A stretch of 64,000 nucleotides of DNA from a virus. Position numbers and translations under genes: made by a program. The notes below the pieces were generated by a model. That model ran no database searches. It was not told where the DNA came from and was given only the letters and a program-made list of their open reading frames with translations. The stretch lies in the IMG/VR virus record IMGVR_UViG_3300030331_006142, positions 66,654 to 130,653 of that record. One strand, 5' to 3'. Shown in pieces: positions 1 to 64,000 of this stretch (its first letter is position 1; every line of letters starts with the position of its first letter).

Positions 1-571
1 GGTCGTCTAGGGTATCAATCTCGTCAAGCAAATCCTCAAGCGTCTGTGGTTTTTTCCCGCTTGGCTGGCCTTCTCCTGAACCTGAAGGAACGCCTTGAGC
101 AGAGTCCGGGTCGGAATCTTGGATTTCACCCTCTTCTTTGCTGGTCCTCTTCTTTGGAAGGTTTGCAAGATACCACTCTGCGCTTTCTCCGCGAGGGAAA
201 TCCTTGAAAAGCCCCTCTCCAGGGATGAGTCCACCCTCCGGTAAGTTGTCCAAGTGCGAGTTTATAGCCAAGTCTGCTGCAATGTTCCACCTCTTCACAG
301 GTACCCCCTCCGGCATGCGACCAGTCACATGAAGAAATACAACGTGATAAAATTCATGTTTTAGGACATCTCTCCTCTCTGCGTCTGTTAGCTTTTGGAA
401 GAACTCCGGGTTGTAAAGCATTTCAAATTGGCTGGTGTCGGGATTAACCATAACTCCAGCCGTTGGAATTGCAAAGGTGGCGCGCTTATCAATCCGTCGC
501 GAGATTGATGCAAAAAACGGCTCGTCCATAAGCAGCCGTGCGGTGTGCATGTTAAGGTCAAAGCTAGTCAT
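1..571 (-). CDS. HExxH metallopeptidase-like protein (DUF2201/vWA-associated type), truncated at window edge
   Basis: Absent from ORF track; manual translation from ATG at 571: MTSFDLNMHTARLLMDEPFFASISRRIDK...IPTAGV...MLYNPEFF...VLKHEFYHVVFLH (HExxH); directly follows a MoxR-type ATPase, the usual pairing. Confidence 0.8.
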   Translation of the reverse strand, partial: MTSFDLNMHTARLLMDEPFFASISRRIDKRATFAIPTAGVMVNPDTSQFEMLYNPEFFQKLTDAERRDVLKHEFYHVVFLHVTGRMPEGVPVKRWNIAADLAINSHLDNLPEGGLIPGEGLFKDFPRGESAEWYLANLPKKRTSKEEGEIQDSDPDSAQGVPSGSGEGQPSGKKPQTLEDLLDEIDTLDD

Positions 572-582
572 AGTATATCCCC

Positions 583-1641
583 TTACTTGGAATCGCCTGC
601 AAGAATCTTAACCAAGTAGTCAGAAACAGAATCTCCGTCTACTTCTGATTGGTGGAGCTTGATTGTGTTGTTGATTTCTCCATTACCCAATACAGACCAC
701 AACTTCATAGCGACCTCAGAGGGCAGCGTAATAAAGTATCTTGCCAGGTTGTCCACTTGGCCTTGCTCCATCTCTGTCTTGAAAGCATCTGATGCATCGA
801 ACTTATCAATCAGCGCAGTGTGGTCATTGATGCCAAAATCAGCAACCTTACTCAGCTTGCCATGAACAAGAATGTCCTCGACTGTTACCTGTCTATCGTA
901 ATTTTGAACAAAGTCGTTGAACGAAACGGCGGCTTCAAAGCCGACGAACGCGGACGTCAAAGTATATAGCGCAGGACTAGCCTCCTCCAAAAGGTTGGCT
1001 TGCTGCAGGCACTCATCAAGTCGTTCCCAGGAGCGGCGACTAGGATAGACCTTGTTGGGTTCGTGGTCGTCTGTGTGCTCAAGGTGCGCCCGGTTTTGGT
1101 TAATGAAGTCCCAAGTAATATCTGAAACAGAGTTGTCCTTAGCCCAGGTCAACCAGTCCTCGACACTAGGCTCGACGTCGAACACAGTCCAGCGGTCGAG
1201 TTCGGCTGGGTCCATCTCACCAACTTGGTACTGTGAACCGTGTTCACCACCATTCACGGCGGCGAATACAAGCGTGTCCTCGTGTAGTGTATGACCATTG
1301 AGCTTGCGACTGTCGGTTAACTCGAAGATGCCTTGACGAACTTCGATAGTGGCTCGGTCAACTTCGTCGAGAAACAAAACAACAGGCTTGTCGCAAGCAG
1401 TCTTGAACCAGTCTGGTGGATTGAAGCGAGTCGAGTTACCTTCGATAGAAGGTAAACCAACCAAATCACCCTCGGTCATCTGTGATGCGCGGCGTTCTAC
1501 GACAGGCAAACCCATGTTATCAGCGAACTGATAAACTACTGTAGATTTACCAATACCATGACGACCTCGTAACAAGACAGGCTTGCGTACATTGGTAACG
1601 TGGTGAACGATGTTTGAGAATGTTGCGAAGTCAACTGCCAT
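583..1641 (-). CDS. MoxR-like AAA+ ATPase
   Basis: Walker A GRHGIGKS, Walker B LFLDEVDR, GDLVGLP, MDPAELDRW, PSRRSWE motifs. Confidence 0.85.
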   Translation of the reverse strand: MAVDFATFSNIVHHVTNVRKPVLLRGRHGIGKSTVVYQFADNMGLPVVERRASQMTEGDLVGLPSIEGNSTRFNPPDWFKTACDKPVVLFLDEVDRATIEVRQGIFELTDSRKLNGHTLHEDTLVFAAVNGGEHGSQYQVGEMDPAELDRWTVFDVEPSVEDWLTWAKDNSVSDITWDFINQNRAHLEHTDDHEPNKVYPSRRSWERLDECLQQANLLEEASPALYTLTSAFVGFEAAVSFNDFVQNYDRQVTVEDILVHGKLSKVADFGINDHTALIDKFDASDAFKTEMEQGQVDNLARYFITLPSEVAMKLWSVLGNGEINNTIKLHQSEVDGDSVSDYLVKILAGDSK

Positions 1642-1696
1642 GATGAATCTCCTTAGTTGTTAGCAGTTATTGGTTACTCTCTCACTGTATATAAAT

Positions 1697-1725
1697 AGTA
1701 TATCACAGGTGGCTATCAAGGTCAA
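1697..1725 (-). promoter_or_regulatory. sigma70-type promoter
   Basis: TTGACC-17nt-TATACT upstream of the MoxR ATPase. Confidence 0.7.
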
Positions 1726-1734
1726 GAACTATTT

Positions 1735-2328
1735 TTATGAAAGTTCTACAATTCTCTTAAACGCACTGGAGCGAATATCAGGGTCTAACTCTGTTGAAAT
1801 CTTTACTGCAAGTTCAGTGTCGCAGCCGGGGGCGCTCAGAATATCAATAACATCCGACCTCCTAGACCAAGCCGAATGGTTGCCTGGTGCGCGGCGCTCA
1901 GATGCATAAAACCTATCATAAATAGCGTGCAATAAGTCCGTTGGGGTTCCCTCGGAGCCGTTGCGATTTCCGGTCCAAGAATAGCCGCGGCCGAAGAACG
2001 CCCTTTTCATTCGCCAGAATGAGCGATTCCACGAGCTAGGAAACCTGTTATACAACTGTCGATACCTTTCTGGCTCTTCAATATAATGTCCGTTGGCGAC
2101 TAGCATTGCTTTGAGGCTGTACCCTTTGTTTACCCTATCCGACCAGAGCAGGTCTCTTGCCTTCTTGGTCAAGCCGGAGTTTTCTGCCAAGTACCAGTGC
2201 GCACGGGCGTAAGGGTGTTCAGCGATTCCGATTTGGATTGCCTCAGGAAGAAACTGATTTTTGGCCAAACCAATTAATTCTGCAGTAGTCATCCTGTAGA
2301 TATTGTTTGTTAGTTGCTCAATGGACAT
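1735..2328 (-). CDS. hypothetical protein
   Basis: 197-aa ORF with AAGGA RBS and its own promoter; no recognised motif. Confidence 0.7.
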   Translation of the reverse strand: MSIEQLTNNIYRMTTAELIGLAKNQFLPEAIQIGIAEHPYARAHWYLAENSGLTKKARDLLWSDRVNKGYSLKAMLVANGHYIEEPERYRQLYNRFPSSWNRSFWRMKRAFFGRGYSWTGNRNGSEGTPTDLLHAIYDRFYASERRAPGNHSAWSRRSDVIDILSAPGCDTELAVKISTELDPDIRSSAFKRIVELS

Positions 2329-2362
2329 TTATAATCCTTCTTAGGAGTTGAATAGTTATTAT

Positions 2363-2391
2363 ATAATATCAGAGAAAGTTCAAGAAGTCAA
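2363..2391 (-). promoter_or_regulatory. sigma70-type promoter
   Basis: TTGACT-17nt-TATTAT. Confidence 0.65.
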
Positions 2392-2397
2392 GCGAAA

Positions 2398-2616
2398 TTA
2401 ATCAAAATGCTTTAGCCACTTTGCTCTGACCCAGCGGTCGTCGCCGTTGATAAAGCGAACCATGCAATGGTATTCATCAATATGCCAGAGACACTGTTCA
2501 GTGCTGGTGACATAATTGTTTATTAATTCTGCTTTGACGACAATTCCTGCTGTTTGTTTTTGGTCTTTTTCCAGGGGACAATAAACTAAGTCCCCAATGT
2601 CAAACTTCTGCCTCAT
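2398..2616 (-). CDS. small SH3/KOW-like protein (GDLV family)
   Basis: KFDIGDLVY...GIVV...VRF...WV..KWL pattern. Confidence 0.65.
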   Translation of the reverse strand: MRQKFDIGDLVYCPLEKDQKQTAGIVVKAELINNYVTSTEQCLWHIDEYHCMVRFINGDDRWVRAKWLKHFD

Positions 2617-2688
2617 GTATTATCTTATACCACATGAGGCAAAAAAAATCAAATCTTTTTGAAAGAAATTTTCCTTGTCTGTCAGTTA

Positions 2689-2889
2689 TCATTGCGGGTT
2701 GACCGGGCGCAGCTCGGCTAACTGATACCAATCTCTTTGGGAAGTTGTATGGTTTAGCCATCTGACCCTGTAACCGTATGTGGTCGGGTGGCCAAGGTGG
2801 TCTGCCAGGTCAATATTTAGCAGAACTCCAAGCAGAACAGAGCTGTTGGTAGCTTTGCAGTAGAATCTCACCAAATCTCCAACCTTCAC
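2689..2889 (-). CDS. small SH3/KOW-like protein (MKVGDLV family)
   Basis: MKVGDLVRF...GVLL...YRVRW...WY..ELRPV; GTG start overlaps the upstream TGA. Confidence 0.7.
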   Translation of the reverse strand: MKVGDLVRFYCKATNSSVLLGVLLNIDLADHLGHPTTYGYRVRWLNHTTSQRDWYQLAELRPVNPQ

Positions 2890-3110
2890 TGTTGCCTCTT
2901 TCGCCGGGCGTAAGCCAGTTCTCTTCGTGAGTGATTATCGTTGGGAGTAAGACCGTTCTGGGGCTTTGACCACCTAACCTGATAGGGGTACATACCTTTG
3001 TGGATAGCTATAACTAAGCCTAGCTGGCTTGCATCCCGCAATGTAATTCTTTTATTGTAATTGCGCAGCTTTCCATAAGCTGAGAGCTTAACCAGGTCGC
3101 CCACCTTCAT
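2886..3110 (-). CDS. small SH3/KOW-like protein (MKVGDLV family)
   Basis: Likely start ATG at 3110: MKVGDLVKL...GLVI...YQVRW...RELAY. Confidence 0.7.
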   Translation of the reverse strand: MKVGDLVKLSAYGKLRNYNKRITLRDASQLGLVIAIHKGMYPYQVRWSKPQNGLTPNDNHSRRELAYARRKRQQ

Positions 3111-3111
3111 G

Positions 3112-3627
3112 TCACTTCCCATTGACAAGTTCAAAGTCTCGCTCCGGATATCTAGAACGCCCGCGCCATCCAACTGTCTCATTTAGCCAACTTGAATTCT
3201 CTCCCCCTGAGAAATGTATCTCCAAATACTTTCCAGAGCAAGAGAGAACAATCCCGACTGCATTGTCGTAGCCGCAGCGGATTGCGCGCTTATTGCTTTT
3301 CCCCCTAACCAGGGAGCCAACTGGGTATTTAGGCGGAGGTGACTTAAGTCTATCAATCAACTGAGTACCGTTACTCCAGAATGTTCCCGGAAAATAATCG
3401 GTATGAGGGTCGGACTCTTGGCCGACCGCTTTTGTGTGAAAGCTGCTAACAGATGGTGCGGAGTTTTCATCTTCCCAATCACTCGGCTCGACATACCATG
3501 ACGCCACAGTATCTTCATAAATAAGCCACTCTTTTCGACGCTTTTTATGAGGGTCGTCAGAAGTGATGGGTAGAACCTTAGTGCCAAGACGCTTAAAGAG
3601 TTTATTAAGAAATGATTTGTACTTCAT
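3112..3627 (-). CDS. hypothetical protein with C-terminal SH3/KOW-like domain
   Basis: C-terminal KYPVGSLVRG...GIVL...LEIHF...RDFELV. Confidence 0.65.
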   Translation of the reverse strand: MKYKSFLNKLFKRLGTKVLPITSDDPHKKRRKEWLIYEDTVASWYVEPSDWEDENSAPSVSSFHTKAVGQESDPHTDYFPGTFWSNGTQLIDRLKSPPPKYPVGSLVRGKSNKRAIRCGYDNAVGIVLSCSGKYLEIHFSGGENSSWLNETVGWRGRSRYPERDFELVNGK

Positions 3628-3794
3628 TAGTGGACCTCATCGCTCACAACGGGTTGGAACATCAACTTAACATCATTGAGCACTTCGGTTAGTACTTCAG
3701 CTTTCTCTGGGTTATCGTAGTTTTCGACAAATTTTACATTTAGTAAGGCAACCAGAGCTGCAACATTAACCGCTTCTTCTAGTGTATCATTCAT
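3627..3794 (-). CDS. small hypothetical protein (55 aa)
   Basis: Manual translation MNDTLEEAVNVAALVALLNVKF...SDEVH*; GAGG RBS; stop overlaps next start. Confidence 0.55.
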   Translation of the reverse strand: MNDTLEEAVNVAALVALLNVKFVENYDNPEKAEVLTEVLNDVKLMFQPVVSDEVH

Positions 3795-3802
3795 GTTCAA
3801 CC

Positions 3803-4063
3803 TCAATCAACAATGTCTGCTGCAGTGCGAGCGCGGCCGACGTGCTGGCTTGTGGTCATAGACTGAAAGCCGTGACGGCCTCGTGCTGTGTAATCTCGAA
3901 GGACTTTTGCCCCCGTCTTTTCACAAGTGTCACCAATCAATAGGCTGTAGGAGAACAGCCGCTCTCCATCAGTAGTAAAACAGCCAGTGTGGTTAGATGC
4001 TGGTTTGCCTTCTGCCCAAAACTCTGGTACAAGATGGTTGCGAACTTTCAATACTTTAGTCAT
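3803..4063 (-). CDS. hypothetical protein
   Basis: Probable start MTKVLKVRNH at 4063 after AAGGA. Confidence 0.6.
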   Translation of the reverse strand: MTKVLKVRNHLVPEFWAEGKPASNHTGCFTTDGERLFSYSLLIGDTCEKTGAKVLRDYTARGRHGFQSMTTSQHVGRARTAADIVD

Positions 4064-4170
4064 TTTGTGTGTCCTTTCACGAACAATGGTGCGACATAGA
4101 CAGCCGCGATTAAAGCGGCTCCAACCGCCATACAAACAATATCAAGAATTTTCATTCTTACTTTTTTCAT
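4060..4170 (-). CDS. small hydrophobic (membrane) peptide
   Basis: MKKVRMKILDIVCMAVGAALIAAVYVAPLFVKGHTK*; ATGA overlap with next gene; directly after a consensus promoter. Confidence 0.4.
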   Translation of the reverse strand: MKKVRMKILDIVCMAVGAALIAAVYVAPLFVKGHTK

Positions 4171-4176
4171 AATACT

Positions 4177-4205
4177 ATTATACTATGATTCCATAATGAT
4201 GTCAA
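4177..4205 (-). promoter_or_regulatory. perfect-consensus sigma70 promoter
   Basis: TTGACA-17nt-TATAAT. Confidence 0.8.
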
Positions 4206-4855
4206 GTGTCTTTTTTTACAATTTCTTTTCCGAACGATGCACGTAGAAAGAACGCCATGTACTTATTTTTGAGCTGGGTACCCTTATAAAGTAAGGGAGT
4301 GTAAGTTCCATCTGATTTTTTACTAGCCTTGGTGCGAATCTGAAGTAATCCATTAGGACCATTGATTGTGTGCAATAGCTCTCGCGATGAGTGGGCGCGC
4401 CTGATTTGTGAAGAAATATAATTATAATCTTCTTTGAGCTTTTCATAGCATTCAGGTGAATTCACTTGGTTAATGGTCTTGGACTTGATGAAGGTGCCGT
4501 CTTTCTTGTCAAAACCAGCAAATATTGTTTGCTTTAGTTTTTGGAATACTTTGCTGTCTTTAAACGAAGTCGGATTGTCGACAATATCCGGCAAACAATG
4601 ACCCAGAGAAGTGATTGCAATAGATTCACCCACTGTAAAAGTCTTCAACTCTCCATCGGTCATGTCCGTCAAATCAGAACCGTTTTTAATACCCAGTGCG
4701 GACTCTAGGATTTGTCCTCTTTCGCCCTTGTTGGCACCAGGCTTAGGAAGTTGGTCGAAATCGAATGTGTTCAGCATACCCTCAACTTGAGCAGTTGATA
4801 GCTTTGCGGAGTCGATAATATTATTTGCGCTGCTTGTCATTCTTGATTCTCTCAA
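4202..4855 (-). CDS. MutH/Sau3AI-family endonuclease
   Basis: NKGERGQILE..LG...D...ELKT and GPNGLLQIRTK...AFFLR motifs; start may be 4840. Confidence 0.75.
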   Translation of the reverse strand: MRESRMTSSANNIIDSAKLSTAQVEGMLNTFDFDQLPKPGANKGERGQILESALGIKNGSDLTDMTDGELKTFTVGESIAITSLGHCLPDIVDNPTSFKDSKVFQKLKQTIFAGFDKKDGTFIKSKTINQVNSPECYEKLKEDYNYISSQIRRAHSSRELLHTINGPNGLLQIRTKASKKSDGTYTPLLYKGTQLKNKYMAFFLRASFGKEIVKKDT

Positions 4856-4872
4856 TCTCTTCCATGACCCTC

Positions 4873-4901
4873 ACTCTATCATCGCTTGGTAGAGATGTCA
4901 A
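4873..4901 (-). promoter_or_regulatory. sigma70-type promoter
   Basis: TTGACA-17nt-TAGAGT. Confidence 0.55.
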
Positions 4902-5259
4902 GATTTTTGTTGTCTCCGGTTTTGGAAACTCTACTAAATGACGAGCAATACGTCGAATGTGTGCAATTGACCTAATTTCCATGTTAGCCTCCAATTAAAG
5001 TTGTCACAAACTGCTTAATGCCGGTGATGCCGATAAAATCTCCGGCCAAAAATAATGCAACAACAAAAAATAATTTACCAATAAAATCAAACATTTACAA
5101 TACCGTACCTTCTTATTGAATCAATCTTCCAATCGCTACCAAAGTGCAGTCGGCGAATGTATGCCCAAGATGCAACTTCCGCAAAGGACTGCCTAGCAAC
5201 GGTTTCAGTAACAATCTCAGCCGTGTCTGGATTTAAGAACTCTATAATGTATGCGTCCA

Positions 5260-5514
5260 TTAGTGATGACCAGGATACATGGTCTGCATCGCATGGTAGC
5301 AGTCTGCCGCATCGACTCGGCTTGGGTTTCTCTTTGTGTTGTCAACCAATCTAAGATTAGCATATACTTTCTTGTTCTTAATATCCAAATCTAGACCCAC
5401 CACTCGCCCAATATATGAGTAGCCCGACATCCTTACTCTAACCCTGTCACCCGCCTTGATTTTATTAGGGTTCCATTGGTCAAACAATTTTTCAATGTCT
5501 CTGTTTGATACCAT
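5260..5514 (-). CDS. small KOW/SH3-like protein
   Basis: KIKAGDRVRVRMSG...IGRVV. Confidence 0.6.
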   Translation of the reverse strand: MVSNRDIEKLFDQWNPNKIKAGDRVRVRMSGYSYIGRVVGLDLDIKNKKVYANLRLVDNTKRNPSRVDAADCYHAMQTMYPGHH

Positions 5515-5541
5515 TTTTTAACCTTTCATAGTTACATTATT

Positions 5542-5570
5542 ATTATACATTACCTCGACTAAAAAGTCAA
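5542..5570 (-). promoter_or_regulatory. sigma70-type promoter
   Basis: TTGACT-17nt-TATAAT. Confidence 0.75.
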
Positions 5571-5579
5571 GAAAAAAAG

Positions 5580-5661
5580 TAGCTAGGGCGGGACTCGAAC
5601 CCGCATACCCGGAGGCGGCAGATTTTAAGTCTGCTGTGTATACCAATTCCACCACCTAGCC
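5580..5661 (-). tRNA. tRNA-Leu(TAA)
   Basis: Acceptor GGCTAGG/CCTAGCT, anticodon arm GCAGA-CTTAAAA-TCTGC, long variable arm, GGTTCGAGTCC T-arm. Confidence 0.92.
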
Positions 5662-5665
5662 ATGT

Positions 5666-5742
<77 letters not shown>

Positions 5743-5751
5743 ATATAATTA

Positions 5752-5823
5752 GGCGTGTGGTGAGAATCGAACTCACATCATCAGCTTGGAAGGCTGAGGT
5801 AATGGCCGTTATACGACACACGC
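5752..5823 (-). tRNA. tRNA-Gly(TCC)
   Basis: GCGTGTG/CACACGC acceptor, TCAGC-CTTCCAA-GCTGA, GTTCGATTC. Confidence 0.92.
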
Positions 5824-5830
5824 GTGATTG

Positions 5831-5903
5831 TGGAGCATCTGGGACTCGAACCCAGAACCAGCGGATTAAAAGTCCGATGCGCTGCCAATTGCGCCAATGC
5901 TCC
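5831..5903 (-). tRNA. tRNA-Lys(TTT)
   Basis: GGAGCAT/ATGCTCC acceptor, CGGA-CTTTTAA-TCCG, GGTTCGAGTCC. Confidence 0.92.
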
Positions 5904-6052
5904 TCATGCCCTAATTATTCTCCCAAACTTAATCTTCGAGCCATGCAACTCCAAGAGCGTCTTCTTCTTTTTCTCACAAATCTTTTTCGTTGCATAAATA
6001 TGCTCCTTTGGTTCTTTGCCGATTCGATACTCTAAATGATAAATCGCTGTAC

Positions 6053-6262
6053 TCATACTGATTTCTCTACTTTTCTCAAGGAATGGCCGCCAGTCCAGAA
6101 GACACCATAGTCGTCTGCCCAGCGGACCCTATAAGTTGGTTCTGACACGGCGCCATCGACGCCCCAGCGCTCCTGAATATCGATGATGATACCAACCCGG
6201 AGATAGTGGGGGCTGTCCTCGATAAGCCCATCTCGCTTCATTACTAAATCACCGACTTTCAC
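6053..6262 (-). CDS. MKVGDLV-family small SH3/KOW-like protein, array unit 6 (last)
   Basis: GTG start within junction repeat; MKVGDLVMK...GIII...YRVRW. Confidence 0.75.
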   Translation of the reverse strand: MKVGDLVMKRDGLIEDSPHYLRVGIIIDIQERWGVDGAVSEPTYRVRWADDYGVFWTGGHSLRKVEKSV

Positions 6263-6422
6263 TGATTAGCTCCAATTCTCTTTTGTGCAAGAAAACAATT
6301 GTGCCAGAATTCAACAATACATCGTAATACATACCATCTCCACTCAACATACTGTAGACTAATCCATATTTGTTGCCATGATATATCTTCGGTAGAATCC
6401 TGACTAAATCACCGACTTTCAC
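6249..6422 (-). CDS. MKVGDLV-family small protein, array unit 5 (57 aa; below ORF-track cutoff)
   Basis: Manual translation MKVGDLVRILPKIYHGNKYGLVYSMLSGDGMYYDVLLNSGTIVFLHKRELELISESR*. Confidence 0.8.
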   Translation of the reverse strand: MKVGDLVRILPKIYHGNKYGLVYSMLSGDGMYYDVLLNSGTIVFLHKRELELISESR

Positions 6423-6612
6423 TTATAACTCCTATGCTTGGATGTCCTTGACTGAACCACCCATTACCATCTCCAGTTTGCCACACAATGAAAACCTGGT
6501 CTCCATCCGGATGGGTTATAATCTTCTGGACAAGCCCAAAGTCCACCTTAACATGGTTTTCTCCCAAATATTTATACTCAGCGTACCACTGAACCAAATC
6601 ACCGACTTTCAC
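6409..6612 (-). CDS. MKVGDLV-family small protein, array unit 4
   Basis: MKVGDLVQW...GVISESR*. Confidence 0.8.
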   Translation of the reverse strand: MKVGDLVQWYAEYKYLGENHVKVDFGLVQKIITHPDGDQVFIVWQTGDGNGWFSQGHPSIGVISESR

Positions 6613-6787
6613 TGATAACCTTCAGTGCTTTGTAACTCCACAATCTTTTGCCCTGCGCGGTGATGACGTGAACGTCAGGATTCAAGAACGCACTCTCATC
6701 ATAACTCGGGCACTTACCAGCATAACCTAGGCCGGTCACGATTCCTGTGTGGCCTTGCCCATTTCTAACTAAATCACCGACCTTCAC
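6599..6787 (-). CDS. MKVGDLV-family small protein, array unit 3
   Basis: MKVGDLVRN...LKVISESR*. Confidence 0.8.
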   Translation of the reverse strand: MKVGDLVRNGQGHTGIVTGLGYAGKCPSYDESAFLNPDVHVITAQGKRLWSYKALKVISESR

Positions 6788-6971
6788 TTATAACCTCCAA
6801 GTCCTCGACCCAGTCCCAATCTCTTTGAATCCCGCATGTCCTGCGCTTTGGTGGCCACAGTACACGAACTCTATCACCAGATGGAATCCTTAAAAACTCT
6901 ACAGCACATCCAACTAGGCCCTGCAAGCCAGTGTGGTAACTCCTGTATTTGACCAAATCACCGACCTTCAC
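6774..6971 (-). CDS. MKVGDLV-family small protein, array unit 2
   Basis: MKVGDLVKY...LEVISEGR*. Confidence 0.8.
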   Translation of the reverse strand: MKVGDLVKYRSYHTGLQGLVGCAVEFLRIPSGDRVRVLWPPKRRTCGIQRDWDWVEDLEVISEGR

Positions 6972-7158
6972 TTATCACCTCCATCTCTAAATCTCCCCAA
7001 TCAAAGGATTCTTGTGTATAAGTCTCAACATCTCCGTCGCAGAAGAGCATTGTCCATTCAAGTCGGCCAGGATACGATGGTGGGTGGTCAGAATCTATCA
7101 CGAGGGCGTAGTAAACACCTTCTGCGAAGCCTAGTTTTACTAAATCACCGACTTTCAT
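6958..7158 (-). CDS. MKVGDLV-family small protein, array unit 1
   Basis: ATG at 7158 after AGGAG RBS; MKVGDLVKL...MEVISEGR*. Confidence 0.8.
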   Translation of the reverse strand: MKVGDLVKLGFAEGVYYALVIDSDHPPSYPGRLEWTMLFCDGDVETYTQESFDWGDLEMEVISEGR

Positions 7159-7179
7159 TTGTCTTCTCCTGAAGCGTAG

Positions 7180-7253
<74 letters not shown>

Positions 7254-7347
7254 TTATTAGGCTCATACTTTACATTAACATAGATAAACAAAATACCTGA
7301 GCCGATTATTGAGAAAAGCAAGAACAAGTCTCCAATCATTTCAATAT

Positions 7348-7545
7348 TCATTGTACCACCTTGGTAAGCATATGTCTAGGAAAATCTTGAACTTTTGCAT
7401 GCTCATCCCATGTAATATATATTCTGAACCAGTCTTCGTCGATTTGAGAGAAGACGACGCCCTTAGTTTGGTTAGGGAGTGGCTTGATTTGTTTGCTAGA
7501 CACAACGTAAACCAAATCTCCAACTTTTACAGGCGACATCAACAC
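7348..7545 (-). CDS. small SH3/KOW-like protein (VKVGDLV)
   Basis: PVKVGDLVYV...GVV...FRIYITW...LTKV. Confidence 0.65.
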   Translation of the reverse strand: MLMSPVKVGDLVYVVSSKQIKPLPNQTKGVVFSQIDEDWFRIYITWDEHAKVQDFPRHMLTKVVQ

Positions 7546-7928
7546 CAGTCTCCTATATCTGAAAAAATATCAACACTATTCTTCTTTTCTTGCCTTTCTC
7601 TGTGTCTTTTTAGGTTTTCATTTTTTACTTTTTCTTTCTCCTCTTCATGAAGGTCCAGAATAGCGGCGCTGTGAGTAATCATATAGCTTGAATCACCGCC
7701 CTGATACACTCTTAGTTTCTCTCCCGTAGAGAGAGTTAGTGTCGGGTCTCTATCTTTTATATATTTGTTAGTCACCACGTCCCACGGATACACCATCTTC
7801 TCCACTGTTCTCATCGAACCGCCAGAAACCTGAATGTATGGCACCTTAAATTTTCCAAAATTATTCGCGTGCAAAAAAACGCGCGTGCCGTCAACCAGAA
7901 AGGAAATAGATTTTATTTTATTTTGCAC
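7539..7928 (-). CDS. hypothetical protein
   Basis: 129-aa ORF overlapping its neighbours in the operon. Confidence 0.6.
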   Translation of the reverse strand: MQNKIKSISFLVDGTRVFLHANNFGKFKVPYIQVSGGSMRTVEKMVYPWDVVTNKYIKDRDPTLTLSTGEKLRVYQGGDSSYMITHSAAILDLHEEEKEKVKNENLKRHRERQEKKNSVDIFSDIGDWC

Positions 7929-8608
7929 TTTTTTGCCCTCTTTAGGTCAGACTCATGAGCGTAGATGGGAGCCACCTCTCCTGTAAGTAGTACCTGATAC
8001 ATTCTGGAACCCCTAGCTGCGCGAGTTACTGGTCTTGCATCTGTCTTAATAACAAAGCCTACCTTGTCAACCATCTTACGACGGACAGACCTGTTGGGAT
8101 ATGAGAAGCCATCATCAGATACATTAGCAATGTCAATCTTGTTGGTTGCTCTGATTTGCACGGTATCTCCAACATTGAATTTTAACTCTTCTTCATAGTT
8201 CTTCAGGACTTTCAAGGAATACTTATTGTTGGTAAACTTTAAGAAATCCGATTCGACAAAGAAGAAATTATCTTTGTCCGATAAGGCTTCATCAACAAGA
8301 GGTCTATAATAGGGCGGATTGGCTTTGTAGTAGTATGCAACTTTTAGACAAAGGTCTCTGTGATAATCTGACCAACATTCTTTCCAGTATTGCTTCTCTG
8401 CTATAACCACATCAGTATACTTTGCTTCGATTTTGTCTATTGTCCTGATTTGGCTTTCCGAAAGATAATCTCGTTTTTTGCTTTGCTCAAGCACAGACTC
8501 AAGAAAGCCCTTTTCCCACATATCTTCTTGTGGTTCCGAGTTCTCATACACTCGGTCGAGTAAACATTCCAGTTGAAATGTGGTCGGAGTGTTCTTGGCC
8601 TGGTTCAT
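7913..8608 (-). CDS. hypothetical protein with C-terminal SH3/KOW-like domain
   Basis: LKFNVGDTVQI...GFVI...YQVL...ESDLK. Confidence 0.7.
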   Translation of the reverse strand: MNQAKNTPTTFQLECLLDRVYENSEPQEDMWEKGFLESVLEQSKKRDYLSESQIRTIDKIEAKYTDVVIAEKQYWKECWSDYHRDLCLKVAYYYKANPPYYRPLVDEALSDKDNFFFVESDFLKFTNNKYSLKVLKNYEEELKFNVGDTVQIRATNKIDIANVSDDGFSYPNRSVRRKMVDKVGFVIKTDARPVTRAARGSRMYQVLLTGEVAPIYAHESDLKRAKKCKIK

Positions 8609-8799
8609 GGGTTCACCTTCTTAAGAGAAGACCTCATGACCTTCAATGCTCTACTTTGCCCTGCCCAGAGAACAGTAACAATAGCATCGCCGCTAAAAAT
8701 ATTTGACTCAATAACTTCAACAAGAACACCAGGCTTCGCATTACGAGTGCTATTGGTGCCAATAACTAAGTCACCAGCTTTCATCCAAAACTCCTTCAT
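8605..8799 (-). CDS. small SH3/KOW-like protein (MKAGDLV)
   Basis: MKAGDLVI...GVLV...VTVLW...SLKKV. Confidence 0.65.
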   Translation of the reverse strand: MKEFWMKAGDLVIGTNSTRNAKPGVLVEVIESNIFSGDAIVTVLWAGQSRALKVMRSSLKKVNP

Positions 8800-8811
8800 T
8801 GTTATATTATA

Positions 8812-8840
8812 ATAATATCAGATACTTGTAGGTTTGTCAA
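8812..8840 (-). promoter_or_regulatory. sigma70-type promoter
   Basis: TTGACA-17nt-TATTAT. Confidence 0.7.
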
Positions 8841-9019
8841 GGTTTTATTTCAGAAATATCATACACTAATTCTGCACAATGATACCACCCCGGAGGTGCA
8901 GTGGGCTTGGTCCAAATCATGTATGCCATAAAGTTATTTATTTGCAGACATTGACCGAAGCAAGAAAATCTTGTTGAATAGTAAACTGTGTTTTTCTTCA
9001 ACGACGCTTTTTTCATCAA
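8837..9019 (-). CDS. small hypothetical protein (possibly SH3-like)
   Basis: 60-aa ORF coupled to the upstream gene. Confidence 0.5.
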   Translation of the reverse strand: MMKKASLKKNTVYYSTRFSCFGQCLQINNFMAYMIWTKPTAPPGWYHCAELVYDISEIKP

Positions 9020-9264
9020 GAATATGAGTATTCTAATTTTTTTATTCGAGCGGCAAAATTGATATTTTTTGCCGGGACATCACCCGGTGAAACAAATTCC
9101 ACCTCCGAGTCTTTGAGTTCTGCCCATTCTCCGTTTTCTTCAAAGACACAAAGATGTTTTTGCGTATTCATGTCAGTAGCGACATACATTCCAATTTTGC
9201 CCTTCAGGTCTAGGCCAAACAAGTCGTAGTGAACCAGAACTTTGACTTCTTCTCCTCTTTTCAT
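9016..9264 (-). CDS. small SH3/KOW-like protein
   Basis: MKRGEEVKV...GKIGMYV...W..L..SEVEFV; AAGGAG RBS. Confidence 0.6.
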   Translation of the reverse strand: MKRGEEVKVLVHYDLFGLDLKGKIGMYVATDMNTQKHLCVFEENGEWAELKDSEVEFVSPGDVPAKNINFAARIKKLEYSYS

Positions 9265-9548
9265 TTCGACTCCTTGCGAATGAGGCCAGTTTGCCTAAGC
9301 AAGTCAGCGATGCCCTGGGTAAGCGATAATCTAGCTGCTTCGCTACCAAAGTTACACTGCCCATTTTTTTGCTCCTCAAGAAAATCCCTGATTGCGATAA
9401 AGACTTTCTCGTAATTGTTATCTGCCTCTGAAAGGTTTTTCGTATCTAAATTATCAACTGTAAAACCAGAAGCTGTACGTTCTGTTCCTCCGGGGCCGTG
9501 AGTATCTTCTGACCATGAATATCCCTTGCCTTTTCTGATGTTTCTCAA
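9261..9548 (-). CDS. hypothetical protein
   Basis: 95-aa ORF, translationally coupled. Confidence 0.55.
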   Translation of the reverse strand: MRNIRKGKGYSWSEDTHGPGGTERTASGFTVDNLDTKNLSEADNNYEKVFIAIRDFLEEQKNGQCNFGSEAARLSLTQGIADLLRQTGLIRKESK

Positions 9549-9796
9549 CGTGAAAACTCGCTTTCGTTTGCTACCAACAGCAATGAATCAGCCAACTCGA
9601 ATGCCGAAGCAGCGTCCAAGTCTATTCTGTAGTCCCCTCCGATGAGGAGAGTGACGCATCTATTTTCTTGGAAAATTTCCGCTAAAATTACATCTCCGTC
9701 CGGAGTGTTCAAATAAAATTCATTCTTCTCTGAAGTCACTTTTCTCTCTTTTTTGTTACCTGCGCAGGTTCTTCTTGGATTTGTTGCAGCTTCCAA
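9545..9796 (-). CDS. hypothetical protein
   Basis: ORF in operon; true start probably the GTG near 9739. Confidence 0.5.
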   Translation of the reverse strand: MEAATNPRRTCAGNKKERKVTSEKNEFYLNTPDGDVILAEIFQENRCVTLLIGGDYRIDLDAASAFELADSLLLVANESEFSR

Positions 9797-9954
9797 TATT
9801 TATACTTAACTATGCTGCCCTCCATAAGGCCAGATTCTATAATCACATTATAGTGGTCTTCGCCGATTCGGCCGACGATTTTACCCCTTGTTTTCAAGGG
9901 CTTGCCAAATGGATAATCCAAAATCCACACTTTTGTATTTCTTTTTAATGCCAT
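9736..9954 (-). CDS. small SH3-like hypothetical protein
   Basis: MALKRNTKVWI...RGKIVG...YNVII. Confidence 0.55.
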   Translation of the reverse strand: MALKRNTKVWILDYPFGKPLKTRGKIVGRIGEDHYNVIIESGLMEGSIVKYKYWKLQQIQEEPAQVTKKREK

Positions 9955-9988
9955 ACTATAAATATGACATAGCAAATAAAATAGCGCT

Positions 9989-10909
9989 CTAAGAATCGCG
10001 GAGCTTTAACAGAGCCTTTTCTTTCTTTTTACATTCTAGCATAATATCATGCTGCTGTCCATAAGAATTTACTGGCTTTTTGATAAAATCTGAATGAGCT
10101 TGTGGGCGAATTTTTGGGTCGCCCTGTTCAACAGCTCTCGACTCTGAGACGTGAACAACGGGGTCGATTCCTTCTGGCCAGGTTGAGGCTGCGAGTTCGA
10201 GGGCTTTTCGCTCTGTGAGTCCTCCTGTGCAGAATCTATGGTGATGGTAATCGAAAACAATCGGGATTCCAGTTTCGTGATAAATCTTTTCATAAATTTC
10301 CTTTACAGACCACATGCTCGCTTTGTCGTCATTCTCCAATGTAAAGCGCATCTTAGTGTTTTTGTCCAAACCTCCTGGCTTGTGGAAATTTTCAATGAAA
10401 CGCTTTGCTGTCGCTTCTTTGTCTCCATATGTGCCGCCGACGTGGATGTTGATTTTGTTGTAGTGACTAGGAAAGAAGCCCATCATGTCAAAAATGCGAG
10501 AATGGTTGTTCAGTTCCTTATACGTTTTTTCCACAACACCTTGCTTTGGCGATGCCAGGCAGCAGAACGGCCCGGGATGAAAAGTTAAGCGGTGACCGTT
10601 AGAGACTGCGTACTCGCCAATCCTAGCTAGGGTCCTACGGATAATGGAAATGTCCGGCAAATCGTCGTACTCGTACTCTGAGGCCCAAGGGAAGATGTCT
10701 GACGACATGCGATAGAATCTAATGTCTTGTTGTTCGTTCCAATCGAGAATCTTTTCAAGGTCGAGCACGTTTTGCAATGCTAGTTCACTCGCACGATGGA
10801 GACCCTCCTTGAGGAAAGTTCGCTTAATCATTGAGCGGTTGGTTGTAATACGCTTAGATTTAGGCACATCAGATAGGGTCATGTTGATACAGGCGTATCC
10901 GTAGTTCAT
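9989..10909 (-). CDS. uvsE: UV DNA damage endonuclease
   Basis: GYACIN, FYRMSS..FPW, RLTFHPG, INIHVGG, LENDD, VFDYHHH, AHSD, IMLECK motifs. Confidence 0.93.
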   Translation of the reverse strand: MNYGYACINMTLSDVPKSKRITTNRSMIKRTFLKEGLHRASELALQNVLDLEKILDWNEQQDIRFYRMSSDIFPWASEYEYDDLPDISIIRRTLARIGEYAVSNGHRLTFHPGPFCCLASPKQGVVEKTYKELNNHSRIFDMMGFFPSHYNKINIHVGGTYGDKEATAKRFIENFHKPGGLDKNTKMRFTLENDDKASMWSVKEIYEKIYHETGIPIVFDYHHHRFCTGGLTERKALELAASTWPEGIDPVVHVSESRAVEQGDPKIRPQAHSDFIKKPVNSYGQQHDIMLECKKKEKALLKLRDS

Positions 10910-10940
10910 GATTGTTCCTTGTTGTTATGGTTGTTTATAA

Positions 10941-10969
10941 AGTATAACTTATTTGTTTATGAATGTCAA
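10941..10969 (-). promoter_or_regulatory. sigma70-type promoter
   Basis: TTGACA-17nt-TATACT upstream of uvsE. Confidence 0.75.
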
Positions 10970-11265
10970 TCAAAAAAATAACAGTTTTCTCGCTGCCACT
11001 CTAGATTTCTTTCTGCGCAATCTGAACTTCTAAGGAGCCAACAAAAATCAGTCTCAAAACCTGTGGAACATTGATGAGTACAGCTTTCCGCAGAAGGACT
11101 CATCAATCCATGAATCTCCGTGTCAACGCTGTAGCAGACCCAGACACTATCCGGGCGACTTGGGGATGATGGGCTACCAGCACTTAAAGTGGATTCATAT
11201 GTCGGCTGAGTTTGCTCTAGACAGGAGACAATCAAAATGGAAAAAATGATAATAACCCGACTCAT
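10966..11265 (-). CDS. Cys-rich putative lipoprotein
   Basis: Hydrophobic N-terminus ending LIVSC, followed by six further Cys. Confidence 0.55.
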   Translation of the reverse strand: MSRVIIIFSILIVSCLEQTQPTYESTLSAGSPSSPSRPDSVWVCYSVDTEIHGLMSPSAESCTHQCSTGFETDFCWLLRSSDCAERNLEWQRENCYFFD

Positions 11266-11696
11266 TCTTCAGATATTTCCAAGGCGCCAAAATTGTTCGC
11301 GGTGTCGGTCAGGCGCCATCCGTATTCTTCTACAATTTTTTCTACAATTTTTCTCATTTTGTCTGACTTTCCTGTCACTATCTTGCATGGAAGCTCAACA
11401 AAGTTCAAGAATTCTCTCACTTTTTCATCCACCTTGTCGTGCTGAGTACCGTGCAAATCTAACATGCGGTCTGTTCTTTTTTTTCTTCTTCTTTTTGTGT
11501 TCGCATATCTTACATCAACGTCTGGGAGCTTTTTGCTGTCAATTGAGTTCCAGACATGTGCTTTTGAAGTTCTACAAACCCTTTCGCGAAAAAAATAATA
11601 TACGTAACCCTTTGTTACCTTAGTCACGACCCCAGCATTTTCGCCTGCTACTAAAAGGTCTCCTTTTTTTAATTTATACAGTTTCATCACTCTCAC
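11262..11696 (-). CDS. Smr/MutS2-domain protein with N-terminal KOW-like domain
   Basis: LDLHG...KIVTGK...NFGAL Smr motifs; N-terminal LKKGDLLV. Confidence 0.75.
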   Translation of the reverse strand: MRVMKLYKLKKGDLLVAGENAGVVTKVTKGYVYYFFRERVCRTSKAHVWNSIDSKKLPDVDVRYANTKRRRKKRTDRMLDLHGTQHDKVDEKVREFLNFVELPCKIVTGKSDKMRKIVEKIVEEYGWRLTDTANNFGALEISEE

Positions 11697-11985
11697 CTAT
11701 TTTTGGAAGCTCCAACTTGAAAAGCCAGTTTGTAGAAACTAGCCCCGATGTATCACTAATTTTATTTTTCTTTGAAACCATCTTCTTAAAAAAAAATTCA
11801 TGGGCTGTGTTTGGCAACATCTGCACTACTGCCACTTCGCGGTGGTTTCTGTTTTTTCCACTTTCATTATACCCATAAACATCAACTATGTCAAGAAGAA
11901 TCCCAATCCAAACTTTTCCGTAAAGAACGTGATATACAAGGTCACCTACCTTGAGTTCTCTGATTTTCGATTTCTTGCTCTGCAT
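11674..11985 (-). CDS. SH3/KOW-like protein (LKVGDLV)
   Basis: ELKVGDLVYHV...GILL. Confidence 0.65.
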   Translation of the reverse strand: MQSKKSKIRELKVGDLVYHVLYGKVWIGILLDIVDVYGYNESGKNRNHREVAVVQMLPNTAHEFFFKKMVSKKNKISDTSGLVSTNWLFKLELPKIGESDETV

Positions 11986-12135
11986 AGTGTGCCACGACCC
12001 CCAAAGTAATTAAGGAGGTAATCCACAGAACAATCAAAATAGGCATAATTTTATCCAAAATTTTCAAAATAATAAAAAATATAAGCAGTAATCAAGGCTG
12101 ATGCAATCGCGCAGGGCCAATCGATGCCCCTCCCA

Positions 12136-12729
12136 TTAAACATAAGTATTTACACTTGTTAATGCAGCCAAGTCATTTAGTATACCCTGCACAACGTCGT
12201 ACCTATTCCTCTTCTTCGCGTCGTCTAGAAAGAGCCTCAAAGAGCGAAATGTCCTATCGCAATTTACATAAAACTCAAAAGACTTGATTATAGACTCAAA
12301 ACTTGCATTGACTATTGACTTCGAAGTTGTGGTGAAGTCCGCTCTATCATTCTGAGCAGTTTTGAGAGAAAAGGTCACACAAACTTTAGCATCTGAGGCC
12401 GAGGTCTTGCTCGAATAGGAAAACGCTGGGAGGACATTCAACCCAACCAAACTAATGCTCCCAAGAGACGGATATTGTGGCGTAAGCAATCGACTACAAC
12501 AGGAGAATACTGCGTCCACGAAGCCACAGCCCTCTGCAGAGGAAAAAGAATGCTGGTACACCTGTTTGCCGCGGCGCTCTTCAAAGGAAAAATCTACATT
12601 TGTTTTTTCGCAGTCAGCGGTCTCGGTGATGCAAATTTGACCTGGGACAAAGCATGTCTTTTCTGATTTCAGAATTTTGTCAAAAATAGCTTTTATGTTC
12701 TCTCTTTTGAAATCACCGGGGGTTTTCAT
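12136..12729 (-). CDS. hypothetical protein resembling the LeuA (isopropylmalate synthase) regulatory domain
   Basis: AEGCGFVDAVF recalls GNGPVDA; ASDAKVCV and SIVNASFESI recall the LeuA dimer-domain pattern. Confidence 0.45.
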   Translation of the reverse strand: MKTPGDFKRENIKAIFDKILKSEKTCFVPGQICITETADCEKTNVDFSFEERRGKQVYQHSFSSAEGCGFVDAVFSCCSRLLTPQYPSLGSISLVGLNVLPAFSYSSKTSASDAKVCVTFSLKTAQNDRADFTTTSKSIVNASFESIIKSFEFYVNCDRTFRSLRLFLDDAKKRNRYDVVQGILNDLAALTSVNTYV

Positions 12730-12730
12730 T

Positions 12731-15247
12731 TTATTCTAGTCTTTCTAAACCTGCTGAAACTTTGAATACACTTTGGACGTTTGTCAGCCTCTTTGTGTCT
12801 CTTATGATTCTTGACTTTACATCTTCTGGAGCATTCATCTGCCCGGGGACAGATGGTATAAACTTTACTGAGAGACCTGCTATGTATCTTCCTTCTGATA
12901 TTTTCTGGTTTTTAATAACAACAGTAACAATTGTCACATTTGGAAGTGCGCGAAGGTCTGCCAGTATATCATCAAGGCCGCGGGAGCGATTCTCTTCAAG
13001 AGTGAGGCCGTAAGACAACATACAATAGAATTTGTAAATACCTCGCTGGCGGCTTCTTCCTTTTTCTTCGTTTATTGTTTCTTCTATCTTACTATAAAAT
13101 TGATTCTTTGTCAAGCGTTCTCTGCCAAAATATTTCTGTATTTGCTCTTGAAGCTTTTCTTTTTCTTTTCTTGCTTCTATATTTATGTTGCGTTGAATAT
13201 TTTTCCTCTGCCTTTTAATAGAATATTTTAGCTCTCTTTCTTGTTCAGAATTAAGCGTTGCCGTGTCAACCACTCGGCCTGTATTTCTTATTTCGGAGCC
13301 TGCCCATTTTTCTACAAAAAGAGGGTCTAGTAACTCGTTGTCTAGTATCCATTGGGCCAACTCTGTGTCGAGGTTAAACAAAATCTGTCTCAATCTTCTT
13401 GCGAAAATCTTAGCGTATGCGGTATAGCGGTATCCTTGTGTCGGCATATGCCGGTCGTCTTTCATGTAAGAATTGTAGATTAGTTTCTTTTTAATATCAA
13501 TATCAACCCCAGGATACGCTATTACTTTGTTTGTTATCTTGGAACTGTTTGTTCCAGATGTTTTTGACGTGTATTCTACAAAATAATCAACAACTTCTTG
13601 TGGGAGCTTTGGTAATTCCGAAAGAGCAACAAGAAGTCGGTCTTGTGCAGTTTTTACTAAAATCTTTTTCCCTTCTTTTGATTTTTGGAAATCAAATATC
13701 CTTTTGACTGTGGCTTGGTTTGCAACGATGACGTCAGACCTAAAATTATCATTTGCCCTTGTAATTTTTGCATATTCTGGGCTGGCCGTGTGCAGATAGT
13801 GTGCAAGAGTAGTTATGTATACATTGTTGGTGGGCCGACTACTTGATGCTTGCCTTTGAACCATCTCTGGTGACAATAAGAAATCTACTATCTCTTGCCT
13901 TGCTTTCGGGTCTTGGCGAGCGATTGTGGATAAAAAGAAGACCTGCTGCTTTCGCAAAGAGTTCCTATCATTTTCATCATCCCTAGGTGTTGGGTCAAGC
14001 AACTCATCTTTCATCTCTTCATACACTGCTCTGGCAAGGATGTGGTTTGTTTCTTTACCGTAGTGCTCTAAATAATTTTGCTGTGAGCCCGGGCTTAACA
14101 TGGGTTCTATGTGAGCGCCAATGCCAGCACGGTACCCCAACTTTGCTATTCGTACTATATCTGGTAGCTCTAGATATCTATTTTCTGATAACCTGTCGAT
14201 AATATTATGAAGATGTCGCTGGTCTTTTTCTTCGCCCCAAAGACGCATTTCATCAAGATACTCATTGCCGCCCCTCTCTGCCACTATTCCCTCAAACCTA
14301 TCTAATATGTACCGAACCACCTCGGGGTCGTTGTGGCTGGCTCCTTCCTTCGCCATATAAGCGTTTTCAAAAAACTTGTCACCCTCCAGCTCAGCCTGAA
14401 AATCCTCTACTCCAAGGATAGCCTGGTAATCGCCGTTGGTAATATAGTCGAAGTCTGTGGTCTTTAACCACTGTTTTATCATTGGGCGATACTTTGGAAC
14501 TGGTGGTTCGTTCTGTTTTCCTTTTATTTGGTCCACTCTTCCACCACTCACAACCTCTATTGTTGCATGAGGCGTGTTACTGCGATTGCGGAGAGAATAA
14601 ATAGTGACTCTGCCTGATGCGACTGAGTCACAATACCCTCCGACACAGTGGCCCATGTTGTCACCTTCAGTCCCCAAATCTTCTGGGGGGACTTTGACAA
14701 TAGTAAAACCGTTTCCAAAGTCATACACAACGTCTTTAGTTTTGTACGGGCCTGCGTCGTCCTCTTTACCCTTGAACTGTTCGTGCCACTCTTCAGACAA
14801 ATCAAATACTTGTTGAAAAGTCATTTCCCAGATATTCTGTGGGATATTTTGAGCCCCGTTAAAGTAATCTGCAATGTACCTTACATCATTGTTGTATACC
14901 CTTAGTTCTTCAGGGCGGTCAATAGTGTCCACGAACCCATTAACTTCAGTTTCATTATAGCGGATTGCATTGCCGAGCCATTTAGCAAACCTTTTTCTGC
15001 CAATATTCGGAAAATGATTATCTGGTAGCGACTCCATCCAGTCTACAATTCCTGTCGGAAATATTGGATTTAGATATTTAGGGTCACGTTCCAAGCCTTG
15101 GATGCGAGCAAAGTAATCTCGTATCTCTTCGTCTTGAAACTTGGGCATCTCTTTCTGTATTGCCTTTATGTTTATGTTTCGCAGAATTTTTGCGTCTTGC
15201 TGCGCTTCTTGAAGATATTGCTTCCACTTGCTGTAAAAATTTGACAT
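12731..15247 (-). CDS. large protein with PcfJ-like domain
   Basis: DLGTEGDNMGHCVGGY...IYSLR...PHATIEV...QIKGKQN. Confidence 0.7.
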   Translation of the reverse strand: MSNFYSKWKQYLQEAQQDAKILRNINIKAIQKEMPKFQDEEIRDYFARIQGLERDPKYLNPIFPTGIVDWMESLPDNHFPNIGRKRFAKWLGNAIRYNETEVNGFVDTIDRPEELRVYNNDVRYIADYFNGAQNIPQNIWEMTFQQVFDLSEEWHEQFKGKEDDAGPYKTKDVVYDFGNGFTIVKVPPEDLGTEGDNMGHCVGGYCDSVASGRVTIYSLRNRSNTPHATIEVVSGGRVDQIKGKQNEPPVPKYRPMIKQWLKTTDFDYITNGDYQAILGVEDFQAELEGDKFFENAYMAKEGASHNDPEVVRYILDRFEGIVAERGGNEYLDEMRLWGEEKDQRHLHNIIDRLSENRYLELPDIVRIAKLGYRAGIGAHIEPMLSPGSQQNYLEHYGKETNHILARAVYEEMKDELLDPTPRDDENDRNSLRKQQVFFLSTIARQDPKARQEIVDFLLSPEMVQRQASSSRPTNNVYITTLAHYLHTASPEYAKITRANDNFRSDVIVANQATVKRIFDFQKSKEGKKILVKTAQDRLLVALSELPKLPQEVVDYFVEYTSKTSGTNSSKITNKVIAYPGVDIDIKKKLIYNSYMKDDRHMPTQGYRYTAYAKIFARRLRQILFNLDTELAQWILDNELLDPLFVEKWAGSEIRNTGRVVDTATLNSEQERELKYSIKRQRKNIQRNINIEARKEKEKLQEQIQKYFGRERLTKNQFYSKIEETINEEKGRSRQRGIYKFYCMLSYGLTLEENRSRGLDDILADLRALPNVTIVTVVIKNQKISEGRYIAGLSVKFIPSVPGQMNAPEDVKSRIIRDTKRLTNVQSVFKVSAGLERLE

Positions 15248-15303
15248 AGTAATACTATAACCTTTTTACTATAAATAGTCAAGTGGAAGCTAAGGTGTTT
15301 GTT

Positions 15304-15732
15304 TTATTCGATATCAATCGAAACTGGCTTTGCTTCAGGTCTTTGTGGGACCCTCACCGTCAAGAGGCCGTTCTCAAAGGATGCTTTAGCGTTTGATAAA
15401 TCTAAGTTATCATCGTAGTTTACATAGGTCCTAGTAAAGTTCCTACGAGCAATTCTTTTCCTTTTCAAATTTTCCTCATTGGCGTTGCCAGTAATTGTTA
15501 TCGTCCTTTTACCGGGCTGTATATCAATAGCCAACTCTTTCTTCTTGAAACCAGCCAAAGCAAACTCCAACACTGTTGAGCCATCGTCATCTCGATAAAT
15601 GTCGGCAACTGGATAGCCCTGTGTTGATGCCTTTAGGTGAGTTGGAAAGTCACTAAAAAAGTTGTCAAAAACCTCATTAATGACTTTATGTCCCAGTAGA
15701 CCCGGGCGGTATGTGGTAGTAATTGCATTCAT
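15304..15732 (-). CDS. small heat-shock protein (Hsp20/IbpA family)
   Basis: YPVADI, LEFALAGFKK, IARRNFTR, ASFENGLLTV; start at 15732 after AAGGAGG. Confidence 0.92.
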   Translation of the reverse strand: MNAITTTYRPGLLGHKVINEVFDNFFSDFPTHLKASTQGYPVADIYRDDDGSTVLEFALAGFKKKELAIDIQPGKRTITITGNANEENLKRKRIARRNFTRTYVNYDDNLDLSNAKASFENGLLTVRVPQRPEAKPVSIDIE

Positions 15733-15805
15733 TATTGTTTCCTCCTTATTAAGCAAGTTACTTTTTGTTGTTTATGGTCAGTTCCTTTCGGCAACCGTCC
15801 CATAA
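15733..15805 (-). promoter_or_regulatory. structured 5'UTR of hsp20, ROSE-like RNA thermometer candidate
   Basis: GAAA-capped hairpin followed by UUGCU next to the AAGGAGG SD; TTGACA-16nt-TATAAT promoter at about 15810-15837. Confidence 0.5.
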
Positions 15806-15833
15806 GTATATTATAATCACAAATTAAAAGATG

Positions 15834-16178
15834 TCAATAAAAAAGTTGAATTAAAATTATAAGAATCGCTAAAGACAAGCAAATCATAGTTTTTGCGGTG
15901 AACATCGACTCAGATAAAAGAAACCAAGTCAAAATTGGAAATATTATTATTCCCGTTGAAGAGCCTATAAATCTGGCGGACCAAACAGAGCCTGTAGATT
16001 CAACAACTATACGCCAGGCGTACCAAAAAGCTATAGATGTTGGCGCGCCAATCAAAAACGCAGCCTCAATGGGTCTATCTTTCCACCACTCTGAAACATA
16101 TTGTGCGTTCAGTTGAAACCACCCCAACACCTGTCCCACTAAAAAAAGAAATATTCCAATATAAATCATGGGCGTCAA
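15834..16178 (-). CDS. small multi-pass membrane protein (SMR/DMT-like)
   Basis: Four hydrophobic segments in 114 aa; ILTWFLLSE recalls SMR C-terminal pattern. Confidence 0.6.
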   Translation of the reverse strand: MTPMIYIGIFLFLVGQVLGWFQLNAQYVSEWWKDRPIEAAFLIGAPTSIAFWYAWRIVVESTGSVWSARFIGSSTGIIIFPILTWFLLSESMFTAKTMICLSLAILIILIQLFY

Positions 16179-16543
16179 TTTTCCAAAAAACGTATGTTTC
16201 CAATTCCAAGCTCAAAAGATGTCATAAGGGAGTGAGCGATAGTAGCTATGACTTTCACTTCTGCGCCTGGCAGGAAGACAGACTCTACATACGCTTCCTT
16301 AGCTTGTTCTATCAAATCTGATAAAGTTGACATTAGGGCCCTGCACGAAACATTCAATTCCATTAAAATCATAACATCGGGATTGGATAGACGATACTGT
16401 CCCATGTAATGGCCTTCCATTAAGGAATCAATCTTTTCTAGATTCTTTGCTACCGGACCATACAAGCCTTTTAGTGTGGTCACACCAATCTCGGCTAAAG
16501 GCTCCTTGACATCACTCAATTTAGCCTCCTTGGCCGTCATCAA
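16175..16543 (-). CDS. hypothetical protein
   Basis: 122-aa ORF coupled to its neighbours. Confidence 0.6.
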   Translation of the reverse strand: MMTAKEAKLSDVKEPLAEIGVTTLKGLYGPVAKNLEKIDSLMEGHYMGQYRLSNPDVMILMELNVSCRALMSTLSDLIEQAKEAYVESVFLPGAEVKVIATIAHSLMTSFELGIGNIRFLEN

Positions 16544-16790
16544 GATAGTCTAAAAGGTCAGTGTAGCCACCAACCTTTTTGGTATATCCAGTCTCTAAAT
16601 CGTTAGACAATATAATTGGAACAGTTTCCTGATTATGAAAAGACTTGTAGTCATCTAAGATTTCAGACCTATCGCAATAATCTAAAAAAACATATTGCTT
16701 TCTTTGGGCGGACAAGAAATTTTGTGCCATGATACAAAAACTACAACTGGACCTTCCAATAATTATATACCTCTGTTTTTTGTTATCCAT
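16521..16790 (-). CDS. glutaredoxin
   Basis: CSFC, TVPII, VGGYTDL motifs. Confidence 0.9.
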   Translation of the reverse strand: MDNKKQRYIIIGRSSCSFCIMAQNFLSAQRKQYVFLDYCDRSEILDDYKSFHNQETVPIILSNDLETGYTKKVGGYTDLLDYLDDGQGG

Positions 16791-17073
16791 TCAGCAAAAT
16801 CCTTTTTCCTATTTGCGATTCCTCGATTTGAGAAAAAAGTTCTTCACTTGAGCCGAAAACAACAATTTCTTCTGTTTTGTGGCCATGGGATAACCTAACT
16901 ACACAAAACCTTTTATCAGAGTGCTCTAATCCCTCTGACTTCAGAAAGTCTTCCACTCCAGAGTGGTCTGATATAGATACGATATTAGAAGGATTTACAT
17001 ATAAAGGTTTTGAGGTGACCTCTCTTTTATATCCTTGGTTTTCAACCGAAAGTGTTAATAATTTTAATAACAT
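16783..17073 (-). CDS. hypothetical protein, FlbD-like
   Basis: MLLKLLTL...PLYVNPSNIVSI...IVVFGSSEEL resembles the FlbD family pattern. Confidence 0.45.
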   Translation of the reverse strand: MLLKLLTLSVENQGYKREVTSKPLYVNPSNIVSISDHSGVEDFLKSEGLEHSDKRFCVVRLSHGHKTEEIVVFGSSEELFSQIEESQIGKRILLNG

Positions 17074-17080
17074 ATAAACC

Positions 17081-17356
17081 CTAGGGCCCTCCTATACTCT
17101 TTAGAACAAAAGCCCCAATAAGGCCAATCACAGTGGTGAACAGCGTCCAAATCATTCTGGAGCTGGTCCTCTTCCAGGATTCCAGCTCTCTTAATCTGGC
17201 ATAAAGACCCTGGTCGGGGTTATATACTGCTTCTTTTATTTTTGCAATGTGGTCTGACATTTCTTCCTGTTTGTCTTGCATGACGTCCATACCTGAGCAA
17301 ATTTTATCTAACTTGCTCTGCATTGACATCATACACACTTTGTTATCTTCTGTCAT
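17081..17356 (-). CDS. coiled-coil plus C-terminal TM protein (XhlA/holin-like)
   Basis: Coiled coil, GLYARLRELE, single C-terminal TM helix. Confidence 0.55.
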   Translation of the reverse strand: MTEDNKVCMMSMQSKLDKICSGMDVMQDKQEEMSDHIAKIKEAVYNPDQGLYARLRELESWKRTSSRMIWTLFTTVIGLIGAFVLKSIGGP

Positions 17357-17398
17357 AGTGGCGCCCTCCTTGTGACTACACTATTAAGTAGTGCCAGT

Positions 17399-18964
17399 CT
17401 AGTGGACTATGCTGTGATTAGTCAACAAAAGGGTACCGGCAACAGAGACTGCATTCTTTAATGCACATCTCGTAACCTTGGCAGGGTCAATAATGCCTGA
17501 CTCGAAAAGATTTTCTTTTTTTCCTGTTAGAAAATTGAACCCCTCCATATCTCCGCACTCACCAATTGTGATGCTTAAGACTTCTGGATTGTGCCCTGCG
17601 TTTTGAGCCATTGTGCTAAAGGGGGACTGCAAGGCCTTTTTGAAGATTCCCAAGGAAGCTGCCTGCTCTTCGTTATCAAAATCTATATCCATAGCCTGCG
17701 AAATGTGAAGCAATGTCATGCCTCCTCCCAATACAATGCCCTCTTGTTGTGCAGAGTTGACTGCCTCGAGGGCGTCCTCAATCCGATGCTTTTTTTCAAT
17801 GAGCTCTACCTCAGAATTTGCTCCAACCCTAATAATAGCAACGCCAGAAGAGAGACGAGTGATTCTGTCTTGCAGCCGTTGAGCTGCATGTAGGTCGTCA
17901 GTATCATTGATTTCATTTTTAATCTCCTCAATTCTATTCTCGACAAGTTCGTAGTCACCCTCGCCATCGACAACAGTTGTTCTGTTCTTGGCAATCTCGA
18001 TAGATGCTGCCTGGCCGAAGTCAGTAAGTGACACCTCTGTTACTTTGTGACCTAGAGACTGCTGAAAGAATTTTGCCCCTGTTGCTGTTGCAAGGTCTGA
18101 CAGGATACCTCTGCGGTCTTCTCCATAACTTGGAGCCTTGACTGCTGCCACCTTCATCGAGCCACGAATAGTGTTCATGATAAGGGCGGCGAGAGCTTGT
18201 CCCTCAATCTCATCTGCGATAATAATAAATGGTCTGCCTTCCCTTGCTGCTATCTCTAGGGCTGGGAGGATATCGTTTACTTGGTCAATCTTACTATCTG
18301 TGATAAGAAACATAGGATTGTCATACTTTGCCAAGCCTCTACGCTCATCAGTCACGAATGCTCTAGCGGCATAGCCAGACTGAAACTTGAAACCCTCAAC
18401 AAGTTCAAGCTTTGTTTCATGAGACTTTGCGTCCTCAACAGACACAGAGCCGTTCTTACCAATCTTATCTACCGCTGTTGCGATTAGGTCTCCGATAACT
18501 TTATCATTGTTGGCAGAGATAGTAGCAACGTGTCGGATATCCTCGACAGATGAGATAGGCTTTGCTAAATCAGCAATGCCCTCACAGGCGACCTCACAGC
18601 ACTTCTCCAGCCCACGTTTAATTTCGATAGGACTAACGCCACTCTCGATGTGTTTGTGAGCCTGTCGTAGCAGTTCTCGGGCTAGAATAGTGCTTGTGGT
18701 CGTGCCGTCGCCTGCTTCGGCGTTAGTCATGGCAGAAACCTGCTTTACAACTTCTGCCCCAGCATTCATAAACGGGTCTTCGAAACTCATATTCTGAGCA
18801 ACTGTGACTCCGTCTTTTGTAATGAAGGGTCTCTTATCTTTTTGCTGGATAAGAACATTTTGTCCCTTGGGGCCAAGGGTAGCCGCAACATAATCGGCAA
18901 GGGTGTTCACCCCTTCTAGGACTTTGTTGCGCAAAGCCCAGCCGTTCTCTAGTTTAGTAGTCAT
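17399..18964 (-). CDS. groEL: chaperonin GroEL
   Basis: TLGPKG, ITKDGVTVA, AGDGTTT, AVKAPSYG, GIIDPAKVTR motifs. Confidence 0.96.
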   Translation of the reverse strand: MTTKLENGWALRNKVLEGVNTLADYVAATLGPKGQNVLIQQKDKRPFITKDGVTVAQNMSFEDPFMNAGAEVVKQVSAMTNAEAGDGTTTSTILARELLRQAHKHIESGVSPIEIKRGLEKCCEVACEGIADLAKPISSVEDIRHVATISANNDKVIGDLIATAVDKIGKNGSVSVEDAKSHETKLELVEGFKFQSGYAARAFVTDERRGLAKYDNPMFLITDSKIDQVNDILPALEIAAREGRPFIIIADEIEGQALAALIMNTIRGSMKVAAVKAPSYGEDRRGILSDLATATGAKFFQQSLGHKVTEVSLTDFGQAASIEIAKNRTTVVDGEGDYELVENRIEEIKNEINDTDDLHAAQRLQDRITRLSSGVAIIRVGANSEVELIEKKHRIEDALEAVNSAQQEGIVLGGGMTLLHISQAMDIDFDNEEQAASLGIFKKALQSPFSTMAQNAGHNPEVLSITIGECGDMEGFNFLTGKKENLFESGIIDPAKVTRCALKNAVSVAGTLLLTNHSIVH

Positions 18965-18988
18965 GCAACCTCTCTTTGTTATACTACT

Positions 18989-19016
18989 ATTATAATCTAT
19001 TTTGAAAAAATGTCAA
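18989..19016 (-). promoter_or_regulatory. sigma70-type promoter
   Basis: TTGACA-16nt-TATAAT upstream of groEL. Confidence 0.7.
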
Positions 19017-19023
19017 GCGTTTT

Positions 19024-20520
19024 TTATTCAGCTGCTGACTTTTCTTCCACAGCTGATATCGCTTCGTCGGTTGCCTCTTTTAAGGATGCCAAGTCTGACC
19101 TAGCTGAGAGGGCATACTCTTTCCGGGCGTCGCCATCTGCGGTACCGATAAAGTATTTTGAAACATTTTCATTAAATCTAGCAAGAAAAGTATAAACAGG
19201 GGTTATGGTCTTTCTCATTATATCTCCATAAATAAGCCATGTTTTTTTGAGCTGCTCTTCGCCCAAGAGAACAAACGCAATCTCTCGTTCATTAGCTATA
19301 TTCTTTGCTTGCTGTGGTGTGAATTCGAATTGGGCTTGGTTTTTATATCCCGCTGTTTGACGCAAGGCATTTAAAATGTTTTCTTTATTTCCTGCCTCTA
19401 TTGCCGCCTGTACTGCGTTAAACTGCGCGGCGGACCCAAACAGCCTGGTTGCTTTTACGCTCTTTGCATAGTCCTCTTCAGAGAACCCTACTAGTGCTGT
19501 TGGTAGCTTTTCAGATGACTCTATCGCGTTCATCAGCCTTTCTCGGTCAGTACGCAGAGAATAGTTCGCTTTGCCAAGCACCTTTTCAGAAAACTTGACC
19601 TGGAAGGCTCTTTCACCTAAGTCCTCTAGGGCAGCGAGTAGCTCCTCTTTGTTTTTTACTGGTTTTGAAGTCTTTACGAACTTTTTAAACGGGTCGTAAA
19701 AAACTTGTATATAATTTTGTAGCGTGATTTCAAATTCACTGAATAAGAGACTATCAGATGCGCCAGAACCAGAGCGGCGGGCATCTAAATAAACTACGTG
19801 GTCTCTACCTCCGGCAAAGTGCTCAACCATGTTTCTCCATGAACCCTTAACAGCTGTAGTTGGATTGAGTAGCTTTAGAGAATATTCTTTATCTCCAAGC
19901 TTTACATCGGTTATTGGCTTGCCTGTTGCTTCATCATCTTCTTCCACGTCTGTAATCTGAACTGAGCCCTCACCAAACAAGCCAGCCAAAAAACCTTCGA
20001 AGATGAAGCCGCCGGCTGCTTCTGTGAACTGGGCCAAGATTGTGCTCAAAACTTCTAGGACAACCATTGTAGAAAGTATATCCCCAACAGATGCAAGTTG
20101 AACCTTACCAGTCGCGACGTTGTTGATGTGAGATAATTTCTCTTCGAGAGTGCCACCCGGGATGCCCCTTGTGAAACCCTCTATGATTTTTCTATCTTTA
20201 GATTCTGGAACGCCCCAGTCCTCTGATATTCTAAGCTTTGGTAAGCCTAGCCTTATTTCGTCAGCGGATATTTCTTCCTCTTCTTTTAGAAGCTGCTGAA
20301 CGCTTTTATTTTCATTCATGCTTCTTGAGACTTTTGAGTAATCAATTCCCGAAAATATCTCTGTAAGAGTGTTACTAAAGAAGTCGTCAGATATCAAACT
20401 TCTCTCTTTCTCTGTTAAAGTTTCATTGTATACTTCTTCAATAAGCTTAAAAAGATTGCTCTTGTTAGAGAGTATTGGTTTCTTGTTGTTTTCAGATAAG
20501 AATTCTTTGTGCCAGGTCAT
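19024..20520 (-). CDS. hypothetical protein with possible PD-(D/E)xK nuclease-like motif
   Basis: GFIFEGFLA...ITDV...YSLKLL spacing. Confidence 0.55.
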   Translation of the reverse strand: MTWHKEFLSENNKKPILSNKSNLFKLIEEVYNETLTEKERSLISDDFFSNTLTEIFSGIDYSKVSRSMNENKSVQQLLKEEEEISADEIRLGLPKLRISEDWGVPESKDRKIIEGFTRGIPGGTLEEKLSHINNVATGKVQLASVGDILSTMVVLEVLSTILAQFTEAAGGFIFEGFLAGLFGEGSVQITDVEEDDEATGKPITDVKLGDKEYSLKLLNPTTAVKGSWRNMVEHFAGGRDHVVYLDARRSGSGASDSLLFSEFEITLQNYIQVFYDPFKKFVKTSKPVKNKEELLAALEDLGERAFQVKFSEKVLGKANYSLRTDRERLMNAIESSEKLPTALVGFSEEDYAKSVKATRLFGSAAQFNAVQAAIEAGNKENILNALRQTAGYKNQAQFEFTPQQAKNIANEREIAFVLLGEEQLKKTWLIYGDIMRKTITPVYTFLARFNENVSKYFIGTADGDARKEYALSARSDLASLKEATDEAISAVEEKSAAE

Positions 20521-20540
20521 AATATATCTCCTCTATATAA

Positions 20541-21206
20541 TTAGATTATTTCGTCCGCAATACCCAAGTTTATTGCTTCTTCTGCGGAGATGTATACATC
20601 ACGTTGGGTCTTGAGCATTTTCTTGATTTTGGCTTTTGTCATTTTAGTGTAGCTGGCCAACACTTCAATATACCTGTCCTGAATCCATTTAATTTCCTCT
20701 AGTTCGTTCTCCATATTGAAGATTGTGCCTCCAGCACCGGCCATTACACTGTGGAGCATAATGCGGCAATTTTTGCCGATTTTTCTCTTTCCCTTCGTGC
20801 CGGCAGCGAGAATCGGGACGCCGGCGGACATCACTTTTCCGATGCCATGAGTGGATATATCGCAAGTGCTTTTCTTGATGGACGCCATAACATCTAAAAT
20901 GGAGAACATATCAGATGCACAACCCCCATGAGTGGAGACATACATGTTAATTGGCCTAGAAACAACAATTTCTCTACTCTCTAGGTCAGAGGGGTCTTCA
21001 AGGGTGCTGACATGCGACGTACCTTCGAGATATAGCAAGCTTGCTACCACCTCAGAGCCCTTTTGTTCGGTTATATCCCCATACAAACTTATAGTTCTAA
21101 GTTCGTGTGTTTCGGGCACGGGGGGCTGAATATTATTTATAATAACAATCTGCTCTTCTTTACTTATGCTTTTCGTTTTCTTTTTTTCTTTTGTTTTTTT
21201 GCTCAT
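20541..21206 (-). CDS. clpP: ClpP-family protease subunit
   Basis: YVSTHGG, GKVMSAG (Ser), RIMLHS (His), RDVYISAEEAINLGIADEI (Asp). Confidence 0.9.
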   Translation of the reverse strand: MSKKTKEKKKTKSISKEEQIVIINNIQPPVPETHELRTISLYGDITEQKGSEVVASLLYLEGTSHVSTLEDPSDLESREIVVSRPINMYVSTHGGCASDMFSILDVMASIKKSTCDISTHGIGKVMSAGVPILAAGTKGKRKIGKNCRIMLHSVMAGAGGTIFNMENELEEIKWIQDRYIEVLASYTKMTKAKIKKMLKTQRDVYISAEEAINLGIADEII

Positions 21207-21502
21207 GAAGCCTCTGTTGTGTTAAAGCCTTCCGCTTGGAAATGGGAAAGCAGGTTGTCTATCTCTTTTTCTGTTGTGTTTTTTTTTGCAAATATTAAAA
21301 TTTTGCTTTTTTTTCTTAAATCTACGCCCTCTGCGGATAGCAGCCAATCTCTTGTGATAAAATATTTTTCAAGCAAATCTTTGTCTTTTTTTGCTGGAAA
21401 GTCTAATTGAACCTTGCAGGATGTGGTTGATTCATCAAACCAATAGCTCAATTTTTTATTTTTAGGAACCATAACAAATGCCCTCCGGTAAATCAAAAGC
21501 AC
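21203..21502 (-). CDS. hypothetical protein
   Basis: ORF coupled to clpP. Confidence 0.5.
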   Translation of the reverse strand: MLLIYRRAFVMVPKNKKLSYWFDESTTSCKVQLDFPAKKDKDLLEKYFITRDWLLSAEGVDLRKKSKILIFAKKNTTEKEIDNLLSHFQAEGFNTTEAS

Positions 21503-21544
21503 TTGTTAATAACTATATTATCAAACTTTGTTTGGAAAATCTAT

Positions 21545-21571
21545 AAAAAAAAGCCCCATTAGGGGCTTTTT
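21545..21571 (-). terminator. intrinsic terminator
   Basis: AAAAAGCCCC-TAAT-GGGGCTTTTTTTT. Confidence 0.8.
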
Positions 21572-21592
21572 AAAATGAGTGTGTGTTTTGCC

Positions 21593-22126
21593 TTATCTTA
21601 CTCTTTCTCTGATAAGCCTTTTTGCTACTCTCTTTAAAACTTCTTGAACTATATCATCCTGCATATCGTCACTCATTTCTTCCCCTTCAGGTTCGTCCAT
21701 ATCGAGGTCCATATCCTCTTCAGCATCGAGGTCATCCTCCATATCCTCTGAGGCCATCGCCTCTTTTAGACGCTCGCCGAGGTCGATTAACAGTTGAGCT
21801 TCCTCTTCTGTTAGGCTCATATCTGCCTCCCCCAAATCCATTTCCATATCTTCGGGCTCTTCATCCTCTGGCATATCGTCCATGTCTTCGAGCTCTTCAC
21901 CGCCTTCTTCATCTTCTTCCTCTTCTTCAAAGAGGTATTCGTCGGTCGCTTCTGTGACTTCTTCTTCGACTGCTTCTGTGACTTCTTCTTCGACTGCTTC
22001 TTCGAGGTCTTTGTCTTTCTTGTTTGCTATTTCGCCAATGAAGTTGTCCGTCAGTGGGCCAACGTTTGCAAGCTTCATGAACCGGCGGATTGTATTTTCA
22101 TTTAGTAGGCTTTTATTGTCACTCAT
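21593..22126 (-). CDS. highly acidic protein (possible virion/scaffold-type)
   Basis: LLNENTIRRFMKLAN N-terminus, Glu/Asp-rich body, 24-bp tandem repeat encoding EAVEEEVT. Confidence 0.7.
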   Translation of the reverse strand: MSDNKSLLNENTIRRFMKLANVGPLTDNFIGEIANKKDKDLEEAVEEEVTEAVEEEVTEATDEYLFEEEEEDEEGGEELEDMDDMPEDEEPEDMEMDLGEADMSLTEEEAQLLIDLGERLKEAMASEDMEDDLDAEEDMDLDMDEPEGEEMSDDMQDDIVQEVLKRVAKRLIRERVR

Positions 22127-22202
22127 TTTCTAGATAATCTCCTTGTTTTCTGTAGAAAAGCATTGTAAAACACAGTAGTAAATAGTTGTGGCAAATACAA
22201 AA

Positions 22203-22409
22203 TCACTTTTTTATTCTTTTTGATAATTTCTTCAAAGCAAGCTTCTCTATTTGAGAAACCCTTACCAAGGATATGCCCAATCTTTTTGCAATCTGGTCCA
22301 ATGTCATCGAGCCGTTTTTTCTTATGGATTCGTAGATACAATTATTATCTTCTGGGTAATCTATCCAGCACCTTTCTTTGTCTTTGCAGTCGCAATGTTT
22401 ATCACTCAT
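22203..22409 (-). CDS. stand-alone sigma70 region-4 HTH protein with Cys-rich N-terminus
   Basis: MTLDQIAKRLGISLVRVSQIEKLALKKL; four Cys upstream. Confidence 0.8.
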   Translation of the reverse strand: MSDKHCDCKDKERCWIDYPEDNNCIYESIRKNGSMTLDQIAKRLGISLVRVSQIEKLALKKLSKRIKK

Positions 22410-22414
22410 AATCT

Positions 22415-22750
22415 TTATTCAAAATCCTCCTCAATTATATCATATAAAAAGCTTTCTTCTTCAGTAGACAAAGCTAAATCTGAAAGAATCTCTTGGCCAA
22501 GGTTATAATCCCTTTGTGTGGCTTTGCGTTTTCTCTTCCCCATTGTGCTGCATTTTTGTTTAATTTTGTTTACAGCTAACAAAACATTTTCATCTTTCTC
22601 CAAGTAAAGCTTAACAATTCCTCGAAAAAAATCACCTTGCGTAATGGAGTCGTATCGCAAGCGAACAATCATTCTTGCGTGATTCTCGTCATCACTCTCA
22701 AAAACAATTTTTTTACTTTTCATTTCTGAGGATGTGAGTACTACTTTCAA
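22415..22750 (-). CDS. hypothetical protein (possible DNA-binding)
   Basis: ORF between guaB and the sigma-r4 gene. Confidence 0.55.
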   Translation of the reverse strand: MKVVLTSSEMKSKKIVFESDDENHARMIVRLRYDSITQGDFFRGIVKLYLEKDENVLLAVNKIKQKCSTMGKRKRKATQRDYNLGQEILSDLALSTEEESFLYDIIEEDFE

Positions 22751-23759
22751 CCTGGCCGGCGTTGCTCTGCTTTATGAACCGAGCTCGGACTTGGAGCTCT
22801 CGAATACTCCTAGCTCCAGAGTAAGAAAGCCCAGATTTCACATTTCTGGCCACCTTGTCCAACAACTCCTCTATGGGACCCTTGTATTGTACAGTTGTTG
22901 ATACACCTTCTAAAGAACGCGCATTTCCCCTCCAAGCAATCTGAGCTTCTGGTGAGGCCATTCCTCTGTAGACCTTATATTTATTACTCTCTGAAGTGTT
23001 CAGCACTTCACCCGGGGTTGCATCTGTGCCTGCTAACATTGAACCCAGCATTACGAAGTCGGCGCCGGCGCCAAGGGCCTTGACGATGTCCCCGGAATTC
23101 TTTATGCCGCCGTCGGCAATAATGGTCGCACCATCAACCAATGAGCAATCCAAAATGGATTGGAAGGTAGGCACTCCGTGCCCTGTCTGAATTCTGGTTG
23201 AGCATATGGAGCCTCCGCCGATTCCAATCCGAACTGCATCGGCGCCCCAAGATGACAGTTCCATGTATGCTTCGGGTGTTGCAACGTTGCCCGCCATAAT
23301 AAGCACGTCTTCGCCGTAGGAGTCCTTAAGAGTTTTTAGTGCTGACTCTACCAATGTGTGGTGACCATGCGCGACGTCAATACACAAGATTCTTACACCG
23401 GCAGAAATTAGGAGTTTAGCTCTTTTAAGGTAATCGTCAGTGGTACCAATAGCTGCCGATAGTCGCTCTGAGTAAGGATGTGACTCTTCTTCAAGTCTCA
23501 TCTTGACGGATGCGAACGTACTTGCTTGAGATACCGGCAAGTTGTACCTATGCAATATGCCTAGGCCATTAAGTTTGGCCATGGCGTACATCATCTCCGA
23601 TTCTGTCACGGTGTCCATTGGGCTAGATATAATTGGCAAGGCGAATTCGCAGTCTCCAATACTAGATGCCAAAGACACTTCTTCTCTTGTATTTATCGAG
23701 CTTTTCTGTGGCTCAAGCAACACATCATCAAAACAATGAGCCTGTTTAATTTTTAACAT
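22713..23759 (-). CDS. guaB: IMP dehydrogenase/GMP reductase family (no CBS domains)
   Basis: FDDVLL, SSPMDTVTE, IDVAHGH, GIGGGSICSTR, IADGG, YRGMAS motifs. Confidence 0.88.
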   Translation of the reverse strand: MLKIKQAHCFDDVLLEPQKSSINTREEVSLASSIGDCEFALPIISSPMDTVTESEMMYAMAKLNGLGILHRYNLPVSQASTFASVKMRLEEESHPYSERLSAAIGTTDDYLKRAKLLISAGVRILCIDVAHGHHTLVESALKTLKDSYGEDVLIMAGNVATPEAYMELSSWGADAVRIGIGGGSICSTRIQTGHGVPTFQSILDCSLVDGATIIADGGIKNSGDIVKALGAGADFVMLGSMLAGTDATPGEVLNTSESNKYKVYRGMASPEAQIAWRGNARSLEGVSTTVQYKGPIEELLDKVARNVKSGLSYSGARSIRELQVRARFIKQSNAGQVESSTHILRNEK

Positions 23760-23760
23760 T

Positions 23761-23991
23761 TTAGGATTCTCCCTCTGTTCCATCTAAGCAATTAAGGCAC
23801 TTCAAAAGTATACTGTCATCTTTTTTTGTCATGTGCCATTCATCTATATTCTCTCCGGGTAAGGGCTGATATCCACAATAAGCACACTGAACCCTGTCTT
23901 TGTACTCTTTCATTCTTTTTTTGAATTCTTTCATAAAAGCTTTTTTCGCAAAAAGAAGCTGCTTTCTCTTAACTTTTCTCGCAATACCCAT
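23761..23991 (-). CDS. small zinc-finger-like protein
   Basis: CAYC...CLNC; basic N-terminus. Confidence 0.6.
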   Translation of the reverse strand: MGIARKVKRKQLLFAKKAFMKEFKKRMKEYKDRVQCAYCGYQPLPGENIDEWHMTKKDDSILLKCLNCLDGTEGES

Positions 23992-24446
23992 TATGTGTTC
24001 CCTGTTGAGCCCAAGGCGCCCGCGCCCCTATCAGTGGCTCCGCCGTATAGTTCTTCGGCCGTGGTGACCTCCAATAAAGCAGGACTCTCTATCTTAATAA
24101 ATACTCCTTGGGCCACTTTATGTCCCGGATGAATAATTTGTATCTCTGAGCCAATGTTATGGAGGTTAACAAATATCTCCCCTGTATAGCCTTCGTCCAC
24201 AACGCAGGCGCCTGCGATGAGCGAGCGTTTCGAAGCAATTCCAGACTTATTCATAACCTGCAGCATGCAGCCCCGGGGGACCTCCATTTTTAACCCTGTT
24301 GGAAGTAGTCGCGACTCTCCAGGGGAAATTGTCACACTATCTTCAGAATCTGGACAATAAAAAAAGTCCATGCCTGCATCTGTCCTATGAGCCCGGGTGG
24401 GTAACTTGGCTGTCGCTCGAACCCTGTAAACCTTAACTTTATTCAC
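23991..24446 (-). CDS. dut: trimeric dUTPase
   Basis: AGMD, KSG, VVDEGYTGE, VAQ, RGAGALGSTG motifs. Confidence 0.93.
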   Translation of the reverse strand: MNKVKVYRVRATAKLPTRAHRTDAGMDFFYCPDSEDSVTISPGESRLLPTGLKMEVPRGCMLQVMNKSGIASKRSLIAGACVVDEGYTGEIFVNLHNIGSEIQIIHPGHKVAQGVFIKIESPALLEVTTAEELYGGATDRGAGALGSTGNT

Positions 24447-24447
24447 T

Positions 24448-25092
24448 TTAACACACCTCTCTATTAATTAAATCACTTTCTTTTATAAGGGTGTAAGTAA
24501 AACTGTTCCCCCACTTGTCTGCGGCCTTTTCACAGGTTTCCATAAATTCATAAAAATCCCGACTGCTTTGAAACACTTGGCAGCCAGCTGAGACGCCCCC
24601 AGTGTTAATTCTGGCATCTGAGCCAAACTGCCTATGAATATTAATACCAAACCAACCTTCTTCTTCCGGGGCGTGATAATCTGGGACTGCGTCTCTGTTA
24701 TTATCTCTTACAACCCTGACCTTTGCACCGCGCTGAATGAGTGCTGTATATTTTCTCTTGCCGTTGTGAAGGCCAATCTTGTACGTTGAACGATACTGGT
24801 CTGGTACGAGTATTGCTGTGCCTTTGTGCCGGACTGATTTGATTGGGTTCTTCAGGATGCTTGTCCCCGGCTCAGTAGTTGCTGGATATATATCACACAC
24901 CCAATTGCCATTCACTTTATAGAAAACATTCAGGAAGTCGTCAAACTTTGAAGCATCTCCTGATTCATTCCTGACTCCTACGATATTCAGGTTATAATTT
25001 CCATTCTCAAAAAAAGCATACCCCTTTTGAGAGAAAGCTTTCTTATATTGTTCTACCATAACTTTGGCAGAAAGTCCAGTTAATTTAGCCAT
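24448..25092 (-). CDS. L,D-transpeptidase (YkuD)-like peptidoglycan enzyme / putative endolysin
   Basis: LNIVGVR, TTEPG, GINIH...SAGCQV (His/Cys catalytic motif). Confidence 0.65.
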   Translation of the reverse strand: MAKLTGLSAKVMVEQYKKAFSQKGYAFFENGNYNLNIVGVRNESGDASKFDDFLNVFYKVNGNWVCDIYPATTEPGTSILKNPIKSVRHKGTAILVPDQYRSTYKIGLHNGKRKYTALIQRGAKVRVVRDNNRDAVPDYHAPEEEGWFGINIHRQFGSDARINTGGVSAGCQVFQSSRDFYEFMETCEKAADKWGNSFTYTLIKESDLINREVC

Positions 25093-25102
25093 TTTTATTC
25101 TC

Positions 25103-28100
25103 CTATGCTAAAAGCTTAAACATTTTTCTGACACTGAAGGTGGAAAACCCCCAATTTGGGTCATACTTCAACCTTGCCATGTATGGTCGGTTAATATGTA
25201 TGATATCCCTCTCCGGGTCAACGCCCCAGCATCTAATTGTATTAGTTTCATTGTTGTCATCAATAACCTTGACGACAAAAAAGTTTTTACCGTTCTTTGA
25301 CTTCTTTAGTTTACACTCCCTTGGAATGAACCAAGTCACACCCAGCTCTGGGTCATATTCTGAAATGGGGGGGATATAAAGTTCGTTAAGTTTGTTTCTT
25401 ACCGTTTCAGTTATGACAGAGCTAATCGGGAAAACACCGGTTAGATTAACTAAGGATTCGAGCTTCTCTTCTTCACTGAAGTCCCCCTCTGGTTCGTACT
25501 TTGCGATATTTTCCTCTAGGTTTTTCAGCTTCCTTGGGCGGTCGACGCAAACTGCCGACCAAAAATGGCGGAGGCCCGAGAACCTCTCGTCAACCAAGTC
25601 GTTGAGTGCTTGTGCGCGACATAGAGCATCTAGAGCCTTTTTATTGAGCTTTGAATATTTAACCTTGTCGTGAAACAAAAAGTCTTCAACCGTGTTAAAT
25701 GGCCTGTGTTCAATAATCTGCTGAATAGCGACTGCGCCGAGGCCCTTGATAGATGTTAGGGGTTGGACCAATGTCTTACTATCTTCGCTAATCTCCCAAT
25801 TCACACCCGAAGTGTTTATGTTCAGAGGCTCAACGATATATCCCATTGATTTTGCGGTGGCAATAGCTCTCTCTTTTCTGGTTTCGGGCTCCTTATCCAA
25901 GAAGGCAGCTAGCCATTCGGCTGGATAGTAGTTGAGTAACCAAGCGCACTGATAGGACAAGATACAGTAAGAAACTGCATGAGATTTATTGAAGCCATAG
26001 CCTGAAAAGTATTCAAACTTGTTCCAAAGCTCTCTTGCCTCGTGCGAGGCCATACCCTTCTCGAGGCAGCCCTTATGAAATTTGTCAAAGATTTTATCTT
26101 TCTCTTCTGCAACTACCCCTGTACCTTTCTTGGTTAAGAGTTTGCGGAGCTTGTTGCCTTCATCTAGGGTCAGGTTCTTGCCAAGCTTGTGAGCCAGAAG
26201 CGCGATTTGCTCTTGAAAAATAAGAAAACCATACGTTTCCTGAGTTACATCACGAACAGTTTGGTTCTGATACTCTACCTCATCCGGCTCTTGTTTTGCT
26301 CCGATGAACATCTTGTCAACGCCGGCTGACAGTGGGCCGGGTCGGTAGATAGAGGTAATCGCCGCAAGGTCTGTAATATTGTCTGGCTTTGCATTTTTGC
26401 AGAACGATTGTGCTCCGGGTTCTGTAAATTGGAAGATACCAGCCCATTTGCCTTTGTGGAATACATTTCGCCAGACCTGACTGTCATCTAGGTCAATCTT
26501 GTCTGGGTGCAGATGCTCATTGTAAAAGTTCCTGACCTGTTCAAATGTTGGGTTATCGATTCCATGGTGTCTCTTTAGGATACGCTCAACGGCGCCTTCT
26601 ACCATTCTAAGAGAAGCCAAACCAAGAATATCAAACTTAATAAAACCCATGGGCTCAAGATGTCTAACATTTTGTCCTTCACTCCAAGGTGTCTGACGGA
26701 CACCACCACTATTAATTAGTGGCATCCACTCATCTAGTCTCTCGCCAATCACCACACCACCGGCATGACGACTAGCAGAACGAGTCTGGCCATAGAGCGT
26801 TTCGACATGGGTCTTGATGTGTGGATATTTCTCCAAGAATTTTTGAAGCGTTTCAGAATACATCATTAGTTCTTCGAATGTCGGAGCATAAACACCAGCT
26901 GTAATGCCGTGTGCTTTCTTCGCAGGCGGCGTAGCTTCATGAACCATCTTACTGGTCACATTGTTCACCTCTGTAAACTCAATACCATAGAACTTTGAAA
27001 TGTCCTTGATAAGAGAACGAAGCTGTAATGTGTTCCAGTTAGTGATAGGCACAACTGTATCATCACCCCACTCATCAATCAGATATTCCTTCAGAACCAT
27101 CGGGTCGGATACATCATAGTCAATATCTGGATAGCCTGAGCCGCCCTTGGTTAAAAACCGCTCAAACTGAAGACCATACTTGATTGGGTCAACCTGCGTA
27201 ATGCCAAGAACATAAGACACCAAGGAGCCGGCGGCAGAGCCGCGCCCAGGACCAACAAGCTGTTTCTCGACAGCCATATCAGAAATAGCTTTCATTGTCA
27301 AGAAGTATTTAGAGAAGCCTCGACCATCAATGATATCGACCTCGTACTTCAACCTCTCGGCATATTCTTTGTTCTCTGCGAGACCAAGGCTCCTAGCTCC
27401 CTCAACACATAAAGCAGCAAGAGTTTGCCCTGCCGTACTACCTTCTGGCACAACAAAGTCTGGAAGGCGAACCTCATTGTCTGGTAGAAAGTTTGCGATA
27501 CGCTCGTGGGCAATATAGTAAGTTCTCTTGATGGACTCAAGAACAAGCTTGTCGTCATACTCTACTCCAACTGACTTGGAGTAATTCTTGTATGCTTCCC
27601 ACATCTGGTCTCCGTTCTTGGGATACAACTCGTATCCAATCTCCTCGACAGAAATAGGCAATTCCTCAGATAAATAATCTGGTCTGCCTTTGCCCAACCA
27701 GCCGAGGCGCTTGTATAACTCTCTGTCTTTCCAGACATTCTCATTGTAGTAGTGAGAATCCGCAGTTGATATCAAGTCGATGCCAAACTCATAGTGCATC
27801 TGAATGATATACTGGTTTAGTTCGTGCTGTTCTGGAATGTTGTTCCACTGTAACTCGCCATACCATCGGTCACCAAAGATAGACTGCATCTTTTGTGTCG
27901 TGCTTCTCATTGCATCAAGGACAGCATCCGGGCCTTCGTCACGATTTTCCCAATAGTTTCCAGCGTATACACCACCAAGACAGGCACTGGCTGCAATGAC
28001 GCCCTTGTTGTATTTCTTCAGCAAAGCATAGTCAACTCGTGGATAGCGATAGAAGTTATCGCCAACATAACTGGTTGAAATCATTTTGAAAATGTTTTGT

Positions 28101-28531
28101 AAACCTTCTTGGTCTTGCGCAAGGAGAATAAGGTGTCGTCTACGATTTAGGACAGACTTCATCTTTTTCTTTGAAGCTTCGTTCTCGACGGTTGTACCCG
28201 ATGAGCCATCTTCATACTCTGACTTCTTCTTCGCTGCTGCTTTGATTTGTTCGTATTCTTTCTTCCACTTTGCAACAGATGGAATGAAATATGCCTCAAC
28301 ACCAAAGATTGGTTTGAAGTCTTTTCCTGACTTCTTCATTTTCTTGGCATGAAGAACTTGTCCTGCGAGACCATTAGCATTCCCATGGTCAGTAAGTGCA
28401 AGGGCGTCCATGCCATTTTCATAAGCAAAGTCCATATGTTCTGCTGGGTACCCGAGGGCGTCAAAGGGTGAGCCCGCGACGGAATGGGCATGAAGCCCGA
28501 CAAAAGGAATACTAGGCTTATTTCTGGACAT
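25103..28531 (-). CDS. dnaE: DNA polymerase III alpha subunit (family C)
   Basis: PHP LHAHS/LTDHG, GRGSAAGSLV, PDIDYD, RHAGGV, KFDILGL, YGFNKSH motifs. Confidence 0.96.
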   Translation of the reverse strand: MSRNKPSIPFVGLHAHSVAGSPFDALGYPAEHMDFAYENGMDALALTDHGNANGLAGQVLHAKKMKKSGKDFKPIFGVEAYFIPSVAKWKKEYEQIKAAAKKKSEYEDGSSGTTVENEASKKKMKSVLNRRRHLILLAQDQEGLQNIFKMISTSYVGDNFYRYPRVDYALLKKYNKGVIAASACLGGVYAGNYWENRDEGPDAVLDAMRSTTQKMQSIFGDRWYGELQWNNIPEQHELNQYIIQMHYEFGIDLISTADSHYYNENVWKDRELYKRLGWLGKGRPDYLSEELPISVEEIGYELYPKNGDQMWEAYKNYSKSVGVEYDDKLVLESIKRTYYIAHERIANFLPDNEVRLPDFVVPEGSTAGQTLAALCVEGARSLGLAENKEYAERLKYEVDIIDGRGFSKYFLTMKAISDMAVEKQLVGPGRGSAAGSLVSYVLGITQVDPIKYGLQFERFLTKGGSGYPDIDYDVSDPMVLKEYLIDEWGDDTVVPITNWNTLQLRSLIKDISKFYGIEFTEVNNVTSKMVHEATPPAKKAHGITAGVYAPTFEELMMYSETLQKFLEKYPHIKTHVETLYGQTRSASRHAGGVVIGERLDEWMPLINSGGVRQTPWSEGQNVRHLEPMGFIKFDILGLASLRMVEGAVERILKRHHGIDNPTFEQVRNFYNEHLHPDKIDLDDSQVWRNVFHKGKWAGIFQFTEPGAQSFCKNAKPDNITDLAAITSIYRPGPLSAGVDKMFIGAKQEPDEVEYQNQTVRDVTQETYGFLIFQEQIALLAHKLGKNLTLDEGNKLRKLLTKKGTGVVAEEKDKIFDKFHKGCLEKGMASHEARELWNKFEYFSGYGFNKSHAVSYCILSYQCAWLLNYYPAEWLAAFLDKEPETRKERAIATAKSMGYIVEPLNINTSGVNWEISEDSKTLVQPLTSIKGLGAVAIQQIIEHRPFNTVEDFLFHDKVKYSKLNKKALDALCRAQALNDLVDERFSGLRHFWSAVCVDRPRKLKNLEENIAKYEPEGDFSEEEKLESLVNLTGVFPISSVITETVRNKLNELYIPPISEYDPELGVTWFIPRECKLKKSKNGKNFFVVKVIDDNNETNTIRCWGVDPERDIIHINRPYMARLKYDPNWGFSTFSVRKMFKLLA

Positions 28532-28772
28532 TTGCAATTACGGCCTCCAAATCAGACTTAATCAAATTAAGGTCTTCTAGAATTTCTTCTTGTTTTTGTT
28601 TGTTTTGCACAATTCCACCAAACAAGTCACGAAAAAATAACTGCTGGTCTGTGCTCATTGTAGCAAAAGTAAGTGGCAGCTTGGCTGCTTCCTTCGTGTG
28701 ATATGCCAAGTCATCGTAGACTTGCTCTAATGTTTCTCTATCTTTCATTTTTTTCCTTTCAGGATTTTTCAA
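28518..28772 (-). CDS. hypothetical protein
   Basis: 84-aa ORF overlapping dnaE start. Confidence 0.55.
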   Translation of the reverse strand: MKNPERKKMKDRETLEQVYDDLAYHTKEAAKLPLTFATMSTDQQLFFRDLFGGIVQNKQKQEEILEDLNLIKSDLEAVIANVQK

Positions 28773-29602
28773 ATAAAATAAGGCTTTCTCATGTTTTTGG
28801 ACATGCCCTTAAAGATTAAATTACTAGCATAGAAGCTCCTCAAGGAGTCCCAACTGTCAAGTGTATAATATTTTTCTATCTCTATCATTTCTTGTACATC
28901 TATTTTATCATGTTTAAATATTTTGTCAAGTGTAAAATGCCTAGCTGACCAACGTTCTTCGATGGGTAAGCCTTTATCCCCGCCAGTGTTACTCTCATTG
29001 AGTTGCCTGCGAAAAAGCAACCAGTCCTCAGGCGTGAAGCTGAAGGGGAGATATAAGCCATCCCTAACTGACTTTCCTTTATGAAAGCCGTATATCTTTT
29101 TGCCGGCCCTTATATCTGCGCGGTGTTTTTTCATTGCCAATGGAGAATATATTGCACAAGGGAATGATACAAAGTAGCTGCTTGGTATTGCCCATTTTGA
29201 TATTTTTTTTGAAACCACAAAAGATGTTAAAGCGCCGTGCAAAACAGACCACCCTAAGCTATCTATCCTGTTTCTATGCTTCTGTAGAATAGGAGTATAA
29301 AATATTGAAATGTATTCTTTTTTGTAGTCGGGATATTTTTTAAAGTTCCAGCTATCGTATATTACAGGGTCTAATATATAGTCTCCAAGTCTTTTCCTAA
29401 TTAGTGGTGACGTACTGTCATTGCACACTATCCAAATGCTCTTACAACCCACATAAGCGCACTCCTTTACAGAACGCTCGACTGCTAAAAAGTCCGGTGC
29501 AATAGGCTGCAGCACGTCTGGCCATGGGAGATTAAGTTCTTCTTTTCTTCCCGCAATTGGGACAATGCCAACTAAATTCCTATTTACATGTGGTGTATCC
29601 AC
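28769..29602 (-). CDS. nucleotidyltransferase/GT-A-fold-like protein
   Basis: LVGIVPIAG...LQPIA...KSIWIVCN resembles the NTP-transferase N-terminus. Confidence 0.55.
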   Translation of the reverse strand: MDTPHVNRNLVGIVPIAGRKEELNLPWPDVLQPIAPDFLAVERSVKECAYVGCKSIWIVCNDSTSPLIRKRLGDYILDPVIYDSWNFKKYPDYKKEYISIFYTPILQKHRNRIDSLGWSVLHGALTSFVVSKKISKWAIPSSYFVSFPCAIYSPLAMKKHRADIRAGKKIYGFHKGKSVRDGLYLPFSFTPEDWLLFRRQLNESNTGGDKGLPIEERWSARHFTLDKIFKHDKIDVQEMIEIEKYYTLDSWDSLRSFYASNLIFKGMSKNMRKPYFI

Positions 29603-30371
29603 TATAAAATTCCTCTACTGAAGGGTTTATAAACTTGATTCTATCGCTGTCAAAATATTCATTGTTATCTTCCTCGAATAAAATTCTCTCTACATGCTCG
29701 ACGGTGACCCTCCTAAGCTTAGGTTTGGAGTTTGGTTGTGGAGCTTTTTCATAAACTCCTGCATAGCCAGCATCAGCCAGACAACTCCTTAGCTTGAACA
29801 TTGCCATTGTATCTGAATAATTAAAATCATGCAAGTCTTTTTCTTCTAGTCTTGACAGCGTTATCGCATCTGTTACCCTTTTTGCTCCATCGACTCGGCC
29901 AGAATTGTAGAAACAGGCCTTGAAAACTAATTTATCTAGCGTGTTAATTGGCGATAAGTTTTCTTTCTTGGTCCCCAGCCTGGAAAGCTTGAAGTCGTCA
30001 ATAACTAAAAATGTTTTCGGTTTTGCGATTTTTACAGGGTTTTCAAAAGTAATATTCGCATTGTCGCAAATGTAACACTTCTCAAAAGTATAACTCGCCA
30101 AAAGGTCATTTCCAAATAATTTTAGACTATTATCCGACACCCTTATTCTTTTTGTTTCTTTCTCTGTCAGGTTCGCACCCACGAAACTTAAGATGTTTTG
30201 AATTTCATCAAATATCTCTCTCTTTCCCTTCATTCCGAGAAAAGACTGCTTTTCTGGGTCATCAAAGAAGAAAGGACGAAAAGTACAATTCGCAATGAAA
30301 TGGTATTGATTGTAGAAAGCGTACATTATTGAGGCAAGAGAGTGGCCGATAACGATGTTCTTTATAAACAC
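29580..30371 (-). CDS. hypothetical protein
   Basis: 263 aa; NIVIGHSLASIMYA recalls a degenerate Rossmann start. Confidence 0.6.
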   Translation of the reverse strand: MFIKNIVIGHSLASIMYAFYNQYHFIANCTFRPFFFDDPEKQSFLGMKGKREIFDEIQNILSFVGANLTEKETKRIRVSDNSLKLFGNDLLASYTFEKCYICDNANITFENPVKIAKPKTFLVIDDFKLSRLGTKKENLSPINTLDKLVFKACFYNSGRVDGAKRVTDAITLSRLEEKDLHDFNYSDTMAMFKLRSCLADAGYAGVYEKAPQPNSKPKLRRVTVEHVERILFEEDNNEYFDSDRIKFINPSVEEFYSGYTTCK

Positions 30372-32428
30372 ATCAACTCTGACGCGAAAATATAAGCAGG
30401 TTCAAATGGATAAGACATAAGTGCTGCCTGGGGACCCTCCTCTCTCGGAAGACACGCCTCGTCAATTATAGACATCAAATCATTATACATGCTTAGTGCA
30501 TCAGATGTGAGCTGGAAATTGCGACCCCCGGTCGCAATTGCCATATCTTCCCAATCTCCGTTGAAGGGTTTAGAGAATGTGTACAACTTTAAATTGATTG
30601 AGGCCGCGGCCGTGGCAGCAACAATCTCCGCAGTTATAGGGCGCCCGGGGCCCTCAGGGTCATCTGCATCTCGGAGATAAGATTGTTCATCCTCATCAGA
30701 GAACACAATAATGACCCTAGCCGAGTTATCTCTCCAGTTTATAATAAAATTCTCCTTATCTGGTAAACTACTCGTATCCCTCCACCAACTGGTTGCTGCT
30801 ATGTCCACAGGAGCATCCTGTGAGATGTTTCTTGTGGATAGATATATAGCATCGAGTAGCATTTCACTGCCTGTATCCATGCCTTCGTCGCCTAAAGCAG
30901 AAAAACTTGCAAGAAATTGTTCGAAGGGAGAAATATTTGATACCAAAACCAAGGTTTCATCCCCATCCTCAACAAACTCTTTTGGACCCACAATCAGCCC
31001 CCACTGAAGTGGTTCTTCCGCCCTAAAGTGAGTGGAGAACCGATTGAGAGCTATTTTTACTGCCTCGATTTCATCATCCATAGACCCAGACCAATCAATT
31101 ATAAACAAAATATCTGTTTCCCTTATTTCCTCTCCGTAATCAACAACTCCATCACAGTCATTATCGGCGCCGTCACATATCTCTTCCTGAGGTGTCACTT
31201 CGCCCAAACAAAAGCCGGCTTGAAAATTATTATCTACATCGTTGCCCCAGGCGCCGCGTGAGCAGTACATCTCTCCGGGCGAACAGACTCCCACAAACAA
31301 TGTTTCTGGCTGGGCCGTATAACAAGCTTGGGTTAAATCCTCGTCGATGGACTCATCACAATCCTCGTCGAAATTGTTGCAATCCTCCTGCTGTAAGACA
31401 ATACCGATGCGCGGGTCGCATGGTGGTGGCTCTGGTACTGGGAGATATGTGCACAATGCCGCACAGTCAGTCATTCTCATCTCTGTGCAGTTCTCATCTA
31501 CGCATTCACACGTCTTAAAACCCTGGCCGCACAAAAGCGGACTCTCAAAGCAAGGCATCAAGTTTCCCACATCGTCCGCGGTGCACAGGCAATTCAGTTC
31601 TTCGTCTATTTGTCCGTCGCAATCGTTGTCTTCGCCATCACATTCCTCATCCGAAGGCTGAGTTGCGGTGCATGATATCCAATTGCCAGCCATACATGTT
31701 TCTATCCCCCTTTCACAGGCGGTCTCGCATGGCCGGACAAGTTCTTCATCAATTGTTCCGTCGCAGTCGTTATCAACGTTATCGCAGATATCTTGGGGCA
31801 CTGGGCCGCAGGCATCGCAAACATTCCTTTGCTCTTCATCAATTTCGCCGTCACAGTCGTCGTCCTTATAGTTACACCTCTCTTCTTCCGGTTCGCAAAC
31901 TATACACTCTCCATACTCAATATTGCCTTTGGAACATAAGATTTGTTGTTGACCCTCAACGCCCTCTATTTCACATCGAACAGAAATTGTAATATCATTC
32001 TCAATCCCCGGGGGGCACTGAAGGATAGTGTTGCAGCCACTCCTAGACAACACCTCGTTTGGAGGGCATGTCAAGTCCTGGCTCCTGTCGCAAACTTCGA
32101 ACATGTCATTACAGATATTCATCACAACTTCGGACGCTTGCACGCCTAACCCACTAGGAGGGCAATACCACATCTGACGCTGGCAACACTCAGGCTTACA
32201 ATCGCAAAAGTTATCCTCTGAGCTGGTAACCCTCTCACATGGGTCGATATATGCGTCAGGAAAGAGAAAATCAATATAATAAATATCTGCGTATGCAGCA
32301 TCTAGCAGGCTCGAATCTACAGATATTCTATGTGCATCTGGATTCATGGAGGAACTGACAGAATTATCGCTGCAAGATACAAGTGCAGAGACCGTAAGAA
32401 AACAAATAAGATTTACAGTGTTGTTCAT
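30362..32428 (-). CDS. lipoprotein with MopE-related Cys/Asp repeats and C-terminal vWA domain
   Basis: LVSC lipobox; repeated CDGxDNDCDGxIDE-type motifs; DILFIIDWSGS MIDAS; IIVFSDE; start at 32428 overlaps the thyX stop. Confidence 0.85.
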   Translation of the reverse strand: MNNTVNLICFLTVSALVSCSDNSVSSSMNPDAHRISVDSSLLDAAYADIYYIDFLFPDAYIDPCERVTSSEDNFCDCKPECCQRQMWYCPPSGLGVQASEVVMNICNDMFEVCDRSQDLTCPPNEVLSRSGCNTILQCPPGIENDITISVRCEIEGVEGQQQILCSKGNIEYGECIVCEPEEERCNYKDDDCDGEIDEEQRNVCDACGPVPQDICDNVDNDCDGTIDEELVRPCETACERGIETCMAGNWISCTATQPSDEECDGEDNDCDGQIDEELNCLCTADDVGNLMPCFESPLLCGQGFKTCECVDENCTEMRMTDCAALCTYLPVPEPPPCDPRIGIVLQQEDCNNFDEDCDESIDEDLTQACYTAQPETLFVGVCSPGEMYCSRGAWGNDVDNNFQAGFCLGEVTPQEEICDGADNDCDGVVDYGEEIRETDILFIIDWSGSMDDEIEAVKIALNRFSTHFRAEEPLQWGLIVGPKEFVEDGDETLVLVSNISPFEQFLASFSALGDEGMDTGSEMLLDAIYLSTRNISQDAPVDIAATSWWRDTSSLPDKENFIINWRDNSARVIIVFSDEDEQSYLRDADDPEGPGRPITAEIVAATAAASINLKLYTFSKPFNGDWEDMAIATGGRNFQLTSDALSMYNDLMSIIDEACLPREEGPQAALMSYPFEPAYIFASELMCL

Positions 32429-33132
32429 TCTTCTCTCTTTCTTTGGAAAGCGCTTACAGAAATTGGGTAATGCTGGAGCGCTATCTCCATACACGCCTTT
32501 GCAACCTGCTGAATCTCCCATTGGGCCCCGTCGTGAATGCGCAGTGAAACAAACTTTAATAAATTGTGCAAATTTACGGTTCCATAGTATTCGGTGTATA
32601 AATTTTGCGGCAAAACTCCGCGGGCCTGCTCTCTACAAACTCCCGCTTCAATCATAGCGTTGTAAAGATTCAAACTTCTAGAGTTATGCATTTTGACAGC
32701 ATTCGAGGCAGATTCATACCCTATTTGTAAATAAGCAGAATCAAGAGTTGGGTTAACCAACTCATTGTTGCTAGCCTGGCGGTTGCTTTTGTGCTGTGTT
32801 CTAAATTTTGGCGGACTATAGAACCTCATGTCAACACCGGTGTACCTTCTGCTAATCTCATTGTAGGCCCAGGTTCTATGCCTGTGGTGCTGAGAACGTA
32901 TGAACAGTGGAACAGTAAAACGCATAGTAATCGTACAGTGTTCAAATGGACTGGTGTGGTTGTGCTGAATAAGGTAATTTATAAGTTTAATGTCTTTCTC
33001 GTCGAGAAAGTGCTTCTCTGCCCCGAAAGAGACTCTTGCTGCATTAACGACTGTTAAATCACTACCCATGTGGGAAACGTATTCTACTTTTCCTATTCCA
33101 TCTTCGAATAAATCATAAGTCTTCTGCTTCAT
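32425..33132 (-). CDS. thyX: flavin-dependent thymidylate synthase
   Basis: AARVS, HTSPFEH, RHRTWAYNEISRRY, REQAR.VLP, AQWEI motifs. Confidence 0.95.
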   Translation of the reverse strand: MKQKTYDLFEDGIGKVEYVSHMGSDLTVVNAARVSFGAEKHFLDEKDIKLINYLIQHNHTSPFEHCTITMRFTVPLFIRSQHHRHRTWAYNEISRRYTGVDMRFYSPPKFRTQHKSNRQASNNELVNPTLDSAYLQIGYESASNAVKMHNSRSLNLYNAMIEAGVCREQARGVLPQNLYTEYYGTVNLHNLLKFVSLRIHDGAQWEIQQVAKACMEIALQHYPISVSAFQRKREE

Positions 33133-33460
33133 TGAACCCTCTTAAAAAGCCCATCACATAATTCTCTAAAATTACCGTGTATTTCTTATCTCTATACTCG
33201 ATTTCCTCAGTCATTGAAGAGTCAATAATTATTGTCCTCTTTTCTCTTTCTAGGGATTTAATCTTCTGAAAAGCCATCGAGCAATCTGGTGCAATTTCTA
33301 GAACGGTAGCCGCGACGTAGCGGCTGTTTTTGTTCTCTTTGTAGTCATCGGGCAGAATGACTGCGCTTTTTTGCTCTTCTCGGTGTTCTAGATTTTTATG
33401 TACTATAATTGTCAAGTGCCTATTCAAAGGCTTCAAAACCGGGGCTACCTTATTATACAT
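33113..33460 (-). CDS. GroES-like co-chaperonin
   Basis: LKPLNRHL, VILPD, ATVLEIA, YTVILENYVMG. Confidence 0.6.
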   Translation of the reverse strand: MYNKVAPVLKPLNRHLTIIVHKNLEHREEQKSAVILPDDYKENKNSRYVAATVLEIAPDCSMAFQKIKSLEREKRTIIIDSSMTEEIEYRDKKYTVILENYVMGFLRGFNEAEDL

Positions 33461-33725
33461 TGTTAATTGTCCTTACTGTTCTCTTTAATCTGTTAAAGTA
33501 ATCCGTCAATTGCTCCATATCGGTGTCTGATTTCACCAGCCTGTAAGCCTTTACAGCTAGTCTCATTTCTTCCTTCGAGAGCCAGCCATTTTCATCATAA
33601 GATTCACGTAGGTCTCTTCTTTGTTCTTTGAAGGGTTCCATTGCATCTTCAATGGCAGCAAATTCTTTTACAAAATTGGAAAGGTGTTCTTCGGTTGTTA
33701 GTAGTTTATCATCGTTGGAACTCAT
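33453..33725 (-). CDS. GapR/DUF2312/T4 DsbA-like dsDNA-binding protein
   Basis: FVKEF..IED...KEQRRDL..SY.ENG...KEEMRLAVK helical pattern. Confidence 0.55.
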   Translation of the reverse strand: MSSNDDKLLTTEEHLSNFVKEFAAIEDAMEPFKEQRRDLRESYDENGWLSKEEMRLAVKAYRLVKSDTDMEQLTDYFNRLKRTVRTINNV

Positions 33726-33755
33726 TTTTACTCCTTCGTGTTAAGTTCTTTTAAT

Positions 33756-33784
33756 ATGATATTATATTATATCGTAGATGTCAA
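33756..33784 (-). promoter_or_regulatory. sigma70-type promoter
   Basis: TTGACA-17nt-TATCAT. Confidence 0.6.
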
Positions 33785-33789
33785 GAGGT

Positions 33790-34104
33790 TTAAACAGAAA
33801 AACTCTCACCGCAACCACAAGTTCTTTTTGCGTTTGGGTTTAAAAATTTAAATCCAGACTGATTTAATTCATTTACAAAATCTATTTGTGTTCCCATCAA
33901 ATAAAGATAGCTTTTTGGGTCAACATAGATGTTGATACCACAACTCTCTAATATCCGGTCGGTAGGTTCCGGGTTGTCAAACTTTAAATTATATGTGAAT
34001 CCTGAGCATCCCCCTCCTCGCACTCCAGCTCTGACACCAGTTTCTTCTTTATCTTCGAGAAGTGCTTTTATCTTCGCCGCGGCGGATTGAGTTAAAGCTA
34101 TCAT
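33790..34104 (-). CDS. iscA: Fe-S cluster carrier, IscA/HesB family
   Basis: GGGCSGFTY, NPNAKRTCGCGESF motifs. Confidence 0.93.
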   Translation of the reverse strand: MIALTQSAAAKIKALLEDKEETGVRAGVRGGGCSGFTYNLKFDNPEPTDRILESCGINIYVDPKSYLYLMGTQIDFVNELNQSGFKFLNPNAKRTCGCGESFSV

Positions 34105-35963
34105 ACGAACTTCACTTCGCAGGAGCCACCGGCGCAGGCGACCTCACCTTTGAGGTCAGTGTTATCTTCTTCTTCCGTAACCTTGGTAAGGTCGATACTA
34201 GTAAGAGATGCCATAAGCGCTTCGTAAGTTTCTTTCGAACAATCCTCAAATGGTGCTTGTTTATAAGTGTGGTCCGAGAATGGTAGGACAGATAAGCCAT
34301 TGTAACTACTACGATTTTCCCACATCCATTCACCAACATCAACCCACTCTGCATCCTTGATGGAGATGGTGGCAGAAATATTATGAGTATTTTGACCTTT
34401 ACGAAAGCCCGGGCGGACCCACTCATCAGTTACATATTTTACTCGCTTTAACAATTGCAAAGCGGACTCAGACCTAAGAATTGAGCCCTCTGGGGCCTTT
34501 TGCGGGATAGAAATAACAGCAGTTGTATGTGGGCTGAAGTATTCGTCCTCAATAAGCTCTGGGTGATTTGCTGCCAGGTGTGCATATATTGGTTCATTTT
34601 TGCCAACGCGGATGCGGCGGATATAATAATCGTTATGCCAAGCATGGATACCAGAACTGGTACCCAAAGTTAAACTTGTTGTGCCGGCGGGCTTAACGCA
34701 GGTTGTTCTCGCCGCGGGTTTAATACCGATTAACTCTGCAACCCGGGCGTTCTCTTCTTTGACTCGGCTAGCCGCTTCTTTCATGTCTAGGGCAAGAATG
34801 GCGCCTGAGGCAATGCCTGTCATCGATACGCCGATAAGTGCGTCCCTTTCTGTTGTTCTTCGCCAAACGTCGCGAAGATAGTGAAAATCTGTGTAGCTGG
34901 CCTGTAGGGTGCCGATAAATGCTGCGGCCTTTACTCTTTCGTTCAAGTCTTCTTGGGACTCGACATTTGATACATTCACCTCTGTGAGGTTACAGAACTG
35001 AAATGGCCTAAGGCCAATCTCACAACAAGGGTTTGTTCCCCAGTCTTTATCATTAGAAAAGTAGAAGCCAGGCTCACCAGCACCAGATGCCTTCACTCTA
35101 TCCCACAAGTCCATAAAATATTCTCTATCAATCTTATGGCGAAGAAGGACGACAGAGTTGTTTGCCCTACCGCGTTGGGGGTTGGTTTCCCACCAATTGC
35201 CAGTCTTTGCAGCAATCATATCCTCGTCATCAGCCGAGAATAGTGAAATCAGAGCTGCACGGCGGATGCCGCCGGCTAAGACGGCATCTGCAATATGACA
35301 AATTATGTCATGTACCTCGATTGGGGCCAATTTATCCCCGTTGTCCTTCTGAGATAACATTCCCTCTAATTTCACTAAACACTCACGTAGTGGTTGCGGC
35401 CCGGGGGCCTTGCCCCCAGAAGTAATGAGTGCTGCGCCTTTTGGGCGGATATCTGAATAATCGAAGCGGAGGCGAGAGCCCCCATTGAAGTATGAGCGCA
35501 CCAAAGCCTTTACTGCGTCAGCCCACCCTTCAATTGAGTCATTTACAAGAAAGCGGCGTGTTCTCTTTGGGTTTGGTTTTGTAATCTCTGGCAGCTTTTC
35601 TACATGGTGCTTTTGCACGCTGTAGCCAACACCAGTGCCTCCAAGTAACAAGAACATTGCCTCTCCAAAGCAGCGCCAGTCGTCTGCTGGCATGAATGCA
35701 CAATTAAAAATTCGATTCGGTGCAACCTCGATGGGCTTGCCCCCAAACTGCATCGAACGCATTGATGGCAACACTTTCCTATCAAAAACCATCTTGTAGG
35801 CTTTTCTTATCTGAAGTTCAAGTTCTGGGAAATTTTTTAGATGCATATTCATGTTTCTGGTGACTAATTCGTTCCAGGTTTCTCTTCTCTTCTCACTCTC
35901 CAAGTATCTTGCATACTTCATATGCACTGTAATTTCAGATAATATCTTGTTCGATAGCTTCAT
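34101..35963 (-). CDS. nrdJ: class II (adenosylcobalamin) ribonucleotide reductase
   Basis: FNCAF, GGIRRAALI, TNPCCEI, CVKPAGT, C-terminal CAGGSC; no R2 subunit nearby. Confidence 0.88.
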   Translation of the reverse strand: MKLSNKILSEITVHMKYARYLESEKRRETWNELVTRNMNMHLKNFPELELQIRKAYKMVFDRKVLPSMRSMQFGGKPIEVAPNRIFNCAFMPADDWRCFGEAMFLLLGGTGVGYSVQKHHVEKLPEITKPNPKRTRRFLVNDSIEGWADAVKALVRSYFNGGSRLRFDYSDIRPKGAALITSGGKAPGPQPLRECLVKLEGMLSQKDNGDKLAPIEVHDIICHIADAVLAGGIRRAALISLFSADDEDMIAAKTGNWWETNPQRGRANNSVVLLRHKIDREYFMDLWDRVKASGAGEPGFYFSNDKDWGTNPCCEIGLRPFQFCNLTEVNVSNVESQEDLNERVKAAAFIGTLQASYTDFHYLRDVWRRTTERDALIGVSMTGIASGAILALDMKEAASRVKEENARVAELIGIKPAARTTCVKPAGTTSLTLGTSSGIHAWHNDYYIRRIRVGKNEPIYAHLAANHPELIEDEYFSPHTTAVISIPQKAPEGSILRSESALQLLKRVKYVTDEWVRPGFRKGQNTHNISATISIKDAEWVDVGEWMWENRSSYNGLSVLPFSDHTYKQAPFEDCSKETYEALMASLTSIDLTKVTEEEDNTDLKGEVACAGGSCEVKFV

Positions 35964-37343
35964 TTATCCTGCTCCTCCTTGTTCTCTTTTAAATGATTGG
36001 TACTTTTTCTTTAGATTCTCTAGCCTTTCTTTGGAAGACTTCTCCATTATATCGCTGACCGATTCGTTAGTCTGGTTTAAAACCTTCACTTTTACGCAAC
36101 TCGTATCCATAAATATGGGATAAACCAAGCCATCAGGTCCGTTTCTATTTTTTGCCACAAAAATGCGACCCTGGTTATTGTTTTTATCTTCAATAGTCCT
36201 TGAGACTGTAAAAATAAAATCTGCCACAAAACACTTATTAAAAGCCTCAGAAATTGACTCCATGGTGATGACTTCTGCGTTTAGCCCAGACCTGTTCGTT
36301 TGTGAGGCCGTCCACACAGGGCATTCAAACTCTTGAGCCATGCCTCTCAATTCTTCGTAAATAGTCTCCAGCTGGTGTCTTTTTTCATCTCTTTTTGTTG
36401 ATTCTGGGCGGATGAGGTCACCATAGTCAACGATTATCATATCAGGAGAAAAATCTCTCCTTCTTAATTTATCAATATGGTTCCTAATGGTCTGAATGGA
36501 AGCTGACCGTGTTGGGTACTCCTTTACAATCAGCTTTCCTGACAGGTCTTTTATTTCATCATATATCTTCTCTTTGAAGACGCTGAGATTTTTCAGCTCT
36601 ACGCCTGTGATGGCTGAGTCGTACCTTCCTGCTACTATGGTGTCTCCAAGCTCCAGAGTATAGTGAAGGACGTTCTTACCTGCCTTAATTGCTTGAGCGC
36701 CTAAATGAACAAGAACCATCGACTTTCCGGCGCCAGTAGGCGCCACCACAACTCCTAATTCACCTTTACCCAGGCCGCCCTTCGCGATGTCGTCTATTTG
36801 CTTCCATCCGGTTGTTATTGGGTTTCTAGCCTTTATTTCAAAACGCTTCTCAAAGTCAGCCAGATATTCATAACCCAAAGTGTTATCTGAGCCTAATTTT
36901 AGTGCTCCGTCGATAATCTTGGACACCTCGTCAAAAGAAGAGGACTTAATCAAATCAACTGACTTAATCAGAGCTTCTTTCAATTTTTGCTTTTTGCAGA
37001 AATCAAGTGCAGTATCTTTGATATAATCAGCACTATTCGGTATCTTCCCATTTGCGAGTACTCTCGCGTAATATTCTCGTATTCTAACTTTGACCGACTC
37101 TGCTTCGCCATCCAAACCTGTTCGTATGATGGAATGCATAATATTAGATGTGGGGTGGACTCCATACTTTTTCCTATAATCCTTGATTTTTTTAACAAAC
37201 ACTCTAAGATGTTTGAGTTCCAAAAAGCCCAGGTCTAGCACTTCAAACATCTGGTCTGCAAACGCTCTATCGTTTAGTACAAGATGGCACAAATCTTCTT
37301 GAAATGATTTTCCAAATTTTGAAAAACTAACTGTGACTTCCAT
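35964..37343 (-). CDS. replicative helicase (DnaB/T4 gp41-like)
   Basis: APTGAGKS, IIVDYGDLI, WTASQTNR, KNRNG motifs. Confidence 0.9.
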   Translation of the reverse strand: MEVTVSFSKFGKSFQEDLCHLVLNDRAFADQMFEVLDLGFLELKHLRVFVKKIKDYRKKYGVHPTSNIMHSIIRTGLDGEAESVKVRIREYYARVLANGKIPNSADYIKDTALDFCKKQKLKEALIKSVDLIKSSSFDEVSKIIDGALKLGSDNTLGYEYLADFEKRFEIKARNPITTGWKQIDDIAKGGLGKGELGVVVAPTGAGKSMVLVHLGAQAIKAGKNVLHYTLELGDTIVAGRYDSAITGVELKNLSVFKEKIYDEIKDLSGKLIVKEYPTRSASIQTIRNHIDKLRRRDFSPDMIIVDYGDLIRPESTKRDEKRHQLETIYEELRGMAQEFECPVWTASQTNRSGLNAEVITMESISEAFNKCFVADFIFTVSRTIEDKNNNQGRIFVAKNRNGPDGLVYPIFMDTSCVKVKVLNQTNESVSDIMEKSSKERLENLKKKYQSFKREQGGAG

Positions 37344-37393
37344 TTTCTCTCTTCTTGTTGTGTGTATTAGGTACTTAGGTTTTGTTTTTTTGT

Positions 37394-38356
37394 TTATTCC
37401 GAAAAGGAAGTAATAATATCATTAAATTTTTGTTCCAAGTCTTGCATATTGACGGTTAAGACTCCGTCTTTTATCATCAATTTCCGCATTTCGGTTTGGT
37501 TGTAGTGTGGCGCATATTCTTCAAAGGTTTCGTCGATTCTGCTTTTACACTGGACTGACATCTGCGGAGAGGAAAGCTGCATGATGTTATAGTTCTCTTC
37601 TATGATTCTTTCAGAGTCCAAAACACTGCTGTATACCTTTTGCTTGTTTTCCTCTTTCTTACACTCGTGTAGGATATCATCAATAAAGCAATCATTATCC
37701 TCCTTGAGGAAAGAAAACCGCTTGGCGACTGTACCAAGACCAACACGAGGCACACCAGCAAGGTTGTCGCTTGGGTCTCCAGCCATGGCGCGCGCCAAAG
37801 CGAAGTTTCTAGGGTGGATACCAAACTTCTCGATTACAGTATTAGTGTTCAATACCTCTTTCTGAATTGGTCTGAATAGCAGGGTTTTGTTATCTAGCAG
37901 TTGAATAAAATCCTTGTCAGCAGATACAATAACCTTTTGCCAGTCCTCAAACATCGAAGAAGACTTGATATATGAGATTACATCGTCTGCTTCTACTTCT
38001 GGTTCCATGAATTGGACCATTGGTGTTTGGTTCAGGTATTCAATGACCCGTAGCTGCTGCCAGAGCTTGTTGTTGTCTGTATCTTGGGCTGTCATCTCAT
38101 CAGAGTTCCAATTGACCCTAAGGGGTTTTCTACCCGCCTTGTAATTTTTGTTCATGGCTCTGCGTTTCTTAGAGCCGCCCTTACCATCCCATACCACAAC
38201 AATCATATCAGGGTCGATTTCCCTGGTAATTTTATTCATGATATTTATAAATGTCCTCATGCCGCCAATAGGCTGACCATTAGGGTTCTTGCTTGGGTCT
38301 ACAATATAGCCTCTGATAAACTGATTGAATGCGTCGACAATCATTACTCTCTTCAT
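37394..38356 (-). CDS. 5'-3' exonuclease / flap nuclease (T4 RNase H, PolA N-terminal type)
   Basis: MIVDAFN, YKAGR, EADDVI, SADKDFIQL, GDPSDNLAGVPRVG motifs. Confidence 0.9.
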   Translation of the reverse strand: MKRVMIVDAFNQFIRGYIVDPSKNPNGQPIGGMRTFINIMNKITREIDPDMIVVVWDGKGGSKKRRAMNKNYKAGRKPLRVNWNSDEMTAQDTDNNKLWQQLRVIEYLNQTPMVQFMEPEVEADDVISYIKSSSMFEDWQKVIVSADKDFIQLLDNKTLLFRPIQKEVLNTNTVIEKFGIHPRNFALARAMAGDPSDNLAGVPRVGLGTVAKRFSFLKEDNDCFIDDILHECKKEENKQKVYSSVLDSERIIEENYNIMQLSSPQMSVQCKSRIDETFEEYAPHYNQTEMRKLMIKDGVLTVNMQDLEQKFNDIITSFSE

Positions 38357-38366
38357 TTTCTTCTCC

Positions 38367-38393
38367 AAAAAAAAGCCCGGCTTAGAGCCGGGC
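38367..38393 (-). terminator. intrinsic terminator after recA
   Basis: GCCCGGCT-CTA-AGCCGGGC followed by T8. Confidence 0.75.
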
Positions 38394-38405
38394 AGGGTGT
38401 GGGTG

Positions 38406-39542
38406 CTAATCGACTTCTACCGGGGGGTCTTCCGTATCATAGAAGTCATCAGCTTTGCCTTCTCTATTCTTGAATTTCATAATAACATCTTCGTCCATAA
38501 TTGTCAAGACACTTGTTCTAAAGTCTTCCTTCTGAAGTTTTTCAGTCCACATCTTGCGTTGGAACTTCTCTTCCGAGCCGTCATTTTTCACAAGCGTAAA
38601 CCAGGCCCCGGATTGCTTAAGTCTCTCGGATACCTGAATGGCGTCGAACCAACTTTCCTCATCTTGGACACCGATATCCTCGTCACCCCAAAGAATCTTG
38701 AAGTTACAGGTTCTGCCGGCAGTGCCGAAGCGAGACTTTTCAAGCTTCACCTTAACTTCAGAGCCAACGCGGTAGCCGTTATCATCCGTAATAAAGGATG
38801 CTTTTGCTTTTCTAGCCGTGAGCCAAACTCGAAGAGAATAAGCATAGGACATAGCTTTGCCTCCCGGTGTGAAATAGGGGGTTGTCATTGCTTCTGCTGG
38901 GGTCCTCGCCGCCATGTTAGTCTTTAATTGATTAAGAACCAGCAACGTCGCATTTGCATCAGCAATAGGAATGGTCAGCTTAGCCATCCCTTTTGACAGA
39001 ATCCTTGGCTTTACAGCCATTGATGACTGGGGGTTGAAATCACCCTCCACATCGGAAATTGAAGGTGTCAAGGCTAACGAATCCCAAATGAATAGCCATT
39101 TATTGCCCGTCCCCAATAATTCTTCAATCGTCTCCAGAACAAATTCTACGGATTCCGCCTGAACATACATAAGTCTTTCCAAGTCGCAGCCGGCGCGCTC
39201 GAGAAAACTTGGGTCAAGGGCCGACTCAGAATCAAAGTAAACCACATCAATGCCCATTTTTTGGGCATTTCCAGCCACCTGTGCTGCCATAAACGACTTG
39301 CCTGTCGCTTCTAGGCCTGCAATCTCTGAAATTTTACCAACTGGAATACCTGCGAGTTTACCCTTGCAAATGATTGAGTCAAGCCACCTTGAGCCCGTGG
39401 GAATCCACTCGTTCACCTCTGTTGGGTTATTGTTTTGTAACGAATGGGCAACCTCTCGGCCTGCTTTTTTATTGATAATACTTCTAACTGAAGCGATGTC
39501 GAGAGAGCCTTTTTTTAGTTTTGCAATTTTTGACTTAGCCAA
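38406..39542 (-). CDS. recA: RecA/UvsX recombinase
   Basis: IPTGS, GLEATGKS, FDSESALD, IWDSL, LNQL, TPGGKA motifs. Confidence 0.92.
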   Translation of the reverse strand: MAKSKIAKLKKGSLDIASVRSIINKKAGREVAHSLQNNNPTEVNEWIPTGSRWLDSIICKGKLAGIPVGKISEIAGLEATGKSFMAAQVAGNAQKMGIDVVYFDSESALDPSFLERAGCDLERLMYVQAESVEFVLETIEELLGTGNKWLFIWDSLALTPSISDVEGDFNPQSSMAVKPRILSKGMAKLTIPIADANATLLVLNQLKTNMAARTPAEAMTTPYFTPGGKAMSYAYSLRVWLTARKAKASFITDDNGYRVGSEVKVKLEKSRFGTAGRTCNFKILWGDEDIGVQDEESWFDAIQVSERLKQSGAWFTLVKNDGSEEKFQRKMWTEKLQKEDFRTSVLTIMDEDVIMKFKNREGKADDFYDTEDPPVEVD

Positions 39543-39555
39543 AATATTTTCTCCC

Positions 39556-40308
39556 CTAAGTGTTTAATAGGTCGTTAAAAGCAGCCTCGACTGCTGAGGT
39601 TTCAGAATTTTCTGTTCCGTACTTTTCAACCTCTGAGTTTCCCTCTCCTGAGCAGAGAAATTGGTCTAAAATGCTTTGCACCTCTTCGGTTGTTTTTCTT
39701 TCAAAAATTTCATCAAAGTTTGGGATAGTCTCTAACAGTTCTGCGCATCGCTCGTCTCCGCCGACTACATCGTCGCAAAGAACTGTTTTTCTCGGTCGGG
39801 GTCGAATGTCTGTTCGTGGAAAGCTTGCGCCGGGCAACTTACCATACATTAGCTTCAAATCGTTTCCAGTTTCCGGGTCGGTGATGTCCCCATAATCTGG
39901 GTCCAGAACGATAGTGAGTAACTTCTCATATGCCATCTTGCCATATCCCCAAACCTTAATGCCCTCAGACTCCTCACCTCGCACTAAGACAGGCGAGAAG
40001 AAGCGCTGCTTTGCAAACAAGTCTTTCGCCTGCTTTTTGCTATCTTCGGTACCCTCGTTCCAAAGTTTGTTTGCGAAATCACAAACAGGACAGTTATCAC
40101 CAAAGTTTCTCTTTGGGCACAAAAAGCTTCGTGCATCCCCCACGTTATAGTGGAAGTACCTCTCCTTAAAGGGGTCTCCATCCGGGGTAGAAACAATTCG
40201 AATATTGCTTTCGCCGTCCTCTGGGCGCCAAAAATTATTTCTCTTTCCGTCACCCTTTCCATTAAGCTTATCAAGCTTTGCCTTCATTGCGTCTAAATTA
40301 AGTGCCAT
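39556..40308 (-). CDS. single-stranded DNA-binding protein (T4 gp32-like)
   Basis: FWRP, H..C...CPVC, DITDPETGNDLKL, acidic tail ending FNDLL. Confidence 0.8.
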   Translation of the reverse strand: MALNLDAMKAKLDKLNGKGDGKRNNFWRPEDGESNIRIVSTPDGDPFKERYFHYNVGDARSFLCPKRNFGDNCPVCDFANKLWNEGTEDSKKQAKDLFAKQRFFSPVLVRGEESEGIKVWGYGKMAYEKLLTIVLDPDYGDITDPETGNDLKLMYGKLPGASFPRTDIRPRPRKTVLCDDVVGGDERCAELLETIPNFDEIFERKTTEEVQSILDQFLCSGEGNSEVEKYGTENSETSAVEAAFNDLLNT

Positions 40309-40388
40309 ATTTATATCCTCCTATGGTCGTGTTGTTTTTTTGCACCTTGGCTATAGCAGGTCGGCAAATATCCCGACCAACTTTAATA

Positions 40389-40417
40389 ATCATACTATAA
40401 AATTAGTTTTCTGTCAA
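40389..40417 (-). promoter_or_regulatory. sigma70-type promoter
   Basis: TTGACA-17nt-TATGAT. Confidence 0.65.
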
Positions 40418-41257
40418 TAGATAATTTTGAATTTTTGGCGAATGATATTCTACATAGACATAGTCTGACTCGTACTTTGTCGGGTAAATACCGAAATACA
40501 CTTTCATGTTGTCTGAAATTTTACTTTTAATGTTTTCAGTCAATTCTCTTAATAAATTCCCTTCAGACTTTAGTTTTTGCTCATTTATACCAAAATAGTA
40601 TATCACCTCCGTTCCCTGCTTGAAAGGAAAAAACACTTTGTCTTCACACTGCAGGTTGCTAATCCCGATAGTCTTTATCCTTGATGATTCTTTTATCTTA
40701 GAAAAAGTTGAAAAAATTGGTTTTGTGTTTTTGAAGACCTCAATCATGTGATAAGAATCGCAAAAAATATCATTAATTTGTTCAAAGTATTCGAATACGT
40801 TTATGGACTCAACCAAGCTTTCCACAGCCCGATTTGAAACTAGCGTGATTTCTTCGAACAGCCCAGAGCGCGCATATTCTTGAAGCACGTTTTTAACTGT
40901 TCTCTCTTGCAATTTTTGCTGCTCTGAGCATAACTCTGTGTCTGGTTCAAAATAGACTACTTTAATATTTATTGATTTTTTATAAAAATACTCTAATAAT
41001 CTAAGAGCCATGGCACTGGTTTTTGATGCTCCGCAAACAAAGAGTGTCACTTCCTTTTTGATGTGTTTCAAGAAATTAATTTTAGATATATTCTCAAAAG
41101 ACTCATACTCTTCAGGGTCTGTGTATTCTGGGATAATGTAAGAATTTTTTGACTTGCTTCCTGAATTTTTTACACTATATAAAGCATAGTTGCCGTATTT
41201 TTCCAGCGAAGAAGCAATTGCATCTGCAGCATTTCCAAGTGTCAAGATATTTTTCAA
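40403..41257 (-). CDS. divergent tubulin/FtsZ (PhuZ)-like protein, tentative
   Basis: ILTLGNAADAIA, LFVCGASKTS, VVYFEP, ITLVSN, EQIN occur in tubulin-fold order, but the GGGTG(S/T)G signature is absent. Confidence 0.45.
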   Translation of the reverse strand: MKNILTLGNAADAIASSLEKYGNYALYSVKNSGSKSKNSYIIPEYTDPEEYESFENISKINFLKHIKKEVTLFVCGASKTSAMALRLLEYFYKKSINIKVVYFEPDTELCSEQQKLQERTVKNVLQEYARSGLFEEITLVSNRAVESLVESINVFEYFEQINDIFCDSYHMIEVFKNTKPIFSTFSKIKESSRIKTIGISNLQCEDKVFFPFKQGTEVIYYFGINEQKLKSEGNLLRELTENIKSKISDNMKVYFGIYPTKYESDYVYVEYHSPKIQNYLLTEN

Positions 41258-42402
41258 ATTTTCACCCTTCTCATTTCTCCGTAATTCTTACCGATACTGA
41301 CTGTTGAAAGAAACTCTCCAAACATATTTTTCTCAAACTCCTTCTTCAAAGGAGCAACCAAGTGATGTTCACTTTGTGCAAAATCCAGCACCACAGAGTC
41401 ATGCATAGTAAAGGCAACAAAGCTCTTCTTTCCTCTCAATAGGTTCATTATATTATAACAGCTATTTAAGACTATATCACTAGTTGTAGATTGTGTCAAG
41501 TAGTTTAGAGCCCTTCTTTCGTCAGTCTCTAGCTTTCTTCCAAAGGGAGTCTTTATCCGTCCGTTTTCATAATGCTTTTCATAAGCGCGCTTGTCATAGA
41601 ACTTTTCTAGGTTTTTATCCTTTGCTTCTGGGTTATAAAGCCACGCAAAAAATTTTGCTTTTACTTCTTTTCTTGATTTTGAGCTTTGCTTTATGATTTC
41701 TCTGTTAAATTCATGAATATCATAATTCGGTTGTGGTTGACCTGAGAGAGAAAGCAGAGTTCTTACCTCTGCCCCATTTAGGTCTATTTCCAAAAAAACA
41801 TCGTTTTTAGGAAGAAGATTTTTCCTTTCTTCTTTTGAAATATTTAAAATAGGAAAGGAACCCCTTTTAGTCGCAAGGCGACCAGTGGAAGAAGAGAAAA
41901 TATCATACTTTATCTTTCTTTCAGAATCAGAAAAAGTTATTTTTTGCCTTGCTATCTCTTGGGTTATTACGTGTATTTTGTGCAAAATATCATAATGACT
42001 AGGGGCTGATAGTCTCTTGGCAGATTCTCTAATTATATCTTCTCTACAAGAAAACCACTTACTCATCATGTGGTCAGGCAACAAGTCAAAAAAGCAACCT
42101 TTGCGAATGTCTACTTTTGCCGTGACTGCGGCTAGTTTTTGGGCTTTTATCATCTGCTCGTAAGACCTAATCTGATTAAGTTGGTCTGCTGACGCGGACG
42201 ATAGGGTTTCAAATCTCCCATTATCGGAATAGAGAGATAAAAAAACTATATTCTTTTCATATTCTGCAAAAACTGGTGAGTACGTCCAAGAATAGCTGGT
42301 CTCTTGCAGACTTTGGTCGATGGTGTCTCTATCAAAAATAAAGCGATTTTTAAAAAAGGCGCCATGGCAATTATTTTCAAAATCTAGTGTCTGTATAATC
42401 AT
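41254..42402 (-). CDS. family A DNA polymerase domain-only protein
   Basis: STGRL, motif A EIDLNGAEVR, motif B RKEVKAKFFAWLY, TPFGR, ALNYLTQ, motif C MHDSVVL. Confidence 0.8.
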   Translation of the reverse strand: MIIQTLDFENNCHGAFFKNRFIFDRDTIDQSLQETSYSWTYSPVFAEYEKNIVFLSLYSDNGRFETLSSASADQLNQIRSYEQMIKAQKLAAVTAKVDIRKGCFFDLLPDHMMSKWFSCREDIIRESAKRLSAPSHYDILHKIHVITQEIARQKITFSDSERKIKYDIFSSSTGRLATKRGSFPILNISKEERKNLLPKNDVFLEIDLNGAEVRTLLSLSGQPQPNYDIHEFNREIIKQSSKSRKEVKAKFFAWLYNPEAKDKNLEKFYDKRAYEKHYENGRIKTPFGRKLETDERRALNYLTQSTTSDIVLNSCYNIMNLLRGKKSFVAFTMHDSVVLDFAQSEHHLVAPLKKEFEKNMFGEFLSTVSIGKNYGEMRRVKI

Positions 42403-42408
42403 TCTCTT

Positions 42409-42437
42409 AGTTTACAACAAAATAAGCTGAAAGTCAA
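42409..42437 (-). promoter_or_regulatory. sigma70-type promoter at head of replication block
   Basis: TTGACT-17nt-TAAACT. Confidence 0.6.
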
Positions 42438-43558
42438 GAAATAATCATCTTAAAAATTTCAACACATATTTGTCCAATTTTGCCATACGCCTGCTCTACT
42501 CCGTAGAGCTCGTGAGCTAGCTCAACTTGCTTGAAAGTTATATCTAAGTTTATCTGGTCAAGTACTCCAAACTCTAAAAGCCTAATCTTTAACAGCATTT
42601 TAAGCATCCGCAGCTCTGACACTGGGTCAGAAAAAAAACTCATTCTCCAGTTGTTGCTCGCAGAAAGAGGGTCTGAAAGGAACAATTGGTTATAAGTGCG
42701 CATCAAAAAATCCTGAATGTCATAAAGGTCGTCGTTTTGCGAGTTATCTCTGTAAATTGAATCCAATACTTCATGAGAGTTAAAAGAACTGTGGTTTTCA
42801 CTAATCTCATAGTCTACTGTTTCGTGCCTTATTAGGGTCTTGACTATCTCACTTTCTAAGTCCGCATACAGTCTCCAGGGAATATTTTTATCAACCATAA
42901 ACCCGGCGGCATGGGCATATTCACAGTAGCATCTAAAGTCTTCACTCTGCACCATTCTTCCTTTGATTTCATCGTCATCAAAATCCTCTCCGGCTAAATC
43001 AAGCACTAGTCCGGTTGTATAAACTGTGTTTTTGTCCGATAAGAGAAACCCTGACCTTGACACAGGTATATCCTCAAGGGTCCGCTCCATTAAAAACTCT
43101 ACAGAGTTTAAAAAATCTAAAAAATTAGGATTAACCATGCCGGACTGCTCTAGCTCATTTGCATAGTGAATAATCATGTTTTTCTGGTGGGCCTCGTAAG
43201 CTTCTTCAAAATCCTGATAGGAATGCACAGGGTTGATTCCCAGGAGACCTTCGGGAAAGTTTCTGGTTGAGGCCGATATGCGCTCCAGATAATCTTCTCT
43301 AAAGAGAGAGAAAGCTCTTTCAACAAAATTTATAGCTCGCAATGACGAAGGGTTGTCAGGTATATCATTCAAAATAGAATCTTCAGACAAAAAATATACC
43401 GGTTCGAACCGGTGATTTAAAAATCCATAGTAATGGCTCTCATAAAGTGTATCAATTTGGCCCGGAATGCTGATGAGCCTTTTATACTTTTCTCTCTCTG
43501 AGAACTCTGTTCTCAAGTTAGACGTCTGGCCCCCTCTGAATACTATTCTTACTGTCAT
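42434..43558 (-). CDS. hypothetical protein
   Basis: 374-aa ORF at the end of the tail operon; GFMVDKNIPWRLYADL. Confidence 0.65.
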   Translation of the reverse strand: MTVRIVFRGGQTSNLRTEFSEREKYKRLISIPGQIDTLYESHYYGFLNHRFEPVYFLSEDSILNDIPDNPSSLRAINFVERAFSLFREDYLERISASTRNFPEGLLGINPVHSYQDFEEAYEAHQKNMIIHYANELEQSGMVNPNFLDFLNSVEFLMERTLEDIPVSRSGFLLSDKNTVYTTGLVLDLAGEDFDDDEIKGRMVQSEDFRCYCEYAHAAGFMVDKNIPWRLYADLESEIVKTLIRHETVDYEISENHSSFNSHEVLDSIYRDNSQNDDLYDIQDFLMRTYNQLFLSDPLSASNNWRMSFFSDPVSELRMLKMLLKIRLLEFGVLDQINLDITFKQVELAHELYGVEQAYGKIGQICVEIFKMIIS

Positions 43559-46419
43559 TAGGTTTTTCCTTTCCCTTTCGGTGGCGTGTATTCCGTTGCA
43601 GTAGCCCCTCTAGAGGTATCATCCCTTGCTATTGTTCTAGGGTTGGTTCCTATTTCTTTTTCTCTTGCGAGGCGCTCGATAGACTTATCACTTTCTTTTG
43701 TGATAGCTGACGAGGAAACACCACCGCTGGAGTCTATCCTTACGACCCTGATGCCGGTAGGCGTACTGACTTCATATTTGACTGAGCCGTCTGAATTTGA
43801 TGTTCGACTGATTACTCCCGAAATATTTGAGGCTAAACTGTCATCATTTGGATTCATTAGATAATCATTAGCTAACGCGTCGGCAGTGGCAACAGAGAGA
43901 ACTCGGGAGCCGCTTGAGTCCCTTATGTTTTCCAAGCCTGTCCTAGTTACGCTTGACTGTGCGCTGCGTAAGCGCGGGGATGGAGTTGAAGAAATCTGGG
44001 CAACAGAATCTGGCGTAGCACTTAAAACCTGAGAAGGCGTTTCTCCCAAAACAGAATCTGCGACTGGAACAGCGCTGGTTAAACCTCCGGAAGCTCTGGC
44101 ATGGTCACCAAACGTACATTCAAGAACAGTTTCAGCTGCACCGTTGGTTATTGTAGTTACAACTCTTAATATGGTGTAGTATCCCCCAAGGCCCAGACGG
44201 TAAGAAGGCGAAGCTTTATCCGAGGGGCTGCCAAACCCTATACTACTTGGGTTCACGAATATTCTTGCCCCAGGCACGAACAAATTGTTTCCAAACATTG
44301 TTATAGTCGCGTTATATGGCACCTTTAGTTCATCATATAGTCCAACCTGATTAGTCATAAGCTGTTCTCTTGCGTATGGCACGTCAAAGCGACTAAAATT
44401 AATTTCTTTTATTAGTCCCCTGTTTTTACCTATAAGGAAATGATATATACCCGCTTTTATGTCTTCCCACTGGAGGCCTCGACGTCCTGAGCTGTTTTGC
44501 TTATCGGGACTCTGATAAATAAACAAGTAATCACATTCATCATCGATTCTTAATGGCTCTTTATCCCTTAATGGTGCTGGCATTTTCTCTATATTTACCT
44601 TCACATTATTGCTTATCTCTCCCCTGAGGTGGGTTGCTGAAAAGGTCGAAGAAGTAAAGACAGGCCTGGTTTTAAGTATTCTAGGTGCAATGTCAGAAGT
44701 GGCCCAATAAGACTCTCCGAACGCCTTGGGAAGAAGTTCTTGATGGCAATCTTTTAAAAACTCACTAAGAGTGTAGGTGCTTCTATCTTTTGTGTATATC
44801 TTATCATACATATACTTTTGGTACAATTCAAGAGATATTGGAACGTCAGCAATGTTTACTGTTGTGGCACCCACGTCTCCGTTGGGGCCGCCGCCTTCGG
44901 GCTTGACATACTTATAAGTTACGTTTGATAGCATAACTCTATACCTAGTTAAATTTAACCTGCTTTCTTCCAAAACTTTTATTATTTTATCTCTTTCTTT
45001 CTGTGTTTTCTTTTTAAGCTTTTCGTAAAAATGGTGTTCAATTGTAAGATGTGTAGGCAAATTATTTCCTGCTGCGGCCCTTCTCACTATCTCTATAGAC
45101 TCGTTAAGAGTCTGAACATATCTTTCAAAAAAGCTTTCTACTAAATCACCAAAAAATATATAATGAATCTCTCTTTTAGAGTTGTCGAAAGCGTTTAGGC
45201 GTTCCTGAAGAGTTTTTCCCTGCTTCAGCAGTCTGATTGTTTGTTCGGCTGTTTTTGTAGGTGTCTTCTTGGCTCTTTTTATTTCGGTCGTAGTCAAAGT
45301 CGACCAGTTTTTCATGTATAGGAGCTGTTCTTTCGTTAGGTGAAATGTACTGAATTTTTCCATCTCTTTTGGAGATACAGTTACTGATAACAATTTGCCT
45401 CTAGACTCTGCATATGCTAGTATTGCGCCGGCCTCTGATGCTTTTGCCGACTGCGTTCTCTGTAGTTCTGCTTCAGACTCTGCGGATGCATTGCTTGGAA
45501 CTTGACTAGGCGAAGACTCCTTTTTACTATCGTCTGCTAAGGTTCTAATGTCTGCTTCTCTTATTACCTCTTCAACAGAGGAGACTACACTGTATATGCT
45601 GCTTCTTATTGTGTTCACCCTAGCAGTATAATCTATAGAGATAGTTGCAGTGCCGTCTTGGTTAACATTTATAGAATGATTGAATACATTCATTCTCAGC
45701 GTCTGGCGGGTTGCTATAATTTCATCAATTTCTTCTTGTGTAAAAATATCCCTTCTATCATCGGATATCGTATAACCTAAAGTTGCCTCTATCTCTATGG
45801 GTCTGGCTAGCTCATTGCCAGTCACTGGTACACCCCCCACAGAGGATTTCGTATTTGTCTGGCCTGCAATGGACAAAGTAAACAAATCTGCCAGGGGCGC
45901 ATAGCCTGGAGGGGGGTTGAAAATATTATCTAGCTGGTCTACAAAAATTTCTAAATTTGCAGTTAAATATTTCGGTGCAGTGAAGGGGTCTGTGCCTTCT
46001 GTCTTTACAGAAAAGGTGCGGACACCCACAGCGCCGGCAGTTTTGCCCTTGGCGCTTGCTGCTCTGTATTCTGAATTAAAATCGGAAGTTATTGGCAGAT
46101 AAAAAGGCTGGAACCGACCAGTTCCGCCAAAAACCTTCCTAAATCTCAGCTCTGGGACGAGTGCCGTAATTTTCTGAGTTTCCAAATTAAATAAATGCGG
46201 ATATATCGCGGGCTTTCCAGAGCGCTTGGGCGTGGCGGCGATAGAAATAAGATTTTCAGGTGTGTACTTTCCTAACAGCTTATGAACTTTGGTCTTCTTT
46301 CCCCGAGGGTCGACTTTCGAAGACTTAATTGCATCAGGCTGGTGAGACAGCAAATATATCAGCATCGCTTGGGGGTGAAAGCTGTTTAAGGTTGGCTTTG
46401 GTCTTTTAGTTAAAGTCAA
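43558..46419 (-). CDS. putative baseplate hub/tail protein
   Basis: YNATITMFGNNLFVPG...GGYYTILRV hub-like C-terminal motif; follows the LysM-like gene. Confidence 0.55.
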   Translation of the reverse strand: MTLTKRPKPTLNSFHPQAMLIYLLSHQPDAIKSSKVDPRGKKTKVHKLLGKYTPENLISIAATPKRSGKPAIYPHLFNLETQKITALVPELRFRKVFGGTGRFQPFYLPITSDFNSEYRAASAKGKTAGAVGVRTFSVKTEGTDPFTAPKYLTANLEIFVDQLDNIFNPPPGYAPLADLFTLSIAGQTNTKSSVGGVPVTGNELARPIEIEATLGYTISDDRRDIFTQEEIDEIIATRQTLRMNVFNHSINVNQDGTATISIDYTARVNTIRSSIYSVVSSVEEVIREADIRTLADDSKKESSPSQVPSNASAESEAELQRTQSAKASEAGAILAYAESRGKLLSVTVSPKEMEKFSTFHLTKEQLLYMKNWSTLTTTEIKRAKKTPTKTAEQTIRLLKQGKTLQERLNAFDNSKREIHYIFFGDLVESFFERYVQTLNESIEIVRRAAAGNNLPTHLTIEHHFYEKLKKKTQKERDKIIKVLEESRLNLTRYRVMLSNVTYKYVKPEGGGPNGDVGATTVNIADVPISLELYQKYMYDKIYTKDRSTYTLSEFLKDCHQELLPKAFGESYWATSDIAPRILKTRPVFTSSTFSATHLRGEISNNVKVNIEKMPAPLRDKEPLRIDDECDYLFIYQSPDKQNSSGRRGLQWEDIKAGIYHFLIGKNRGLIKEINFSRFDVPYAREQLMTNQVGLYDELKVPYNATITMFGNNLFVPGARIFVNPSSIGFGSPSDKASPSYRLGLGGYYTILRVVTTITNGAAETVLECTFGDHARASGGLTSAVPVADSVLGETPSQVLSATPDSVAQISSTPSPRLRSAQSSVTRTGLENIRDSSGSRVLSVATADALANDYLMNPNDDSLASNISGVISRTSNSDGSVKYEVSTPTGIRVVRIDSSGGVSSSAITKESDKSIERLAREKEIGTNPRTIARDDTSRGATATEYTPPKGKGKT

Positions 46420-46427
46420 TTTGCATC

Positions 46428-46775
46428 TTACCTTTCACGAGTGGCTATAGAGAGCATCTTGTCGACAGGGAAGGGTATGTACACAGTATCCCCGATTTTA
46501 AAGTGTAAATCTGTTGGCTTTTTATTATACCAAGCTATAACCCACCAATAATCTGGATTTCCATAGTATTTATCTGCCAATTTATACAGCTTTGTCCCTA
46601 TCTCGAAAACTTCTCTTTTCTCAAACAGCCCGTCCAGCCTATCCTCTTCTGTTATAGCATTGTATGGCATTTTTGTTAAGATTTTCACTTTTTCAACAAA
46701 TCTTCTATCGTGTATGCTTTCTCTCATCTTAGAATCATTTATAACTATGTCTCTATAGTCGTTCCTATTTGGCAT
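46428..46775 (-). CDS. baseplate wedge / LysM-like (gp53/tail X-type) protein
   Basis: LYKLADKYYGNPDYWWVIAWYN...GDTVYIP. Confidence 0.75.
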   Translation of the reverse strand: MPNRNDYRDIVINDSKMRESIHDRRFVEKVKILTKMPYNAITEEDRLDGLFEKREVFEIGTKLYKLADKYYGNPDYWWVIAWYNKKPTDLHFKIGDTVYIPFPVDKMLSIATRER

Positions 46776-46799
46776 TTCAGGGCTTCTCCTTTTTTGTCA

Positions 46800-47468
46800 C
46801 TATCTTCCATTCAATAAATCGTCCGCGGTGGTGGGCGAGACGGTGGTCGCGGGTCCAGTTCTGCGATTATTTGTGTCCGAGCCGTATGGAAATCTATCTG
46901 TTATAAAGTTTTTATCTGCACTACTCCAACCAAGCTCCTGTTCGTGCTGTGGTGTGAAGTTAAGGTCTATGTTAAACTCTTTTGGGTATAAGTTTCCGCT
47001 TTTCTCATCAAAAAAGCCCATTTCCTTGTTCGGATTAAGAGATACGCCGTCGATGCAGCCCAAAAGTCCACCGCCAAGTGGTGTAGTTATGAAATTTACA
47101 AATTTTATCCTCACAAGTGGTGGGCCCTGGATTGTTCTTCCAGAATTAAATCCTTTGGCTAATTTTTCACTGTATACAGGATACAGCATTTTTGTTAAAA
47201 TTGCAAATTTATCAAGATTCTCTTTTGCCGACCTAAAATTTGGAGATAAGACCGAAAATCCAATCTTTATCGTTCGGGCGGTCGCAGAGTATGGTTTAAC
47301 TGGGTCGTTTCTTCCATAAATTTGCTCGGTTCCCCACGTAACTGAGTAGCTATCTTGAAAATCCGTGAGAAATGCTGGAAATTCAACCACTGATGCAGTT
47401 GCTACATGGGTTATTCTTATAATTTGATTTTTAGCTTTTGCTATTTTTCCAAAGTCTGTGTAAGACAT
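46800..47468 (-). CDS. tail tube initiator / baseplate protein
   Basis: W..EQIYGRNDPV, MLYPVY, PPLVRI; lies after the tape measure. Confidence 0.6.
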   Translation of the reverse strand: MSYTDFGKIAKAKNQIIRITHVATASVVEFPAFLTDFQDSYSVTWGTEQIYGRNDPVKPYSATARTIKIGFSVLSPNFRSAKENLDKFAILTKMLYPVYSEKLAKGFNSGRTIQGPPLVRIKFVNFITTPLGGGLLGCIDGVSLNPNKEMGFFDEKSGNLYPKEFNIDLNFTPQHEQELGWSSADKNFITDRFPYGSDTNNRRTGPATTVSPTTADDLLNGR

Positions 47469-47497
47469 AAAATATGCTCTCCCATATATGTATTATA

Positions 47498-49309
47498 TTA
47501 AGCGCCCATCAAATTCATTTTTAGTTCCGTGTCGGCGCCAAATAGACTGCGATGCCGAGTTTTGCCCATGCTGGCGAGCTTGCTGAGGAAATTTTCAGTA
47601 GCCTCCTTATCAAGTTCAACGCTAACCTTAGTCGCTTTTACCTTTGTTTCGCCCTGAGCCACAAATGTAGGGCTTCTTGTTATAACTTTGGCCTGTGGTC
47701 CAATATCACTGGTGGGGCGCGGCGGCTGCTTGACCGGCGTTGGGTTGTTTCTTCCTGTTGGTGCTGGCATGCCCGGGCGTGGGACGATGACCGACTCTCG
47801 AAGAAACGCGCGCGACAATTTGGCGGCGCCGCCGACCGCGACGGGCGACAATACTTTTTTAATACCGCCACCCACCGCGTCCTTGATTCTCTCGAAAGTG
47901 CCCCCAGAGACCTTATTCCCATCTTTATCTTCCCCGGTGAAGATGCCCGCGACGTCTTCAGCCACGCCCGGGCCACTGATGGTCGCCAAGAAAGCGCCGG
48001 ACTTATCTAAACTCAATTGTAGTTTTTGGCCGTAGTCTATTCCAAGACGCGGGTCCATCCCCAAGTCCTGAAACTGCTGATTTTCTCCAAACCTTCTCCC
48101 TTCCAGAAACCCGACGGCTGAGCGAGTGGCTTCTGATGTTCTCCCTCTTGCAACTCGAACTAACTCCTCCAAAGGATACCGAAAAGAGCGCAGACTTTTT
48201 TCTAAATCCTCAAAAGCATCTCGGGTTTGCATTACCGCTTCGTTAGCCTTCTTTTGTTCAAATTGAGCCATGTCTTGTCTGTTTACTTTATCCATACCTA
48301 CACCGCCGGCCTTGAGCTGGCCAGTGCGGAGGAACCTACGTGCCTCCTCTGGTGTCATGTTTAAAGTGGATGCCACTGCTTTTAATTCGAATTTTCCAAT
48401 GTTTTCCAGGCGACCGCCCATTCTGGCCTGCAGTTGTTCCCTAACTCTTTTTGCGCGGGTTGCCTCGTCCATGGATAACAGCTCTACACTATTGAAAACA
48501 GAGTCTCCTAGTATTTGATTTAACCTTCCGGCCATTTGGGCAGAGCCCTCAAAAGTATCCAAAGAATCGCCAAAAGAACCAGCAAGCTTGCTAAAGTCCA
48601 AGCCTGTTTGTCGCGACATCTTCGAAAGCTTCGCAAAATTTTCCATTATCTTTCCGGCGCTGTAAGCAAAGTTCTTTTGCGCATATTCAAAATTTGCGGT
48701 TAATTCTTGTGGCGCAATTGCTAAGTTTTGCTGCAAAGTTACCAACTGGTTGGACATTTGGTTTATTTGTTCTGAGCCTGCATTGAACGCGAAGACGCTA
48801 CTATCTACAACCCTCCCGAAGCTAGCCATATCGTAGCCTGCTGCGGCGAGTTTTGTGCTAATATCAGTCAAACCGGACCTAAATTGTTTAGAAACAAGGC
48901 CGAAACCCTTAAAATCTTTTTTGAGTCCCGATAGAGCCAGTTGAGCTGCCTCTAAATTTCCGGTAAGTCGGAGGCTGGTCTCGATGGCCGAATCTATTTC
49001 AGAGCTAAAGTCTTGGAACTGCCTTGTATATCCTGCCTTAGTGAACTCTTCTAGTTCTGCCCTGTATAATCTTGCGGACTCTGTCACTCTTTGGTAGGTA
49101 TCAAGATTTTTATCTAAACCAAAAGTTATTTTGGTTAATTCTTTAAGCATTTCATCGACGCCCTTGATTACAGGCGCTGAGACTGCGCCGGCGACGGCTT
49201 CGGTTTTGCCGCTGCCGGGCTTTTCAACAATCTTTTTAGCTAGCTTTTTAGCGGCGGCCTTCTCCATGCCGGCATCAATAAGTGCTTTTTCGATTTCCCT
49301 CTGATTCAT
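47498..49309 (-). CDS. tape-measure-like protein
   Basis: Helical Ala/Leu-rich, DTFEGSAQMAGRLNQILG; lies after the tail chaperone. Confidence 0.6.
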   Translation of the reverse strand: MNQREIEKALIDAGMEKAAAKKLAKKIVEKPGSGKTEAVAGAVSAPVIKGVDEMLKELTKITFGLDKNLDTYQRVTESARLYRAELEEFTKAGYTRQFQDFSSEIDSAIETSLRLTGNLEAAQLALSGLKKDFKGFGLVSKQFRSGLTDISTKLAAAGYDMASFGRVVDSSVFAFNAGSEQINQMSNQLVTLQQNLAIAPQELTANFEYAQKNFAYSAGKIMENFAKLSKMSRQTGLDFSKLAGSFGDSLDTFEGSAQMAGRLNQILGDSVFNSVELLSMDEATRAKRVREQLQARMGGRLENIGKFELKAVASTLNMTPEEARRFLRTGQLKAGGVGMDKVNRQDMAQFEQKKANEAVMQTRDAFEDLEKSLRSFRYPLEELVRVARGRTSEATRSAVGFLEGRRFGENQQFQDLGMDPRLGIDYGQKLQLSLDKSGAFLATISGPGVAEDVAGIFTGEDKDGNKVSGGTFERIKDAVGGGIKKVLSPVAVGGAAKLSRAFLRESVIVPRPGMPAPTGRNNPTPVKQPPRPTSDIGPQAKVITRSPTFVAQGETKVKATKVSVELDKEATENFLSKLASMGKTRHRSLFGADTELKMNLMGA

Positions 49310-49392
49310 TTATCTTTAGCCTCCGTAAAACAAAAGAGTAATTGCTCCAGTATACTTTATAATTAGGCGAGAAACTATATATTTTAAAAGTT

Positions 49393-49557
49393 TTAACTAT
49401 TCTGGTCTTGGTAGTGTTTTGCGATTCTGTTTAAAAACCACTTTCTTAGACCAACTGGTAAGTTGTAGGATTCGGTAAAAGAAAATTCACCAAATTTCAT
49501 AAGAGAAAAAATCTCCTCATAAACGACCTGTTCTTGGTACTCTTCACTCAGCCCAAA
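49393..49557 (-). CDS. gp51-like / frameshift-extension segment of the tail chaperone
   Basis: +1 frame relative to upstream ORF: FGLSEEYQEQVVYEEIFSLMKFGEFSFTESYNLPVGLRKWFLNRI...*; absent from ORF track. Confidence 0.6.
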   Translation of the reverse strand, partial: FGLSEEYQEQVVYEEIFSLMKFGEFSFTESYNLPVGLRKWFLNRIAKHYQDQNS

Positions 49558-50440
49558 ACCAGCCCAATGAAAAGGGCACCTCCTTTTCCGCTATAGCGTG
49601 ACAAGATGGGCATTCTACTGTTTGTTTTGTTTCCATTGATGGCATGACTTTGTTATGTATCGACCTTATTTTCCTGACATCTCTAGCGGGTAAAACTTCT
49701 GCAAGTTTGTTTAAGTTCGTTAGGTCTACAATGCCGGCGGCTTCAACTAGAACCATTCGAATAAACTCCACACTATCAATAAAAGGCAATCCAAGCTTTT
49801 CTTTTTGCTTTTTTGCCTGGTCTAGAGTCAACAAGTCTCTTGGTGAAAGAAGCCTTATCTTAACAGGTAGTCCTGTAATTGGAAGTTTGAAAGAAAAGGT
49901 GTTGCTCTGCTCTGAGTACTCCCACTCCTCCGATGTCGAAGGCTTGGTCGATGCGTTCTTGTTATCTTCTAAAATCTTTGATAAGCTCGCTTTAAAGTCC
50001 ACAACTTCATCACAAGAATCGCAAGAAGTCGTGAATTCAACTTCGTCCCCGTACCCGGTTTTTCGGGCAGACATTAATATAGCCATCTTGTCGCATTCTA
50101 AAAAATCTTTTGCTTTTGCATCAGTCCCAATGATTATTGAATCTATAAGCTTATCAAAAACAGTGCCCTGCTCAACATAACTTCTATTTGTAAGTATATC
50201 TTCCTCAACTGCAGTGAGAGCTTTGACTTCTATAGACTCTACGCCATGTAGTGGGCTCTCTTCGTTATAAAGAAGCCCGCAACTAGGCAAAAAAACAGTC
50301 TCTGTCGACACAACAAAAGACAACCCAAATGGGTTTTGTTCTACAAAATTTGGCGGTATTCCAGGATTCGACGGTGCAGGCGCCTGGGGGGCCTGAGTTT
50401 TGACTTCTTGCGCTGAAGTTCTTTTTGAATTTCTTGACAT
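49544..50440 (-). CDS. T4 gp26-like baseplate hub / tail assembly chaperone
   Basis: LPSCG..Y, EEDIL, ARKTGYG, two CxxC motifs, terminal WFW. Confidence 0.75.
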   Translation of the reverse strand: MSRNSKRTSAQEVKTQAPQAPAPSNPGIPPNFVEQNPFGLSFVVSTETVFLPSCGLLYNEESPLHGVESIEVKALTAVEEDILTNRSYVEQGTVFDKLIDSIIIGTDAKAKDFLECDKMAILMSARKTGYGDEVEFTTSCDSCDEVVDFKASLSKILEDNKNASTKPSTSEEWEYSEQSNTFSFKLPITGLPVKIRLLSPRDLLTLDQAKKQKEKLGLPFIDSVEFIRMVLVEAAGIVDLTNLNKLAEVLPARDVRKIRSIHNKVMPSMETKQTVECPSCHAIAEKEVPFSLGWFWAE

Positions 50441-50504
50441 ATATCCTCTTTTAACTAAAAACTAAAATTATAAACTAAATGTGCCGGAGACTTTATAATC
50501 CGCC

Positions 50505-51161
50505 TCAGCCATCATTATCCCCACCATAGTTACCTGGTCTCACCGTGGACGGGAATTCGGCCCGAGCGTCGGCTTGGGCGTTGACGTTCCAAATGCGTCC
50601 AGCAGGGCCCCCAGTGCTTGGAATCGCATCTGCAGCGGCTAGCGGGACGAGCTCTTCAATATAAGCAAAATCGTACTTTAAGTTGATTGTGATGTTCAGC
50701 AATTCATCACTTCCATAATCCAGGTCCCCAAAATCAACACTCGTTATTAGTGGATTTTTAAGAACCCAAGTTTCCAAAGCCTTTGTAGGGTCGCCATCTG
50801 CCCCGAGTTGCTTTATCTTTATTTCGCCTCCCAGTGCATCAACCATACCTTCTTTGGAAATTGTTCTTGCTGTGGCTTCAGCATAGTTTGTTGGTATAAC
50901 ATATCCAGAATTTTCCAATATTCGATACAAGCTCATTGTTGAGTCCGGTGCGACAGGGTCGACAATAGTAATGCTAACGTCCTGCCATGTTACGCGGCCG
51001 GGATAGTTGAATTCATAGTTTAAATACTGGTGTGGTGTTGTTGCCACGTCATAGCTTGGCTTTTTCACGCTTTTTACAACAAACTGCGGACATCCAGTCC
51101 AGAAAAGAAGCCATCTAAACTGCCTCTTTGGTTCTACTGATTTTTGACTCCAAAATGCCAT
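50505..51161 (-). CDS. tail tube protein (gp19-like)
   Basis: EPKRQFRW, PGRVTW..V.ITIVDPV, VDFGDLDY, LKYD; follows the sheath. Confidence 0.82.
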   Translation of the reverse strand: MAFWSQKSVEPKRQFRWLLFWTGCPQFVVKSVKKPSYDVATTPHQYLNYEFNYPGRVTWQDVSITIVDPVAPDSTMSLYRILENSGYVIPTNYAEATARTISKEGMVDALGGEIKIKQLGADGDPTKALETWVLKNPLITSVDFGDLDYGSDELLNITINLKYDFAYIEELVPLAAADAIPSTGGPAGRIWNVNAQADARAEFPSTVRPGNYGGDNDG

Positions 51162-51212
51162 TATTTTATGTCTCCCTATTAATATATAGATTATATTAAA
51201 ATATTTTATTTA

Positions 51213-54200
51213 TTAATCGCTGTATCCTGCCCCAGTTCTTGTTATAACAAAATCAATTGCAATGAACTCAATCGAGCGCGCTGGCTTGAGGAATATCTTA
51301 GCATACATTATGTTTCTGTCAATAAGGTCAGGGGTGGTAGTTGTGCCGTCAAGGACAACCTTAAAATCTGTTAAGCCAAACTCCGTTTTAACATCTTCCA
51401 AGAACGGTACCACCTGTCCGGTAAATCGCGCCCAGGTTGCTGGAACATTCTGGTCAAACAAAAGTTGACTCGAAATTCTTGAAATCCTCTTTTTAACAAA
51501 AATTAACATTCTTCTTACATTAATTCTATCTAAAGCTGACTGTGTCAACTGTAAGGTCTTTTGACCGAAAATGACTAACCCTTCCGACACAAACGAAGCA
51601 ATAGGATTAATATTAGCCTCATAAAGAACATCTCGGTCTCTTGATAGCAAGTGTTCTGAAACTCCTTCGACTGTCAAGCCCACAACTTCGTTAGTTAAGC
51701 CGCCCCTTGTAAAGCCGGCTGGGGCGAACCATGGCTTCTTTGTGGCGTCAGTATATGCCATTGCTCCAAGGGCAATAACTGATGGCGGAAGCCATACAGC
51801 TGGTCCGTTATTCGGGTCTCTAACTTTAACCCATGGGTAATATGCACACCCATAACTTGAGTTTATTTGTCTTTCAGTGAGGGCAATGGCCGCTTTTCTA
51901 GCACTGGATTGGTCAACTCGGTCCTTGAAACTAGTACACTCTTCTTGTGCTGGCGGTATATAGACATTTGGAAGGTCTATAATTGCTAAAGAATCCGCTC
52001 TTGCTTCGCAAACCCTAACAAGTCTCTCTGTGAGCGTCTTGTTGGTTATACCTGGCATTAGTGCCAGCTGATGTTCGACAATTTCTGGGTCGGATATCAT
52101 ATCGATTGCTCTCTCAACGCTAGCGTATGCATAGCTTGATTGGGCTGTGGCGTCGGGCCCGAGAGCGTCGGCACTCATGTTGAATGGGTCCATTTCCGTA
52201 ATGTCCACTCCGTCAAAGCCTCCGCACATTGGGATTCTAAAGCTATTAACTAGGTCTGTGAGCGACGTTGGAGAGCCCTGGTCGAGCGAGGTATATGCTT
52301 GGCCCGGGCGGACACCGCCAGCAAAATTAACTATGGCTAGTTTTCCATTTGCATCGTCTGTTTCCGTAAAGTTTCCGTTTCCGCCGGCGTTATTTCCTGA
52401 CGTGCCTCTTGTTTTTTGCGTAATAGTAACAACGTTATTTACAGCCGTTGCAGTGATACCGATAGCTGCTTGAACTGGATTTGTGCCAATTACAGTTGCT
52501 ATTTTTGCAGCGACGGCGTTGGCCGCGGCCTGGCGCTCGGCTGCGTCGGCACTATTAAGACCGGCTTGCTCTGCAGCAACACCAACTATAAATCGGTCAC
52601 CAGGGTTCGTACTGCCGTCGACAGTGTTTATAGCTGTCTTAAAAATAAACGACTTTGTAGTTCCAGCAGCATCAGTTATGTCAAAACGACTGTCACTAGA
52701 CATTGACGCACGATTTGTGTTGATTGTTAAAGTAGCAGTTGCAGCTGGTGAAAGATGAGAATCTTCTCTGTGGTATACTGCAGTTCGGTCGGGCCATTCG
52801 ACCAGGTTTACAGCTGGTACGGCTGATGAGCCCGTAACGACTATTTGGTCCAAACTAAAAACATATGAATGTTTTGTATTTGCATCTGCTATGCCATTAC
52901 CCTGAGGAGTCAGGAAATCACTTTCTGGCATTCTTCTATAATAGTCACAGGAGCCTTTCAAGACTGGATTTTCGTTCAGCTCAACGTCGCCGCGGCCAAT
53001 AGGATATGGTGTGCCTCCGAAAGGATTAAAAGTATCTGCGCCGCCAGGCACTTGCGAACCAGTTATAACCTGCGGTAAGGTTGGCCATTCGACTGTGAAA
53101 GTCGTTGGTGCCAGCTCACCGGCGCCTGGTCTGTAATTAGATAAATCAACTTTGCCGTTAATCCAGGTAGACATTGTATACTCGCCATTCGACCCGGAGG
53201 CTGCAGCGTGGTCTTTAGGGACCACTGGTCCTAAGAAACCAAACGGAACTGCACGAATGTTTTCTAAGTCACCTTCCGCTACTTCTGTCGACATGTCCAC
53301 TCTGATATAAGGGTTTGTATTATTGTAGCTATTGTAAGAGCGGTTGACCTTTGCGGCAGAATCCCACTCAAAATATCTGTCTCCTATAACTCTTGCAATA
53401 TATCTGCTTGATTTTGGATTTAAATTTAAGTTATCCCACCTTTCTTGAAGACGAGGGAGCCCTTCGCCTACAGGTAAATAATATACCGCTAGCGAGAAAG
53501 TCCCATACGGGTCAGGGTCGCCCTGGAACTTAATCTTAATATTTTCAATTTGGACGTATTGAGAGTTTCCTTGCTCTCCGTCTTGTAAACTAATAATTCT
53601 AAATAACTTTTGGGCCTTTAAGGGGTCATAAGTACTACTGTCTCCAGTGTGCTGGCCTATTACCCATCCAGACTTCGCTGGGGACAACTGATGTTTAGTG
53701 CTTTTAAAATCTTCAAAATTCTCGGAGAGTTTTGCCACAAAAACAAACTGGGTGGTGGTAGTCTGCTTGCCTGCTCTGGCCTGCTCTTGTCGTAATGATT
53801 GGACGTAAGAATTATCAAAAGTTTCTCCTAGCCAATAAGATTCGGCCAAAGAGCCTGATGGTGGGCTTTTAATTCTAGTGTTTGTTTGTACCGGATTCGT
53901 ATTCAGCTTGTTTCTAATATACAGGTTCTTATCTTGTTCAATAAATGATACTAACTGGGTTCGTTGACCCAAAGAGTTAGAAATATTCAACCCAAAAGAA
54001 TGCGGGTTTTGCACTTCGCCCATGAGTCCTGAACCTATTTTTACTGGGATGCTGGCATTGGTCGATGCGCTGACCAAGCAGGCTTCGGCTGTTACCACTT
54101 GGTTGTTACCGTCTTTGCCGTACACACCAACAGAGAATTTTTCATCTGGAGAATAAATCGTACCTGCGAGGAAAGCTTTTGCTGTGGTGGCGCTAGAGGT

Positions 54201-54617
54201 GGAAGGAATCACAAATATCCCGTAAGTATTGCCATTAGTTCCTAGGTCCCAGCCGGCCAGGCCGCTATCAAGGGCATTGCGGTCGCTAACACCCAAAAGT
54301 CGAACTACTGTCAGTGGTGGTTGTGAGTCCATCGGTGCGTTAAAATAAGAGTAAGCTGCATATGGTGCAGGAGAAGTTGCTTGCAATCCGTTACCTTCTC
54401 TCCATGGGTCATCACCTTCTGACCCGGGTATTGTGCGACCAAAAGTATTCTCAAAATCAACAAGGCTTCCTACCTGGACAGGTTTCATCGCAGGCCCTTT
54501 TCTAAATCGACCTATGACGACAGGGCCGATTCCGGCCGGGATTTGAGGCAACTGACTATTGTCAATTTCCTTCAAGAAAACTCCAGGGGAGACAAATTTA
54601 AATTTTTTAACAGACAT
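51213..54617 (-). CDS. contractile tail sheath protein (gp18-like)
   Basis: FVSPGVFLKEID, YYPW, WFAPAG..RG, INPI, GQKTLQ..SALDRINVRR, PARSIEFI motifs. Confidence 0.92.
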   Translation of the reverse strand: MSVKKFKFVSPGVFLKEIDNSQLPQIPAGIGPVVIGRFRKGPAMKPVQVGSLVDFENTFGRTIPGSEGDDPWREGNGLQATSPAPYAAYSYFNAPMDSQPPLTVVRLLGVSDRNALDSGLAGWDLGTNGNTYGIFVIPSTSSATTAKAFLAGTIYSPDEKFSVGVYGKDGNNQVVTAEACLVSASTNASIPVKIGSGLMGEVQNPHSFGLNISNSLGQRTQLVSFIEQDKNLYIRNKLNTNPVQTNTRIKSPPSGSLAESYWLGETFDNSYVQSLRQEQARAGKQTTTTQFVFVAKLSENFEDFKSTKHQLSPAKSGWVIGQHTGDSSTYDPLKAQKLFRIISLQDGEQGNSQYVQIENIKIKFQGDPDPYGTFSLAVYYLPVGEGLPRLQERWDNLNLNPKSSRYIARVIGDRYFEWDSAAKVNRSYNSYNNTNPYIRVDMSTEVAEGDLENIRAVPFGFLGPVVPKDHAAASGSNGEYTMSTWINGKVDLSNYRPGAGELAPTTFTVEWPTLPQVITGSQVPGGADTFNPFGGTPYPIGRGDVELNENPVLKGSCDYYRRMPESDFLTPQGNGIADANTKHSYVFSLDQIVVTGSSAVPAVNLVEWPDRTAVYHREDSHLSPAATATLTINTNRASMSSDSRFDITDAAGTTKSFIFKTAINTVDGSTNPGDRFIVGVAAEQAGLNSADAAERQAAANAVAAKIATVIGTNPVQAAIGITATAVNNVVTITQKTRGTSGNNAGGNGNFTETDDANGKLAIVNFAGGVRPGQAYTSLDQGSPTSLTDLVNSFRIPMCGGFDGVDITEMDPFNMSADALGPDATAQSSYAYASVERAIDMISDPEIVEHQLALMPGITNKTLTERLVRVCEARADSLAIIDLPNVYIPPAQEECTSFKDRVDQSSARKAAIALTERQINSSYGCAYYPWVKVRDPNNGPAVWLPPSVIALGAMAYTDATKKPWFAPAGFTRGGLTNEVVGLTVEGVSEHLLSRDRDVLYEANINPIASFVSEGLVIFGQKTLQLTQSALDRINVRRMLIFVKKRISRISSQLLFDQNVPATWARFTGQVVPFLEDVKTEFGLTDFKVVLDGTTTTPDLIDRNIMYAKIFLKPARSIEFIAIDFVITRTGAGYSD

Positions 54618-54694
54618 ATCGAGTATTCTCCTCAAAAGGTACTAAAATAGGGATATCACTTTAGTAAATAGTTTTACTATCTTTCAAAAGAATA

Positions 54695-54734
54695 AAAGAA
54701 AGAAAAAGAACACCCCGGCAGAAACCGGGGTGTT
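54695..54734 (-). terminator. intrinsic terminator
   Basis: AACACCCCGG-TTTCTG-CCGGGGTGTT followed by a T-rich tail. Confidence 0.75.
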
Positions 54735-54768
54735 TTGAGGGACACAAAGGCGGGAAAGTAATAAAACT

Positions 54769-57700
54769 TTAAAGCTTTATGTACTTAACGACCATCTCGT
54801 CTTGGGCACCCAAACTGGTTGCTCCCTTGAGAGACAATGTTGCACCAGAAATAGAGTAGTCTACATCTTGGGTCTGCAAAAGACCATTGATGTAGACAGA
54901 AATGGCGTCCGGGGCTGAGTCTCCACCTGCAGGTGTTGCTGTCAAGTCACCGACAGCACCGGAGACAGCAACAGCACCAGAGTTAAAGACGTCTTCTACA
55001 AAGTTTGCAGCGATATAAGTCTTAAATCTGCTGATGTCTGCTCTTCTTAGTGTACCGCCATCCGAAATCATGATTTCATCAGTATCAGCCACGGCTGCAC
55101 CAATATCAGTCTGACCTGAGATAACATTGTTATTAAGCATTGAGCCTTCAATTGCAGTGGATGCAATAGTTAAAGCACCACCGTCAGCTACAGTTGCATC
55201 GCCAGAAATATTGCCGTAGTAGTGATTCTGAAGACTGTCGACGCCGACCTTCTTAAGTGTACCACCGTCACTAATCATCAATTCATCTGCATCAGCGATG
55301 TCAGCATGTGCTAATTCTGTTTGACCAGAAATAACATTGTCGTTAAGCATTGAGCCCTCAACTGCATCAGCAGCAATGGTTAAAGCACCGCCGGCAGCGA
55401 TAGTAGCATCACCACTGACGTTACCAAAGATTGCATCCTCCATGTTAGAGAATGTAATCTTCTTCTCTGTTCCGTCATCTGAGAAGACGAAGTGGTCACC
55501 CTGCGCAACACCTGTTCCGCCAAGAGCAGAAAGTTCGTCGATATCAAGTGATAATACACCACTGGATACGCCGATACCTGCACCGGCCATGGCAGTAGCC
55601 AGGTCAGCGACACTCTCCTTCTTGGTTGCATTGCTGTCATTGGCATCAATGATGAGGATGCTGTCAGCAGCAACATCAACAGCAGCCGCTGAAACCTCAT
55701 TCAAATCAACCGCGAAGACACCGGATGTTGCAGAGAGGCCGGAGCCAGCCATAGCGGTTGCCAAGTCTGCAATACTCTCCTTTTTGGAAGCATTGCTATC
55801 ATTAGCATCTACAATAGCTATCGAGTCGTTAGCCACATCAACTGCCGCGGCGGTAAGTTCATTCAAGTCGACTGACAACACTGCCGAGGCAGCTGCAAGG
55901 CCGTTACCAGCAAACAAGGTTGCTAGAGCATCGGTCGTTGTTCTCTGTTCGGTTGAACCATCAGAATCAAGCGTCAAGAATGAATCAGATGCAGCAGGAG
56001 TAACTGCGCTGAACTCGGACATGTCAACAGAAAGAACGCCTGCTGAGTGGGCTAGGCCGGCGCCTGCGACTCCGGACTGGACCTTTACTGCACCGTCCGC
56101 CGACAAGACAGAGGTGTCATTAATTCTAAAGTCCATGCCAGAGGCTAGGTTGAGGTCGTGTGACAAGTCCCATGCCGGGTTTGAGGAATCTCCATCGTAA
56201 AGGAAGGATGCCAATGGGCTCTTTCCTGCGTCGAGGCCAACAGAAATACCTGCGCCGTCTGCAGCGGCTATAGCAGAATTTGTTGAGCCAGAAGCAACAA
56301 CTAGTGCCAAATCAGCAATAGAGACAACTGTTGAGTTAACCGTCGTTGTTGTTCCTCCAACTGTAAGGTCACCAGTCAAGGTAAGGCCAGTGAACTGAGG
56401 ACTGTCTCCAGTGCCAACACCCAAACTTGTACGGGCAGTGTTACCACTTTCGTAAGCGAAGGCACCAGCACCTGTTGCAACGATAAACTCACCGTCAGCT
56501 GAAGCTGCACCGAGGGTTTCAAGGTCTTCAAAAATAGCATTGTTCATCTTTGAAGCAACAATTGAACCAGCAAGCATTGCGTTAGTAACACCAGAGGCCT
56601 TAATGCGAAGAGCGTCCGAATTTGTCTCGATGGAGCTGTCATCAACCCCAACAGACAAGACGCCACTTGATGCCGCGAGGCCGTCGCCGGCTGCAGCTGT
56701 CATCAAGTCCGCAATACTTTCTTTCTTAGTTGCATTGCTGTCGTTAGCATCAATAAAAAGGATACTATCAGCCCCGACCGCAACGTCGGCAGCGGAAACC
56801 TCATTTAAGTCAACTGCTAGTACAGAGTTGGTAGCAGAAAGACCAGAACCTGCGAAAAGAGTTGCTAGGTCTGCAAGTGATTCCTTCTTGGTCTCACCGG
56901 ATGCACCACCATCAAGGAACATGATGTAGTCACCATTAGCAATAGCAGCTTCAGTAGTAAGAGCCAACATGTCTTTTGCAAGACTATCGACACCAAACTT
57001 CTTGAGCGTGCCACCGTCACTAATCATGAGTTCGTCGGCGGCTGCCAAACTACCTTGTGCTAACTCTGTCTGGCCAGAGATAACATTATCGTTAAGCATT
57101 GAACCTTCAACTGCATCTGCAGCGATGGTTAAGGCGCCACCGGCAGCGATTGTTGCGTCACCTGAAATGACGCCAAAAATTGTATCTTCAAAATCACTAA
57201 ATGTAATTTTGGTTACGGTCGAATTAGAACTATCGGCCGCAAAAGTAAGAACGTCAGTCTGCCCAATAGAAGCAGCTGACAACGAGTTATAATCAAGCTT
57301 GAGCGCCGGTTTGGTTGAAGAATCTGCCTTTAGACCTGCACCTTTTGCTACCTGCTCTGCTGAAATTGTTAGTCGATTAGCCACGCTAGAACCTCCTCCT
57401 CCACCGCCGCCGCCTCCGCCTTCTGCGGAGCCGCCTGTAAAACTAGTTACAGAAAAATTAGTGGAGTCATTTGTTGATATGGTTGTATTGCCCGCTGTAC
57501 CGTGGGCGTCATTCGTTAAACTAACTGTCGTTCCGGAACCTGCAGCTGTTATGGCGATTGGCATCGAATTAATGCGCTGCCTTAGAGCGGTTGCAAGCTC
57601 CGTTGCTGTCAGGTTGGATGAACTAAGGGAATCATGTGAGCCGGCTCGAGATGCGTATGCAGCCTCGATAGGGCCATCGATGCGCACGAGCCTCGAAGTT

Positions 57701-58443
57701 GTCTGATGAGTAGTTCCCATGCACATAAAATCAGTACCAGAAGACGCTGACCAAGTGCCACTAGCCCTCTCAAGGCCAACAGAAATACCCGCATGTTCGG
57801 GACCCAAATCTGAACTATTTGGAGAAATCAATTTCAAATATGGATAACTTATGTTGCCATCCGAGAGAGACGACCCTGAGCCGCCGTTGGAGTAGTGTAT
57901 TATATCCACCGAAACATCAAAACTATCATTATCAATCGCGTCTTTAACACACTTAAAAACACCAAACATAACTGCACCTATACGGGCGGAACCTCCACAA
58001 TTCTCGGCGCCGACCTCATACACCCCAGTAGAGATTTTACGAGCATTTGAATTGGTGCCTGAAAAGATTGAGGTACCAGATTGCCCGGATGTTGCAGTAG
58101 AAAATTGGATACTTATAGTATTACCCACCGTATCTGATATTATCATTTTTGCCGGGCGAGTGCCATCAAGGCCCCAATCGTCATCAAATGTACTATATGT
58201 ATGTGTGGTATTTGAATTACCAAAATTCACTACCATCAAAGGCCTTGAATTTGAGGTGCTTGTTCCAAACTTATACACCAGAGGTGCTGCGTTAGGAGTA
58301 TCTCCAGGGTGGCCCGCTGATGCACCATTTGTAATAAAAGTAATGGTACTAAACGCGTTGCCCTGGCCGTCATCAATTGCAATACTTGAGGTATTGTTAG
58401 CAGGATTGGAGTTTATAACTATACTGCCTGTTGCTTTTGCCAT
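54769..58443 (-). CDS. large repetitive virion fibre / structural protein
   Basis: Ala/Gly/Ser/Asp-rich; recurring SGDATIAAGGALTIAADAVEGSML and DANDSNATKKES.ADL units; poly-Gly linker. Confidence 0.75.
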   Translation of the reverse strand: MAKATGSIVINSNPANNTSSIAIDDGQGNAFSTITFITNGASAGHPGDTPNAAPLVYKFGTSTSNSRPLMVVNFGNSNTTHTYSTFDDDWGLDGTRPAKMIISDTVGNTISIQFSTATSGQSGTSIFSGTNSNARKISTGVYEVGAENCGGSARIGAVMFGVFKCVKDAIDNDSFDVSVDIIHYSNGGSGSSLSDGNISYPYLKLISPNSSDLGPEHAGISVGLERASGTWSASSGTDFMCMGTTHQTTSRLVRIDGPIEAAYASRAGSHDSLSSSNLTATELATALRQRINSMPIAITAAGSGTTVSLTNDAHGTAGNTTISTNDSTNFSVTSFTGGSAEGGGGGGGGGGSSVANRLTISAEQVAKGAGLKADSSTKPALKLDYNSLSAASIGQTDVLTFAADSSNSTVTKITFSDFEDTIFGVISGDATIAAGGALTIAADAVEGSMLNDNVISGQTELAQGSLAAADELMISDGGTLKKFGVDSLAKDMLALTTEAAIANGDYIMFLDGGASGETKKESLADLATLFAGSGLSATNSVLAVDLNEVSAADVAVGADSILFIDANDSNATKKESIADLMTAAAGDGLAASSGVLSVGVDDSSIETNSDALRIKASGVTNAMLAGSIVASKMNNAIFEDLETLGAASADGEFIVATGAGAFAYESGNTARTSLGVGTGDSPQFTGLTLTGDLTVGGTTTTVNSTVVSIADLALVVASGSTNSAIAAADGAGISVGLDAGKSPLASFLYDGDSSNPAWDLSHDLNLASGMDFRINDTSVLSADGAVKVQSGVAGAGLAHSAGVLSVDMSEFSAVTPAASDSFLTLDSDGSTEQRTTTDALATLFAGNGLAAASAVLSVDLNELTAAAVDVANDSIAIVDANDSNASKKESIADLATAMAGSGLSATSGVFAVDLNEVSAAAVDVAADSILIIDANDSNATKKESVADLATAMAGAGIGVSSGVLSLDIDELSALGGTGVAQGDHFVFSDDGTEKKITFSNMEDAIFGNVSGDATIAAGGALTIAADAVEGSMLNDNVISGQTELAHADIADADELMISDGGTLKKVGVDSLQNHYYGNISGDATVADGGALTIASTAIEGSMLNNNVISGQTDIGAAVADTDEIMISDGGTLRRADISRFKTYIAANFVEDVFNSGAVAVSGAVGDLTATPAGGDSAPDAISVYINGLLQTQDVDYSISGATLSLKGATSLGAQDEMVVKYIKL

Positions 58444-58528
58444 TTAAAATCCTCCTGTTTTTAAAAGTTTACAGGTTGAATATTAATATTATATTATAAA
58501 ATTAAAATGAATATCGGATAAAACAAAA

Positions 58529-58939
58529 TTAATCTTTCTTGAAAGCAACTTTATCTTCTGGGCTGGACGGTAACTCAACTGAATATCCCTCTGTGGGGAT
58601 TGAATACTTTTCTTTTAGCTCGTTTAGTTCGGAAAAAGTCTCCTTCTTCTTATCTTTTATCAAGCTTAAAATCTTGTGCTTCTTTTCCTCAAAATCAATC
58701 AAAAGCTCAACTAGGGCGCTTTTTAATTTTCGAACCTCTAATATTGAGTCGAAAACTTTTCCTGATTCCTCTTCTGTACATTCTAAGTAGTCTACTGGTT
58801 CCTCAATAGACTCTTCTTTTTCTGGTTCGGGCTCGGGCTCGGGCTCAAGTTCAAGTTCAGGTTCAGCTTTTGGTGCATCTTCATCCTCCATGGATTCCAT
58901 CGACGCAACGAGGTCTTTTAATTTGTCTAAAATACTCAT
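58529..58939 (-). CDS. hypothetical protein (paralogue of 59240-59605)
   Basis: PE repeats; C-terminus YSVELPSSPEDKVAFKKD. Confidence 0.65.
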   Translation of the reverse strand: MSILDKLKDLVASMESMEDEDAPKAEPELELEPEPEPEPEKEESIEEPVDYLECTEEESGKVFDSILEVRKLKSALVELLIDFEEKKHKILSLIKDKKKETFSELNELKEKYSIPTEGYSVELPSSPEDKVAFKKD

Positions 58940-58949
58940 AATTCTACTC

Positions 58950-59189
58950 CTATGAAAATAAAACTTTTTTAAGGTTTCTAACATTGTTATCAAACTTGCA
59001 AAAATCAGATTCTAGAAACTCTAAGGACTTAATTCTACAATCTTGCTTTGTGTCGTCAAATTGAAAATAAAATTTTCCATTTTCTAATCTGCGGCAGGAA
59101 AGAAGCTTTATTCCCTGCAATTGCAGATATGCAGCGATTCCGATATCGCTGGTTACAAAATGCTGAGGCTGTTCGCTCATTTTTTTCAC
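58950..59189 (-). CDS. small hypothetical protein (DUF5659-like)
   Basis: FVTSDIGIAAYL...FYFQF pattern. Confidence 0.55.
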   Translation of the reverse strand: MKKMSEQPQHFVTSDIGIAAYLQLQGIKLLSCRRLENGKFYFQFDDTKQDCRIKSLEFLESDFCKFDNNVRNLKKVLFS

Positions 59190-59239
59190 TATCTCCTAGT
59201 TTGCTTTTACTAGTAAATAGTGCGTTATTGGGGTAGGTC

Positions 59240-59605
59240 CTAAGCTTCGTTGTCTTTTCTGAGGAAATAACCCTTTTCTCCGGGTTCGGTGGGTAATTTT
59301 AATTCATAAGATATTTCCGAACTGACGTTCATGGTCTTCTGAAGCTCAACGGCCATGGAATATAGGTCATTTTCACCATATGTAATCTGAGTCATCATAT
59401 TCGTCTTGTTCTTTTCGAACTGTAGACACATATTCGCAAAATAGTTTTCCATATTTACCAACTTTTGTCTAAATTCAAAAATATGCTGGAGGTTTTCCCA
59501 CTCTACTTCAACAACGTCAATTGTTTTTGGTTCTTCATTCTGTTCTTGTGGAGCTTCGCTAGGTAACTCCGTAGTTTCGTCTAAAATTTTTTCAGGTTTT
59601 GCCAT
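59240..59605 (-). CDS. hypothetical protein
   Basis: C-terminus YELKLPTEPGEKGYFLRKD; AAGGAG RBS. Confidence 0.65.
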   Translation of the reverse strand: MAKPEKILDETTELPSEAPQEQNEEPKTIDVVEVEWENLQHIFEFRQKLVNMENYFANMCLQFEKNKTNMMTQITYGENDLYSMAVELQKTMNVSSEISYELKLPTEPGEKGYFLRKDNEA

Positions 59606-59622
59606 TTTTTCTCCTTTTCTGT

Positions 59623-60855
59623 TTAGGCTTTAATATATGTTATCATAACATGCTCTGAAATTAAAACAGTATCGTTAAAAACTATAGTATTTGAGTTTTC
59701 TACTGTATATTGGCCTGGGAATACTGCTCCGAATGGCACGGGCAAGCCGTTGAGCATGACTTGTTCAGTATTAGGTTTAATATTTGCGCTGGTTGTGAAC
59801 CTCGTACCTTCTGCATCTCCTTCATTTTTCAAAAGTTCTCGGATAACCATGTTATCGGCCAAAACTGTAGAGAAGTTATCTGTGGTAACAACATTAGAAG
59901 ATAAATTTACCCCCGAGCCACCTGCGCCATCCGTAGAAAAGAAAGATGCAGCAGGGACATTATTAAGCAATTTGGGGTCTCCGAATAAAGCCTCTATCTG
60001 GTCTCTTGTTACGCCGGAAAGACCATAATAGCTCCCGTATTCGTGGTCTGGTATCTCTGCTAAAGAGATTCTTTCTCTGGGGAGCTTGACCTCTACGATA
60101 TTTTCTCTTACTGCATAATAAGGTTTTTCTCTGTTTGGGCCTTCGGATACCACATAGCCAATTACTTTTATGCTTATTTTAGTTTCGAACTTTCTTTCTT
60201 CTTCTGAAAAATTATCAAGATTGCTATTTGATGAATAATCTGCCTGTATGAAGCCTTCGTACCGGTGGTCACCCTCTGTTAGAGGCACATAGTTTATTGT
60301 CCCGGGGCTAGTGACAAACGGTACCATTAGCTCATTCATTTGTTGCTGATATTCAGTTCTAAGTGTTATCTCATACATAACCTCAACATTAACTGGCATG
60401 GGCACCGTTATCGTTCGATATACAACCTTTGGGCTTGGCCGCGTCGTTGGGAAATTCTTTTGGCCTGTGCTCTTCTTTGCGTCAGCGTTTGCAAATTTTA
60501 ATGTTTTTTGGTGGAAAAGAGTTCTGCGAACATGCAAAGAACCGCCTTGAGAATCTGAAGCTTCGGGAACGTTGCCTTGAAATATACCAGGGCTCCGGAG
60601 CTCTTTCTTGAATCCTGTCCTTCTTATAGATATCAAGGGTAATATGAGCATTCCCTGCCTGTCTCTAACTTCTTTGCTGTTTTTAGTCTGGTAAGAGCGT
60701 TCGGCTGTTCCCCATATTATAGGAACCGGCTTAAATCCCTGGTTTGTTGTTGTCGAAAGCGATAAAGACTTTATATAGTTATAGACAGAACGGTCGATTG
60801 TTTCCACAGTGGAAATCTCAAAATGAATCTTGTACTCACCATCGTTATCTGACAT
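59623..60855 (-). CDS. tail terminator / sheath stabiliser (gp15-like) with C-terminal beta-sandwich extension
   Basis: VPIIWGTAER, LPLISIRR, PVNVEVMYEITL; follows the neck genes. Confidence 0.65.
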   Translation of the reverse strand: MSDNDGEYKIHFEISTVETIDRSVYNYIKSLSLSTTTNQGFKPVPIIWGTAERSYQTKNSKEVRDRQGMLILPLISIRRTGFKKELRSPGIFQGNVPEASDSQGGSLHVRRTLFHQKTLKFANADAKKSTGQKNFPTTRPSPKVVYRTITVPMPVNVEVMYEITLRTEYQQQMNELMVPFVTSPGTINYVPLTEGDHRYEGFIQADYSSNSNLDNFSEEERKFETKISIKVIGYVVSEGPNREKPYYAVRENIVEVKLPRERISLAEIPDHEYGSYYGLSGVTRDQIEALFGDPKLLNNVPAASFFSTDGAGGSGVNLSSNVVTTDNFSTVLADNMVIRELLKNEGDAEGTRFTTSANIKPNTEQVMLNGLPVPFGAVFPGQYTVENSNTIVFNDTVLISEHVMITYIKA

Positions 60856-61336
60856 TAAAAAGTCCCTCTCTAGCTCTAACACAAGAAGCCGCTATCTCAA
60901 AGCTTGACTCAACCTGGCCAAAAAGCCACTTTGGCTCTTGTAGTGTTAAAATTTCATACATATTTTCACCATACTGAACAAAATCTCCCTCTCTAACAAA
61001 CAGGTCTTGGTCTTCTGATAATCTTCTCTTGTGAAATCCAACCGATATCTTCTCTATCCTATCAACCCCCAGAGGTGTTGTTGTGGTTGGTTGGGATTCC
61101 CACTTTACCATTGCGTGCACCCTTATTGGACTTAAAAAGCTCTTTTCTATCGCCTCTCCATATAAATCGTGAAAACTTGTGTGCTCTAAGCTTATAGGGT
61201 AATATACGATTGTTTGGCCAATAACTCTTTCTATAAGCTCGTCATTAATCTGCTTTACAAAGTCTTTCTCCCTCTTTCCTGTAAAAAGAGGAGGGGGAGG
61301 TGAATCCGGTTGTGACCACTTGTTATCTTCTGACAT
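60845..61336 (-). CDS. neck / head-completion protein (gp14-like)
   Basis: ELIERVIGQTIVYY...LYGEA...VREGDFV. Confidence 0.65.
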   Translation of the reverse strand: MSEDNKWSQPDSPPPPLFTGKREKDFVKQINDELIERVIGQTIVYYPISLEHTSFHDLYGEAIEKSFLSPIRVHAMVKWESQPTTTTPLGVDRIEKISVGFHKRRLSEDQDLFVREGDFVQYGENMYEILTLQEPKWLFGQVESSFEIAASCVRAREGLFNVR

Positions 61337-61341
61337 TTATA

Positions 61342-62616
61342 TCACCCCACAAAAATATAGTTTGGAATCTTTGTCAACACCTTTTCTGAATTTTCGATTT
61401 TTGATGAATCCTGCTCTGATAGTTTCACATAAGTTAGTTCCGCTAAAGTTTCTTTTAATTCCGTTCTAAGCTTGTCTTGCTCATCTTTTCCTTCTGTTAT
61501 CAAAGCTGAGCCGTTTAGTGTTACACTTTCCCCAGGGATTGGCACTGTTCCAAACTTTGAGCGTACCTGGCCTAGTATCTCTTTGCATAAAGCAAGCGCA
61601 AACCTTCGAATCCATTGCTTGCCAATTGCGTTAATGTTCACGAAAGGAATGTTTCCTATTGGAAGCGTGTTCATATTATTGACGCCATCCACTTTTGGGT
61701 CATCGCTATCCCAAGCATCACCAGGGATTGAAAAATCTACAAACATCTTTCTAGGGCCGTGTGTGTAAGGAATCGGATATATTCTAAGTTTATTGTCTCT
61801 TAGTTCGTAAGAAAAGTGAGACATTCTAGTGTATATCGCATCCTCGAACGCCATTGCTTGGGCCTTGTTATGCCATGCAGGTACTAATTGAAAAGTTGAA
61901 TCATCAGAGAACTGACCATAGTTGTGAAGGTTTCCCACAACGTTCAGTCCGCCATAGTATCCAAAAAACCTCCACATTGCATGTGGCGTCTTGTAATACA
62001 CTTTCTTGACTAAAATCTTTTTGTTTTTTATCTTATTGAAAAAGTCTGAGTCCTCACTTAACGAAGAGCCTGATATTATTTCCTGTAAGTTGTAGTCCTG
62101 CTGTCCAGTTTGGACGTCGAAACTTGCGGAAAACTGAACAGAATTTTTCAAGCCGACATCTTCACTGATTCCCTCTGATATTTTTCTTCCTATGGCGTAG
62201 TCAAATTTTGGATACTTTAAAGCGACGTGAGAACCCGACAAAGAAGATGATAAATGCCCTGACATTATGTTGCCCTTTGAGTCGAAACTTCCAGTTGTGT
62301 TTCCTAAGGTATTTGACAGGATGTTTGTTGCTTGATGTATATTTATCAGATAACAATATTCTAATACAGCTTCCTCGTAAGCAGCATAAACATTGCCTTC
62401 TGTTAGTTCGATGTCCAAGACATCGCCACCGAGCTTTTTATAAACGTGCGAAACTTGGTCGACGGCACCAGTTACAAACTCCGATGAGTATAAGGGGCCA
62501 GATGTATCCGAATATATTTTGTAAGGTACCGCAGCATTAACTTTTGTGTTGTCACCTGTTGATGGTAAAACAACCGCAGATAAAGCGCTTGCTGGAGTCA
62601 ATGTAGGTAAAGACAT
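61342..62616 (-). CDS. neck protein (gp13-like head-tail adaptor)
   Basis: KLGGDVLDIEL, WIRRFALALCKEILGQVRSKF, VTLNG. Confidence 0.75.
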   Translation of the reverse strand: MSLPTLTPASALSAVVLPSTGDNTKVNAAVPYKIYSDTSGPLYSSEFVTGAVDQVSHVYKKLGGDVLDIELTEGNVYAAYEEAVLEYCYLINIHQATNILSNTLGNTTGSFDSKGNIMSGHLSSSLSGSHVALKYPKFDYAIGRKISEGISEDVGLKNSVQFSASFDVQTGQQDYNLQEIISGSSLSEDSDFFNKIKNKKILVKKVYYKTPHAMWRFFGYYGGLNVVGNLHNYGQFSDDSTFQLVPAWHNKAQAMAFEDAIYTRMSHFSYELRDNKLRIYPIPYTHGPRKMFVDFSIPGDAWDSDDPKVDGVNNMNTLPIGNIPFVNINAIGKQWIRRFALALCKEILGQVRSKFGTVPIPGESVTLNGSALITEGKDEQDKLRTELKETLAELTYVKLSEQDSSKIENSEKVLTKIPNYIFVG

Positions 62617-62668
62617 TTAGTGTCCCTCGCTATATACAGTTATTCATTATAACTAGTATTTGAGGGAA

Positions 62669-63028
62669 CTAATCGGCGGAAGTCGTTTTTTTAGTTGTTC
62701 GCTTACGACGCGTGGCTGTCTTCTTTGTTTTAGTGGTGGTTTTTCTTGCTGGTGCCTTAACCTGCTTTAACGCATTGACTTTTGGTTCTTCAATCTGAAT
62801 TGTTTGAAGCTGTGGCTCTACAGCTGGGACTGTTTCTTTTTTTGTAGTTTTTGTTTCTGGTCCTTTGTTAGTAACAACTACAACTGTTTCTTCTTCGGTT
62901 ATTTCTTCTCCGGTCGTTAGGTCTATTTCAATCACCCCGCGTCCACTTAGTTTTGCGACAGTGCCTCTAAGTGCTGCAGCTTTCACTCTATACTTTGGAC
63001 TTCTTAGTTTTCTTGATTTCTTACCCAT
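62669..63028 (-). CDS. hypothetical protein with Lys/Thr-rich basic tail
   Basis: C-terminal KTTTKTKKTATRRKRTTKK; AAGGAG RBS. Confidence 0.6.
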   Translation of the reverse strand: MGKKSRKLRSPKYRVKAAALRGTVAKLSGRGVIEIDLTTGEEITEEETVVVVTNKGPETKTTKKETVPAVEPQLQTIQIEEPKVNALKQVKAPARKTTTKTKKTATRRKRTTKKTTSAD

Positions 63029-63076
63029 GATATCTCCTTTGTTTTCAATGGTAGCATAAATAAATAGGTTTTAAAT

Positions 63077-63111
63077 AAAAAAACCCCCGACCAAGAGTGG
63101 AAGGGGGTTTT
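63077..63111 (-). terminator. intrinsic terminator
   Basis: AAAACCCCC...GGGGGTTTTTT. Confidence 0.65.
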
Positions 63112-63128
63112 GGAAGGCTTGTTAAACC

Positions 63129-63563
63129 TTAGGCGACGACAGATGACTCAATAACTAACCACTTGGCCGCGTCGATTTTTGCAACAATAAACCCTGCGCC
63201 GTTGCCGCCCACGAGGCCGGCGTTATCGCCATGGCCAGCGAATTCATCGTCAGTTGCAGGATAAAGCTTTAAGGCCTTGTTTTTCACGCCGTTTCCAATA
63301 ATAAAAATTGCACCTGTAGCAACGTCAGCCAAAGCCGGCAGACGGGCGCCTTTGGTATCATCAGCTCCGGTGACCAAAACTATTGGGGCGGTTGCAGCGA
63401 TAGCAGCTGCGTTGCCCTGATTGGCCCCGGCTGCGGCGACGGTTTGTACAGCTGCAGCAAGCGAGGTCAACCCACTAAGGGACGACCCTGTGAGGTTTAA
63501 GTCCCTCTTCAAATTCTCTATTAGTGCCTCGACTCTCGCGAGACCTACTCTTTTAGTACCCAT
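63129..63563 (-). CDS. putative capsid-associated (decoration-type) protein
   Basis: Ala-rich 144 aa immediately after the major capsid gene; GGAGG RBS. Confidence 0.5.
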   Translation of the reverse strand: MGTKRVGLARVEALIENLKRDLNLTGSSLSGLTSLAAAVQTVAAAGANQGNAAAIAATAPIVLVTGADDTKGARLPALADVATGAIFIIGNGVKNKALKLYPATDDEFAGHGDNAGLVGGNGAGFIVAKIDAAKWLVIESSVVA

Positions 63564-63645
63564 ATTTATAACCCTCCATTGGTTTTACCATTTATAATCA
63601 TGTCATGAAACTGGGTAGTTCATTACATCACTAATAATTAGTGCC

Positions 63646-63686
63646 AAAAAAAACAAAACCCCCGGGCAAATCAATGTCCGGGGGTT
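63646..63686 (-). terminator. intrinsic terminator after major capsid gene
   Basis: AACCCCCGG...CCGGGGGTTTTGTTTTTTT. Confidence 0.75.
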
Positions 63687-63716
63687 AAGTTCATTTAATT
63701 GCTTAAGAATTAAATA

Positions 63717-64000
63717 TTAAACGGCAGTCTTGCCTTCTTCACCAAGGAGACCACGTACAACAACAAGGCCATACATATCAGGTCGCACCATCTTCTTAGC
63801 GTAACGGGTCATGACACCCTTACGTGGCACGAAGTCTTCCGTACCAAAGATGGTTGGTGTTACCTGCAATGGTACATAAGGAGCATACACGAAGCCACTT
63901 TCGAGGAACGAGCTACCCTTACGGCCAACGAGGATTACGTTTCGCAAGAAGTATGGGTCAACGTAAACGTCGAACTTCTTACTCAAGCTACCAGCCTTAA
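63717..64000 (-). CDS. major capsid protein (T4 gp23-like), C-terminal fragment
   Basis: VYVDPY, GFVYAPYVPLQ, FVPRKGVMTRYAK motifs; continues beyond the window. Confidence 0.9.
   Translation of the reverse strand, partial: KAGSLSKKFDVYVDPYFLRNVILVGRKGSSFLESGFVYAPYVPLQVTPTIFGTEDFVPRKGVMTRYAKKMVRPDMYGLVVVRGLLGEEGKTAV

Follow-up and report, generated by a model that had tools for sequence, protein, structure and literature searches.

The six tandem small genes at positions 6053-7158 (minus strand) of an uncultured marine phage are best explained as members of a translationally coupled multigene family that is shuffled by homologous recombination at its junction, a reading to which we assign a probability of about 0.72. 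The DNA studied was a 130,653-nt IMG/VR virus record (G000), which is ~72% complete, and the window is the 64,000-nt part of it to which all positions refer. Under this explanation, the six ORFs would form one array of a large mini-protein family of 50-75 aa, each protein being a single SH3/KOW-like barrel, with the genes chained head to tail through a standard 14-nt overlap. The last-strand codons of gene N (Leu-Glu-Val-Ile-Ser) would supply the GGAG and the GTG or ATG start of gene N+1, and the tail and stop of gene N (xESR-TGA) would be an out-of-frame reading of the (M)KVGD of gene N+1. Since the Shine-Dalgarno (SD) sequence and start lie within the codons of the preceding gene and the N-terminus is conserved, each unit would carry the signals needed to translate it, and coupled translation along the chain is probable. 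As each junction offers ~20-34 nt of near-identical DNA, recombination there would add, delete, reorder or import units with the frame intact, either by unequal crossing-over or by exchange between co-infecting phages.

The ORF listing gave six tandem ORFs of 57-69 aa in this interval (Table 1). All six have the (M)KVGDLV N-terminus, five of the six end in ISE(S/G)R-TGA, and the 14-nt overlap is exact at all five junctions. A direct-repeat search returned a single repeat family with six 37-nt copies, 68-100% identical to the reference copy and spaced by 160, 190, 175, 184 and 187 nt. The first-pass annotation of this DNA had described such a six-copy repeat at intervals of about 160-190 nt, as well as a dual-role junction combining the upstream stop with the downstream SD and start; both descriptions agree with the repeat search and the ORFs. 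Its view that the array has defined ends was also correct. Unit 1, the first gene, has no upstream partner, and tRNA-Arg lies 21 nt upstream of it. Unit 6 retains the last barrel strand (SLRKV) but no ISESR tail, and shares 4 nt (ATGA) with the small ORF that follows. ARAGORN likewise confirmed the proposed location of the array between tRNA-Arg and a four-tRNA cluster, all on the same strand. In a consensus scan of positions 5000-9000, no promoter-like site was found at five of the six junctions and no terminator-like site within the array. The sole minus-strand promoter-like site inside it is a weak 9/12 match (6406->6378) whose first hexamer touches the repeat at 6403-6439.

Table 1. Positions of the array, its junctions and related features in the 64,000-nt window.
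Feature	Position	Strand	Description
Two further family members	2689..3110	-	66 + 74 aa, 4-nt overlap
tRNA-Lys, Gly, Pro, Leu cluster	5579..5903	-	ARAGORN; downstream of array and 50-aa ORF
50-aa ORF	5904-6056		ORF listing; between array and four-tRNA cluster
Unit 6 (last)	6053..6262	-	69 aa, GTG start, end ...LRKVEKSV
Unit 5	6249..6422	-	57 aa, GTG start, end ELELISESR-TGA
Unit 4	6409..6612	-	67 aa, GTG start
Unit 3	6599..6787	-	62 aa, GTG start
Unit 2	6774..6971	-	65 aa, GTG start, overlaps unit 1 by 14 nt
Unit 1	6958..7158	-	66 aa, ATG start at 7158, own GGAG upstream, end ...EVISEGR-TGA
Junction 1/2	6952..6988	-	repeat search and codon reading
Other full junctions	6768-6804, 6593-6629, 6403-6439, 6243-6279	-	as junction 1/2
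Half-junction, right side only	7139-7175	-	first repeat copy
tRNA-Arg(TCT)	7179..7253	-	ARAGORN; directly upstream of array
Promoter-like site	7378->7350	-	consensus scan; upstream of tRNA-Arg
Stand-alone family member	7348..7545	-	KVGDLV five codons past GTG start
Stand-alone family member	8605..8799	-	MKAGDLV...; 60% identity to an L068 unit
RecA-family recombinase gene	38406..39542	-	PF00154, 121.7 bits, one match

At junction 1/2, the Leu-Glu-Val codons form the SD sequence GGAGGT, the Ser codon AGT with the following G forms the GTG start, and EGR-TGA is KVGD read one base out of frame. Across 275 distinct junctions, the stop is TGA in 273 and an SD-like core is present in 233. Codon choice follows the same pattern: among the 229 Glu codons at -10 there are 223 GAG (background GAG 38%), and all but one of the 248 Glu codons at +2 are GAA (247). 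The fourth residue, Gly, is encoded by GGT in 66/66 overlapped starts compared to 30/44 free starts (Fisher p=6e-7), and the start codon is GTG in 41/66 overlapped units and ATG in 33/44 free units. The sites that are free in both frames (-5 and +20) carry only 0.16 and 0.22 bits over the 275 junctions. In 396 units, an xExR tail coincides with a family ORF at -14, and in 269 both are absent; 34 units have the tail only and 10 the ORF only. On this evidence, the tail is a by-product of the overlap, xESR-stop being the other frame of the next gene's KVGD, and dual coding together with the ribosome-binding site accounts for most of the junction conservation.

Whether the conservation exceeds what two reading frames impose had been raised by the first-pass annotation. 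Most sites are accounted for once the ribosome-binding site is included, and an excess is left at +8 and in the GGT and GTC codons of free starts. Position +8 is C in 221/275 junctions and A in 44/275, even though the CGG that C yields is the least used of the Arg codons (4.4%) and GTA outnumbers GTC. In free starts, GGT retains a share of 68% (background 26%), and GTC makes up 59% of the Val codons (background 20%). Because this conservation goes beyond dual coding, the junction may have a role at the DNA or RNA level. RNA folding of six 71-nt junction windows revealed no consistent hairpin and no common structure (z-scores +1.14, -1.60, -2.30, -0.55, -0.20 and +0.45); attC sites fold as single-stranded DNA. 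Junctions from one source resembled each other slightly more at variable sites than junctions from different sources (0.552 vs 0.512, a difference reached in 0/300 label shuffles). The effect is too small to be read as concerted evolution, and shared codon usage or recent duplication could account for it.

The array is not alone: there are several arrays in this genome and hundreds across IMG/VR contigs. Searching the rest of the genome for the repeat, as the first-pass annotation had suggested, brought up further copies. Allowing at most 3 mismatches, the 20-mer GTGAARGTCGGTGATTTRGT has 18 matches across the 130,653 nt of the record, all on the minus strand, and the reversed control pattern has none. 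HMM detection gave at least 20 family genes in G000. With the same HMM, 858 family units were counted in 136 of 151 sources examined, the loci being partly overlapping and not deduplicated; the HMM was built from G000 alone and misses some units, so that arrays are fragmented in these counts. Adjacent unit pairs in the 136 sources (n=380) overlap by 14 nt in 326 cases and by 4 nt in 28. At E<=0.001, the family profile recovered 1541 clusters (50% identity) among 1.84 billion metagenomic representatives. No family name for these clusters was found in the sources searched. A literature search by title and abstract returned nothing on the mini-protein family or the junction, which leaves absence unproven.

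Family members elsewhere in the window also have counterparts in arrays. In L010, four other units separate the ortholog of the first 2689..3110 gene from a gene that resembles the second more loosely and was grouped with it only by eye and single-linkage clustering; the four are an unrelated unit, the unit 2 ortholog, an extra unit and the unit 3 ortholog. The L068 ortholog of the stand-alone gene 7348..7545 bears an xENR tail and is joined directly to an array of 11 units. The metagenomic proteins P0003, P0004 and P0009 are natural in-frame tandem fusions of the family domain. In another metagenomic relative, P0023, four units are joined to an ART domain, a single lead. The N-terminal parts of ORFs 3112-3627 and 7913-8608 had no Pfam match.

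The GenBank-derived collection of 50,697 phage records contained no cultured phage with the family. Against these records, tblastn with unit 2 and the natural two-unit protein P0009 gave no match at E<=1, blastn with the array gave three chance-level matches only (E=4), and blastn with window positions 5200-7700 gave tRNA matches only. A junction 21-mer was present in 19 MAG contigs of mixed phyla, with ~2 expected by chance by calculation. Host assignment from these matches was dropped; the phylum spread is incoherent, the contigs are probably binned phage DNA, and no host is claimed. The phages that carry the family form a clade of large tailed phages, uncultured and mostly marine.

The first-pass annotation had called the sequences between the repeats unrelated, which held at the DNA level and failed at the protein level, where weak but detectable homology links the interiors and a single fold is predicted for them. 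With both termini removed, 11/20 interiors beat at least 198/200 shuffles against a leave-one-out HMM. The AlphaFold2 model of unit 2 (pLDDT 89.4) has five strands (6-9, 20-29, 32-39, 49-54 and 58-62) and agrees at fold level with a small SH3-like/KOW beta-barrel. The best Foldseek matches of this model in the PDB were Spt5-KOW, PetP, NdhS, PsaE and NusG-CTD (TM 0.64-0.78, all E>0.001); in neither the PDB nor BFVD did a match reach E<=0.001, and all matches remained at the level of the fold. In profile searches of the PDB, the best E value was 0.005, and PsaE was matched by the family profile at E=0.007. Together with the model, this makes the unit interiors paralogs that have diverged strongly from each other within a single predicted SH3/KOW-like five-strand barrel fold. 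The units share with the small barrels of this group (Spt5/NusG KOW, PsaE, NdhS, PetP, DUF1918) an N-terminal xGDxV strand and the predicted five-strand barrel, but they fall below every family threshold and no function is transferable. Single units gave nothing over threshold in Pfam, PHROG, NCBIfam or PADLOC, and 20 family proteins had no PADLOC match. None of eight window proteins passed a Pfam gathering threshold, the best being DUF1918 at 12.4 bits (cut-off 24); only tandem-fused metagenomic relatives pass DUF1918 (3.6e-16). The ESM Atlas returned unnamed viral clusters, the nearest named proteins being R67 DHFR and DsrB at 0.85-0.86, which are leads only. A complex prediction for units 2 and 3 gave no answer (score 0.00), which speaks neither for nor against their pairing.

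In 122 ortholog pairs, dN/dS was 0.15 for interiors and 0.14 for ends. By this measure, unit orthologs are under purifying selection (dN/dS ~0.15), and since the unit types are conserved in this way, diversity would lie in the repertoire and not in fast mutation. We infer that the proteins most likely serve as small binders that combine a constant core with variable loops and whose targets would belong to the host or the phage; this is the weakest step of the explanation. The putative binders would be made from the tRNA/accessory region.

Whole-unit differences between relatives, which the first-pass annotation had predicted, were confirmed as gain, loss and reordering, with breakpoints inside the junction. 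Related IMG/VR contigs differ both in the units they carry and in the order of these units, unlike the uniform arrangement that the first-pass annotation had named as speaking against its view. A blastn comparison of L010 with G000 gave unit-sized matches of 94.7%, 82.9%, 72% and 68% identity in changed order. The unit order is A B C D E F G H in G000 and G n F B n n n n A n H in L010, with constant orientation. G000 and L027 differ by exactly one unit, and the breakpoint falls inside a 34-nt identical junction. Unit 2 has orthologs in L010 (57% identity) and L011 (51%). For unit 3, twelve units at least 50% identical were found in other loci (examples 61-82%), with different neighbours each time. 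The unit 4 orthologs in L048, L068 and L087 (55-64%) have changed order relative to unit 3.

A comparison of neighbours points the same way. Units 90-97% identical between sources had an orthologous downstream neighbour in 5/14 pairs and an orthologous upstream neighbour in 1/18, so that neighbours were non-orthologous in 26/32 tests. In the control of units at least 97% identical, the neighbour was orthologous in 55/59 downstream and 56/60 upstream tests (111/119 together). The ortholog cut-offs used (45-50% identity, 80% coverage) are arbitrary. Within the relatives compared, these data show unit gain, loss and reordering at the junction as an evolutionary outcome. Differential loss from large ancestral arrays could account for some of the differences in content between distant relatives, but the order changes and mosaic identities argue against loss alone.

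In contigs from an independent sample (run X2), the array was identical over 1437 nt (0 differences). In Logan contigs from four runs, 12 of the 15 joints listed (of 31) were repeat-to-repeat and 3 lay in or between tRNA genes. The listed joints have sides of 20-45 nt (at most 38 nt for the repeat-to-repeat ones), most with intervening sequence not known. We rejected them as deletions in the phage; with such short sides, they are best read as other arrays or tRNA clusters from related phages of the same metagenomes, and no recombination event was seen directly. Parts lacked cover in runs X8, X9 and X11, and no meaning is attached to these gaps. In RNA run X17, a small share of the sampled words was present (0.08).

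As to enzymes, the first-pass statement that an integrase is lacking and RecA is present held for the whole record. Neither tyrosine recombinases (PF00589; control positive in 14/14 genomes), serine recombinases (PF00239) nor reverse transcriptases (PF00078) had a match in the 130,653 nt, and RecA was the sole recombinase family found among those searched. As the record is ~72% complete, a recombinase could sit in the missing part. The phage RecA-family protein is a candidate only for the shuffling enzyme, and both the enzyme and the frequency of recombination at the junction are matters that we infer.

The same data bear on other explanations. The array could consist of ordinary tandem paralogs that arose by duplication, diverged in place, kept the junction through dual coding and ribosome binding, and have since undergone differential loss only. 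This would fit the reach of dual coding and the SD over most conserved positions, the nearly random doubly free sites, the homologous interiors with orthologs under purifying selection, and the identical array in an independent sample. We consider it improbable, because 90-97% identical units have changed neighbours where the control keeps them, the unit order of G000 is permuted in L010 with the same orientation, adjacent units in one genome pair range from 94.7% to 68% identity, and the one-unit indel of L027 falls exactly in the junction. Such exact breakpoints, together with the intact units that excision would leave, the residual conservation at +8 and at non-overlapped starts, and the within-source likeness of junctions, might instead suggest a dedicated integron-like system in which a site-specific recombinase treats the junction as an att-type site and moves single-gene circles. 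The missing recombinase and reverse transcriptase genes in the 130-kb record, the inconsistent folding of the six junctions, the freedom of positions outside coding and SD needs, and the small size of the within-source effect, which could have other origins, make this a most improbable account.

The junction might also be chiefly an RNA-level element, either a regulator or RNase site or a frameshift site giving poly-barrel chains, with shuffling as a side effect. The rare CGG codon directly before the stop in 221/275 junctions, the GTC and GGT codons retained by free starts and the natural in-frame fusions are consistent with this, as is the embedding of the array between tRNAs, whose processing probably generates the ends of its mRNA. 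The junctions have no conserved secondary structure, no candidate regulator was identified, and no known slippery motif was seen at the junction by inspection, so we regard this as very improbable. A bolder version of the shuffling explanation is unlikely, though less so than these three: the junction would be a selected, self-propagating joint that makes mini-genes plug-and-play, an integrase-free functional analogue of an integron by which co-infecting marine phages would trade ready-made binder genes already kept by purifying selection. Combinatorial repertoires of binders, for example against host defence or takeover targets, would then be assembled, and the excess conservation (+8 C, free-start GTC and GGT) would reflect selection for recombination-proficient identity.

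The coupled family shuffled by homologous recombination has a published analogue, so the first-pass view that no described system matches is not upheld. In T4-type phages, as described in two reports, PeSL (promoter-early stem-loop) cassettes of hyperplastic regions act as homologous-recombination crossover points at which ORFs are inserted, deleted or replaced; a PeSL is an intergenic sigma70-like promoter plus terminator stem-loop flanked by unrelated ORFans, and mini-circles were shown for PeSLs (Arbiol et al. 2010, PMC2839356; Comeau et al. 2014, PMC4122927). As in those phages, a short conserved sequence lies between small accessory genes of large phages, an expression signal travels with the module, and repeat recombination has caused ORF indels and replacements between related phages. 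Unlike the PeSL so described, the array repeat has no sigma70-type early promoter and no intergenic terminator stem-loop; its junction codes for protein in two frames, contains the SD, start and stop signals of translation, and links paralogs from a single family. Our best reading is that the array works like PeSL cassettes and is neither a PeSL, an integron nor a CRISPR array.

The likeness to an integron or CRISPR array initially suggested does not extend to mechanism, since no tyrosine or serine recombinase was found in the 130-kb record, the junction shows no attC-like hairpin, and the "spacers" are paralogs of one fold. Integron arrays do share one-way single-gene modules without their own promoters, a recurring site and content that varies between relatives. 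In contrast to integrons, the "site" here lies in coding sequence, homology unites the cassettes, no adjacent IntI was found (0 PF00589 candidates in a record ~72% complete), and no attC-like imperfect palindromes were seen with junctions folded as RNA and a direct-only repeat search. CRISPR arrays have short non-coding spacers and identical repeats, whereas the 160-190-nt periods here encode complete paralogous ORFs under purifying selection and the repeat copies differ from the reference copy by up to a third. A diversity-generating retroelement is not indicated either, as PF00078 had 0 matches and, by inspection, the units differ throughout and not in an adenine-specific manner. Translationally coupled operon genes have ATGA- or TGATG-type overlaps of 1 or 4 nt. 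The array resembles them in that the upstream stop overlaps the downstream start region and the SD lies inside the upstream coding sequence; it differs in the length of the overlap, 14 nt and constant in 326/380 pairs from 136 sources, which determines four residues in the upstream protein and five in the downstream one.

If this explanation is true, reassortment of whole genes is the main way in which a very large, unannotated family of phage mini-proteins evolves, and the family's coding junction keeps every recombinant in frame and expressed. This would be a distinct route to modular diversity in viral accessory genomes, set beside PeSLs and integrons but with a crossover site embedded within protein-coding sequence. 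The family would also represent a natural library built on one small scaffold with variable loops, and its targets could reveal the host functions that marine phages manipulate.

The segment at window 6053-7158 (minus strand) consists of six consecutive ORFs of 57-69 aa, all of which begin with (M)KVGDLV. Units 1-5 end in (V/L)ISE(S/G)R followed by TGA. A repeat search returned one repeat family, with six copies of 37 nt at intervals of 160-190 nt, and neighbouring genes overlap by exactly 14 nt at 5/5 junctions. The ORF listing and repeat search therefore confirm the six-gene array, recurring junction repeat and constant overlap described in the first-pass annotation. The array also has defined ends, as claimed: the ATG start of unit 1 is preceded by a GGAG of its own, and unit 6 lacks the ISESR tail, terminating in ...SLRKVEKSV with a 4-nt overlap with a 50-aa ORF. 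The junction motif was matched 18 times in the record, on one strand only, compared to 0 matches for the reversed control, a frequency far in excess of chance. Between a promoter-like site (7378->7350) and tRNA-Arg there is a 35-aa hydrophobic ORF (MNIEMIGDLFLLFSIIGSGILFIY...), whose 3' end runs ~10 nt into the tRNA gene.

Coordinates of the array, other family members and associated features (G000 is the whole 130,653-nt virus record)
Feature	Window	G000	Strand and position
Six-unit array	6053-7158		(-)
Position +8 of each window junction	6963, 6779, 6604, 6414, 6254		(-)
tRNA-Arg	7179-7253		same strand as array; 21 nt upstream of array
tRNA-Lys/Gly/Pro/Leu	5579-5903		same strand as array; downstream of array
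35-aa hydrophobic ORF	7244-7351		(-)
Second array, eight units		60985-62363	
Unit pair		63104-63539	
Unit pair	2689-3110	69342-69763	
Single family member	7348-7545		
Single family member	8605-8799		
Longer ORFs, 171 and 231 aa	3112-3627 and 7913-8608		(-)
RecA-family gene, single	38406-39542		

The window is the right-hand portion of the IMG/VR record, which is estimated to be ~72% complete. HMM searches detected 20 units in this record, including a second array of eight units, pairs and singles, so the window array is not unique. The two longer ORFs carry a family-like barrel C-terminally (motifs …VGSLVRG… and …FNVGDTVQIR…), and their N-terminal parts had no Pfam match. The phage also encodes GroEL, RNR and a DnaB-type helicase; its DnaE-type polymerase is at most ~31% identical to that of any cultured phage, and the sequencing runs containing the region are marine metagenomes.

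The sequence between repeat copies had been described as unrelated. We trimmed 8 residues from the start and 9 from the end of each unit and compared the remaining interior with an HMM built from all the other interiors (leave-one-out). Eleven of 20 interiors outscored at least 198/200 shuffles and 14/20 at least 190/200; for window units 1 to 6, the real score was reached by 2, 29, 5, 11, 23 and 0 of 200 shuffles. The interiors are thus strongly diverged homologs rather than unrelated inserts. An AlphaFold2 model of unit 2, built from a 20-member alignment, is a confident five-strand barrel (pLDDT 89.4) with the ISESR tail beyond the last strand. Its best PDB neighbours were Spt5/NusG KOW, PetP, NdhS, PsaE and the PcrA Tudor domain (query-normalised TM 0.53-0.78), with no match reaching E<=0.001, and its BFVD matches were uncharacterised phage proteins only. 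No unit reached the Pfam, PHROG, NCBIfam or PADLOC thresholds.

The anatomy of the junction was examined in a set of 275 distinct junctions with the 14-nt overlap, drawn from 94 sources. The informative block spans positions -12 to +19, counted from the start codon. An SD-like core is present in 233/275, its GGAG supplied by the upstream Leu-Glu codons TTG/CTG-GAG. Glu at -10 is GAG in 223/229 Glu codons, and Glu at +2 is GAA in 247/248, forced by the Lys AAA of the next gene; the GAG share in long ORFs is 38%. The upstream codon AGT (Ser) provides a GTG start in 166 junctions and AAT (Asn) an ATG start in 87, and the stop is TGA in 273/275. Gly4 must be GGT for the upstream stop, and is GGT in 66/66 overlapped starts compared to 30/44 starts without an upstream partner (p=6e-7), of which 33/44 use ATG. 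An xExR tail coincided with a family ORF at -14 in 396 units and both were absent in 269; the tail occurred without such an ORF in 34 units and the ORF without the tail in 10. Since the presence of the tail tracks the downstream neighbour, the ISESR tail is an out-of-frame shadow of the N-terminus of the next gene. In several of the 34 tail-only cases a truncated unit remnant comes next. In the related loci L087, L102, L084 and L127, remnants downstream of ...ISESR units begin VKVG.../MKVG... and reach a stop after 6-21 codons; they resemble units in decay at the ends of arrays. The placement of SD, start and stop at the junction suggests that translation may be coupled along the array.

The first-pass annotation had asked whether junction conservation exceeds the two-frame constraint. 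At -5 and +20, where base changes are silent in both frames, the sequence is close to random (0.16 and 0.22 bits), and there is a small excess elsewhere. At +8, C (GTC/CGG) or A (GTA/AGG) leaves both proteins unchanged, and C was found in 221 and A in 44 of the 275 junctions; the CGG that C produces directly before the stop is the rarest Arg codon in the genome (4.4%). Free starts retain GGT at 68% compared to a 26% background, and GTC makes up 59% of their Val codons compared to 20%. Junctions were also slightly more similar at variable sites within a source (0.552) than between sources (0.512), a difference reached by 0/300 label shuffles. This small residual conservation may reflect common descent, recombinational homogenisation or an RNA-level role. 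Folding revealed no secondary structure common to the six window junctions, and a scan found promoter- or terminator-like sites absent at 5/6; the remaining junction is touched by one weak promoter-like site (6406->6378), which matches at 9 of 12 positions.

A back-translated search of IMG/VR yielded 13 loci, all with such arrays, and the junction 21-mer alone matched at least 118 further stretches; the HMM found 858 units in 136/151 sources. Comparison of these relatives, as had been proposed, revealed differences in both unit content and order. In L010, the closest relative, unit-sized blastn HSPs to G000 (94.7%, 82.9%, 72% and 68%) each terminate within junctions. The G000 order A B C D E F G H is G n F B n n n n A n H in L010, where n has no ortholog in G000, with every array gene in the same orientation in both. 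In L010 the ortholog of window 2886-3110 is followed by four units, among them the orthologs of window units 2 and 3, and then by a gene more loosely related to window 2689-2889; the genes at 2886-3110 and 2689-2889 adjoin each other in the window. The backbone of a second relative, L027, is colinear with G000 57.8-68.4 kb, and L027 lacks exactly one unit (G); the homology switch falls inside a 34-nt identical junction, and 2/8 G000 units of that locus have orthologs in L027. Unit 3 has twelve counterparts of at least 50% identity at other loci, with different neighbours for each one examined. An orthologous neighbour was present downstream in 5/14 and upstream in 1/18 cases for units 90-97% identical between sources, in 8/30 and 3/21 at 80-90%, and in 3/131 and 5/183 at 50-80%, compared to 55/59 and 56/60 for the >=97% control, which includes overlapping loci of one contig. 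As neighbours are not conserved, these relatives do not carry the same units in the same order. The orthologs themselves are individually conserved despite their shuffled neighbours, with dN/dS of 0.15 in interiors and 0.14 at ends (122 ungapped pairs, 75-97% identity) and dS lower at ends (0.40 vs 0.59). Collectively, these results show that unit-level shuffling at the standard 14-nt dual-coding junction is real. The junction 21-mer also occurs in 19 MAG contigs (L141-L159) in bins of unrelated phyla (Nostoc, Flavobacteriales, Legionellales, WOR-3 and others); these are probably phage DNA in bins, with no coherent host signal.

tRNA genes were found in 31/52 related loci scanned. They belong to the few species present in the window and, in the loci checked, share the strand of the genes, placing the arrays in the tRNA/accessory region of these phages. 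The order Lys-Gly-Pro-Leu-Arg is contiguous, with no array inside, in L027 (8472-9498) and in another related locus, L099 (439-1055 and 7319-8108); at window 5579-7253, Arg comes first, then the six-unit array, then Lys-Gly-Pro-Leu. The tRNA/array region is itself rearranged between relatives. In L099 the Lys-Gly-Pro-(Ile)-Leu cluster is present twice.

A profile search of the whole ~72%-complete record detected neither tyrosine nor serine recombinases, nor any reverse transcriptase, extending the earlier report of no integrase in the window; a RecA-family gene is present. This, together with the lack of a junction hairpin, favours general homologous recombination, which would act on 20-34 nt of identity over evolutionary time, and makes a dedicated site-specific system less likely. 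No recombination event was seen directly in contigs of the metagenome runs, and the array was unchanged in an independent sample (a 1437-nt contig with 0 differences). Joints between junctions in these contigs all had short sides (<=38 nt) and are more readily attributed to other arrays. The CRISPR- or integron-type mechanism initially envisaged was not borne out, given no recombinase, no hairpin and interiors that are diverged homologs; the array could be assigned to neither integrons, CRISPR arrays nor DGRs. The statement that no described system matches also needs amending. The closest described analogue is PeSL-mediated modular shuffling in T4-type phages, where, as reported (PMC2839356, PMC4122927), whole ORFs are swapped at short conserved repeats carrying expression signals. 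The outcome is analogous and the element differs: as described there, a PeSL is an intergenic promoter and terminator, whereas the junction is a dual-frame coding overlap that holds SD, start and stop and links paralogs. The initial observation is thus confirmed and its interpretation partly supported.

A literature search found no published description of this family. Searching the family profile against 1.84 billion representatives gave 1541 clusters at E<=0.001, none below 1e-10 and most of 52-80 aa. Ten clusters checked were all metagenomic, with 'hypothetical protein' as the sole name. A few matches are natural in-frame tandem fusions, one of which reaches Pfam DUF1918 at 3.6e-16. In the metagenomic protein P0023 (760 aa), four tandem family-like domains are joined to an NAD:arginine ADP-ribosyltransferase domain at the C-terminus (PF01129, E=2.6e-9), the sole enzymatic fusion partner found. 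Isoelectric points of the 858 units span 4.2-10.1 (5th to 95th percentile), which counts against one common charged ligand. The family is large and uncatalogued, and its proteins may constitute a repertoire of binders.
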